Shown here: positions 1 to 63,689 of the stretch, piece after piece | Position numbering within the stretch: the first letter of the stretch is position 1 | Layout of the letters: each line of letters starts with the position of its first letter | Origin: Girardia tigrina | Taxonomy: Eukaryota | Reading direction: 5' to 3' | NCBI GenBank assembly: GCA_001938485.1 | Contig: MQRK01217413.1 | Coordinates: 5,043 to 68,731 of the forward strand | Length of the DNA: 63,689 nucleotides | Notes under the pieces: generated by a model | Databases searched by the model: none | What the model was told of the DNA's origin: nothing | Seen by the model: only the letters and a program-made list of their open reading frames with translations | Program-made: the position numbers and the translations under genes

Positions 1-784
1 TGTGTTGTCTGTGAGTGTGTGTTGTTGTTGTTATGTTGAGTTGTGTTGTATTATGAAGTTGTTGTTTTATGTATTGTGTTGTGTTGTGAGTTTGTGTAGT
101 GATTGTTGTGAGGCGTGTTTCGTTTTGTTCTGACACCAGTTGTTGAGGACAGGTGTCCTCAATCTACGGAAATAGTAAGTCCATTATCAAACAATTTATT
201 TAACGAATTCCAATTGAATTTTGATAACTGGAAATTGTCGTCGTTGAGAATGATCGTCAAAAATATTCGAACTAAATCTGATAATTCGATGGATTTAAGA
301 ATTGATTTCAAACAGTCTTTATCGCGAAAGATTCTGCCGACGGAAATCAAAGAATCGACCACGAGATATTGAAGATAGAGATGGAGAAATTCCCGAGATC
401 GAAACTGTTAGTAGGGAGAATGAATTGCCTCAAGAAATGGGACGATTCTATGCGAGAATTGATAAAGAAAAGATCCGAATTTAACGAAAAGATTTAATGA
501 ATTTTCAATCAATATTTTTATTGATTGTTTTTATTTATATATAAATATTTTATATTTACATATGTACTTTTACAGCATTCATTGTGCAAATGATTCAGAA
601 CTTATAAATTATGGCATTGTTATATTAAAAGTTATAATTTAAGGAGTACAAAAAATTATAGAGTTTTATGTAGTCATAGAAGTCAACCCAGAATGATAGC
701 AGGAGTTAACTTTTTAGATAAATTTTGAAAAAAAACTAAAGAAGGAAACTATAGACTCGGGTGATATATGAATAATTGGAGGGT

Positions 785-1635
785 GGTCCGTAAATTCCTC
801 CCACGAATATTCCACCCACGAAAATTCCACCCAAGTAAATTCCACCCATGAAAATTAAAATTCCACCAAAAAATTAAGTTTTTTTAAATATTTCGTTAGT
901 ATAAATATGTACGGGATAAAGGAGGAAGCCAAATCTACAGTGCAGAGTTTATCAACACTTTCTCGGAAAATTCAAAACTAGAGGTGGGCGTCTTTGGGTA
1001 TTCCAGCTATTCCAATTTCTCGAACAGGATATGAAATTCCAGATTCTTTAAAATATCTAATCGATGGCTCACGTGTTTTGGCATATGACTCTGGGATCCA
1101 TGATAGAAATAGAATTTTAATATTTACTTCTGAGTCAGGCATTAATGATTTGTGTACAAATAAGAGATGGTCCTGTAACGGAACATTCAGCGCATCTCCG
1201 GATATTTGGTCTCAGCTTTTTACAATACATATCCTTATTAAAGAAAGAAGCTTCCCACGAGTCTTTGCTTTATTGCCAAATAAACAAGAAATAACACATC
1301 AAAGATTTTTTCGTGCAATTAGAGATTTGTGACAAGATTGTTAACCAGTAAAATGTATAATGGATTTTAAAATAGCTTTGCATAATGGATTCAAGTACGT
1401 TTTTAATGATGCTACAATTTTGGTTTTTTATTTCATTTAAGCCAGTCATGTTGGCGTAAAATTTGTGGTTTAGGAAAAAAGAATTTAGTACAATAATATA
1501 TTTACATTTGCACTTCAAATAAAATGCTTCAATGTATTTGCATTCCTACAATTACAGGATGTCATCAAAGGATTTGAACTTCTCTCAGATGATAACGATA
1601 TTCCAGCTGATTTTATAGCGTATATTAGAGATTCT
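785..1635 (+). mobile_element. Mutator-like (MULE) DNA transposon remnant, left end plus degraded transposase
   Basis: ORF 994-1332 has MULE motifs (WSCNGTF for W..DGTF, P..WSQLFTIH, PRVFALLPNK), continuing through frameshifts and stops. A 15-bp-period subterminal array lies at 791-850. Confidence 0.8.
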
Positions 1636-1636
1636 A

Positions 1637-2117
1637 TGGATATCGTTGGAATTATTACTATGAGATATTTCTGACATCAAAACTTTTATTATACCACACA
1701 AAAAAATGTTTAAATCTAATATTTAAACAAACTTATTATTTTTTTTGAGAAACAATTTGTTTTATATATCTTAAACCGATATTAATAAAATACTTATAAA
1801 TATACATATTTGCTTTTTTTATTTACTTTTATAAATTAATTTTAAATTACGATAACATTTTAAAATATTTAATCCTTTCATTTAATTTTATTAATTTTTT
1901 TTTAAAAATCGTTCCACATAAAAATTATACATTTTAATTTTTATATTATATTAAAAACTCTCAAAAACTTTTATTATTAGCAATTTAATTAATCTTCTTA
2001 ATTTTAGTAATTTTATTTTTTCAAACGTTACACATTTAATTATGTAAAAATTTTAATTTGTACATATTCAATATAACCTTCTTTCAAAAATTTTCATAGC
2101 ATTTTTAATTTCTAACA
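1637..2117 (-). mobile_element. LTR of Gypsy element A (3' LTR)
   Basis: Begins TG on the minus strand directly after a polypurine tract (2118-2129, AAAAGGGGGAA on minus). A close copy occurs at 44298-44676 plus 45950-46034. Confidence 0.75.
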
Positions 2118-4262
2118 TTCCCCCTTTTCTTTAAAATTTTTGAACTTTTCGACATTTCTTACTATTTGTTTTTTCATATCCTCCAGTTTATCCTCCAGTT
2201 TAAAACTCCTCTCATGAATTTTTTCTATGATGGTGTATGGTCCCTAATATCTGTCATCATCTTTATTTCTTATCTCTTTTTTTTACCCACACCTGATCTC
2301 CGATATTGAAATTTCGTCGTGTTTTTTCCGTCTGGATACTAGATGTTTTCGTCTGACGTGTTCATTTTATTGCTATACCACTTCAGCCTATCTATTTTTC
2401 TATTTAAAATGACTTCAGCCGGACTTCTTCCAATTGTTTTCTGGTGTGTTGTATTTAATGTGAATTCTACCTCTGGGAGCATATCAGCCAAACTCCTCTC
2501 CTTTCTTTCTTTTAAACTTGCTTGGATATACTCTCGTATCGTTCAGAATTGTCTTTCCACTATACTATTGGTGTTATGATGGTACGGACTAGAGAACACT
2601 AACTGATTACCTTGTTTTATCATTTATTCTTATACCTTCTGTGATTCAAAACTTTTCCAACAATCCACATGTATTTCCTTTGGAGCACCAAATTTTAATA
2701 TCCATTTTTTTCAAAATTGTTTGCATAATCGTCTGTTCATCTTGTCGTTTGATGGCTGTTAAAATGATATATTTGCTAAAATGATCAATCATGGCCATTA
2801 TATATTTTCTTTTCTTATTGTTTCTCTCCATGGGCCACATATATCGATGTATACTTTCTCAAACGGTTCAGATGATGTTATCTTGATTGTCTCTTCTTTA
2901 GTCTTCGACGTATCTGTTTTTGTTTGTTGACATTCTATAAAGTTCCAACTACTTCTTTCACTGTTTTGCTTTCCTCTTCCATATCAAATTTATCCTTTAA
3001 ATAATGGTAAACTTTTTCAGCTTCTGCATGACATAACAATCTGTGTGTCTGTGTGATTAATTCACTTCTTTTCTCTTTGGGTATCCATTCTCTGTGTTCG
3101 TCTTTTGCCTGACTTCTTGTTGTAACTGCTAATAATCGCGTTTTAAGTCCGTTTGATTTTGCGTCTTTATGTTGTATTTGACACTGGGTACATGTTTCAC
3201 ATTTGCTTCGAGACAACATATCTGCATTTCCATGTAATTCACCTTTTCTGTATACCATCTCTATATCCAAACTACTGAGATAATTAATCCATGCCTGGAA
3301 CTGGGCTGTTATTGGTTTTTTTGTATGTAACATAAAAGTGAGGGCTTTATGATCTGTCCTTATTTTAAATCTGTTCCCATATAAATAATGATTGAAATGT
3401 TGACAGAAATAATAAATGGCCAAAAGTTCTTTCCTAGTTATACAGTATCCTTTTTCATGAGCTCCCATCGAATGCGAGCTATAAGCTAATACATGTTCTC
3501 TTCCCGATTCGCCAACTTGTGATAGTACTGCTCATATACAATCAAAACTGGAATTCGTATCCAAACTAAACTCTTTATTGAAGTTCGGGAATGCTAAAAT
3601 TGGGGCTGTTATGGGGGATTTCTTTTGTATCGTTAAAAGCTAGTTCACATGAGTTTGTCCATACTAGTTTATCTTTATTCGATCCGCATAACCATTCTAA
3701 CGCCCTGGCCGTTTTGGAGTACCCATTTATGAATCGCCTATAGTAGCTACATATTCCCAGAAAACTTCTCAAATTCTTCATGCAGTTTGGTCTCTAGAAT
3801 CCTTCAATTGCTTTAATTTTATCTGGATCCGTGTGAATACCTTCTATATTTACTACATGTCCTAAGAATTTTACCTTATCCCTTAAAAATTAGCATTTAG
3901 ATGGTTTTATTCTTAAAATAGCTTTCTCAATTTGTTAGAAAACTTCCCCCAATACTTTATAATGTTCCTCTATGGTCTGAGTTGCTATCAAAATATCATC
4001 CATATATATTGAGGTTCCTTTCTTAATTGGTTGTAATACTTTTGTCATCAACTCCTAAAATGTCCCTGGCGCTGAAGCTATACCAAACGGCATTCTAAGG
4101 AAACAAAATTGACCACTTTTTGTAGAGAATGCTGTTTTTTCTTGCGATTCCTTTTCTAATTCTACCTGATAATATGCATTTCCTAGATCAATTGTGCTGA
4201 AATATTTTGTACCGTGTAGTTTGTCCATTAGTTCTTCCATATTTGGCATCGGGAAGGCTTGT
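2118..4262 (-). mobile_element. Ty3/Gypsy pol remnant A (RT-RNase H-integrase), pseudogenised
   Basis: RT motifs (FSTIDLGNAYYQV, KTAFST, RMPFGIASAPGTF), RNase H (RKELLA, TDHKAL, ADMLSR) and integrase (IDHFSKY) in Gypsy order, with many stops and frameshifts. Confidence 0.92.
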
Positions 4263-4457
4263 CGGGAAGAATGCCTTTTTGAATTACAGCGGCTTCAGCA
4301 ACTTTTCAAGAATTAATGGTGAAATTTCTGGGAGATTTGAATTGGAAAGAAGCAATCGTATATTTAGACAATATTTTGATTTTTCAAAAGATAGAGAAGA
4401 ACATCTTCAAAGAATACATAATGTATTTGAGAAAATTAAAGAATCCGGCTTGAGAAT

Positions 4458-5257
4458 TGTGATAACCTCACAGATTTCTTACACTCATGACAAAAGGCAA
4501 TCTTATTTTTCTTATCTCTTGTAAAGGTATTTGTATTTTTGGGTATGAGTTTAACAACCTTTTGTCTTTATGTAATTTACATTTTTCTTTTCGTTTGTGA
4601 TAAAAAGACATTCGATCTTACCTAATGCAATACTTTTAAATTTTCAAATGCCTTTCTGTTATGTAATAGTGCTTGATTATGTACCGACGAAATTTATTTT
4701 ATTTTTTGTATTTTTATTATTTTATTTTATTTATTTATTTGGGTTTATTTTATCTGAAAGAAGAAGGAAGTCAAGAAATTATAAGAAAGAGCGAAGGAAC
4801 TATATTATTTATATAATAGAAATTATATTATTGATTAACAGAAATTAATCAATAAAAAAATAATAAAGCAAACCAAGTAATTACTTACCGATGGATATCA
4901 GACTATTCTGCAAAATACTGGACTAATTATCAATCCCAGAGTTTTACCGAAATTTAATTGATTCACGGACAGTATTTGATGAATCTATCGTACCAACTTT
5001 GTTTCTATTGAACCGGTTATTACTGATTAAATTTTGCTAGTTATTATATGGGTTTTTTTGAGTTAACTATTATATCGTTATTGGCAATTGTTTGTACTGA
5101 CGTTCATAACGATTGAGTTAATCAAACAAGCCAAAGTACATATAGTGGTTGATTAGCTCAGTCAGACATCGTTTATAACTGATTTTTTTTACCTAAAAAC
5201 TGTTAAAACTTACTCTTTGGTCCTCATCGATTAGTGAACAAAGATTGAGTTTTACCA
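4458..5257. mobile_element. Solo LTR (800 bp) inserted in Gypsy B RT
   Basis: TG...CA termini with imperfect short inverted ends. 4-bp target duplication GAAT at 4454-4457 and 5258-5261. Confidence 0.85.
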
Positions 5258-6502
5258 GAATAAATCCAGAGAAATGTCAATTCCTAGTAGAAAAAACTAA
5301 ATTTTTAGGATGTCATAAGTAAAGAAGGTATTGAGACAGATAAAACAAAGATTGATGCAATTGGAAAATTTCAAAACCCATCATGCATCAAACATTTAAG
5401 AAGCTTTTTGGGTTTGACGAATTACTAGAGGAAATTCATAAAGGATTACGCTAGATATGCAAAAGTTTTATAAGGCTTATATAGTAAGATCAAGGATAAA
5501 AAACTGATTTAGACTGAAGAATGTGATGAAGCTTTTCAAAAATTAAAAGAAAGAATGATTAAGACACCAATTTCGGCATACCCTGATTTTTCCAAAGACT
5601 TTATACTCGATACAGATACAAGTTTTAATACAATAGGGGCTGTGCTATCACAGAAAGACATGTGTGGAAGAGAAAGAGTAATTGCATATAATTCTCATAA
5701 AATGAATAAACATGAACTTGGATATTACATAACAAGGAAAGAACTGCTTGCAATTTATTATTTCACTCAACATTTTAAACATTTTTTGTATGGGAAAAGA
5801 TTTTAGTGACGAATGGATCATAAAGCTATCACTTTTATGATGACTACGAAAAACCCTATTACACCACAGTTTCAAACATGAATAAATTTTCTGAGTGGTC
5901 TTGACATGAAAATAGAATATCGGAAAGGTGAGAAACATCCAAATACTGACGCGATGTCTAGAAATTCTTGCGACTTACGTAGCCAGTGTCAGACGATGCA
6001 TGAAGAAGCCAAGAAAGGAAAAATCAAGACGAGAATTATTTCATTGAACGAAGAGTTAGAGGGTTTCAAATGGCAAAAGAATAATGAAGAAATAAAACAA
6101 ATTGTTGAAGATATCAGAAAAGGGAAAACGAGGAAATGGACACCAAAAATGATATCGTGGTAACTCAAGATAATAAATACTGGATCCCAAAAGAAAAACG
6201 AACAGATTTTATTGAAGAGATGCACAAACTATTATGCCATGCTGGTAGTAAAAAGGTCTATAACTATCTTTGAGCAGATTTCAACATGGAAAATATGAGA
6301 AGTTTTATTAAGGAAATAAACCAAAGTTATTTAATTTGTCAAAAAAGAAAGACATTAACTGCGAAAACGAAAGAAAAACATATAAAGTTGTCGGCAGAGG
6401 AATCTTTCCAGAAAATATACATGGACTTCTGTGGACCATTCAAAAGAAACATAAACGGATATCAATACGTACTTGCAATAGTAGAAAAATTCAGTAGATA
6501 TA

Positions 6503-7802
6503 AGGTGTGTCCACTAAAAAAAGTGCAAAAGTTTTAAAACCATCATAACTTTTTAATTAGACCTTCAAATTGACGGAAATCTGAACAAAGACTAGATCAT
6601 AATAACACAATAACTATTTTATCATATCAAACTATTAAGGCCATAAGAGTTAGCAAGCATTATTCTTTGTCTAAAATTTGCAAATAATGTCCTAAAATAT
6701 AAATTGTTAAACTGCTTTGCTTTAGTTTTGATTCTGCCAATCAACTGGTCTTCACAATCGGCAGTCCAACCCTTTTCATACACCTCCTTTAAATGAGTCC
6801 AAAACTTTTCAATTGGGCGTATTTGGGGAGCACAAGGTGGATTCAAATCATTTTTGACAAATGGAATTTGTTGTCCTCTAAGCACTTCAGACTTGCTTTG
6901 GTGTAGTGACAAGAAGCAAGATCTGGCCAGAAGATGAAGTGACCAGCTGGGTATTTCTCATTCAGATAAGGAAGCAAACGCNTCGTTAAGCACTCGGAGA
7001 TATAAATATCCGAATTAGAAGCTACAGATTTCCATTTCCTGATGTACAGGTCTGAAATGCCTCGTCTGGAAACAGTTGCCCAAACCACAAATTTTATTGT
7101 GAATTTCTCTCGAAATTTAAGGCGAATATTATCAGGTACATCACCGAACTTCTTTTGGTCCACATAATAACCCGATGTCATTGCTCCGGTGAGTGTAAAA
7201 TACGACTCATCATCAATTACAAAGTCGGTTTTGGTCTTTTCCACAACAATTTTAGCGAGATTTTGCAACCTGGCTTTCTGGCGAATAATCTGCGTCGGAG
7301 TAACCTTTGGGGCTTCTTTCCTCTTTCGAAACACTATGTTATTAGTCTTGAACATCTTATGCACGTAAGACTTTGAAACATTCATTTCTCTACCTAACTT
7401 TCTCACACTTTGTCCAACAGTCAAAGTTGCACGCTTCAGAAGTCTCTTCCTTTTGTCTGACGTCATTTTAACAGGTTTCCTTCCACTTCCTACTTTTCTT
7501 TCAATGCTGCCGGTCTTCTCATAGCGTTGTATTATTGCATATATACCTCTTCTGGAAAAATGAATGCCAGTAAACTTTTACTGTGCGTTTTGAAAAAATT
7601 GATTATATCTTCATGCCGTTTTGAAATCATTATAATTGTCTCTAAAATAAAACATATTAAACCAAAAATTTTAAATACCTGCTTTACTATTTCTAACCTA
7701 TTAAAACAAATATTTAAATTCCAAATTTACGAAATTAAATAATATTACATTAAAAAGTTATGATGGTTTTTAAACTTGTGCACTTTTTTAGTGGACACAC
7801 CT
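6503..7802 (-). mobile_element. DD37E (TRT/ITmD37E) Tc1-mariner superfamily transposon, full length, frameshifted
   Basis: TIRs AGGTGTGTCCACTAAAAAA with TA duplication. Transposase motifs IDDESYF, WPDLASCHY and PQIRPIE, with 37 residues between the second D and E after correcting one frameshift. Confidence 0.92.
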
Positions 7803-7951
7803 TATTAGCCTGAATGCAGTTGCTAGTCAAGATGAAAAAACAGTTCGTAGAGTGAGATTGGACAAATGGATATGGATGTTCGGGACCTCTAAAATAAATC
7901 GATGTTGATAGAGGAAAAGCATTTGAATCAGCTTTGTTCAAAGATACAGTT

Positions 7952-8391
7952 TGTGAGGAATATTTTGAATGTTTGATGTTTTGTGGTAGAATGTGTATGT
8001 TGATTTGGAAATGTGTCTCTCCTATCCAGATTGCATGATTAATATTTGAATTCTTATTATCTAAAAATATGTTATGTTTGAATTTATTTTTAATTTCAAA
8101 TAATTTTACAATTTTAAATAAGTTAATTAGTTTTTACAATTTTTAGTAAATAAATCAAATTAATATTTTTTAAATAATTAATAATCATTTTAATTTCTAT
8201 CCAATAAGTTTTTAGTAAATATTTTATTAAAATATTTATTTTCCCATTCGCTAAAAAATAATAAGAATTAATTCATTAATCAATTTAGTTTATAATGCAA
8301 TCGTACGAAATCTTTGACAAAGATTGCCTTAAGGACAATCAAAATTGTTGTTTAAATAAAAATATGAAAAGTCAAATTGGTGTTCTTAATG
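7952..8391 (+). mobile_element. Short solo-LTR-like repeat, family copy 1
   Basis: TGTGAGGAATA...GTTCTTAATG with a 5-bp duplication CAGTT. Related copies at 11895-12427 and ~55470-55864. Confidence 0.75.
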
Positions 8392-8690
8392 CAGTTAAAA
8401 GGTTCAAAGTCGAGATAATCTATTCAAGTCCATATCATCATAATACAAATGGGAAAGTGGAAAGACAATTTCGAACAATCAGAGATGCTTTAAATATTAG
8501 AATGAAGGACGGAGACCACATAGATTTGACAGAAGTTTTGTCGGAAATAGAATTTATGTCGAATAGTACAGGTGTTTCACCGACTTAAAAAATATTTGGG
8601 GACGATTAAGACATTGGTGGAAGAACAATAAAGAAACTAACAGAAACTAAGTTAATGTCGAACAAAATGTTCAAGCGTTTTGAAATATAT

Positions 8691-9700
8691 AAAGTGCTGG
8701 CCAAATAGACCCGACCACTATGGTTTTTAGTCAGAAGTGTAATATCACTTCAATTTAATTATAAAGTGATTAAATTAAACGCAACAAACAAAGTTCACGT
8801 AAGTCAATGACACACTTTCGAAGAAACCAACAAGTAATTCAAATCAGAAATGTTTTCCTCCGGCTATATGGACATGTTCTATTCTTCGAGGCATAGAGGC
8901 AACAAGAGATTTACAGTAATCAGGTGTTGTTTTTTGGGACCATGCCTCTAGTAAAGTCTCCTTCAAAGTTTTCACCGAAGTCGAGTTTGCTTTCGCCACT
9001 TCTGCTTTCAATTTTACCCATTAATTTTCAATCGGGTTTAAATCCGGTGTTGAGCCAGGCCAAGGAGCAAAAACAACCATGGAATTCTGTTGAAGCCATG
9101 TCTTGATGATCTTTGTCTGATAAAATGGCGCGCTGTCATGCATAAAGATATGGCCGTTGCGAGTTTTGAGTCAAATAGGAGCATTTTCCTTTATTATTTG
9201 CAAATAATTAACAATTTTGAGTTTCATAATTTTAGGGCAATGTTTTACCGCTGGAGCAATTGTAACGTGTGTTTAGTGGCCATCGAACATTAATTTTATA
9301 GGTGGCAAATTGTTTCAACTGCGATTTATCTCTGAACATGACACGTCGTCAACATTGCTACGGTCCAATTTTATGTGCTTTACGAAATTTGAGGCTGTCA
9401 TTCGAGATACTAGAAACTCTTTTCTGATGTGAACTACTTGTTGGTTTCTTCGAAAGAATGTCATTGACATACGTGAATGTTGTTTGTTGCGTTTTATTCA
9501 ATCACGTTATCATTAAATGGAATTGGTATTGTGTTACTGTCTAAAAACCATAGTGGCGGATCTTTTTGGCCAGTACTGTATATCATGTGGAATGACGGTT
9601 ATAACTAACGCGAAATTTCACATATTTAATTGTACTATTTTAACTCTAACATTTCCGGTAAATTTGAAATTTATCTTTCATAGTCTTGCTGTATCAATTT
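8691..9700 (-). mobile_element. Highly degraded Tc1-like transposon
   Basis: Minus-strand fragments HIFMHDSAP and LVASMPRRIEHV..GG match the Tc1 DDE region and C-terminus. Confidence 0.6.
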
Positions 9701-10620
9701 AGTAGATATTTTTTTGAATAAACCAATGCCGAAATAAACACAGAAAATAATTAAAACAAAACAAATTCAGTTAATTTAAAAACAAAATTAGGATAATTTT
9801 CAAATCTTCGTTTTTGTCACGTACACCAATTCATAAATATCAAAAATAAATAAAGGAGATTTACAGTTGCATCATTTCTCGGCCGAGTAACAAATATACA
9901 AAATAATTTGTCTATTTGTTGATTGTGTATTGTTCTATTAATTTATTAAGGCAAACCAAAAGTTATTTCTGATTTTAAAAACAATTTAAACATCATTTTA
10001 TTAAAATTCCATACTATTGGATTGTTGTTGTTTTTATATGGACTTATTAAATTTAAATAACATATTAATCAGTAGGAATTTTTTATAAAATTTATTAGTT
10101 TATTTGTCAAAATTTGGAGTATTAATTTGTGGACTCAAAGGGGTTTGTCTACAATAGTTTAATAAATTTTAAAATTTACATAAAATACAGAAACTTTACC
10201 TTAAAATATGAGCATCGTTAACTATGGATTGCTTATTAATTCATTTGTATTTTTTTTTAAATTTTTAATAATTTTTCATAATTATGTTTTCATACTTATT
10301 TAATTAAATGATTTTTCAATGATTATAAATTATGTGGTATAATAATTTAAATAATTTCAATAATAATTTCAATAATCATAACCAACTTTAATAAAAAAAA
10401 CTAGAACAACATAAACTATGGAACTTTTTACAAAATATTATAAACTAAAAATATATTTTTATGTAATTATTACCTTAAAATTGGTATAAAATACTGATAA
10501 AAATTGAGTTATTTATTTTACTTTCCAAACACTTTTCAAAAAATAATATTACTTCACTAAATAAAAAAAATATTTTTACTAATTCAATTCAATTTTATAT
10601 TATAATTAATTTTATTTAAG

Positions 10621-10868
10621 GTAGCGATTTGTCTATTAAATCCATTTGGAAATGGCGAAGAAGATTTTCAGACGTCTGATATCTTAGATCAAAATCTCGA
10701 TGTTTGCTGGAGGTCTGGATGTGCTCTGGACGACAATTATCCAGATTTGTTAAGTCCACCTCTTTTCCATTTTAAAGTGACAGCACCAGCGAACGATTCT
10801 CTCAATTCTTTTATTTCCCTTTCTGAAGACGACGTAGCAGAAGCTGAAACGTTTATGGATGAAAAAAA
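10621..10868 (+). CDS. BEST: Bestrophin family anion channel, internal exon (post-TM4 and Ca2+-clasp region)
   Basis: AG acceptor at 10619-10620. Translation VAICLLNPFGNGEEDFQTSDILDQNLDVCW aligns with the bestrophin signature [29 protein letters not shown]. Probable GT donor at 10869. Upstream exons were not found in the window. Confidence 0.85.
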
Positions 10869-11894
10869 GTTAAATTATACTTTAATAACATATAAAATAA
10901 TATTCTTCTTGTGTAATTTACTTTTCAATTTAAGTATGTCTCCCACAATTTTTTAAAATTTTTTATTTTTGAAATTCTGTTTAAAAATTCGGTTAGTGAT
11001 ATATAACATTGATAACATTTGTAATCATATAATCAATGTGTAAACGCTATATTATTCCAATTGAGAGTATTTTTAATTGTTAGTTATTGTACAACTATGA
11101 CATAAACATTGCTTTCATATATAATATTGATTTATCGTTTCTCTCTGTAAATGACGGTTGATACGTCGAAATTGATTATCTTTAATCAGTATTATTCTTA
11201 TTGCTGAAGAATAAAATAACTGTCTTTCTCAAAAGATTTCACTGTTTATCTAAAATATAATAAAATTACTTCAGATCTTTAACTAAGGTTTATTCATCTT
11301 TCAAAGATTTAAAATATAATCTCGCAATAGTTAGAATAACATCCCAAAATAAAAACGCTATTCTATTTAAACTTAATTTAGGATGATTATTTATTGAAAT
11401 AAATCGTGTTTAATTCTTAAGTGTAATTTTATAGCATACGACTTATTTTTTAGACATCTTGTATCGCTATTTATCCTTCCGGTAGTTTGGTCTTCTATGC
11501 GTTCTATTTGTAACGTTCTATTAGGAATGCGTTCCACCAAATGTTTGAGATATACAAATCAGAACACAAAAATATTATAAATCATTTTATTTTTACTCAA
11601 AAGACGATTTTTTAAAACAAACAACAAAACAACTGATTATTTAAACAAAATTCTATACAAAAATTAATTGATATTTAGTTAATTAATTTTTGTTCAATTA
11701 ATTGATTTTTTCTTCCGGATGAGCGATACACAAGAAGCATTGAATAAATAAATTTAAAATCTGTTAAAAAAGTTGTGATCAGTCTCTGCATGCTGTGTAA
11801 GCAAATTTTATCGGTAAATGTGGGTACGACAATGATATTTGTCGATTTCCATTATCTTATTTAACATTTTGTCAATTTTATTCTAATTTATAAG

Positions 11895-12427
11895 TATTAA
11901 GAACACCAACAGGGGTTTTCAAACTTTTATTTTAAATACAATCAGAATTATCTTTTGGACAACTCTCAGCGAAACTCTCGTCATTCGACATCGTTCTAAA
12001 TTGATAATTTTTTGTTAATGTTTTTTAATAAACAATTATTCGAACAAATTTTTCATTATTTTCTGATTTTATTTTTACAGTTCAAATTTGGTAATTTTAG
12101 TATTAATTTTATTTACATATTAATTTTATTTAAAAAAATATTTTATTGAAAGAAGGAACATTTATTTAATTCAAAACTTAGTTAAACTATTTATTTTATT
12201 TAAATTTTAATATGAAAATTTGAAATGATTTAATATTTTTAATGTTTTTAAATATCTTATGCTGTGATTTAAAATGTAAATTATACTCGAATAATTATTT
12301 ATCATCGTGAACATCCAAAATATCAATTTTCCATCTGGGTGGGAGAAACACATTTCCAAATACTAAACTCAACATACAAAATTCAACAAACCAATTTCAA
12401 CATACCAAATTTAAAATATTCCTCACA
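11895..12427 (-). mobile_element. Short solo-LTR-like repeat, family copy 2
   Basis: Both ends match the reverse complement of 7952-8391. 5-bp duplication ATAAG at 11890-11894 and 12428-12432. Confidence 0.75.
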
Positions 12428-12637
12428 ATAAGCTGTTATTTTTATTATGCGTTGCAACCATTTAAAAAGATTTGGAATCACTTTTTTTCTTTAAAAGGAA
12501 AAGAATGGATATTTGTTTTTAGAAACTTACATCGATGAGAGGATGATTCCCTCTATTAACTTTAAGAATATTTATGATTAAATAGAGTCAATTTAGATTG
12601 ATTATTTAAATTTAAATACTAAAGGATAAAATAGAAA

Positions 12638-13680
12638 TACACCGTTTTCACTTCATTTTGAATTCTTACAAATCAATTTTGAATTAAATTATAATTATAT
12701 AAAAAAAACTTAAGATGACAAATCAATTTATTGGAAGTACAGATAGAAGTAGAATTGTAGAAGCATATATTAGAGGAGAGACTAGGTCGGAAATTCTGTA
12801 AGAATTAAACTCATCGAAGCTTACAGGATTAGTGTTTGCATTTCTACTGTGTATAGATGCCAAAGAATTCTATTACACAATAATGCGCATAGATAATGTA
12901 CCACAAAGAAGAAACGATGTACTTGTTGGTTAATAAGCCAATTATGCAAATCAATTTACAAACTTGACCTTATATGAAGACTCGTCTAATATATTATTTT
13001 TTGACGAAGTTGATTTTAATGTATCGACGAGAACTCGATGAGGGAGAGCGCTGGTCGGACAAAGGGCTGTTCAAATAGTTCAAAACATACTTCACAGAAA
13101 TATTTCCGTCCGTTGTGTATTGAACATAGCCAAACACGAATATATAATAAAGAGTTCTTTCTTTCATTTTTAGATGAACTGGCGAAATATGTTAATTTTT
13201 ATGGATGATATTCCATTTCATAGGTCAACCATAATAAGGGAAAGAATACGACAGTCAGGACATCGAATATTATTGCTTCGGCTTATTCACCATTCTTTAA
13301 GCCGATAGAAAAATTATTCTCGAAATTTAAGTAGATTGTTCGAAATTCCAACTGTCAGAATGAACATAAACTTTTTGAGGCGATACAAAATGCGCAACGA
13401 CAGATTACACCCGAAAACTGTAATAATTTTGATTTGCGTATGGGGGAGTTTATTGTTAGGTGTCGAAACAACGAAATAATTCCCGATGGTTATATAAAGT
13501 CTTTTAATGTTACTTAGTTTTTTTCTTAAAAAATATATGTATTTTAAAAATTTTATTTCTTATTTTAGTCACAGTCATTTAATTTTATACATTCTTCATT
13601 TTTTGAGTTTGGAAAACAATAATTTTTGGATCACGATTCAAAATTGATTTGTAAGAATTAAAAATAAATTGAGAAACGTA
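12638..13680 (+). mobile_element. Degraded IS630/Tc1-type transposon
   Basis: Inverted termini share AATTCTTACAAATCAATTTTGAAT. Remnant motifs IIFFDEVDFN, FMDDIPFH and YSPFFKPIEKLFSK. Confidence 0.8.
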
Positions 13681-15307
13681 GTAAGAAAATAGTACAAAAG
13701 AAAAACAGTGTTTAACATTTAAATATTTTCTAATTAACTCATGAATAACAGAGAATTAAAGAGATCATTTCGAAAAGTAAACATTCCTATAAAAATTGAT
13801 TTTATTTTATGATGCTCTTTTATAAATAACACATGGGAAGATACATTTTGTTGCAAGAGATTTGACAACTGTTTCCAAGTAATTTTGGGGTGCTGATTTT
13901 AAATATGTTGTTCATTCTTTTCTATAAGCTGTAGTTTTTTAGCAATCTTAAGATGTTGATTTTATTAAATTTGTAATAAATATTATGTATCTCGCCCATT
14001 CTCTATTATCATGATTTTTAAATTTCTTTTAAAGCTCCATTATAATTCCCAAACTGGCAACCGAAAAGTTATGTAAAGTGATATCCAATGCTTGTCTCTA
14101 GCCCTGCTGTCACATAAAAATAAAGCATGGGAATTTTGTAAAACCTTTCTGCTCACCAAGGAGAAAGTTAACCATTTTTAGGTCAACACATATCACCCAA
14201 TTGTACACTTGATACTTTAATAAATAGAAGACAAATTTTATCTTCTTTTAACACGACTGAGTGACCAATATGAGCTGCACCCTATTCATTGCCATTATGC
14301 AAAAGAACACATTTTAGACTCCGTTTGGAGCTGTCCAAAAACAATCGCCACTACGCTGGATTGTATGATGGTACACCCAGCAATTTTAGAAGACCCGAAA
14401 TATCATGTCAGAACACCAGTCCATTTTGGTGAGAGTAAAAGGCAAGAAAAGCTTATTTCGATTCCGGTAGAAGGAAACTTTTGCATTCATATCAAGTAAA
14501 TGCATTTCATTTAGCAATGAAGCAAACATCACAGCTACTTTCTTTGAAAGACACAAATCACGCACCAAGTCGTTTAACTCTTCTTGGTCAAACTGCTGAG
14601 GATCTGACTGATCGACATCAAGAACATATTCTTCAGTTTCAAAAATAACATAAGAAGTGTCATCATCATTACTGCTGCCTTCCTCAGACATTGAGAAACT
14701 TTTGTAAATCGACACATGTAGTTGATCAGAATGTGGAATAGGGCGAATAGCTGAAGGAATGTTTGGGTAGGTGATACTGTGCCTCTTTTTCTTACCAACA
14801 CCTTTTATGTTTGTCAAGCAAAAGTAGCAGTCACTGACATGGTCAGTTGACTACCGTCAAACCATAGGAGCTTCAAAAGTCATGCCATTTCTTTTCCTTT
14901 TTGTCCAGTCTCGAAGCATTTCTTCGCAATTATGACATATGATGTGCGAAGCCCATGATTTCTATTGATCACCAAGTGGAACTTCAAAGTAAAGTTTGTA
15001 AGCATGCTTTATAAAGGCCGTAATATTTCGTCTTTGATGAGAAAATGTATAAGATACTTATATAACAGAATGAATTCGTCTTCATGAAACATTTATTTCT
15101 GGTCAATGACGAAGATGAGGAAGTCATCACATTCGAATCTACAAAATATAAAAAATATAAACTCTTAAATATATTGAAAATTAATTATCCTAATTACGAA
15201 ATTTGAAAATTTAAGACGTATAACATTTTACTGATAAATTTAACAAACAATGGCAGTTGTTTTTTTTAAAAATTAGAAGATACCATTTTAAAATAAAATT
15301 TTTTATT

Positions 15308-15351
15308 GATACAATATATTTCGACGGAATAACCGTCATCATCAGGCGATT
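15308..15351 (-). ncRNA. Minimal type I hammerhead ribozyme motif (core intact)
   Basis: Minus strand reads AUCGC-CUGAUGA-U-GACGG uuauu CCGUC-GAAA-UAUA-UU-GUAU. Confidence 0.75.
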
Positions 15352-15483
15352 CTGATTGTTGCTGTTAAGCTTATATTTGTTAAAATGATGATTACGTAAT
15401 CAATTTGTGTGAAACAGTAATTACATAGTCATAATTACATTGTGTAATCAATTCTAATTTATAAGCATAACAGCTACAATCAA

Positions 15484-15527
15484 AATCGCCTGATGGTGAC
15501 GGATATTCCGTCAAAATATATTGCATC
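15484..15527 (+). ncRNA. Hammerhead motif, core mutated
   Basis: AUCGC-CUGAUGg-U-GACGG auauu CCGUC-aAAA-UAUA-UU-GCAU, with two core substitutions. Confidence 0.6.
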
Positions 15528-15881
15528 AATAAAAAATTTTATTTTAAAATGGCATCTTCTAATTTTTATAAATTTTTTTTAAAACAAAAACAAAATCAAT
15601 GAAATGTACAGATTGCAAAAAAGCTCGAGCTTACAGAAAAATAAGAGTTCCGTTTTTGGAATCTGCACCCCAAATTAGTCAAAAACAATTATGTAAGTTC
15701 TTGCAACAAAAAATTATTTAAAAATTGTTCCCCGGTGTAATTAATTATAATTATTTTTTAATTTATTTAATTAATTATATTTTTTTTATAAATAATTATT
15801 AATTTGTTTCAAGAATCGATTGATTATATCTTAACTACAATCATTTAAAAATTGTTATTTTTAATTAATTTTTTTATTTAG

Positions 15882-15982
15882 TCTTGCCACATTTGATTGG
15901 AGTTTGAAAGGTTTAAATAGATTAAATAAGCTTTTTTGCTGTCATCAAGATGATCAGCAGAGTAATTGGGATAATTATATAG
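15882..15982 (+). CDS. Candidate downstream bestrophin exon
   Basis: AG/GT bounded and phase-compatible with the 10868 donor. Open frame LATFDWSLKGLNRLNKLFCCHQDDQQSNWDNYI, with no recognisable homology. Confidence 0.5.
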
Positions 15983-16544
15983 GTGATTTACTTTATTAAC
16001 TTATAATAATTATTTTTATAAAGCATTTTTATTATATGAAATTATAAAATATTGTTAAAAGCCAGAAGACAACTTAAAAATAAGAGTAAGATGAAACACA
16101 ACAATTAAATGATTTTCATTACCGAAAGACCTGAAGTTTAGGTTGAAATATATGCACCTTAAATATATGTCACTTTACTCTGTGCTTCAAAAAGTTAATG
16201 AAAAAAGTTATGAAAAATATATTAAAGGATCATTCGGATTAGAATTTACAATCATATTAAAAAGTAATAGTATTTTTAAGAAAAATGTATGATTATAAGA
16301 AATCAAAATTGTTAAAAGAATTATTTTTCTTTAATTTTTTTAAATATTATTTTTAAATTTTTTACATTTATGTTGTTATTAATTCATATTAAAAATAATT
16401 TTATATTTTTAATTTGATTAATTTAATTTTTATATTCCAAACAATAAGAAAATATGATACGTGGTGCGCCCAATAAGTCATTTATGCTCATATTACAGTT
16501 ACACATTTTTTTATGCTCAGCAATATCACTCTTTCCCCCTTTTT

Positions 16545-16625
16545 GACTGTGTTCTTGGACTCGTTTGCAGAGATGACGGGTAGTCTCTCCGATCTATATG
16601 GCATTGCACCCATTACATGTGTATT
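16545..16625 (-). mobile_element. Penelope-like element GIY-YIG fragment
   Basis: CNGCNAI*IGETTRHLCKRVQEH. Confidence 0.7.
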
Positions 16626-17472
16626 GATAAACAATGTCCGAAAAGAAACCTAAAGGAGTATGTGATTTATTGAAAAACATATTCTCAACTTTAAATGATA
16701 GAGATATAATTTTAAATTTAAAATATTATTTGTTGATTTCAAAATCGAATTCTTTAGGTGTTTAAAACCCTCAGAGTAAGGTAAGCTTAAAGTATACCCA
16801 GGTCTAAAGCAGCTTTCAATGTTTAAATTATTCGTCTATGAACAACTGAATGACGTTCTGACATTTTTTTCTAACATTTCAACAATTTTTATCAAAGGAA
16901 ATGTCTTAATGAGTTTACAAGAGTCTATGAAAAGAAAGCCACTAGATCTGACGGATCTACTCTTGTTTTTATGCCGTCTACTTTGTTTAATACTCGAAGT
17001 CACCTCAGAGAACAAGAAACCATCCTCATTATGGAGAAAATTGAAGATTGGCAACGAAGAAGAAGTTGACTTCTATTAACTCCGGTTGTCGAAGAACTGG
17101 AAAAAATTTTAATCAAAAAAAATAATTTTAGTTTTTTGTGTTGTGGGGGCCGCATTTCTATGACTCCTCCCAAGAATCCTATATATTTGACATTTAAAAC
17201 TGGTCAAGGTAATTTGATAAAGGTTATTCTTTTGCACATTTTTAGTCATGAAAGACAAGATTTCATTTAAATTCATTCAAAATTTATCAGAAATATTTTT
17301 AAAGTAACTTCTCTGAAAATTGAAATATCTTCAAAACTTAAGCTTTATTCTTATATTTCTGTTTAGAAGAAATCTTTTAGAAATAATATAAAAAAATTGA
17401 AATATATTTTTTAATAATTATTCATAATGTTCTTTTTATTTGTATTTCATTTTTTAATGCAATGTAATCTAG

Positions 17473-17528
17473 ATACGCCGAATTCTCAGTCATTACGGGA
17501 TGATCTAATATTTGCTTTTACGAGTCAG
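17473..17528 (+). CDS. Candidate downstream bestrophin exon
   Basis: AG...CAG|GTAAAA bounded, phase 1 to 0, reads DTPNSQSLRDDLIFAFTSQ. Confidence 0.35.
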
Positions 17529-17784
17529 GTAAAAAAATAATATATAATAAATATTTCGAGTTTTTAGATGATATTGCAGCGACATTTTATCACAGGACAA
17601 TGATAACATTTACAGTCATGTTTAAGTAAAAATGTTTATTTTAATATTAAAACAGTTTGCATAATATTTCGATTTCTTCAATGTTTTCTTTCGTCTTCTT
17701 TGTGCTAAAAAGTTTCTATTTCCTTTTATTTTAAGCTATCTCAAATATTTAAGCTGCACGAAAATATTACTAAAACTTACATTA

Positions 17785-19003
17785 TTAGTTCGTCAAGTAT
17801 GAAATTTGTTGAACTAAAGTCAAAGTTTATTGATAATCTACTAATACAAATATTTATGTCATTCATCAAAGTATGCATCCATATTATCGACACACTTTAG
17901 CCATTTGAGCTGCATCTTGTTGAGGTCATTTAAAAAAAATTTGGTGGGCGAGAACCTAAAAGTTGCTGAAAGTCCATTTTTACGACATCTTTGAAATTAT
18001 TTTTTTTCTTCTCAAAAAGTTGTTCAAATTGAGAAAATGGTACTCAGTTGGGTAAAAATGCAGGATGATGAGGACGTTCCTACTCAACTTACTGTAGTTT
18101 TGTCACGGTCTTAAGATCAGTATGTGGTTTTGCATAGTTGTGGAGTAAGATGGGAGTCAACCTGTTTAGCAGGCGCGGCTGTATTTTTGAGTTTCAGCCT
18201 CCAATCTGTTGTGATCGACAAACCAAGGTTTATGAAGTTATAATGGATTGCTGCAGTCTAAGAAACGGTCACTATCAACTTCTTTTTGAGAATGTTATGC
18301 TCTTGACTGTGTTTTTCTGCTTCATTAGTGTCCATCCAGCTTACTAAATGTTTGCAAGTATTATATTGTATACTATTTTCATCATAAGTGACGATTCGAC
18401 TGAAAAAGAGATCACATTTATTACGAGAAAGCATCATCAAGCAAGCATTCAAACACTTTTGTTTCTGCTTTACATTCAACTCATGTGGAATCCACTTAAC
18501 CAACTTTGTTTCTTAACTAATTTGTGTCAGGTAATTCAATCTTGTTTGCTTTGTAACAACAACCGTTAAAGATAAAACATGAGCACTTTGTAATGGACCC
18601 AGCTCCACAGTTCCCTTCAGTTCCGCATTCGCTACCTGCCTTCCTAGGTAACCTTGAGACTCATTATTGAGATTAAAATTAATTATCACGAATTTTCTGA
18701 ACATGAGACTGTCTGATGCATAATAGAATTGTGTTCGAATATAATATAGATGCTTCGCACGGGTTTTGATGATAAGGTTAAAAGTAGCTACTCATACTTC
18801 AAAATATTTAGAATTTCTGCCGCTCAATTTTTAAAATAGTGATTATTAAAACAAGTTATCAATAATTTTAATCAATATTTATTGATGTGTTCAATAGCTA
18901 TCAAATTAAAGAATTTAAGTAACAAAATATTAAGTCATTATCAAATTATAACTATTTGAATGTATGATAATCATGACCACAAATTTCACACTTGACATCC
19001 TAA
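17785..19003 (-). mobile_element. Degraded mariner transposon
   Basis: Imperfect TIRs TTAG..GTCAAGT.TGAAATTTGT with TA flanks. WIPHEL and RIVTYDE motifs. Confidence 0.85.
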
Positions 19004-19863
19004 TAATATAAGTTTCAGTTGCTGGTTGTTGAAATGTCAGATGTGATAAAGTGTCCTAAATCTGTTAAATATCAATAAATAAATGAAACATTTATTTCCT
19101 AATCAAATATTTTCAAAAAACCATTTATCTCGTGATTTTTATAATTTAAATGAATGCAAATAATTTAGTTTTCAATACATTAATTTTTGTATGTTCCACA
19201 ATGTTACCCATCCTAGTGCGTCGGTTTTTATTGCATATTATGCATAATATTGAAATTAATAAACAATACTAAATTTACATCATGAAATATAGACTGAGCC
19301 AAAAAAATACGAGTAATTGTTTTCCTTAAAAAATACATTTTGAAACAGTTTAACTAGATATTTTCTTCTACTCACTTTGATCATATGAAGATTGTCCTCC
19401 AATTCCTGTAGAGTCTTTTGCATCGATTATTCACTAAAAAAATTTTTTATTGCTGCAAATATTGTCTTTTTATTAGTCTTTAACTATAAAAGGATTAACT
19501 TTTGCATAAATTATTGGTAAAATTTCAAAAATGTAGTCGAGCTTTGCCTTGGATTATTTGAAAAAAAACGTCCTCAACGGCGAAGATTAATAAATAATTT
19601 TGAAATCTCTGTTATAACTGAACATACCTATTTTGACCTAATACTAAGTTACTTAACCTCATACTACCGGCCGGAGTGGCCGTGTCCACTTTTATCTATA
19701 TATATATTTTCCTAGAATTAATAAACGTTTAATTTAATTTTTAATGAAAAATATTATTATTGATAATTTTATTCAATTTAACTAATTTAAATATCGTATA
19801 AATTGATACAGGCCTCTCAGGCCGGTAGGCGAAGGATAACTGACAAAACAGTAGTATGAGGTT

Positions 19864-20448
19864 TGTAGTGCACCCACTACTTAACACACCACAGTGTCCC
19901 ATATTAATGTACATTTTTGTTTGTGTATGTGAGTACGTGATTTTGTTTTTTTTGTGTATCAGTTGGGGACTGTTGTGATATCTCAATTCCGAGTGATAGG
20001 AATGCGTTTGATTCTGTCTTTCTTTTGGTTTATGTACAGAGCCTGACTCGATGGGATTTTTGTGTGTGTATAGTTGTTCTGGTTCATGGTGTGTGATTTG
20101 CTTGTCAGTATATTCTTTATTTTTGAACTTCCTATATCTCAAGAAAGAAACTATGATTCGGAGACGTAAACGACGATAAATACCATTAGAAAAATCTGAA
20201 ATTATTAGAACTGTCATTAAAAACTTGCGGCCGAAAAAGAAAATAATCTGTAATATATACTCAATGTATATAAGAATTATTCGACAAAAACTCGTTAAGT
20301 GTCTATAGTGAATTTTATTAGTTTTTATGTCGAGATTATATTACAGAATGGTGTGTGACGGGAGAGACAAAAAAATTTAGTTTCAGAAATTGGCAAATCA
20401 AGGAGAAATTAAATTCATCTTAAAAATAACAATCATTTCCTTAGAAAC
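19864..20448 (+). mobile_element. LTR-like repeat (TGTAGTG-start family)
   Basis: Starts TGTAGTGC with a TG-rich leader, like 38437(-) and 39821(+). Right boundary uncertain. Confidence 0.4.
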
Positions 20449-20515
20449 AAAACTTTTGTTATATTATTTTAATGGATATAAAAATTTCATTGAGCACAGA
20501 TACTTGTTATGTATA

Positions 20516-21560
20516 TTAAATACATACTTCGTACTTAATTCGCAATCGGAAATGGAAAACCAAGTTTATCGATTTACAAATGGTAAAAATAATCCAATTT
20601 AAAAATAGTTCAGGATTCTCATATCTTTGAACTTGATGTTTGTCTTTCTTTGCCATTTCTGCATACGATGTTTTGACGGCTAAAACATCATTTCTTTCTT
20701 CTTTTGATAGGTTGTCCTCATAAATCCTAGCTTCCGCTCTCATTTCGTCCACCGAGATGTTAGGTTTGAAAACAAATCGATCATTCAGAACTTGAGATTT
20801 TATCCGCTTTTCAAAAGTTCATTCAAAATTTCTTCCTTGCTGCATTTACTAAAATTTTCAATTGTTTTCCGAACCCTTAATTCGAATGTTAAGAATCTTG
20901 CATTTTCACCTTGACAAATTTGGTTTAGTTTGTCCAATTCTTATAATAGCGGTACTCTCTTTATAAATGTTTTCTTTAACCAATTTTTGGATTCCACATC
21001 TGACATTGGTTTCTTACCCTCTTGTGTTGCATTCTCCCAAAGAATTTTTGCTTCGTCTATCAACAAATAATTACACATTTCCGAGAATGTTAAACCAAAA
21101 AAATTTGAGAATTGGCATTTGTCTCTATACCATATTTGACCTTCTTCAGAATCCACTCCATTGTACTCCTTCATTTTCTTCTCGAAGGTTTCCTTAAAGA
21201 TTGATGGCAGTTCTAGTTTAGGAAGCCTCAAAACTTTTATTGGAACATCAGAGTTGTCGCCATTTAAATCTCCAGGTTTTACAATCTTTTTAGTATACTT
21301 AAGCAAATTAATAATCACAAATGTTTGTTTGTTGGTTTGTCGGTCACGCTAAGATGAAAATGTGAGATTGCGGAGAAACCGGAGTACATCAACGTAATGA
21401 CGTGGTCAATCTGCATAGCCTGCATCGAGACGGTTCTGTCGGTGCAGCGCCTTTGCCGAGAGATGCAGGGAGCCAAAAAATCGACCATTAAATCATTATC
21501 ATATCCGAAACAATAAATAATAAATTATAATAATTACGATTTAAAAATTAAAACAGAAAC
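20516..21560 (-). mobile_element. LTR retrotransposon 5' part with degraded gag-like ORF
   Basis: Broken reading frame 21318-20516 preceded by a CA-ending GC-richer segment. Gag-like composition only. Confidence 0.45.
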
Positions 21561-22295
21561 TTTCAAAGACGAAAATTCAGCTCACCCGTCATACATGATG
21601 GGTGTTTTACTTGTCATATAATAATTTTATTAGTTTATTTAGGATGTCATTACATCATTTATATATAGATGACAGATCCCATGAACGAATAATGAGATTT
21701 TTAATCATACTAAGACGATATTTAGGGCTTACAGAAACTGTTTGGTTTTGTATTGCAACCCTTGTCAGTTTTGTTTCTGTAAATATTAGTGTTATGAAAA
21801 CCATTTTATCGCCATCAATAAATCTAGAAAACACAATGTATTATCATTCTCAGTCTCCGTGGTAAATTTTAAATTTGGATGAAGAGAATTGATATAATTT
21901 AAAAACGGAGAAATGCCATTTCATTTTTAAAAATCAAAAATGTCATCGACATATCGCTTATTTGTCCGAGGTTTTTCTGACCAGCAAAATTATTTATTTT
22001 ATCTTCAACACTCGATATAAATATATAAGCCAAAATTTGAGCTTATGATTAATCCATAGCTACACCATCCACTTGTTTTTGTACCAGTCATTATTGCCAT
22101 AATTTAAACGGTTTGTTTGATCTGTTTTTATAAATTCAGAAGATAACTTGAGTTATAGAATTCATGTTTATAGATGTTGAAATAAACACATGATAATTAT
22201 TTATTTTTGTATTACCCATTATAAATAAATGATATTAAGTATTCATTATTAACCACGTTATCTTGTGATTCATTTATCAGGAAAATGGCTAATTA

Positions 22296-23162
22296 TAGGG
22301 TGACCAGGTAAATTTCGCAAAAATACGGGACATTTTTAAAAAAAAATACGGGACATCAAAATTTCAGTTATTCTTTAAAAAATAGACCGAAAAAACTGGA
22401 AAATCCTATATAAAATATAATAAAAGTAAAGTCTATTAATAATATAACTTCTTTTTATTTGTTATATTTTTGTATGAAACGCCATGGTTGATTCCTTTGC
22501 TGTGACAGAGAAGTCCTGATTGTTCGAGATACTTTTGAAAAAATCACTCACTTTTTTGATGATGAACCTGCTTGAATAGATAATTTGTGTCTTTTTGTTT
22601 CCAGATGTTGCAATATGTCGCTGCGACCTCCAAAAGCAATTGAAAATTCCGAGGAACATATATTACAGAAAGCTTTACTGTCATCTTGAATGACTTTTTT
22701 TAAGAACGTGAATTCTGTTGAATATTTGTCACTCCAATTAGTTTTTCTCTTCTTTATAGACATGGTTTGCTAAAATATATAGATTATATCATCGTTAAAA
22801 TTAAAATTGATTGATTAGTTATCATCCTAAAAGTACTTACAGTATAGTTATTATAATTACTAATATTATAAAAATTTTGCTGCACCTGCAAAAATTTAGC
22901 GATTTCAAATAAGGTTATGTTGAAAGGGAATAACCAAATTAAAAGAATTTTATAGGAAAATTTTTTTTTAAAAAAATAGCAGTTATATTTTTATATCATA
23001 CAGTAAACATCATTATATTTACTATTTTGCCCAAATTTTTAGTTTACGAGAAAATAAATATTTTTACTGAAATACAGGACAAACTTGAGCAAATACGGGA
23101 CACGGGACATTTAGTGAAAATACGGGACTGTCCCGTATAAATACTCGCAGATGGTCACCCTA
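22296..23162 (-). mobile_element. hAT deletion derivative retaining a BED zinc-finger ORF
   Basis: TIR TAGGGTGACCA, 8-bp duplication GCTAATTA and subterminal AATACGGGAC repeats. ORF 22548-22763 reads KAFCNIC...HLETKRH. Confidence 0.92.
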
Positions 23163-23376
23163 GCTAATTACCTTTTTCCTTATCAAAAAAACGTGAAAAA
23201 AACAAAAACGTTAATGGATAAATGTTGTAAAATGATTTTTGTATATTTTTTTACTAAAGGTTAAACGTAATTATAAGTAGTTACATTATTTAGGATCATG
23301 TTATCAAAATATCTTCTTTGGCACAATAGATAGAAAGACGTTTTAAAAACAACCTTTAACTGTTTATTCATTTTAG

Positions 23377-23576
23377 AGAAGCTTAGAAAAACAAAAGCCA
23401 TTTGTACCGAGAGAACGATTATCAGTCGTGAAAGAAGAATCTCCCTCTCCCAGTTTACCTATTCTTACCATTTCACAAGAGTGAGATTTGCCAAAATTAT
23501 TATTATACTAATCACAAATTATACTTTTAGATCCATACATAACGCAAGAAAACATTCAAAAAGTCTCTTATTCTAA
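23377..23576 (+). CDS. Candidate terminal exons (23377-23480, 23531-23576), possibly the bestrophin C-terminus
   Basis: Two AG/GT-bounded segments separated by a 50-bp intron read RSLEKQKPFVPRERLSVVKEESPSPSLPILTISQ/ESIHNARKHSKSLLF*. Confidence 0.4.
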
Positions 23577-26500
23577 TTTATGACAGTCAAGTCGAATTCC
23601 TTCGAGTATTAACTTTTAAATTAAACAAATGTTATTGTAGAAAATATTGTGCATTTCTGAATATATATTTTTTAAAAATTGTGTTTCTTTTTCTGCAAGA
23701 AGAAGGTTAAATTTTTGTGAAACAATATTGACGAATCTTATTAAGGACTTGTGGATATATTAGAACGGTGACCGAATAAATTAGAACAGTGATAAAACAG
23801 AACATTATTAACGAGAAACAGACTGATTACGAATTTTAGCTACATTTTATACATATAAAACATGTGTAATTTTACAATAAATCATTTAAATTTATTCTAC
23901 CAAGGTAAGTTCAATTATGATTTTTTGTACATGGATTTTTTTAAATTTATTTTAGGTAAAATAAGAAAATCTATTTGTTATTAAAGACAAACGATTTTTA
24001 ACCTAATTTGGAGCTTCACAATTTTTATAACATAATTTAGACTAAAAATAGAATTAATTATAATTTAACTTTAGTTTTCAACAGTGTTATAGTGGAATAC
24101 TATGAAAAACAACGGAAATTGAGTTCTGATTTTGCTAGGTTTTGATTATGCAAAATTCAGAATAAATAGCTTTGGAATAACAACTTGGCATTGTAGATTA
24201 TAATTTTGTGCAAAGTGCTATTCTACAAATAAAATACTGTTCTTGTATTTTATTTTTTAATAATTAACTAGACAAATGAAACTCAATTATTAGTTAGTCA
24301 TTAATTTAACGTAATTGTAACATATAACAATTATTTGAGATCAAATGAAAACTTCCTTTGCTTTTTAATAATTGCAATATATTTTTATATATTATATGAA
24401 AGAAGTTTTTAATGTGTTACAAAAATTAAAATATTATTTGTTTATTAGTAATTATTATGTTTCAAAAATAAATAAATATTCTGTTTTATCATTGTTCTGT
24501 TTTATCTTGTTCTGTTTTATCACAGAACCACAAAAAACTGATGGTATAATACGAATGGAAGATTACATTATCATTTTTGGATTCTTGGTCAAGAATAGAA
24601 TTCATTAAAACGGAAAAATTTATTTCTATTACAGTTAACAATTATTCAAACAACTTTTGATGAGGAACTTTTCTTTTGTTTTCTTTTCGAACACATTAAT
24701 TATAAATAAAAATACTGAATTATAAATACTGATAAGTTATTTATTAAAATTGTTATTTTTACAAATTGAATTTATTATTTTATTTTCTTTATAATTACAA
24801 TAATTTTACAGAATAACATTTCAATAATTTATAAAATTTAGTTTAAAATAAATTTCAAAATCTATAGAATTTTACTACAAATAATTCTCAAAGTTATATA
24901 GTTTTAAAAAGTCAACTATTTTTAAATAACAATTATTTAACAAATAATTTCAAGCTAATAAAATTTAGCAAATAAAATTTCATTAAACTAGTTTTGAGAA
25001 TTACTTTTTTGAAATTAATTAGAGATATTTTTAATTATATTTCTTTTCAAAAACTTTTCGTTTTAGATATTTTCTTATTTTAAATATTTAAAAGTTTTAA
25101 GAGTGCGCCGGATTCTAACACTCATTATTAATTAAAAAATACAGTCAACTGTTTTACACCTGTTGCATTCCATCTTTTAAAGTGATCATAAATTCTTTTT
25201 AGTCACACAAATGTTTGGAGGCTCTTAAACGATCACCGTGATGAGAATAAGATATAAAAACAGTGCATGAAAGAACTCAAAAAGTCTTAAGCTATTTGAG
25301 GTGCATAGATGCAATTTTGAAAACGTACATCAATTTAGAGTTTTAAGACTTTTTCAATTGTTGCTAAGCAAATAGTATTCAGTTTTATTTAATGCCTCTT
25401 TGGAAATCTGTAAAAGTTTTGTTCGATTTATTTCTGGTCATTCTGAAAATTAATATTAATTTAATATTTTATCATGAGAAATATTCTTAAACATAAAAAT
25501 AAATCTCATTCAATATTATCTTCATTTGTAAGGAAATGAAAGGGTTAGTTTAAAGAAACCTAGAAAGTCTTCTGATAAATCATATTAATTTTTTTCAATA
25601 CCGACATCAGCTTTTTGAATATTTTCCCTTCCTTAAATCTTACTGTTGTCAAACTTTGTTCCGTTACATTAGTAATTCTTTGTGGCATTTAAGATTACAT
25701 TTTTTCCTTAGAAGCAAATAATATTTTTGAATTCTTTTGGTAAAAAGGAACTAATGAAATTTCCATAGAATTATATAGTAAATCAGATTGATTTCTTTAA
25801 TCTTAATTAATCATCCTTACTCTGATGTTTACAGGTTTCTTCTATTCTTCTATACTAAGCTTCGATCTTTTACTGGTACAAAGCTACAATGCTCAAATGA
25901 TTGGATTTATTAAACAAGCTCGCAGCTGCTCAATTAACAAAACTCTTCTTCTTTAGCTTGATTTTGGGGTAAAGATCAATAATAACTTTAATTAAAAGAC
26001 GTTTTTAAAAAATTAGTATACATTAACAGTTAAAGATGAACCTTTCATTCAAATTCCCTGCCCTCTCATTGAGCAAAGTTACTCAGGACTGGTATATAAA
26101 CCGTTTTCAAGACTATCTCAGATCAAGAATGGCCTGCGTATTCATGTAAACTGGTGAGAGTAGAACATACTTTGTGCGAAAATGCTCTATTACCTGTTGT
26201 AAAAAGTCGATCGTGAAAAATTTTACGAAATTAATATTTGTTTATTCCTCAATGCTTGATTAGCGGGACACAAAAATATTTTACAGGAAGCGTAATATTA
26301 GATTTTATTTGTTTCAACAGAATTTGGAAGAGAAGGACATGATTTAGGAGAGTCCAACAATGAAAATTTCATTTAATTATTGTATAAAATAAAGCAACAT
26401 CTTAAGTGTCTAATGTTTTTAAACCTTCGAAGGTAAAATACACAACAATCATGAGTCCTAAAAAGCTATCCGTGCCTGAATAAGCATATATCGAATAGGA

Positions 26501-26756
26501 TCCAAATAGAAAAGTATAGTATTATTGGGTTTTAATTTTAAATAATTACTTTTAAACAAAAATCTTTAATCTTTATTATTTAAATCTTTATTCTTTAAGC
26601 TTTAATCTGACTCTACTTAATCAGGAGGTTCTTATTACATAAATATATAAAGGAATGAAAACAAATTCTTTTATAAAACTTTATTTTCAATAACACAAAA
26701 TAACACACAGCTTTATTTTGTTCAAATCAATAGTGTCAATAAACGTATTCACAAAC

Positions 26757-29475
26757 TTAATCATGCAACCAGAAGCGAGATACAAAGGCTGAGTAGAAAA
26801 AGGAAAAGAGCACCAATCAATCAGCGGTGGTTGGATGGGCACCTAGACGAACTTAAGATGATGATCAGAGAAAAATGGGCAAGACGTTCAGAATTNNNAA
26901 AAGACAGAAACGACACAACGTACTCGAGGTGGAAGTCAAGCAGACTTCTTATTCCGAGAAAGATTCGACAATGGAAACGGGAAAGAGCAGAAGCTCTTGG
27001 AGAGCAAATTGAAAAGAGCCTTGCAAACGACGGAGAAGGGAAACTGTAAGAACTCATGACAGAGTTACGTGTTCTATGTAACACACAATCGAAAGAGAAC
27101 ACACTGTGCGCTCTCTCTACTCCGATAGGAAACGAAGAACTATCTGCACATTTCAACAACCTCTTTCGAGCTAATTCTCATTTAGACGAAAGAATTGATA
27201 TCGCAGGGGAGACATCCAACCTGGACACTCTGGATCTACCCCTCACATTTGAAGAACTGGAGGTGGCAGAGAGGCAATTGAAGAGCGGTACAGCAGCAGG
27301 CTCAGATGGACTTATTCCTGAAGTATATAAATGGGGAGGTACGAATATTATCTCCAAACTGGAAATATGCTTCAGGAATATATGGGACGGCGTGGAAGAG
27401 TTCCCACCAAGTTGGAGAGAGGCCAGAGTGGTCATTCACTTCAAAGGGAAAGGATCTCGTAAAGACCCGAATAACTATAGAGGTATTTTCCTACTAGACG
27501 TAGGCGGTATAGTCTTTGCGAGATTTATTGCTAATCGTATTACTCCAATAATTGAAGCCTCACTGGACGAATGACAATTTGGATTCCGGACAGGCAGAGA
27601 AACGCAACAAGCTATCAGCATCTTGAGAAAGCTACAGGAAGAAGCAAGATACAAAATATCCACATTTTTGTAATCTTTATAGATCTGGAGAAAGCATTCG
27701 ACAGCGTCCCCCGGGAGTCTCTCTGGAGCTTTTAAAGAAACTAGGGATAAGGGGGAGAATGCTTGAAGTTATCAAAGCCTTTCATGAGGTATTTAAAGGT
27801 TCAATAGGGGATAAAACCTTCAATATGAACAAAGGAGTTAGACAAGGTTGTGTTTTAGGTCCGCTCCTATTCAATATCGTCTTCGATACAGTCCTGAAAC
27901 GAGCGATATTGAATGGTCTCTCAGGAGTAGCAAAGATGACTACTGAAGATGGAAGCTGCCTCGAGATCAACAGACTGGCTTACGCGGACGATCTCTGTCT
28001 GATAGACACCGACTGGAACAATCTTATCAGAAACCTTATTCTACTGAATGACTCATTTGTAGATTTAGGACTAAAGATCAATATCAATAAGAACAAAGTT
28101 ATGAACCTAAACGGAGATACCAAAGTTCTCACCGCCGGACACCAGCTTGAGACTGGTATTGAGTGGGTATCCAAATTCGTCTATTTGGGTTCCACAATCT
28201 CCTCAAATGCCACCGCTGAAGATGAGATAAGAGAAAGAATTCAAAAGGGTACCAGGAAGATCAGGGACCTCAAACCGGTCCTGAGGAGCTCCAAACTCTC
28301 TTTACGGAACAAGAAGAAGATTGTCAGCTNNNNNNNNNNNNNNNNNNNNNNNNNNNNNNNNNNNNNNNNNNNNNNNNNNNNNNNNNNNNNNNNNNNNNNN
28401 NNNNNNNNNNNNNNNNNNNNNNNNNNNNNNNNNNNNNNNNNNNNNNNNNNNNNNNNNNNNNNNNNNNNNNNNNNNNNNNNNNGGATATCATTGCAAGCAG
28501 AAGACTTGCCTATCATAGCAGGTTGGACACCTCTGATACACCAAACATTATGAGGTGTGTGTGGAGAGCAACAATGTCAATGGGAAAGAAGATCAGTGGG
28601 ATAAAGAAGCAAGCTATCTCCGAATGCCTCAAAGTGGATATACAGTGACTCTTTGGGGATAGTGCAAAGTATGAAGACTTCATACACCACATTGTCCACA
28701 GAGACCCCACAATAGAAAGAGGGCAATACATCAACTCCTTAATAAGAGAAAGGAAGCAGAACAGAACAAGAGCCGATCTGTCGAAATTACTCAACGAGAG
28801 AGATAAACTCCTTCAATGTACGATAGAAGATTGCTTTAAGGAGTTTGCCGAACAAAAGGAGCTAAATATACATCTCAAGCGGGATCACACGGAATCCACA
28901 GTAAGCATCCCTCTTCAGCTCCCAGAAGATGAAAAACCGTTCAAATGTACCAAATGCAGCAAAGGTTACAAAACGAAAAGATGGTTCACTAGGAATCTGC
29001 GTAAAGATCATCGAATAGAAGCCAGGGAGAATATCAATGAACATCCCACAGAATCATCAGAGCAATCCAACAGAAGAAGCGATAATCCAGACAGAGACGA
29101 AGAACCCACACTTATCCAAACGACCAATTTTCAGCCAGCAACAGTCACCCCGACTATTTCAACGGTGGTGGAGCAAACGACTTATCCCGAAGATACACAT
29201 TTGACTTTTAGGATCGCAGATCCAAATGCGAGGGGAAAGCTCAAATGTCCCTTTCGCGGCTGTACCAAGTCCACCAATACAGCCAAAGGGATGCTCAATT
29301 ATGGTAGCACAATTCATGATTGGTCGTTTGCAACAGGGAAGCCTAAGAAATTTCGGAGACTGAAGCACTCCGTCCCCGTAGGAGGCCTATCGGGAGGCAG
29401 CTAGCACTCTTTAGTTTGGGTGGACCCTCTAAAGAGCCTAGTGGCTCAATACCATTCGAAAGAGATGGGAGGCCC
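26757..29475 (+). mobile_element. 5'-truncated non-LTR retrotransposon (RTE-like) with RT and C-terminal C2H2 fingers
   Basis: Motifs KGKGSRKDPNNYRGI, FIDLEKAFDSV, GVRQGCVLGPLLFN, LAYADD and FVYLGS. Flanked by a 10-bp duplication ATTCACAAAC (26747-26756, 29476-29485). Several stops. Confidence 0.92.
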
Positions 29476-30689
29476 ATTCACAAACGGATAATCAATACGA
29501 GTTTGTCAGATCACAGTTTATTAATATCGAAACTATAAATCTTCTAAACGAACGATAACCGTTAAAATCTCAAAGTCAAATGAACCCTTATTCTCCTATA
29601 TAGGATACTGATATCTCAAAATATTTATAATTATTCTACAATTTTTTTTAAAATAATGTAAATCAAAAATTATTAATTTTTTTTAAAAGAGAATTTTTTT
29701 AATTAATTTTTTACAAGATTTTTAACTTCAACTTCAAGATAAAAATAAAAGAAAAAGATTTTATTTAACAAAAATAAGTTTACTTTAAAAGGAATCTTCT
29801 TTCAAAGTTTATTGCAGAAAATTATTGGTGTGTTTATGACTGAATTCGTTGTTTATATACAAGCTTTTTATAATCTTGAAAATTGAATAGCTAAAATAAA
29901 TCTCACTACAATTTTTTTTAATATAATGTAAATCGAAAAGTATTGATTTTTTTAAAAAAGAATTATCTTTAATTAATTTTTTACAAGATTTTTTGATTAA
30001 AAATTTTAAATAATATTTTGGAACCCCAGTATATAATGTCTCCAGTATATAATAGCTACACAAGTTTTTGAGTCAAAACAATCCAATGGTTTCATGCTGG
30101 ACAATCTAACTATAACAAACGTGGTCGAGTATATTGTGCACCGCAAACTAGAAAAATAGGTTAGAACTGAGTTTCTTGAACTTTTGATTCTTTTTGGCAG
30201 CAGAATGGAAGGATAACAGAAAGCGATAACTTTAGTACAATATTTTTGCATTGCACAAAGGCCTGTTTCATCACAACTGTTTGTATGTCAAACAATGCCA
30301 AGATAATTTTCTGCTACTAATTTTCTTGCATATTAGAAAAAGTTTCAATTCTTTCCTTATTGAAAGCCCAGGCTCTTACTACTGATAAAATTTATGTAAC
30401 TGTCATTGAAATGGTTTCGAAAAGTCAACAAAAGCCTTACGTCAACTGAACAAGATGTCTTTTCTTCTTCATTCTATTTAAAAGAGATATCGTCAATTCA
30501 CTTGAGTCAATTATAGACTCTGTACAGTTTCATAGAAAATTAGTCTCCAATCATTAATATTTCTGGGAAATTTACGTTTGACCATAAAAAGCACACGGTC
30601 ATGCAGATTTTGTTCCTTTTCAATTAATGAGTCTGCTTAACCACCACTTTTCACTGAATATGTTCTTAAAATATAATGGTTTCTTTTTG

Positions 30690-30780
30690 TGGGACAAGAC
30701 ACTAGCCTCGAGCCTCGGGTTAAATCCGAGTCTCGGTCCATCCGACAGAAATGCCCGCGCTGAACCACTCGGCGTCAATC
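30690..30780 (-). mobile_element. tRNA-derived SINE head or tRNA pseudogene
   Basis: A-box-like GCCGAGTGGTT and a T-arm-like CTCGG-ATTTAAC-CCGAG (5-bp stem, 7-nt loop). No full cloverleaf. Confidence 0.45.
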
Positions 30781-32693
30781 ATTCGAAATAAAGAAAACGT
30801 ATTTTTGGCTAAAGATTTATTTATCATTTAAAAATTAAAAATTCACATATCACCCTTTTTGTCATTTTTAATATTCATTGCTTTAATAAAACAACGGAGC
30901 GCTTCAATTTATTTTTATTAATTAATTTAATTTAATTCTGAAACCAATAATATAGAATTATTAATTTAATGAAAAAGCCAGTTTACAAAAAAGTATTTTT
31001 TTGAATCTTAAAAAATCATGAAGTAGATTTTCTGTGGGTATATGAAACTCTTTAGACGCTGTAGCCAATGGTAGTCCTTACCGAACAAACGAAACATCTT
31101 GAGTCAAAATTTCCTTGGAGTAGCCTTCCTATGAATATAATTTTTCTTTTATGATCGAACCATTGCCTAAAGTCAGTGAACAAGAAAGCATAGCATGTGT
31201 CTACTTTGTAAATAGCAAGCATTAATTAACAAAACAATTTCTGATTTAACAAAACTATAAGGAAATTTCATAACCACTAATTGCCATACTTGCCTTGTAC
31301 ATGTCAGTAGTATCTGTAAATAAAACTAATAATACAAATAAATGTTTTACAATATAAATACTAGACAAAATGTAAATACTGTCGTGACTCAGAAGTAAGA
31401 CTGTATCTAAATATTTATTTAAAATAATAACAGTACACAATTATATAGTACACAATCAACATCATAATAACTTACATCATAACTTACATAATCAACATCA
31501 TGTCAGATCAATGATGTAATTGTAATTGCGTAAGTCAATTAAGTCATACCCTTTTATGACTCAGCACAAATACATAACTCCAATTTTAGATACTTCAGTA
31601 TTTGCTGAGTTATCCGCAAAATGAAACTGTTTAAGAAAAAAGCTATTTTATAACCAAATACAAAAAAAATTAAAACTCAAATGCTACTTAAACACTAGTT
31701 CTATATACATGTAGTTGTATATTCAAAAGTTTACATTGAGTTATCTCATATAGGCTCAACTGAGCATTTTTATCTATACAATGTACTTTTTGTGTCTATT
31801 TCCGTTTCATCCCATGTCCTACTCACACCAGTTTACCCTAGTATATAGTCAATTTAGAAGTTCAAAACTCGTAAATTCCTCTAGATTCTCTAACTAATCA
31901 AAATAAGTTTCCATAAACCAAATTATGTAAAATAGGGAACAATTGTCCTGTTAAAAGAGCTCATACATTTATTAAAATTGCAATTTGGATAATCTTCATG
32001 GCAATCCGTAGTGGTGCTGTCACTCATATTCATCGATCAAAGTTAAATAATTTCCATCTCAAAAACTTACATATTCTTTAAAAATCATTTACTACTAATG
32101 TTATTGGTTAAAATTAAAATTACTATTTATCATTTAAAATTAACACTCATTAATTAAATTAAAAATAAATTTGAATAAATTAGTTCCAGATAATTAGAAT
32201 TAAAATAATAATCTGTCATCTGTAATAATCGGTAAATAATAATCGGTCGTGTAAAATAACTATTCGGATTCTGACAATAACTAGAAGATAACTCAGATTG
32301 CAGATATCGAATATTGCCGAGTAATTATTTGGATCCAGTAATCATCAAAATTTATTGTAAATATATTTTGTATTAAATGAATTCGTTTGTTCTTTCTGAT
32401 GGTGTTGTAACCGATTTTAACAGCCTTATTTCGAAGAAAGAAATCGAATAAATGTTAATCCAACTCATTATTAATTTGCTTGTTGTTCCCATTTTCATAG
32501 GGCATCTGTATTATAAAATTATAAATACAAACAAATTAGCAAAACTTACTAATCAAAATTAACTGATTTTGCATTATAATAGGGCATTAACATTTTGGAA
32601 TGGGTAGTATTACATATAAAGATAGAAAAAAATAAGCATATACACAAAATCAAACATAAACACAACATCAGCACAATTATAATTTAACGCGCA

Positions 32694-32803
32694 CTTCATA
32701 CATACATAATTTTATAACATTATGATAGACTATTATAATGTTATAAAATTCCTTAATCGAATAAGGAATGTATGTATGAAGACCCTATCATTGATAGGGT
32801 CTT
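32694..32803. repeat. Nested palindrome cluster (T-shaped junction plus adjacent hairpin)
   Basis: Perfect 14-bp outer stem enclosing a 21-bp and a 5-7-bp hairpin, followed by a perfect 12-bp hairpin. Confidence 0.9.
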
Positions 32804-34326
32804 AAGTGTTTTAATAGGATAAATTAAAAAATTTTATTTTTATTTTAGTGGAAATACAGTTTTTACAATTATTGGTTCCAAAAACATTGCTTTTATTTCA
32901 TTTCAAATCAGTCGAAACTAGTTTCAACAGAAAAGATGGAGCAAATCTCTCGAACATATTAGGTTCGTGGTTTTATTCTGATGAAAATTCAGAAAAAAGA
33001 CATTTTTGAAGCTTTCATTTAATAACAAAATTAAAAATTATATTTAAATAATCTTTTGTCTAAGTAAATTTCTGAGGAACGATTTTTAATTTTTCTTGCA
33101 CAAATCAATAATATCAAAATAATTGTTAATATAAATGTATGTAAATTAATTATTTTCGAAATTTTCATTGTATTTAATTTTTTAATTTAAAATATTTTAT
33201 TTATAAACATAAACTATTTTAAAATATTTATATATTAATTTTGTATTTAATGTTATAGATACTTTTTAAATATTGTATTTTCTTATGAATAAACAGTTTA
33301 TTAAACTTCGTTAAAATTAATTATTTATTATGATATTTAGTTTGTAGTTATATTCATATTGTAGTTACTTTTTAAAGTTTATTAAATTCTGTTAAACTAC
33401 TTTTCAGATATTATATTTCATTTCATTTCCAAATTTATTTTATTTATTAATTTTATTATTTTAAATTTAATTTGTTTTGTTTTAAATCTATTTATTTACA
33501 AGTTATATTTTATTTAAAAAAATTATTTTTAAATAATATTAATATTGAAACTTTCACGTATTTTACAATAAAATTGTATTTTTTAATTTAATAATGTAAT
33601 ATTAATTTAAATTTTTTATTATCTTTAATTCAAAAATTTAAAAGACATCACAAATCATCTTAGAACATATGATTATTTCGATATTTTTATTACATATCAA
33701 TTTATATTTCAATTTCTTTTCGATATAATTCTTTTTCGATTATATTTTACAAGACTCATTGATATTTTTTTCGACCGATAATTTCTTATATCGTAACACA
33801 ATTCATGTATAATGTATGATCATATGGAAATGTTTCAAGAAAAAGAAGAAATTCAAGATTACAATAAATATAGAAAGTTTTAAATTAACAATCATTTTAA
33901 TTAAAATTTCTATAAAAGTGTGTTTAAGCTTCATTTTTAATTGTCATTTGAGATAATATCAAAATGAGTAAATTTTTTAATTTTTTTCTTAAATTTAATG
34001 GAATATTTCAAAATTTTTGAAACTTATTAGATTTTCCAATTATTTTTCTATATTTTTCAAATTTATTTTACAAATTTTAAATTTAATTAAAAATATGTTT
34101 TAAAATAAACTCTGAGACTTAATTGTTTGAAACTTATTTCTTTGACTAAATTGTCTGGCTCCGCTCTCTTTAAACTAGTATTATTTATTAACCCTATCCT
34201 CACCATATGTATTCTTAAAAAAGAAAAAAATCTATATTCATTTAATATTATCTTCGTTTGTATTTAAATGTCGGGTTGCGTTTAATGAAAGTTCTTGTAA
34301 GTCATCGAATAGATCATAAATAATAA

Positions 34327-34752
34327 TCATTTTTTCAACGAAGACATTAACTTATTGGACATTTTCTCTCCGACAAATTTTATAGTCGTTCCGCTTTGTT
34401 CCGATGCATTAGTAGTTCCATTTGACATTGTATCCTTGGAAGCTGCTACAATTTTCTGAGGCTTTTGCGAATAAGGAAGTAGCGAACTTTCCATAGAACT
34501 ATAGAGCAAATCAGAAGTGGTTTCTCTTATCTTAATTTTCCCATCCTTACTGCGACGTTTACTGTCTTCTTCAATGTCTTGGATATTGAACATCGAACCT
34601 TTACTGGCGAGTTTTGAAATCTGGTCGATGTTCAATTGGCCCATCAGATCCGTTTCGTTTTCAGCGACAGCAAAATCATCATTTTTTTCTGTAAAATTTG
34701 ACAAGTTTGACACTGTCTTTTTATAAGACAGTTTATGCGATGCATCCATCAA
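34327..34752 (-). CDS. Unknown protein ORF, possibly the first exon of a host gene or pseudogene
   Basis: ATG-initiated 141-aa hydrophilic ORF in very AT-rich flanks, with no TE motif. Exon-like but stop-containing patches extend down to ~31000. Confidence 0.4.
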   Translation of the reverse strand: MMDASHKLSYKKTVSNLSNFTEKNDDFAVAENETDLMGQLNIDQISKLASKGSMFNIQDIEEDSKRRSKDGKIKIRETTSDLLYSSMESSLLPYSQKPQKIVAASKDTMSNGTTNASEQSGTTIKFVGEKMSNKLMSSLKK

Positions 34753-35055
34753 TAAAATTTAAAATTTATTAATTGATAATCCAATAATCTTTTATTATTA
34801 TTATACATATTAAGATTTATGTATTTTAAATATTTATATAGAAACCCTGTCAAACATAAATAATGTCTCCTTGAGAAATAAGATTCTATATCTTGTACTT
34901 AATTGCAATAAATCCATGGTTAAGAAATTAAAATAGAAAATAATATGTACAGTTAAGAACATTAAGACAATTTTCATTAGTCAAAAAGTTAAAAAAATGA
35001 TGGCAACTTATTTTTAAAAAAAAAATACTCAATTTGTTAAATAGACATTTATTTT

Positions 35056-35102
35056 TCAAGACAATTAATTTCGACGGTATAACTGTCATCGTCAGGTCTG
35101 AA
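35056..35102 (-). ncRNA. Minimal type I hammerhead ribozyme motif in a PLE 3' end
   Basis: UUCAGAC-CUGACGA-U-GACaG uuaua CCGUC-GAAA-UUAA-UU-GUCUuGAA, ~45 nt downstream of the PLE stop codon. Confidence 0.8.
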
Positions 35103-35376
35103 GAAAAAAATGAATTTTAAATCTGCTTATATAGGCAAGCAGTGATTATGTCATCAATGGATTATTATGTAATCTAAACAGGCTCAATAGGGTTTTCGAG
35201 AGACCCATTTGCACATTAATCTTAGTATCTAAATATCTGATATAAAGTGTTTCACAGGCCATCCTATCCAAATAGTTTTCAAAACGAGAACACAAAATTT
35301 TAAAATCATTTATGTTTATGTTTTCATTCGACTTACAACGTTCTCTGTGTTCTGCAATATTACTCCCACCTACATC

Positions 35377-35958
35377 TAGGGTTGCCAGTTGAAACTTCGA
35401 AGAATACCGGACAAAATTTAAAAATAACACAACAAAATTTTAACTTTCAAATTTTAACAAAATTTCACTTAATAGTTCAAACTCTAAATACCACAAAATT
35501 TATTATTTAAACAAATTTAATATTAAAGTTTTCACTTAATAGTTCAAATTCTAAATACCACAAAATTTATTATTTAAACAAATTTAATATTAAAGTTTTC
35601 ACTTAATAGTTCAAACTCTAAATACCACAAAATTTATTATTTAATTTATCCCTTTATCACCAGCAGAAAACTTTGAATTAATACTTTAATATTTTGTATT
35701 TCGTATTAAACCAAAATAAATTTTTCCATAGCCCACTACGATAAAAAAATTACCATTTAGGAATGTATATTTGTCCTTCAAAACTTTGAGCGACCAAAAA
35801 AATAAAAAAATACGAATATCTCATATTTGAAGATTGTGGAAATAAGCTTCGGGAGAAATACCGTCAAATGTAAGTCCGGTTTTTATAATTTTTTTATACC
35901 GAACAACCAGTTGAATTAACGGACTGGCCGGTTCAAAACCAGACATCTGGCAACCTTA
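35377..35958. mobile_element. hAT MITE inserted in the PLE GIY-YIG region
   Basis: TIR TAGGGTTGCCAG/CTGGCAACCTTA and 8-bp duplication CCTACATC. Internal 67-bp tandem repeat (~2.7 copies, 35464-35644). Confidence 0.92.
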
Positions 35959-36619
35959 CCTACATCCCGATCATGTTCTTTGATTCTCCTACAAAGATGA
36001 CGGGATGTCTCTCCAATGTATGTGGCATTACACCCATTACATGTAAATTTATATACGAGATCCGAACATAATCCAAATGGGGTTGGAGATTTATAACAAA
36101 ATACATTTTGGATTTTATATGTTTGTGATATTATTTTTAAATTAAAGGCATTATTTACGAATTTTAAAATTGAACGTTGAAACTGACCAAATCCCTCTGA
36201 ATATGGAATGCTTAAAACATATTTTAAAGTTGTTGAGTCTTCTTTATCATTTTTAATCGGTTTATTAATTAATTTATCAATTGTTTCTTTGGTCAATTTC
36301 TCAACAATTGATTTTGAATAACAATTTTTATTTAATAATTTAGTTAATTGGTTAATGCTATCACAAATTTTTGTATAAATTGATGATAATGACCAAGATC
36401 GAAAAATTAGTCCCCTAATCATTATATTTGTATCGAGATTCACAAAAACTGTTTGGCGTTGTATATAACATCAGTTTTCTTTCTGTGAATCTCAGTCTCA
36501 TAAGCATCTCTTTTCCTTTCAATCAGTAAATCTAGGAAAGATAATTTACCATTATTCTCTGTTTCTGTTGTACACTTAATATTCGGATACTTAAATTTCT
36601 TGGATACTTAAATTCTTTG

Positions 36620-36998
36620 CAAGAAGCATTTCGGCTCTTGACCCGATAACTTCTGGCATTACCAGAACGTGGCATACGATTTGCTTTCCACTGCATTCAA
36701 TGGATACAATCGCTCTAAAATGCATCTTTGCCTCCGAATTATCCATCATCTGCACTGATTCACTTACACGATCTAGTTTAGAAGGTTCAACTACCGCCTT
36801 CGCCACCACTGTTGTCGAAAAACCCGTATCGATTATTGTTCTCACGGTTCTTCAACTTACAATCGCCGAAATCGTCGACATACGCGCGTCAACGTATCCA
36901 GGTCCCCCACCCGCGCGGTAATGAGGACCTGTTACTTGTTTCCCACCGGCTTCTGCTCCGTGTTCCGGAACTCTTTTGTATTTCAAAATTCACAACAT
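36620..36998 (-). mobile_element. LTR retrotransposon aspartic protease fragment
   Basis: RTIIDTGFSTTVV (DTG motif). Confidence 0.7.
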
Positions 36999-37169
36999 GA
37001 GTTATACGTTTTTTGAAACGTTAATCAGGCTACCTGAGGCCTATTCATTTGTAAAGAACACATTGTCCCTATCTATTTACCTTTTTCGTGGGACTATAAA
37101 TGCAAAATAGGGAAATTGTACGAGGTACTTGCACAATTCACCCATTTCTATTAAATCCTAGTCTTTCTT

Positions 37170-38437
37170 GTATCAGGCGCATGTGACTTGACACAGCTTT
37201 AAATTTATTTTCGGATAGTTCAGAAAATTTCAAATAGTTTTTGTAAAAAATCACTTAAAGTCCCGATCCAAGAACTCCAAGCAATTTTTCACTTTTGTAA
37301 TATTAAAAAAATAATAAAAATAATATTAGAAATATATAATTTAAAATAAGTAAAATCGACAGAAAAAACGAAGTAACATATAATAAATCACAGGTAAAAG
37401 GAAACGAGTGAGTGGAAAAAAGAATATATCAATGAATAAATACTTTAGAACTCGTCACTGATCCGAGGATAGCAATGTCACTATAATTTCTTGTCAAATA
37501 AGTAATTTCGTCTTCGTAATGTAATAATGTTAGGTTGGGAGATCCTTCTGATTTATTAAGAATAAATGATAACTACAAACAGGATAATATCTATTGTGTT
37601 AATGAGGTACGATAGATCGGCCGGTGACGATAATAATCTTCGTATAGGATAATAAGATCTCGTTTCGGGTACGATAGATCGGCCGGCGACGATAATAATC
37701 TTCGTGTAAGATAGTAAGATCTCGTTCCGGGAATATAGAAATATTATTTTCTGTTGATAATAGATAACTTCGTTAAATTATTTTCTGGTTTTTTGTTCTT
37801 TTTTCTTTTTTAAAACGGTAAATAATTACTAATTTGAGTAGTCAAATTAATTATTGATTATTTTATTTTCAGTCAATTCACAATCATATAACTATTTATC
37901 AGCCGATTTGTTTTGCGAATTATCCGTCAACAATTTTCTTTTACATTTCTGTACAAAATTCATTTCAGATTCAAATAATCATCTCTGGTTCAAAAATCTT
38001 TCTCAACAAAACTTACCCAGTCGCGTTCACACAGAAAAATCGACAATTTCGATCAAACTCCCACCGCAAAATGTCATTGATAACATTATTTAAGTCACAT
38101 ACATAAATGTTTAGAATTTCCAAAAATCTAATAAGATAATTGAAGTTAAATAAATAAAAATACATCCACAAATTCTTCAATCGATTCAAATAAAATCAAA
38201 CAACCCGAAACTTCCCCCTTCCGGGTCGAGGCCTGCACACGATAATAAGAAATAAAAAAAAACAATAAAAAACAATCGTTAATAAAACACGCACACAACA
38301 CGCTCCACAAACCTCACGCACAGGACACCCTATGTAAAAAGAAAAACCAATCACACCAAGACCTTGTACAAAAACAAAAGAAAGAAAATCACATACACAC
38401 ATAACCAAAAAAATAACAAAATAAGTAGGGCACTACA
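37170..38437 (-). mobile_element. LTR-like repeat (TGTAGTG-start family) with a 62-bp tandem duplication
   Basis: Minus strand begins TGTAGTGCCC with a TG-rich leader, and two tandem units lie at 37607-37730. Left boundary uncertain. Confidence 0.5.
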
Positions 38438-38931
38438 GTCTTTATCTGAATAAATTTATAAATCTTTCTTCTTTGATAGACTTTGTCCATCGTAATAGAT
38501 TTATTATGAGTTTTAGTAATTTTCTATTGCTATGTAATATAATCATATTAATTTAGAATTTTACTTTTGTAGAAAACTAATAAGTTTGTTAAATATTAGC
38601 TCTTTTATTGTTTTTTAAATTTTTATCAAGGAAAGATACATCGATCAAATTTCAATAGACTAATACATTTGATTTATCTTAGTCCTCTCTCATTATTTTA
38701 ATCTTCAGCCAATTTTTTATTTGTAATGATATCAGAGTTACTTAATTGGGTATATTAATTATTATTGATTTTAATTTCAGAAAAAAATAGCACGAAAGAA
38801 ATAAGATTGTTCCATGATTTTTTTTACTTTTATGTGAAATAAAGAAATTATTAATCTGAAAGAAATGATTGCTATTTCCAATATAATTGAAATGTTTTCT
38901 TGATAATGTTTAAAACATGATAATTGTTTAA

Positions 38932-39165
38932 CCCTTTCCATCCCAAATTATTATTTTTGATACATATTAATATCCGTTACAATGCTGATTTAAATAGCTA
39001 AGAAACAAATGAGAATCACGTTTTTTGCATTCTAATATATGTAGTGTCATCTATTAGACTTTTTAGAAACTATTACTATGTGTAAAATTTAAATTGAGTA
39101 AAAGAGATAACTGTAATTTAATTTTTCAAATATGTTGCCATATGGCAACAATGGGTTGGAAAGGG
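38932..39165. mobile_element. piggyBac-type MITE
   Basis: TTAA-CCCTTTCCA...TGGAAAGGG-TTAA. Internal palindrome TGTTGCCATATGGCAACA. Confidence 0.85.
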
Positions 39166-39580
39166 TTAAATGAAATAATAATTATTATTTAAAGTTTCTT
39201 TTATTTAAAATTTCTTTTTAAAATTTCCTTTAGATTTTTCCGTACACTCCCTGAGTGTTTTATTTAGAATATCTCACCTAGCGTCAGATAAAATAATTAT
39301 TTTAGCGACGATTGTGATGCAAATTAACATGTATAATTGTATTTCTATGCAACCTGTTCATTGTTTTCACTTCTTGTTTTCATTTAGCGATACATCAGCA
39401 GGAAAACTAATCTAGCAGTTTCTTTTAATTAATTATCACTTAATAGATTTCACAACTGTTTGACATTTTTTACTTTAAAGAAATAACAGAATTTCAATTA
39501 TGAAATAAATCGATTATTATTTGTTAATTTTAAATTTAATTTATTTTTAATCTGTAAATATATATATATATATATATATA

Positions 39581-41956
39581 CTGGTGAGCATAATTTTTAA
39601 AACACCTCTAATTTTAGAAATATGAGGATTTCATATTGTTTTATGGTTTATAATATTATTTAGAAGAATGGTAGTATTATAAAATGCGAAAATGAGTAGC
39701 TCGATATTTAAATAAATAATACTGGGTGCAGTGAAAATTGAAAAATACCTGAAATTCAAAAAGAGCACAATTTTTAAAACACCATGTATTTACCATTAAA
39801 ACATCATTTATTGTACAAAGTGTAGTGTATCACTCATATTTTTTTGGCAGGTGAAGCTTGTATGATTTTTTTTACTTATTTGCTTTCGTTAGTGTGCAGA
39901 GCTCTGTTTTTTTATTTTTTGTACATGACGTTTTTTTTTACTTTATTTGTTTTGACTAGTATGCGTTATTTATTTTTTTTATTAGAGTTGGATTTTTTTG
40001 TTTGCTTTTTGTTTTTTTTATTTTCACGGTCACCGATGATATTTTCTTAGGTAATAAACGATAAATGTTATTGCCTATGACAATAATTTGAAATTAAAAA
40101 AACGATCAATAATTAAATTGATTTAAAGAAAAGAAATATAGCTTGTTGGCAATCAAATTTCAAATTACGAATACAATTGGAATTAAAATTGCGGTGGTCA
40201 AAATACTGTGGTCAACCTTCGCAATTATTTGAGTACTTCCAAGTAACTTTGGACCAACAGAAATTAACTTTTGCTCGAGACCAAATTTTTGTCGACGAAT
40301 CAATCTTTCGGTCGATCCTCATTCGGCACCTGAGTACGTTCAAATCGTCAAGTTTAACTCTTCGAGTTCACTGACAGTGACTGTCCGTTCATCGCCATTC
40401 TTATCAGTGACACGATCGTTCGACTTATCTAGATAACATTATTGCCTCGTCACTACTGGTCAGCCGTCTAACGATTCAAATTCCAAGTGTCGAGTATTAT
40501 TAATTTTACCTTATATATATCTCTGTGATATCTATTCTTTCACCCAATCGACTATCCTAAACTGTGATTTAATAGTCTCTGTACTATACCTTTTTGTCCG
40601 ATTGATTAATAGCATTGTTCAATTATAATATTTGTTCGAATAATTGTATTTCTTTTTATTTCTCCTATTTTTATATACGAGGTTACGTAGACGGGTTATT
40701 GGCAATCTTTGACCTACTAGCTCGTTTCCGTAAAACAAAGCACCTCTTTTGTATAAAACTGTACATAAACGTCCTCTAACTGATTTATATAAATCTAACA
40801 CCTTTTGACGTTGGCATCGATTTATTTCATCAATAACATTTTTCAGTTTTTCTCTCAATTTAACTGTATTGATGAATTAAGGACCACCATAAACTTGATC
40901 TGATATTAATTTTCAAATGTCCTCGACAATATTTAGGTCGGGACTCTTAGCTGGCCAATCTAAAATTTGGATTGAGCTGCTCTTCATAAATTCTTTTACT
41001 TTGTAGGACTTATGAACTGAGGAATTGTCTTCCTGTAGCCAAAAATCATCGCCGAAATTCAATTTCAAAATTGGCACAACATTATTTTGCAACATATTTA
41101 TGTAAGCATTTGAGTTAAATTTACCACTAATGACTTTATAGGACAATAAACCGTTTGGTAAAGTCATAAGCCAAACCATTATGCTTTCTCCTCCACATTG
41201 CCTTCTCTGTCTATGTGTTTCTTCGTCTAAATTGAATCGTCACTGAATATCGTTTTCTCCCAAGGGTGATTTTGACGGATCCAATTATTTATCATTTCCA
41301 CACGTTTTTCTTTATGCTTTTTGGTTAAATAAATTTTTGTTGATACCTTTTTATACTTGAAACCAATTCTTTTCATGTGCCGTTGAATTGTCCAAAAGGA
41401 AACATTTAGATCACATTCATTTTTTAATTTTGTTGAATTTAGCCTTTCGCCGTTATTTTTTAATTGGCTAATTTTTCGTTTAATAAGTACTTTACTTCTT
41501 TTATTAATAATAAATTTTCGTCCACGTTTCTTAGGCATTACTTTATTATCATAATAACATAAATTAATTGCAGAATTCCTTGAAATTTTCAAGCCTTTGG
41601 CTATTTCTGCATAAATTAATCCTTCATATTTCCAAGCTCTAGCTAAACTTTTCTCTTCAATTGATCTCATAAATTTTCTAAAATAAATTTATGCCATATA
41701 ATAATAAATAAAATAATATAAACAATTAATTAAATAAACTATCATTACAAAATTTTAAAAAATATGCTCATTTATAAAAAGCGCCATTTCATATTAACTT
41801 GATTGTATTATTTTAACAAGGATTATTAAAATATTACACACTTGACTTTAAATATTACAAATAAATAATATTATTAATACCATAATTACGCGATTAACGG
41901 CATGTGTCCTTTGAAGTTACCAAAATGGCATGTGTTTTAAAAATTATGCTCAGCAG
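39581..41956 (-). mobile_element. Tc1 (DD34E) transposon inserted in a TA tract, interrupted by a solo LTR
   Basis: 25-bp TIRs CTG(G/C)TGAGCATAATTTTTAAAACAC. Motifs IFSD, QEDNSSVH and WPAKSPDLNIVE with 34-residue spacing. Confidence 0.92.
39821..40737 (+). mobile_element. Solo LTR (TGTAGTG-start) inside the Tc1 C-terminus
   Basis: CAAAG-type duplication at both ends. Removal restores the transposase end KRGALYNK*. Confidence 0.75.
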
Positions 41957-42703
41957 TATATATAATGAAATATATAACCTATATTTTAATTTTACAACTA
42001 GTAGAGAATAACGTTGATAATTTTTTATATAACATTTTTCAAATTAAGTTTTATTTTTACTGCGTTTTATATACATTCGCTCAGTTTGTCTGTTATTTAG
42101 AAATAAATGTGATAAAACTAAAAATAAAGATACGAGTAAATTTTTATTTGCCAAATTACACTGGATTAGCCACTCGCGCCAATAATCGTTTATTCAAAAA
42201 ACAATGTCATTACTCATTAATTTCGTTATCATACGCCCCCGTGATCTCATCATCACATGTTAAATAACCGCCAAACCACATGAGCGGTCTTCGGCTCCTC
42301 AGTGGATGACCCAGTAAGGCAGGATTTCTCGACCCGTCCGGGTGCCGTCGACCGACATCTCTTCGTCCAAAGTCACCAAATCATCATCCCGCTCTGAGGC
42401 ATCTCCAATCTCTGTAAGTCGTCGCTCCGGTGACACACACCTCAAGTCTGGAATATGCCTTGGAATACCGTCTACGTCAACCGACGTTCCGGAGTTAACT
42501 CGTGACAGAAATCCTCTCTGCCATCAAGCTGTACACCGTGCCCCACCGGGCTTCACATAAACCTGCTCACCAATCTTGAACTCACTCTCATCATAACATC
42601 CTTTTTCCGACTTAACCATCGGGAATCGTCAATCGTACCGATAAGTTCCATTACTGGGAGCTGACTCGCCATCCGTCCCGTTTTTTGGTGTTATGTTATA
42701 GTA

Positions 42704-43251
42704 CAGTGCTGCCCAACTTTTGTGTACGTAAGATCGACTTTTTTTCTTAAAAATGTGTCGCGATCGACTTGTTGTCATAGTTGTAGTTTAAGGGGAGATT
42801 GGGAAGTTAGAAATATATACTATGTTTTTACATTATGGTATAATACAAGATACACCATCTATTGTTTGCGTATAATCGAGGCGCCAAAGCCGCAGACGCT
42901 GTCCGAGAGCTTTGTGCTGTATACGGAGAAGGTGCTATAGCTGATAGAACCGCTCATGATTGGTTCGCAAAATTTAAAATTGGCAATTTTGACCTCAAGG
43001 ATGCACCTCGTTCAGGACGACCAAATGAATTTGATGAAGAGCGTTTGAACAAACTTTTGCAAAGTAAACTAAAAAACGAAGAAGTATAGTGATTGCTTAA
43101 TTTTTTTTTAATATTTGTGTTTACAAAAAAAAATTTTTACAAATTTTTTTTACAAACATTATTTTTTCATTTTCAGTCTTTAGTAGAAGATCGACCCAAA
43201 GTCGTGTCGCGATCGACTCGTAGATCGCGATCGCCTGGTTGGGCAGCACTT
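42704..43251 (+). mobile_element. hAT MITE containing a mariner N-terminal HTH fragment
   Basis: TIR CAGTGCTGCCCAAC, 8-bp duplication TTATAGTA and subterminal TCGCGATCGAC motifs. ORF 42862-43089 reads WFAKFKIGNFDLKDAPRSGRP. Confidence 0.88.
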
Positions 43252-44152
43252 TTATAGTAGAACACCATATCCCGCACATCACCTTTAGTCCTTGCTGCCA
43301 TTCTCTTTATCGTCCGATGGTTCCTCTCAACGATACCGTTCCCGGATAGTCTTTAAGCACAGCGGTACCTAACTACGACATTCCACGTGCTGCATAGTTG
43401 TTGCAATTTATCCAATCGGAAACACTTACCATTGTCGCATAATAGTTCATTCGGCGGACCCCTTTCTCTGAATATTTCGGCCAAAAGTTCCGTCACCCAG
43501 TCAGCACTCTCGTTCTTCCCCCTTTTTCAAATTGCAAAATGACTTTGACCGCAGTCTCCATACGTGAAATAAATTGCGCCTCCGTAATGTGTTATATCAC
43601 ATGCGAGTCATTCCCAGTTTTTCGACACTCCTAATCCACCTTTATTCCATTGTATTGGGCTTGAATCTATCGACAAGCAACGATCACATTCTTTCACCAC
43701 CTTTTCTACTATCCCTTCATCTACAATTCCGTAAATTTTGTGAACTGAAAAAACTGTTCTATTAACGCCGCAGTGTGAACTACATGAACTGCTTTTACGT
43801 CATCGAGAGTTGGTGAGATTTCGTGATCAACTGTCAGTAAGCATCTTTGGGACTCTTTCCAACATTTTGACGGAACTCTGGTCAAAGCATCGGATTTATT
43901 TTCAGCTAATTTTACCAATGAAATTGTTACATCCACACCGCATTCTTGCACCAGTTCCTCCAGCAAGAACAACCGNCCGCCGCTTCACTAACACTTAAGA
44001 TAATCCGTGCACTTGAACCCGTCTATCTCCTACAATAAATGACCTTACCCACGAACAAACCGTTGCTGAGTTTCATAAAATTTTAATCTCTCTTAGATCT
44101 CATACCATTGCCATGTTCAATTCATTCAGTACTGCCTCCAATTCAGCCAGAT

Positions 44153-44215
44153 GGTACGCTGACTTTACCGCGGGTGACTTTACAGCGGGCGACTTTACCA
44201 CGGAAAATTTACAAC
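44153..44215 (+). repeat. 15-bp-period array, probable DNA transposon terminus
   Basis: GACTTTACCGCGGGT x3 (imperfect). Confidence 0.65.
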
Positions 44216-44297
44216 AAAATTGTCAAAAAGTAAACAAGTTGCTCTGCCAGTTTTGCACGTAGCTAAAACTTCCCTAATAAGTCCTATTAGTGGTTCT

Positions 44298-46034
44298 TGG
44301 AACATCGTCGGAATTATTAGTAGTAGACATTAAAACTTTTATTATACCACAAAAAATGTTTAAATCTAATATTTAAACAAATTTATTTTTTTGAGAAACT
44401 ATTTGTTTTATAAATCATAAACCGATATAGATAAAAATACGTATAAATATTCTAATTTGATTTTTTTTATTACTTCTATAATCACTTTTAAATTAAGATA
44501 ACACTTTAAAATATTTAATCGTTTCATTTAATTTTATTACTTTTTTAAAATCGTTTCACATAAAAATTATACACTTTTTTTAATTTTTATATTATATTAA
44601 AACTCTCAAAAATTTTTATTAGCAATTTAATTGATCTTCTTAATTTTAGAAATTTTATTTTTTCGAATGTTACATACAGTGCGTTCCAAAAGTCTGTTCA
44701 CACCCATAAAAATCATCACTTATACAAATTTCCTAAGTAAAAAGACGATGAAGTGGAAGTAAATATTATATTTACAAATAAAAATGTTATTTTTAATATT
44801 TTGTGTGGTATCCTTTCATCTTGATGATTGAAGACACCCTTCGCGGCATCGAATCGACAAGTCGTCGACAGAAAGAACTTGGTATGTTGTACCATAACTT
44901 TTGTATTTCTATCCACATTTTCTCTGAATTCAAAGTATCCATATTATTTATTTTTCTCTTTATAATACCCCACAAATTCTCAATNNNNNNNNNNNNNNNN
45001 NNNNNNNNNNNNNNNNNNNNNNNNNNNNNNNNNNNNNNNNNNNNNNNNNNNNNNNNNNNNNNNNNNNNNNNNNNNNNNNNNNNNNNNNNNNNNNNNNNNN
45101 NNNNNNNNNNNNNNNNNNNNNNNNNNNNNNNNNNNNNNNNNNNNNNNNNNNNNNNNNNNNNNNNNNNNNNNNNNNNNNNNNNNNNNNNNNNNNNNNNNNN
45201 NNNNNNNNNNNNNNNNNNNNNNNNNNNNNNNNNNNNNNNNNNNNNNNNNNNNNNNNNNNNNNNNNNNNNNNNNNNNNNNNNNNNNNNNNNNNNNNNNNNN
45301 NNNNNNNNNNNNNNNNNNNNNNNNNNNNNNNNNNNNNNNNTTTGTTTATCCCGAGCCCATTCAACTCTTCTTTTTCGTTGCTTTCCATTCAATAAAGGCT
45401 TGCAAACAGCATAATGACTTTTTAAGCCGTACTTTATCAAAATTCTATTCACTATACTTTGTGATGCATGTATCATTCCAGCTGCATTGAAAGCTCCTGT
45501 TATTTTACTTATCGACATGCACATATTTTTTCAAGCATATACAGCGAATAATTCTTTCAGAACGTTTTGGTAATTTTGAAGGTCGTCCACTACGTTTTTT
45601 ATCTTCATATGTACCTAATGTCTTGAACTTATGTACAATTTTTGAATGCCCCGCTTTGAAACAATAATACCATGTATAACCTTCATAATTTCTTGTATCC
45701 GACCCCTTGAATGACCCTCGTTCATTAATTCAACAATAATAATCCTAAACCTTATATCTATATTTCGAGTTGTCATTGAATCTAAATGATAGACATTTAA
45801 TTAATTCATCTTAAAAAAGATGGTCTTGATATTTCAATTTTAAATTTACTAAAATTATTTAAATTAAAGCATTTAAACAAATTAAAAAATTTAATAAATA
45901 GCATAAATCAAAATTTCAATGGGTGCGAACAGACTTTTGGAACGCACTGTATTTAATTATATAAAAATTTTAATTTGTACATATTTAATATAACCTTCTT
46001 TCAAAAATTTTCCTAATATTTTTAATTCCTAAGA
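44298..46034 (-). mobile_element. Second copy of the Gypsy A LTR, split by Tc1
   Basis: Colinear with 1637-2117 on both sides of the Tc1 insertion. Confidence 0.85.
44677..45949 (-). mobile_element. Tc1 transposon (assembly gap in the catalytic domain)
   Basis: TIR CAGTGCGTTCCAAAAGTCTGTTC with TA duplication. Motifs RSGRPSK, KPLLN and IENLWGIIK...LVDSMPRRV...KGYHTKY. Confidence 0.93.
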
Positions 46035-46753
46035 AGTCCGACACATCCTGGCTGTTGACCTTGTTCAAATCTATCACGATATCGTCTACATATGAGTCGG
46101 TAGCCTCTCTAATTTTCGGATCACTGGACAACACGAACTTAACCACTGCAGACATTATCTTTGGTGCTACATTCAACCCGAAACAAAGTCGCGTTAACGC
46201 ATACACTTTCCCTTTATAACGCACGACCTGGTATTTCCACAACTCTCGGGACACGTGCAACTGCAAATACGTCTTTTTGTGCATTGGTCATCCAGATGCG
46301 TCTCGTCACCACAAACAAAACAGGCTCGTTTTGGCACCCCACAATATCTATATATGCGTTAATGATTATATATGCGCAATGTTTTGTAGCAGTATTTTCA
46401 CAAAGAGAAAATCGCCGTGCAAGTTCATAATAATATATGTTTTGTATATGGTAGTTGTCTGAAAGATGCACCCCAGTCTAGTTGACGAGTTGAAGTTAAT
46501 TGAGTCAAAATAACAGACCTGATAGAATCTATTTCACATTAGACGACTAAAGAAATCGAAGAGACCCTTAAATATCCAAATTGAGTGTTGAAAATCAGCT
46601 CAACATTCTTTTCCCACATGAATTGAATGAAATGCTTGTGGTGAATTGCATAGATATTTGTAATTAATATGAGGAACAAGAACACAACAATCCATTTTTG
46701 AAATGTATAATTACTCGTGTCGCAAAATGGATTTTGTACCACAATATTATTAT

Positions 46754-46759
<6 letters not shown>

Positions 46760-46795
<36 letters not shown>

Positions 46796-46845
46796 NNNNN
46801 NNNNNNNNNNNNNNNNNNNNNNNNNNNNNNNNNNNNNNNNNNNNN

Positions 46846-46895
<50 letters not shown>
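46760..46895. repeat. (TA)n/(TG)n microsatellite with gap
   Basis: Direct reading. Confidence 0.95.
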
Positions 46896-47478
46896 AAGAT
46901 GTGAAAAAATTAGTTGTTTATATAATATAAAAAACTATGGTATTCTGAAAATAAGTTTTATTCATTGATTAACAGATTATGTATTATCTGTAAAAAATCA
47001 TGGTCTCAAGAGCAGGATTTCATGAAAATTTTCTTCTTTGATATATCAAAATCAGACAGAAACTATTTTCAGAAACGATCTCGACATGGCAGAGCATATC
47101 ACATAATTTGGTGAATTCTTGAACTTTTTTCGTAAAATTAAAATTTCTGAAGAGAGAAAAATTGCATTTTTCAAATATTTGTATCAAAAATCGATCATCG
47201 GAGCTCCATTATCGCGGAAATTGAGGAAGAAAAGAAAACGATCAATTTTACACAATATTAAAGAAATCTTTCGAAAAAATACCTCATCTATGGAGATAAG
47301 TGTACAACCTTTAATTAAGGTAATTAATTCTTTTTAAAAGTGAATTTGAATTACATCAGTAGGTTTGCGTGATGACAAGGATCAGATGGTTACCCAATTA
47401 TTCGTTAAATGCTTGCAAAACTAATATTTTCAAAATATTTTATGTAAAAATGTTTTATTGCCATTTTTGTATTCTATG

Positions 47479-47516
<38 letters not shown>

Positions 47517-47535
47517 CAATCTATTTCCGAACAAG

Positions 47536-49255
47536 TACGTTTTTTGGTGTCAGAAAGAAATAATAAAAGTATACTTTTTTTATTTTATCGGAGTTTTTTT
47601 CAAAGGTTTTTAAGTTCCTTTTTTAATACTTTTAGATTACATATGCTCATTCAAAACTATCTACAATGAACATGTGTTTTATTAAAATGTTTATTTTATT
47701 ATGCATAAATAATTAACCTTTTAAAAACGGTCAGATGTTTTTTATCCAAAATTTATTACAACAAATTTGTCAAAAAAACATAAGTGTTTTAATAACAGTG
47801 TTATTTTTTTCTCTTTTTAAGCTAGCATCTCTTGGTATTAATCTGGATCTACCTACTTTTTCTTTAAGTCTTATATATTCACATCAATAATTTTACCATT
47901 TTCATAAAAAACAGATAGTTATATATATATGAAAACACTTTGTTCTTACCAAATAATTACAGGAACAATAAATATCTTTCCATGATTTAATAAACATTTT
48001 CCTTGTGATATACACAAGAGATTTGTAGTAAAAAATACAAATTGAAATCCTATTGAAATTGAAATCCCTATTGAAATCTATTGAAATCCCCATGAAACTG
48101 TAAATAAACATCTTTGCTATTTTCTTCCTCTGTTATGTAACATGTAATAACCTCTTCTGTTTCATAACACCTAATCAATTTAAACTTGAGCATTGAATCC
48201 AAAATTAACTCTGAATTATTATATACGATATTTTCTAAATTAACATACTAGCAAAATTGATCATTATCTAAAAACAACCTTTCCTAATTAGTATATTTAT
48301 GTTTAATTAACAAATTAAACCTTTCAATCGCATTGTTTGTAGAATGAGAAAATACATCATAAGATTCATCCCAGTTTCCATGGTTAGAAATGTAGTTATT
48401 AAAAAATATTAAATGGTTTATCATCAATTGTAAACTTATTATCAAATACATTTCTATGATTTCATCTCTTGAAAAATCATTATTGTCAGTCACAAAATTT
48501 TTCTTATACCTGCATTTGGTACTTGATATTGTACGTATAGGCATAATAATGTGTTCGGATATCAAAACCCTTTGTATCAACTGTGATCTTATGATACATG
48601 AGTCACATAATGCCCGTACCCTATCTTTTAATTCTTTATTGATCCGGTTGTTCGATACATCATGTTCGTCATGTGAACATCCAATTATATGATCAACATT
48701 GTTGCTAATGGAGATATATTCTCTCTGTTCATTGTGAAATCCATTCGCAAATCGGCCTGACGGTTTTTAACACTTTTGTTTTTACAATAATAATAAACAG
48801 TAACGTTTTCCAATGAGGTATACGTATTCCTTATTCTCCAATTATCAACATTACAAACAGTTATTTTCATCCATTATTTGCCAATTTAATACATAGCCAA
48901 TAAAATATTAAAATTTGTTATATTTTAAACTTTTTTTAATTTTTGATTTTGTAATAAATTTTGAATTTAGTAATAAATTTTGGATAATAACATTTAAGCC
49001 TTTTAAAAACACGTATTATGATCCTTTTATTGATATTCTTAAATTGAATATTACTTTATTACGTGAAAAATTTTCCTTCCTGTTATTTAAAATGAAGTAA
49101 ATCAAACTTGCGTCCCATAGAATTTATATTATTTAAACAAAAAACTTTATTTAACATTTAATTTCATGTTTATATAGAAATGTTTATACTTTCTGTCCAC
49201 ATAGATAGTCCGATTGCTAACGATTTAATGATTTTTTTACGACACCAAAAATGTA
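47536..49255 (-). mobile_element. Degraded MULE-like transposon with SWIM-like finger
   Basis: Inverted ends TTTTTGGTGTC/GACACCAAAAA. Motifs STNNAIERFN and CSCNY....CFH. Confidence 0.7.
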
Positions 49256-49541
49256 ATCATTTTAATTTAATTTTTTTATAATTTGATAAAATTAATATTA
49301 TTAAAAACACATTTTATTTTTTAACAAAACAAAATTGAACACTACATTGACTTCTGACTTGAAATATTTTAGAAATGTAATAAATTATATATAATAAAAA
49401 TATTAAATAATATTATATATAATACTTTAATTAAAATTATGTCAGTAAAGTTAATGCAAGCTTGATTGTTTAAATTTAGTAAAATAAATCGGTGACATTA
49501 ATATCGAAATTTAACATTTCAATAACGAATTATTTTTACAA

Positions 49542-52500
49542 ATGTTCGCTTTTCTAACATTATTTATTTTGGGGACCTCCTTTACAAATTGTTTTCCGAA
49601 TTATAAGATTCATTCTGTGAATAAAAATGAAGGTCGATCGGAAATTTCCATTGGTGTTATAAAAAATGGCTCTAATTACAAATTTGTTTTACATAAACGT
49701 AATTTATTTAGCGATATTTTATTTTTATATTTTTTTCCTTTTAGACAAATTACGCAGCAATGTTATCGCATCAGCTACGTTCCTTGATCAGATCAACTCC
49801 ACAGGGTAAGGGGATATGGTGGATACATTATTCTGAATTGTTTTTTTGACAATTATATTCTGGATGTTTATATTCAATACTATCTAAATACCATTTTGAG
49901 AAATGATATCCTTAGATTAATATAGAAAAACATAATTTATTTCATTATAGTTTATGTTTACATCAAACGAAATTATTTGTTCATCGATATTAAAATTGTA
50001 CCAGAATTTTGTCACATAACATTCTTCAGACTTTGACATTTAGTTTTAATTTTGATTATATCACTTTCAATTAAAATAAATTTTTCATATATTTACTAAA
50101 ATTGAAAACATTTTTACTTTGAGACTTCATTGACGAGGAAGGTAAAGAATTTGTGAGTTTGTAAAGGAAATATTTAAATTATTTTGGGATTTCTGTAAAA
50201 ATGAAATGATTGAATCAAACATCTTTGATCAAAAATTATATAAACGTAAAATAACTTTTAGAAAAGGGAGCGTAAAATCATTAAAATCGTTTTTTTTATT
50301 TTGGAACAAAATATCGATGCTCAACAGAATCACTAATTATATAATTATTTTTGAAACATTTTAAAATTTTTCTACTAAACAGAACTTTTGAAGATTGATT
50401 CTTAAATATGAGTTTAAAGGTATTGGTAGAAAATCATTAGAAACTGAGTACATTCAAAGATTGTTTACACATTTTTTAATCAAAAATAAAAAATATTTTA
50501 TAATTATATATTATTAACGCTATGCAATATAATATGAACAAAAAGAATTCATTGCATATGAATTAAAATCAAAATGTCGTCAAAATGTCCCCACAGGCCA
50601 TAAACACAATCCTGACATCGCCAGAAAACTGAATCACAAACAACAGTTCATACTTCTACTCGGATTATCCTAGAAGTTTCTCCTATCGAATGACAAAAAT
50701 CATTGAGTTTAACAAGTCATTGTGTATATACCTTGATTTTTTATGAAGCATTACAAATGAAACTCAAGTGGGGTCAGGTGAGTAGATCTTGATTGATATT
50801 TGTCCTCTTCGTGCCACCCAAGTCCCTGAGAACATGTAATCGAGATATTTTATACTTTAAATTATATATATTATCAATAGATAAATACTCTCATATTACA
50901 AAAATATAAACTTATTTTAATAAATAAATAAATATAAAATAAAATAAATATAAAAGAAATAAATAAATATATATATATACCAGATGGTTACTTGGGACCT
51001 GTACCGTTATTTTGAGCAATTCTTTAATCTGCCAACTTCAAACGGTTGGCCCCAGACAGCCTTATATAAATAAAAATAAATAAATAATTATTATAAAATA
51101 CATTAAATAAAAATTAATTTAAAATAAAAAATTCGATAAACCGTTGGATATGTCATTGGATTTAAAACACGGGAATTAGTTTAAACAATTCTCGTTCTAC
51201 CGGTGAAGATCTTGTCGAAAATACAGGAACCCGTAGATCAGAAATTATAACCTAGCTAGGTCTGAAAACAAATCCGCAAATAACATCCAGGTTATAAGAA
51301 ATTATTCTTTGGTTGCCCAAGAACTCTTGATATCCGAACAATAGAATGATTTCTGAAATTATTTATTTAGTCTAAAGTAATTTGTTTTGCCTTTCAAACA
51401 TTCTGAGTAATTATATAGTGTTTCGAGCTCTTTCATAATTTTTGCTGGCAATTTAATAACACATTTAAATACTATATGTCTTATTCATAAAATATATAAA
51501 TGCACAAGACATTTTTGTAAAAATGAAGTTAAGACTTTTTTATATTTATTTTTTACATATAAACACTTTACATCTCTGAAAAGAAGATGAACATTGGAAC
51601 GATAATTACATAATTGATTATGCAATCGCCATTTAACATATTTAAGCTTAACAGCTTCGATCAGAATCGCCTGATGATGACGGATATTCCGTCGAAATAT
51701 ATTTTTATTTAAAATTGGCGTCTTCTAATATTTATTTATTGCTTTTTATTTCTTTCGTTTGACCCGAGCACCTCAAAAAATGTTTTTCAAAAATTATGAA
51801 ATAGCTCAAAAAACCCTATAATAATCATTGTTTATATATTTTCATTATAATATTTTGAATTATTTATTTTAATTTTATCGTTAAAAATAAGTTCCACAGA
51901 CCACATAATTATTATTGATCTGTTAGATTACTTTTATATTATAATTAATTATTGGGACATTTTCACAAGGGTTTATTCATGCTATCAGAGATTAAAAACG
52001 TTAAGAGTAATTATTATATCCAACAATTTAATTAATGGTTACCTTGTCAGACTAGAACAACTGAAACCTTTATAAATAGAAGAATGAATTAGCACTAAAT
52101 TTGTACGACAGGATGACATTTATTGTCATATTAATATCGACAATGAATACAAATTCTTGAACATCATCGCGATGTATAACTTGTGATTAAAGTATTTGTC
52201 GAAAATGTCTAACTTTCTACTTGACCTTTACGGAAAGTAATGACATGTAAAATTGTATAGAATAATTTCGTTTGGTTACTCAATATCTGATTGAATTCGA
52301 AATAAAATTGAAAATAATTACCAGCAAATCGCTGGAATGAATGTATTAATTTGTTTATTTTAAAGATGTAAGTGATTTCTACAAGTAATCAATTTCTTTG
52401 GTATTATCGACCCTACGACAGATCTACCAGTAGTGTTCATAGTGAATGCGACCCTTTCAATTTTATTCTTGACATTAATTCCAAAACAAATGCCTGACCA

Positions 52501-55500
52501 AATCGTCAATCACTGAGACGAAAATGGGAAAATAAATTCCTATGACTACATCATGTCAAGAGAGTTATAATTTTGTTAAACTTCTTCCCGAAGAAATAGT
52601 TGTTGGTTCGAAGTATCAGATTATCTCCATATTTATTTATTAAAGATGACAATAAAAATGCTTGCGCAGAATTTCGAAATCATTTATAATCAAACAAGCA
52701 TTTTAAAAATTAAAAGTCGAAAGCCAATTGAAAATGTTTATTAATTTCGACGGAATAACCGTTATCGCCAGAACAACTATTTTGTTAAAAAAGATATGGG
52801 CTTATATACTGCCAGTAATGATTATGCAATCAATACGTCATCAATAAATAATTTAAAAACCCTCAATAAAGTTGTCGAGAGTGCATTTTGCACGTTAATT
52901 TTAAGATCCAAAGATCTTATATATAACGCTTCACATGTCACTCTCTCCAAGTAATTCTTAAATTGAGTGCACAGAATTTTAAAGTTATGGATGTTTATTT
53001 CCCCTTTGCAATGTTTACTATGTCCAGCAATATTATTTCCACTTTCCTTACGACCGTCTTCCTGGATTCTCTTACAGAGATGACGCAAAGTCTCTCCAAT
53101 GTATGTAAGTGATTTACACCCATTACAGGTAAATGAGATCCAAACACAATCCTAACGGTGTTGAAGATTTTACCATTATGATTGTGATCGCATCTAATTT
53201 ACCAATATATATGTAATGGGTGTAATGCCACATAAATTGGAGAGACTTCACGTCACAAAAGATAAAAAATATAAATGGAAGGTGAATAAAGATGTTAGCA
53301 ACGTATGCTTGAATCTTAAGATTAGTTTTATGTTATCATTTTTGGAAATAAAAATTTATTGAAATTCAACATTTTTAGATGGAGCCATTTGTCCGTCACA
53401 ACTTATGCAGATTTTAAAGATGAAATTCAAGCTTATTATGCAGGGGTTGTTGAAGGTATAAGTACTCGAACTTTAATTGCAGCTCACCTTTCTAATACAT
53501 TTCCAAGTATGAATTTTTAATATTTAAAATTGAAAAATAATTTTAAGAAATAATAATTATTATTATCACTGTTTTTATTATTTAATTTAAACCTATCAAC
53601 ATAAGGAATGTGCTTTTTTTTAATTTTTTATCATTTATAATAGTTTAAGTCGTCGATTTGTTTGTTCACAAATCTTTTATTTTCCATTATTGGATAAAAC
53701 TGGAATTTTGCAAAATTATTCATGTTTTACTACATTTTAAAAATTAATTAAATAATTTACTAAATAATTGATTAATAATTTAATTAAGTTTAAATCAACT
53801 AAATCAATTTTTTTAAAAAACACAAATTTCATTACATTGATGTAATAAATGGATTGTCGCTACAGTGGAGGAATAACATTTTATACAGCATTATTAAAAT
53901 AATCATTATAATGTCATTGTGATAATAATTAATACATGAATATTTATAAAATAAACTACAATATACTGTAAGGTTTCGTTTTATACGGTGGATACGTTCT
54001 ACAGAAAATCGAGTAAAAATGTCGCATTAAAAAGACTTCATTTGTCTCTAAAAAGTATGGATACGTTTCGTAATTTTCTAAAATTGCATAAGACTAAAAC
54101 GAGTTAAAATTAACTTTAAAAACATTAAAAAGTTTGCAGATTATGGTGCTGGCCTCCGGATCAGTATGTGAAGGCAAGCACCTGTTTCTCATGTGAGAAA
54201 TCGCCGGTCGGTGGGGCGATTTGTCCGGTCTAGTGTTGAACAGAATTCAGAGTACCGCTGAGTAACGGTGTCTCGTCCGAATCGCCGCGGCTTCTGTACC
54301 GCATCCCCGTTGCTGTGACCGACGATAAGACTCGATGTGGTGAATTTTTCAATCGGTTCGTCGACATGTGGCCCGAGTGCGTGGTCGGTGAGGTTGTGGG
54401 GATCGTATGAAGCGATGGCGCATGTAATCTGACCGATTGAGGCCGCATCCGCACAGTCCGGCTCGAATAGTTATTCATTATAACTTTAAAATCAATCGTA
54501 AAATCCATTAAAAATTAAGACGAGAATAAAGCGGAGACATGATGTAAATTTAATCAATTCAAAAAAATTGTGTCACCAAATATTATTCAAACAAAAATGT
54601 ATTTTTTATGTTTAATATTCGAGGTCCACACATATATTAAAAGAAATAGGCTGCTTAATAAATTACTTCGAAATTTATATAAAAGTTTAAAATAAAAACG
54701 GACCCTCATACTGATCAGACCCTTTCTGTCTGTTTTCAATTTTTATTAGTACCCAGTCACCTGGTACGAAAATACGTGTAGTCGTTTTCATCATTTGTTT
54801 ATTGTTCTCTCAACGTTTAACTTCTTCTATAACAGATTTATTATCAAGTTCATAATGCCGTGACCCATCTGGTGTCAGTCGCTTTCCGAGAATCACTTCT
54901 GTGGGAATATATTCTATAGTTTTTTTGTATTGAAGCATTTATGCTAAATTCAATTTCCTGAAGTAATTCTACCCAGTTTTGGGATTTTCTGTCTTTCAAT
55001 GTTGCATTATATGAGTCCCGAATCGTCCAAAATTGTCGTTCTATTATTCTATTTGTGCTATAATGATATTGACTGGAAAATTTGATTTGGATTAGTCTGG
55101 CTTTGACAAATTCTAAAAATGATTTCAACTTGAACACCTTCCCACGATCCATATGTATACATGCTGGTGATCCAAATTTGAATATCCACTGATGTTGTAT
55201 TGTACAAATGATGGTTTTTTCATCCTGATTGCTAACTGCTGTTAAACCTACATATCTACTAAAGCTATCGATTATTCCAAATATATATTTCTTTCCATTC
55301 ACTGCCCGTAACGGTCCACACAAATCCATATAAATACCATCGAATGGTCATTTTGAAATTAAATCTATTGTTTCTTCTTTTGTGACTCCCGTATATGTCT
55401 TGGGCGTTTGACAGACTGGAAATTCTCGTACGATGGTTTCGACCTGTTTTGCGAATTCAACTCTCAGAAGGTCTTTCATCGTTTTAATTGGTTTTATTAT

Positions 55501-58500
55501 TTTTATTTTTCTAAGTCATTTTTTAAAAAATATTTAACTTCTAAAATATATTAATTAAAAATAATAATTTAAAGGATTTCTTAATAAAACCAAAAATAAT
55601 ATAAATGTTATCAAATTATTAAAAATGCAGTTAATTTAGATTTTATTAAAAATATTAAACTTAATTTTAATTGTTAATTAAAAAAATATAAACTTATCAA
55701 ATGATTTTTTTAAATATATTCGAATAATCAATCACTTTAAATACAATGAAAAATACCAATTTCCATCTGGGTGGAGAATCACCATTCTAAGTTCAACATA
55801 CTTAAATCAACATACATCACCAATACATTCACACATCCAAACAATTTAAAATAATTCTCTCATAGTACGAATATTGTATTATTTGAAACAAGTCTGATTT
55901 ATTTATTTTCAGATTATTGTGTACCTTTAACCGACTTTTGTAAGAGACTACAAGAATATTTGTCAACAAATATCGATTTTATGGTGAAAGCATCTCGAGG
56001 TAAAGGTGGATATTGGAAGATGGTACTTGTCATAACTGTCCCTTAATAAGAAATGACTTGTTTATTCCTTTTAGATTCGATTGCACTTGTGGCAAATAAA
56101 AGGCTTACAAGATGGTTTTGATAATAATGTGAATACAGATATGGACGATCTTAATGAAAATTATCTTCTTCAATTAAAACATCAAATTTTCAAATTATAG
56201 TAAACGTTTTCTTATAATAATTTGTCATTTATAATTCGATATATAACTTTTTATTTAAATTCAAGTGAAGTTAGGATTTGTAACAAGTGGTCTTTGCAGT
56301 GTTTATTTTTTATTAAAATTTTATTTTTCTTAAAAGTTTAAATGATGAAATTTCAATTAGCCTAGTATAAATACCCTTAAGACCAAGTCAGTTACAACCT
56401 TTTATCGGAAGTTTATTTTTATATAATGTTGTTTACTGGTCAAACTTTAGGATTTCCAAATCGGAAAATTATTTTATTTCTGATTTTCTTAAAATTTTGA
56501 GTGAAATTTCAAAAATCCTTATCTACAAATGTTTACAGATTATCCATAATCATTCAGTCCTTAAGGACATCAAGATAGGGTTTCCAATGATTTATTCGTA
56601 TGAAAAATTCGGAAGGAAAATTCGGAATGTTGTAAGTTTGTTGTTTGTATGCTGTTTATATTGGTGACTCTCCTACTCAGATGGGATTGATATGTTATTG
56701 ATTGATTATTTGAATATAATGATATTAATTTAATGATATTAATTTTAAATACTAATTAATAAAAGTTTTATAATTATAAATTTTAATAATATTTTTAGCA
56801 ACGATTTTAACTTATTAAATTTAATATATTTTAAAAATTAATGTTTATTTTAAAAATTACTTAATGCCTTTTTATCCAATAAAATTTTGAGAAATTAAAA
56901 GTTAATATTAAGATTTTCCCATTAATTGATTTTTAAATTGAAAAACTATATCAATCAAGGATAGATGCTTACTGAGAATGGTTGTGAAGAATCTGTTTGA
57001 GTTATTAATAAATGCTTACACTCAAATTGTGATGTAGTTAATATCAGTCTTCAACCATCCATTAAAATTTTAATTTAAACACAGTTTCCTAAAATGTCAA
57101 TCATTTGTGACGATTAACATTTTAAATCACATAGTACGTGGTGCGCTCAATAAGTATTTAGACTCATCAATAAATATTTACTTCATAAAAGTGACATATT
57201 AGGTGAGATGTTTGAAATATATGAATGTAAGGACAAGGGGTTTTGTTTTTCTAAGATGCCAATGTATTATAAATAACTTTTCTATTACTTTTTACGAAGG
57301 AACCTTCAGATAATCTAGATTTTCGAAGTGCTATAATTGTTTTGCTTTTAAAAAAGCTGCAATAAATCATTGCGTGATTTCGGGATGTTTACAAGCGTGA
57401 GTAACCTTATAAAACAACCATTTACAACTGTTTTCGTAATTGTTGGAAATTTTAAAACAAATTTTCTGCCTTAGATATCAAAACCAATTCCAATTATTAT
57501 GTAAAATTGATAAAGGAAGTTGATAATAAAGAGTGAAGAATAAACAATGCAGTAATCCACCCAACCCGCTTAACAGCAGGAACAATTTAATCATACGGAT
57601 TATCACTGGTGCCTCGCCGACCATACAGTCTTTATCTCACTAATAGGGATTTTTAACTCTTTCGACGACTTTAAAAAGATTTCGAGGATAATTATTTCGT
57701 CATGCCAGTGAATTGTTGCAGCATGTCACGGATTTAATGACTACTAACTCAAAAACTTTCAATAAAAATGGCATTTTTGATCTGGTGTCAGAATGGCAAA
57801 ATACGTGGAAGTATTGGGAACTTACATTGAGATATAAATCTAGTCTAATTGCTAGTTTATTGTTATAAATTTGAATACATATATATATATATATATATAT
57901 TTTAAATCTAATATAATTAATTTTTTGACGCATCATGTACAATCATTAATTTTTATTAAACATTTCTTACAAGCCTTTATAATTTTAGCAAAAGTTCCAT
58001 ATTTTTTTGAAACAAATATCCGAAGTTCAGTCGGAGAAATGTTATGACGTATTGGTTTCTGACTTCGTGTCTGCGCGAGTCAGAATTGTCCAGGCAGTTG
58101 AACCGTTTCCGCCAGTTAAGGACTGCTATGTCTATTCTAATAAATTTTCACTCGTACTCGTCTGTCGTAATCCCAAAACTATCGATATTAAAATTTTAAA
58201 AAGCGATATTTTGGAGAATGAATTAAAAATGATGGGACCAAACGTGTGTCTGCAAAATAAATCGACTGTCAAATCCACGATCGATAATGAGAGTGATAAA
58301 AATCCGGTTAAAGGTGATAGTTGTCATAGATTAGATACAAATCGATCAATCATACGATTCTGTGATGACATATCGACAGAACTACAGATGGGATCAATTG
58401 TATGGGCACGTGTACCGGGAATTTGTTGGTGGTCAGCTATTCTTGGTGAAGAAACCGAAAAAGCCTCTGCTGAGATACAACAATATATATAGTAATTTGT

Positions 58501-60087
58501 GTCATATGATCACTTTTCATATTGAATTTAAAAGGTTGTCTGTAAAAATGGAGTTTTCAAAATCTAACAGTCGATTTTATACATACCTTGAGTGGAAAAA
58601 TGGAACGACTGCAGCGAAAACCTATAGAAAGTTGTCCAATGCCATACCTGATGATTACCCAACGGTTCTCTGATTTTACCTCAGGCAAGCGGCTATCGTT
58701 GGACAATCTCACCCACGAAGTGGACGTCCTTCAGCAACAACAACTGATGATTTGATTGAAAAAGTTAGGAACATAATTGAGCAGGATGAAAGAATGTCTT
58801 TAAGACACATAAGTGAAATGCTTGATGTCAACAAAGAATCAATAAGAACAATCCTCCATGAAAATTTGAACAGGAAAAAGATTTTGAGCATCTGGGTGCC
58901 TTATCAACTGACTGCTGATCACAATCGACAACGTATTGAATCCTCAAGAAATTTTTTGCAACTTGTGCAACAATATGGGAAGGAATACTTGATGAAACGA
59001 TGGATAACAGTTGATGAAACGTGGATATCATTTTCCCCTACATTATGGAGATCCGACTTACGAGTATGGGTAAGTGGAGATGATCCTCGATAACGTGATG
59101 TTCAAAACAAAAAATTTGGACGAAGAACAATGCTTATTTTGGCATTCACAGCTGATGGTAAGTTTAACATCGATGTAACAAAATCTGGCGACGAGTGAAT
59201 ATGCGAGAAATTCTTTGGCAGCATGATAATGCTCGACCACATTCATCCAAGTTTACCACGGAGTTTTTTCAGAAAAAACATGTTGAATTGATTAAACAAG
59301 CTCCACATTTGCCTGATTTAAATCAGTGTGACAAATGGCTATTCAAATTTTTAAAAGGATCACTAAGAACAACATCATTTGCAAGTGAGGAAGAGGTCTT
59401 ACAAGCGGTCAGTGATATTATGAGGAATCTCTCACGAGAAAAACTTTCACATGAATTTGATAAACTTTTTACACATGCTGAAAATGTTATTTGTTGTAAT
59501 GGTGAATATACTGTTGTGTAGAAATATATATTTGTTGTTTTATATTTATTTTATTAAGACATTAGAAATACAGAGGAGTTACGGAAAAACTTTTTTGCCA
59601 TATTAATATATAACATATTCTAAATCTGATCTATGAAGGGTACCAAACAGATTATTATTATTATTATCATTATTGTTGTTATTAACCCGTCTTATTTATA
59701 AAGTCTTCTTCAACTTGACGGTGATTTATCTGCCCTCAGCGCAATTCTCGGTGGATCAAACTATCATGCAACGTTTCCCGGTCATAAAATAATTGGTGAT
59801 GGAAGCTGCTCCGCATTTATTAAATATATCAAAGGTGACATATATACTTCACATGTCACTTGGAATGGGTACTCTTCGATGTTAAGGATGACAAAAGTTT
59901 ATACTTTTCCATATAGATACAGCTGTAAAATTGTATTTGTATTTCTAATTTAAATTAAAATTTATATTTAAGATAATGAAAGTTCAAGTTCTAAAATTCC
60001 TGCAGAAACATTATCGTTTTCGTCATATCCAGGACAGACATGTTCACTTGATGATTTTTATATTTCATCAACTGGATTAGTAAGAAA

Positions 60088-60123
<36 letters not shown>

Positions 60124-62189
60124 CTGATAATAAGAAATGTATTCGAACAATATGTTTTTGTAAAAACATTTTGCCGCAGAAGTTGTGTCGAATAAGCCCA
60201 CATCATTTTCTGAATTTCGAAACAATATCGGCCACCTCCTGGGATTGATCATCGTTAGATTTTGACCTGATAACCTTACCGGCTATCATTGTCAGAAGCA
60301 TTTATTTAGAACAGCAAAGTGAACTTTCAATTTAACATATAGTGCAACCATATTTAAAACGTGTTTTAGTAGAAATTTGATAAGCTGGGTCGATATGAAT
60401 AATTTCTTGTCCCCCTCAACACAATTTATTGTAAATAAATAATGTATAATAGCTTAAAATATTGTAAAATGAGCCCAGCACTATAATTTACTGCCATGGA
60501 AATAAACTGATATTTATAAAAGAAATAAACCTAATATATTAAATAACCATCTACCAGGATTCTATGTTCCTGGCTCGGTGAACATCTCGAGAAGACTGAA
60601 CTTGGTAAAAATTCTTTGCGCCTCTATTACAACTGTCCAGTAATCTTTTCTAAATAAGATTGCCTGAAATCGTCCTAGAAGAGGATGTTCATATGTTAAT
60701 ATCTATCTACCCTGTGTTTCTTAGAATATTGTATCACTACTTGTATATCAATCAAGTTTTTGAAAAAGATGTCAAAAAGAAGTGCAATTGTAAGAAGAAA
60801 GATTTTGAATCATTGCCGTGGAAGACTTGCTGTTTTTTATCAGTAAAATGGGTCGTTGTTTTTAAGTTATATCATTTCTCCTAACAAAATACAAATACAT
60901 AACATTCAAATAATACTTCTATCATCACAATATTTTCTTTAAATCTTTATCCCTATTTATCTTGCTTTTTTCAATAATTTTTTTCCGAGTCAATTTCATT
61001 CATCAAACAGACGTCTACAAAATCCGTTGTAGCTAAAGCAAATGCTGTATGATCATATGAGCGAAATATACCGGCCCCACGTGCTAGATGGTATGTTGAT
61101 TACCTTTAGCACCTAATTTTAATATTTATTTAACTCGCCACGTGAAGCATGAACTACTGTATTTTGATCAAATATTGTGAGAATAAATTATTTATTTATT
61201 TAGTAAAATGTTTTAAAGCTTTTCTCATTCTTCAAATCTATCAAGAAGTATAAGCCATTATATGATATCTTAATGTTTTCCTCTCACATAAGATCCTAAT
61301 GAATATTAAAAGATTCTGCTGGATAGAGACACTTTGTCGACAGCTCTTGTAAAATATAAGTTTTGCAATAGAAATAGGACATCAGTTATTTTGACAACGT
61401 GAAACTATTCTATAGTAAAACTGTCAATATACTAGCAGGAAACTTTCTTAAGTAACTAAATGAACTTTCCTGTGGTACATTCATTCTCTCTAATATATCC
61501 TATTCATTAAAAACAACATTGTCTTATAAAGGAATAAAGTAAAGAGTTTGTTTAAGAATTTTATTCAAAGTATAACAAAAGCAGAGAAAAGAAAGTTCTG
61601 AAACTGACTCAACAGAGCAAATGATAAATAAAATTTATATATTCAGAAATTTAGGTTTGACAAGAATAGAGCAAGTTCTTCATTTGATGTTTCTCAAATC
61701 TTATCCTAAAATGTGGACATATCTTCAATCTTTTTAGTTATAAGACTGTTGATTTGATATTACTTGTTACGATTGAAAAAGTTGAATAAATTTGAAACTT
61801 TTTATAAGGATACGCATCATTCTTAGGATTACATAAGACCAATTGATTATATCACTGACTTTAAATCAGTCATTTGCGCTTATTACTGATACTATATTTG
61901 ACATTAAAATTGTGAAAATAAAAGATATTTTCCTTGTGAAATGACAGTCGAATAATTATTTGTTATTTTCTTCAATTAATTATTTTTGTCTTTCTTAAAC
62001 TTTGTTTGTATTTTAATCTTAGGTCACTACTGAAACAACCATAGGAAATTACAATAAAACTCTTTGGGAAAGTTTGAAAAATTCATCTAAATCGATTGTT
62101 TTCGAGTTCTTTCGAGTACAACTGGCCAACAGACTTGCAACATCCTCTCCTCAATGGACTGACTTATTTTCTAGATTAAACAGCGGAAC
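49542..62189 (+). CDS. PLBD2: Phospholipase B-like 2 (Ntn-hydrolase), exons 49542-49698, 49745-49805, 53379-53506, 55913-56022, 56075-56199, 59704-59924, 59973-60079, 62023-62189; 3' exons beyond window
   Basis: All introns are GT-AG and phase-consistent. Signal peptide followed by INSTGWSHL, QAYYAGVVEG, LLQLDGDL, GDGSCSAFIK (nucleophile Cys at 59807-59809), HVTW, FSSYPG...DDFY, VTTETTIGN, ANRLA and NSGT. Confidence 0.95.
51600..51732 (+). ncRNA. Solo PLE-derived repeat with a hammerhead core lacking its stem I partner
   Basis: AUCGC-CUGAUGA-U-GACGG auauu CCGUC-GAAA-UAUA-UU at 51666-51703. The downstream GYAUCAAUAAAAA seen in the 15.3-15.5 kb copies is deleted. Confidence 0.7.
52730..53256 (-). 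mobile_element. Penelope-like element 3' fragment with an inverted 5' piece
   Basis: IGETLRHLCKRIQE...CEALYIRSLDLKINVQ on the minus strand, and CNGCNAT*IGETSRH on the plus strand at ~53206-53255. Confidence 0.85.
52735..52775 (-). ncRNA. Degenerate hammerhead motif in a PLE 3' end
   Basis: UGUU-CUGgCGA-U-aACGG uuauu CCGUC-GAAA-UUAA-UA-AACA. Confidence 0.65.
53968..54710. mobile_element. LTR-like repeat with a GC/CpG-rich core
   Basis: Imperfect inverted ends TGTAAGGTTTCGTTTT/AAAACGGACCCTCATA. Abuts a Gypsy integrase remnant. Confidence 0.5.
54711..55470 (-). mobile_element. Gypsy integrase remnant
   Basis: MDLCGP, IIDSFSRY, HMDRGKVF and IIERQF. Confidence 0.88.
57135..57939 (+). mobile_element. 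Degraded mariner-like element
   Basis: TACGTGGTGCGCTCAATAAG start (same end at 16458) and an imperfect inverted right end GACGCATCATGTA. Confidence 0.5.
58007..58492 (+). pseudogene. ORF ending in a truncated PWWP-like domain
   Basis: LQMGSIVWARVPGICWWSAIL matches the PWWP consensus G.lVWaK..G.pWWPa.i. Confidence 0.6.
58548..59610 (+). mobile_element. Mariner (DD34D) transposase pseudogene
   Basis: PRSGRP, WVPYQL, ITVDETW and HDNARPH...PDLNQCD with 34-residue spacing. Frameshifts present. Confidence 0.92.
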
Positions 62190-62782
62190 GTAAGAATTTA
62201 GTATCATTTATAAATACTAAATATATAATTTCCATATTTTCATTGGATCTGATGACAATTTGCGTAATAGTCACATTTCCAGTTTAATGGTAAATGAAAC
62301 AAACACATCTTTTGGCAAGTCATTTCTGAGGTTATTTGTTTTGACAAATACGAGAAAAAATCATGAAAATCTTTAATAAAAGGATTATTATACATTAATT
62401 TATAAAAATATCTACTTCCTACATTCATACCACATTCATTCTTGTGCATCACTCTCCTAAGTAGCAAATTAAATAGCAACGCCGATTGACTGTTGTCTTA
62501 AATGTGGTAAGGATACAAACGCCAGCTGTAAAGTTTAAATAGAATTACAGAGTTATTCCATATTATAAACAACTCTATTCCATAATATAAATAACTTTAT
62601 TCCATAATATAAATAAATTTAGTCTACATTTTTTGTTTGTCATAAAACCGTCTAAATACCTTTGTACAACCTTATTAGCGTATAATAAATATTGATTAAT
62701 ATTATCAAAACCAATATTCAAATTATTGGTATGTTTTTTTGTCGCTGCTATTTTAAATAATCTACAAAACTTTAAAATAGAA

Positions 62783-63310
62783 ATGCAAAATCAAAGAAAG
62801 AAAAGAACTGTGATAACTGCAGAAATGAGTGACAATGTAAAAGGTGGTTAGAAATAAACAAAACTGATACATAAATCCAGGAGTTGACGGGTCTTTCGTA
62901 TTCTTTGCTTCATAATCTAATAAAAAAGATTACGTCGGGCATGGATAAAGCCGAGATTATTTCTTCCAAAAAAGGACCAAAGTTTAAAGAGAATGCCACA
63001 ATCAAACACCAAATATCTTCGATAGATGATCGAGATAATAGTTTAGTACAAATGGACATAGTGGACTCCTTGGAATCTTCTGGAATTCGATGTTCACAAA
63101 GTTTTGTTTCTAAAATGCTCAAAAAAAATAAATATAACTAGAAAGGAATAGCCAGAGGATTTTGGACTTTTGGCAAGCCTATACTAGAGAATTAATGAAC
63201 TATTCTGGCGAACAACTGGTTTTTCTTGATGAAACTGCATTGAATTTGCACACATCCAGTAATTTTGGTTATTCTCAGAAAAAATACTAAAGCCTATGCG
63301 ATATTTCATA
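62783..63310 (+). mobile_element. IS630/Tc1-type transposase 5' remnant
   Basis: HTH-like region followed by LVFLDETALNLHTSSNFGYS. Confidence 0.7.
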
Positions 63311-63564
63311 AATGAATAGTCAGAATATGATCTTAGATTTTTTAAAAAATCAATACATAGAGCTTTATAGTTTAAAGTGCCGCAGAACATACATATGGTA
63401 TAAATGGCGAAGTAAGCAAAATATCGAAAATCTGTGTGAACACATGGAGCCCTAGGGAGTAACATATAGGTAAATAGACGGAATATGATCTTAGATTTTT
63501 GAAAAAAAAAATCAATACGTAGTGCTTTTTCGAACATATGCACATTATGTATGTAAATATTATA

Positions 63565-63689
63565 TTATAGATATTATAAAAGCCCAAGTCACTCACTGCC
63601 TGCCTGCCTGCCTGCCTGCTTCACTAACGCTGACGTAATAATTGTTGACGTAATAATAGTATTATTTGTTGAAAAATAAATGTGAAAAA
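63565..63689 (+). mobile_element. Possible non-autonomous Helitron 5' end
   Basis: ATATTATAAAAG followed by a (CTGC)n tetranucleotide tract, resembling invertebrate non-autonomous Helitron heads. Confidence 0.4.

What the first reader, a model, noticed from the sequence alone, without database searches (positions are those of the whole stretch)
35056..35102. Covarying minimal hammerhead family tied to Penelope 3' ends
Motifs at 35056(-) and 52735(-) both lie ~45 nt after the GIY-YIG stop. Across copies stem I changes but stays paired (AGAC/GUCU, UGUU/AACA, AUcGC/GYAU). Stem III stays palindromic (UUAA or UAUA), stem II is GACGG/CCGUC, and all have an extra U after A9. Predicted sites are AUU or AUA rather than GUC. 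A palindromic stem III implies dimer-dependent cleavage, as known for PLE hammerheads.
Basis: partly seen in the sequence, partly recalled or inferred. Interest (0 to 1): 0.7.

Follow-up and report, generated by a model that had tools for sequence, protein, structure and literature searches.

The report
Penelope hammerhead holding the start codon
This is a damaged copy of a known miniature hammerhead RNA motif, present tens of thousands of times in this genome at the ends of Penelope-type jumping genes; it contains the start codon of the element's own gene, so it would likely cut the start off the element's messenger RNA, probably as a pair and with help from the element's protein.

Summary
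Real, and a known kind. 35056-35102(-) is a minimal type I hammerhead in the pseudo-LTR of a 5'-truncated Penelope-like element. A relaxed pattern has 37,345 genomic matches against 61 controls. Across 11 subfamilies stem I (21/22 pairs), stem II (32/33) and the stem III palindrome (22/22) covary. The extra base, the palindrome, AUH sites and dimer dependence are published (PMC4209133).

Corrections: this copy has GACAG, not GACGG. The 52.7-kb copy has two core mutations. The '45 nt after the stop' is read-through; the family stop is 74-77 nt before C3.

The motif is not only a 3' end. In tandem copies of two subfamilies, A9 + extra U + G10.1 is the AUG that opens the RT-endonuclease frame. 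A TATA-like box sits about 40 nt upstream, and element ends fall about 80 and 112 nt into the frame. This matches the Anolis Poseidon element, whose hammerhead is protein-assisted (PMC11167929). Cleavage would therefore remove cap and start codon (inferred, untested). The scan has reported the same motif, start-codon overlap and TATA on other DNA of this genome.

The parts
35059..35099 (-). Minimal type I hammerhead, subfamily A: stem I 35099-35096 / 35062-35059, core CUGACGA 35095-35089, extra U 35088, stem II 35087-35083 / 35077-35073 (one A.C mismatch), GAAA 35072-35069, palindrome AUUAAU 35069-35064, predicted cut between 35063 and 35062
35087..35089 (-). A9-U-G10.1 = AUG; the start codon of the RT-endonuclease ORF in tandem copies of this subfamily; here followed only by the element's tail
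35128..35133 (-). TATA-like box (TATATA), 44 nt before the AUG; promoter role inferred
35145..35154 (-). Conserved near-palindromic 10-mer about 20 nt upstream of the TATA-like box; resembles a bZIP-type site (label recalled, not from a call)
   Evidence: 89 of 115 copies of subfamilies A-F, I, J
35170..35172 (-). Position of the family stop codon (TGA in relatives, TTA here; the frame reads on to a TAA at 35148-35146)
34976..35058 (-). First codons of the next ORF unit plus the roughly 35-nt PLE tail; forms a predicted hairpin whose loop lies near the inner element end
35173..36588 (-). 5'-truncated, broken RT thumb / GIY-YIG endonuclease region of the carrier element
   Evidence: (GIY-YIG E=0.0022, below the curated cut-off)
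35377..35958 (.). 582-bp non-coding insertion with terminal inverted repeats and an 8-bp target duplication (35369-35376, 35959-35966) splitting the endonuclease; holds a 67-bp tandem repeat
52735..52775 (-). Decayed hammerhead of subfamily B (A6G, G10.1A, which also destroys the AUG); TATA-like box at 52803-52808
52705..53170 (-). 5'-truncated subfamily B element (endonuclease end, pseudo-LTR), with a short inverted piece at 53173-53255(+); the lower boundary is approximate
15309..15349 (-). Subfamily F hammerhead, core intact; one arm of an inverted pair
15486..15526 (+). Subfamily F hammerhead, broken (A9G, G12A); other arm of the inverted pair
51667..51707 (+). Subfamily F hammerhead, core intact but 3' strand of stem I missing

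Best explanation
The motif is a decayed copy of the minimal hammerhead in the pseudo-LTR of a Penelope-like retrotransposon; in tandem copies it contains the start codon of the element's RT-endonuclease gene, so its predicted cut, likely made as a dimer and likely helped by the element's protein, would remove the cap and start codon from the element's mRNA. Shown: family size, covariation, place between the endonuclease stop and the tail, and the in-frame AUG at A9-U-G10.1 in subfamilies A and C. Inferred: transcription starts a few bases before stem I, driven by the TATA-like box about 40 nt before the AUG. The uncut RNA is the mRNA and probably the template. Two motifs (5' and 3' pseudo-LTR of one transcript, or two transcripts) pair through the 6-nt palindrome and exchanged stem I strands. 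The cut falls 27 nt after the A of the AUG, ending translation and, with the cut in the 3' copy, releasing a unit-length RNA. The window's own copies are passive, mostly broken ends of truncated insertions.
For: 37,345 matches vs 61 controls. Subfamily-level pairing 21/22, 32/33 and 22/22 vs shuffle means 8.1, 19.7 and 11.5. Covariation score 0.398 vs 0.169 shuffled and at most 0.183 slid. Loop III palindromic in 173 of 190 distinct copies, in four forms. Endonuclease-like sequence upstream on the same strand in 89 of 146 copies with enough flank (A and B loci were partly chosen by that likeness). Of 30 loci chosen by the ORF's 5' part, 10 have the hammerhead directly upstream on the same strand. 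All 9 translated start with ATG, and 3 of 9 run without a stop through the conserved N-terminal motif. Subfamily C: 5 of 20 loci, 3 of 5 open. The AUG frame is open to 45 nt past the cut in 93 of 120 GAC-type 33-nt cores vs 0 and 9 for the other frames. The extra base is not U in only 908 of 37,345 matches, whereas the published consensus across species is H. TATA-like box at -46..-36 in 81 of 115 copies vs 106 of 2,284 control windows. Element ends at 50-59 nt (17 of 63) and 80-94 nt (29 of 63) past the cut. Anolis PAc has the same geometry: ORF starts at stem II, cut 26 nt downstream, RT start 111-118 nt, cleavage only with protein (PMC11167929).
Against: No cleavage was measured. The double-hammerhead fold is not the lowest-energy dimer in any of 11 subfamilies (for A: -16.4 vs -28.7 kcal/mol), and it is weaker still for the window copies. 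Subfamily G keeps A9-U-G although its open frame starts at the AUG of loop III (25 of 30 vs 1 of 30), so the start codon is not the only reason for the U. G and H have no TATA-like box (0 of 20, 0 of 7), and H has no endonuclease upstream (0 of 6). Full-length homologues from elsewhere do not share the [S/P/T/A]-K at codons 6-7 (no peak among 45 proteins), so the overlap is not general. For PAc, ribozyme mutants did not impair insertion in vitro and no RNA-seq reads ended at the cut site. D. virilis Penelope has a TATA-less internal promoter (PMC2377424). Because the motif is also coding, part of its conservation may be protein-level.
Confidence: 0.7

Rival explanations
1. The ribozyme mainly processes the 3' end or cuts long read-through tandem transcripts into unit-length RNAs that may circularise (the published model). 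The overlap with the start codon is a by-product of a very compact pseudo-LTR.
For: Proposed in PMC4209133. Palindromes suit pairing of the 5' and 3' copies. G keeps the U without using that AUG frame. Homologues elsewhere lack the overlap. Not exclusive of the best explanation.
Against: Element ends lie 50-59 and 80-94 nt past the cut, not at it, so the copied template is uncut at its 3' motif. A cut in the 5' copy necessarily removes the AUG.
Confidence: 0.2
2. The fold is kept as a binding or folding signal for the element's protein (RNA recognition, dimer scaffold, placing of the RT start), and cleavage in the cell is rare or irrelevant.
For: PAc catalytic mutants still insert and no reads end at the cut. 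The active fold is energetically disfavoured. Contigs of probable RNA runs bridge the predicted cut (records 7, 16, 31; these may be DNA or read-through).
Against: The catalytic bases, including the non-coding CUGANGA before the AUG, are shared by all 11 subfamilies while stems covary, and position 17 is U, C or A in the family forms. The patterns required these bases, so this is partly circular. PAc does cleave with protein and shows C3/G8 rescue.
Confidence: 0.08
3. The pattern is a conserved protein N-terminus or promoter element that resembles a hammerhead by chance.
For: The motif is coding from A9 onward. Single copies fold no better than shuffles (z -0.83 and 0.03). Rfam has no hit.
Against: Compensatory changes in three helices change the encoded residues between subfamilies, stem I pairs a non-coding with a coding strand, and G, H and J cores of other lengths keep the same architecture.
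Confidence: 0.02

Closest known systems
Minimal hammerheads (min-HHR) of metazoan PLE pseudo-LTRs, in particular the variants with a small palindromic helix III (Drosophila, mosquito, rotifer); Cervera and De la Pena 2014, PMC4209133
   Same: Type I, short stem I with no loop 1, extra base between A9 and G10.1, G10.1-C11.1, palindromic helix III, many consensus families per genome with compensatory changes, mostly single motifs on truncated elements, inverted close pairs. Fig. S3 has the same AUAUAU palindrome with an AUU site in Drosophila rhopaloa and AUA/AUU/AUC sites elsewhere.
   Different: Higher count (37,345 here vs up to about 9,000 stated there, with different descriptors). The extra base is U in 97.6% of matches and forms the start codon, which I did not see in the parts of that paper I read.
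PAc (Poseidon element of Anolis carolinensis) hammerhead; Frangieh et al. 2024 (author name recalled), PMC11167929
   Same: ORF starts at the start of stem II, cut about 26 nt downstream, two element ends that define a 30-40-nt tail, outer end 111-118 nt into the ORF in a stem-loop (vs 45, 61).
   Different: PAc was tested in vitro (protein-assisted cleavage); nothing was tested here. The loop downstream here is U-rich rather than AC-rich. No TATA/initiator arrangement is described in its main text.
Drosophila virilis Penelope promoter; Schostak et al. 2008, PMC2377424
   Same: Promoter and transcription start inside the pseudo-LTR of the upstream unit.
   Different: TATA-less internal promoter with a 75-bp intron; here a TATA-like box lies upstream and no intron separates the motif from the ORF.

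Membership tests
Minimal type I hammerhead of PLEs | Core CUGANGA ... GAAA ... UH | tested here: met
   35095-35063(-) intact; 52.7-kb copy has A6G
Minimal type I hammerhead of PLEs | Extra base between A9 and 10.1; G10.1-C11.1 pair | tested here: met
   U in 186 of 190 distinct copies; G-C in 33 of 34 aligned rows, largely required by the search pattern; broken in the 52.7-kb copy
Minimal type I hammerhead of PLEs | Short or palindromic helix III | tested here: met
   173 of 190 copies; 22 of 22 subfamily pairs
Minimal type I hammerhead of PLEs | Covarying stems I and II across families | tested here: met
   (first two stem I pairs formed in 180 of 199 copies); R-scape itself was not available
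Minimal type I hammerhead of PLEs | Located in the pseudo-LTR of a PLE | tested here: met
   between endonuclease stop and tail, and before the ORF in tandems; not shown for subfamily H
Minimal type I hammerhead of PLEs | Self-cleavage as dimer, weak or protein-assisted | not testable with these tools
   folding energies do not favour the active dimer; contigs cannot show RNA ends
EN+ Penelope-like element | Single ORF with RT followed by a C-terminal GIY-YIG endonuclease with CCHH | tested here: met
   L146 603-aa frame, RVT_1 E=1.1e-6, CxxC-YIG-H-H end; 1,327 homologues; about 830 codons from the AUG by coordinates; window GIY-YIG hit is below the curated cut-off
EN+ Penelope-like element | 5' truncation, partial tandems, inverted copies, 30-40-nt tail | tested here: met
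Penelope/Poseidon clade | RT phylogeny; no Neptune-type zinc finger in the RT-EN linker | tested here: inconclusive
   no such linker seen by eye in the L146 protein; no tree was built
Rfam hammerhead families | Match to a curated covariance model | tested here: not met
   no hammerhead hit at E<=1 in the window
Non-LTR retrozymes | Non-coding tandem monomers bounded by hammerheads | tested here: not met
   carriers of subfamilies A and C are coding PLEs; no tandem monomer array at the window copies

The most novel reading that the evidence does not exclude
In this PLE lineage the hammerhead is a self-limiting translation switch built into the first 40 bases of the mRNA. A TATA-initiator promoter starts the RNA at stem I (which is why stem I is only 2-4 pairs), the ribozyme's extra base is the U of the start codon, and the element's own protein triggers dimer cleavage that decapitates its mRNA. 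A sister lineage (G) appears to have moved its start codon into the stem III palindrome.
Probability: 0.3. Interest if true: 0.6.

Novelty: new member of a known kind. Interest (0 to 1): 0.27.

Why it matters
What hammerheads do in Penelope-like elements is still open (PMC8557442 says so). This genome offers tens of thousands of copies in at least 11 covarying subfamilies with a compact promoter-ribozyme-start codon layout, so the idea that cleavage shuts off translation can be tested with a simple reporter. The motif itself, its palindrome, its AUH sites and its dimer model are published, the start-codon overlap is published for one lizard element, and the window's copies are mostly broken.

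Tried and rejected
Rfam scan: no hammerhead. Single-copy folding is uninformative: z -0.83 and 0.03 for the two named copies, -2.76 for a family-form copy.

RNA evidence: only contigs of runs guessed to be RNA were available. Depth falls after the predicted cut, but it follows genomic copy structure, is confounded by subfamily divergence and has no DNA control, so it is no evidence for cleavage, a start site or expression level.

The test that homologous PLE proteins generally begin with a hammerhead-coded peptide was negative.

Selection on individual copies: in homology-chosen copies, core positions differ from the majority at 0.015 (A, 31 copies) and 0.028 (B, 23 copies) per site, and CpG sites more often (0.04, 0.09). 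The core is fully intact in 26 of 31 and 16 of 23. This looks like ordinary decay; the anchor pattern limits mismatches, so it is only indicative.

A heterodimer of the two named copies fails at stem I. A search meant for subfamily G was mis-aimed and not used, so the G start codon rests on frame openness only; no G tandem was seen. Subfamily H upstream regions matched neither the endonuclease nor the window's LINE frames. The idea that the 582-bp insertion targets this site was rejected: 55 empty sites among fetched loci, filled only in the window's own copy. Lunse et al. 2017 is not held; only its title was seen.

Full report
Observation. On the minus strand, 35099-35059 reads AGAC, CUGACGA, U, GACAG-UUAUA-CCGUC, GAAA, UUAA, U, U, GUCU. 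This is a type I minimal hammerhead with the predicted cut between 35063 and 35062 (site AUU). Stem II has an A.C mismatch; relatives have GACGG. The copy at 52771(-) has CUGGCGA (A6G) and AACGG (G10.1A). Three more copies lie at 15345(-), 15490(+) and 51671(+); the second has A9G and G12A, and the third lacks the 3' strand of stem I. So 2 of 5 window copies keep both core and stem I. Rfam gives no hammerhead hit, and the two named copies fold no better than shuffles, so the case rests on the family.

Family size and covariation. In the own genome (1.43 Gb) a strict pattern has 12,173 matches against 0 for the reversed control. A relaxed pattern fixing only the core, G10.1-C11.1 and A15.1-U16.1 has 37,345 against 61. 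Distinct copies in the fetched loci fall into at least 11 subfamilies (13 of 200 unassigned). Taking one majority form per subfamily, the first two stem I pairs are Watson-Crick in 21 of 22 cases (shuffle mean 8.1), with C-G, U-A, G-C and A-U all used at the closing pair. Stem II pairs 2-4 hold in 32 of 33 (19.7) and the loop III palindrome in 22 of 22 (11.5), as UUAA, UAUA, CAUG or CGCG; none of 20,000 shuffles reached these three values. The third stem I pair holds in only 7 of 11. On a 43-sequence alignment of the 33-nt cores (34 distinct rows; up to six per subfamily for eight subfamilies plus window copies), 92% of cells pair, 7 of 11 pairs change on both sides, and the covariation score is 0.398 against 0.169 shuffled and at most 0.183 slid. 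These controls do not fully remove relatedness, and R-scape was not available.

Carrier element. The named copy ends a 5'-truncated element at about 36588-34976(-), 90-93% identical to locus L146. L146 holds a 603-aa RT plus GIY-YIG frame with 1,327 homologues. The window copy's endonuclease is split by a 582-bp insertion with an 8-bp target duplication. Endonuclease-like sequence lies upstream on the same strand in 89 of 146 copies with enough flank, ending about 75-82 nt before C3 in subfamilies A-F and I; the figures are 4 of 14 for G and 0 of 6 for H (A and B loci were partly selected for this). Inverted flanking copies and two preferred ends, 50-59 nt (17 of 63) and 80-94 nt (29 of 63) past the cut, are the known PLE signatures (PMC8557442, passages).

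The motif holds the start codon. Of 30 loci chosen by the 5' part of the subfamily A ORF, 10 have the hammerhead directly upstream on the same strand. All 9 that I translated begin with ATG at A9-U-G10.1, 3 of 9 run without a stop through the conserved N-terminal cysteine motif, and the rest carry stops or frameshifts. In subfamily A an in-frame stop lies three codons before this ATG (read from the sequence). In subfamily C, about 50% identical in this region, 5 of 20 loci are tandem and 3 of 5 are open. Over all GAC-type 33-nt cores the AUG frame stays open to 45 nt past the cut in 93 of 120 copies, against 0 and 9 for the other frames. Genome-wide the extra base is other than U in 908 of 37,345 matches. 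Against generality: subfamily G keeps the same AUG but its open frame starts at the AUG inside CAUG of loop III (25 of 30; no tandem seen), and 45 full-length homologues show no shared hammerhead-coded start.

Likely promoter. A TATA-like hexamer starts 36-46 nt before the AUG in 81 of 115 copies of subfamilies A-F, I and J, against 106 of 2,284 control windows, while the spacer between representatives is only 29% identical ungapped. A near-palindromic 10-mer lies about 20 nt further upstream in 89 of 115. G (0 of 20) and H (0 of 7) lack both. Initiator-like UCAGU/UUAGU/UCAUU words abut or overlap stem I in B, C, D, E, I and K (the initiator label and the usual 25-31-nt TATA spacing are recalled). 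This would place the transcription start a few bases before C3. It is inference only. Two paper searches found no description of a TATA box next to a PLE hammerhead, and D. virilis Penelope is TATA-less (PMC2377424, abstract and passages).

Mechanism. The uncut RNA from the upstream pseudo-LTR would be the mRNA. Two motifs can form a nested double hammerhead with a 6-bp intermolecular stem III and exchanged stem I strands. That fold is not the lowest-energy dimer in any subfamily (A: -16.4 vs -28.7 kcal/mol; window copy -5.6 vs -22.0), which fits the weak activity reported for minimal motifs and the need for protein in PAc. A cut 27 nt after the A of the AUG removes cap and start codon; together with a cut in the 3' copy it yields a unit-length RNA. 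Since genomic copies end 50-94 nt beyond the cut site, the copied template was uncut at its 3' motif. Public data could not test this: only contigs of probable RNA runs were available; they cover the motif and some bridge the cut.

Comparison. PMC4209133 (read: parts 1-2 of 4 of the text, parts 1-2 of 3 of supplement 2; supplement 1 not available) describes minimal hammerheads in PLE pseudo-LTRs with the extra base, palindromic helix III, covarying families, AUH sites and weak dimer cleavage. PMC11167929 (read: whole main-text section, supplements searched without finding the motif) reports for the Anolis element an ORF starting at stem II, a cut 26 nt downstream, RT starts at 111-118 nt, protein-assisted cleavage, no effect of ribozyme mutants on insertion, and no RNA-seq reads ending at the cut. 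The outer end here, about 107-121 nt from the AUG, matches. PMC7761336 and PMC6765202 (passages) review the dimer model. The bioRxiv preprint 10.64898/2026.07.22.740005 was seen as abstract only. Lunse et al. 2017 could not be read and may hold motifs like these.

Verdict. A real feature and a new member of a known kind; the named copy is slightly damaged and its partner is probably dead. The useful addition is the promoter-ribozyme-start codon layout, published in part for one element. I reached it before consulting earlier notes (note), and other agents of this scan reported it on other pieces of the same genome.

Noticed in passing
window 35377-35958: 582-bp MITE-like insertion with TAGGGTTGCCA-type inverted ends and an 8-bp target duplication (hAT-like, label recalled) inside the endonuclease, with a 67-bp x 2.7 tandem repeat; 55 empty sites in other loci.
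   Followed up: yes
L131, L143, L145, L172-L178 and others (subfamily H, loop III CGCG): Abundant hammerhead subfamily with no endonuclease upstream (0 of 6), no TATA-like box and ends running into (TA)n; carrier not identified.
   Followed up: partly
L071, L121, L130, L135 and others (subfamily G, loop III CAUG): The open frame starts at the AUG inside the stem III palindrome rather than at A9-U-G; endonuclease end lies 128-189 nt upstream; no tandem copy recovered.
   Followed up: partly
window 34997-35033(-) and equivalent positions in subfamilies B-E: A hairpin 25-65 nt past the cut recurs with different arms (UGGC/GCCA in A, B, D; GGAUGA/UCAUCC in C; UGACGA/UCGUCA in E). Its loop lies near the inner element end and its 3' arm in the tail; it may be the RT start stem-loop. 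It is also coding, and covariation was not scored.
   Followed up: partly
window 35145-35154(-), 52821-52830(-), 15391-15400(-): Conserved near-palindromic 10-mer 60-66 nt before the AUG in 89 of 115 copies; could be a host factor site or a site for the element's protein.
   Followed up: partly
L031-L059, L061-L089: Copies change faster at CpG positions of the motif (0.04 in A, 0.09 in B) than at A/T (0.024, 0.015); in B non-CpG G/C is also high (0.076), so general GC-to-AT bias may suffice.
   Followed up: partly
L033, L034, L041 and other subfamily A copies: About half of subfamily A copies have an in-frame AUG three bases after the predicted cut; length variants there differ by 6 nt and keep the frame.
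   Followed up: no
window 16474-16796(-), 21620-22095(-): Further PLE endonuclease and RT remnants (56-59% and 51-58% amino-acid identity to subfamily A); the first lies about 1.1 kb upstream of the 15345(-) motif.
   Followed up: no
window 2938-3531(-), 54853-55347(-), 26651-29404(+), 6846-7577(-), 41230-41688(-), 58674-59090(+): Other transposon remnants by Pfam: LTR-type RNase H and integrase pieces, a LINE-like RT with a C2H2 finger, and Tc1-like helix-turn-helix pieces.
   Followed up: no
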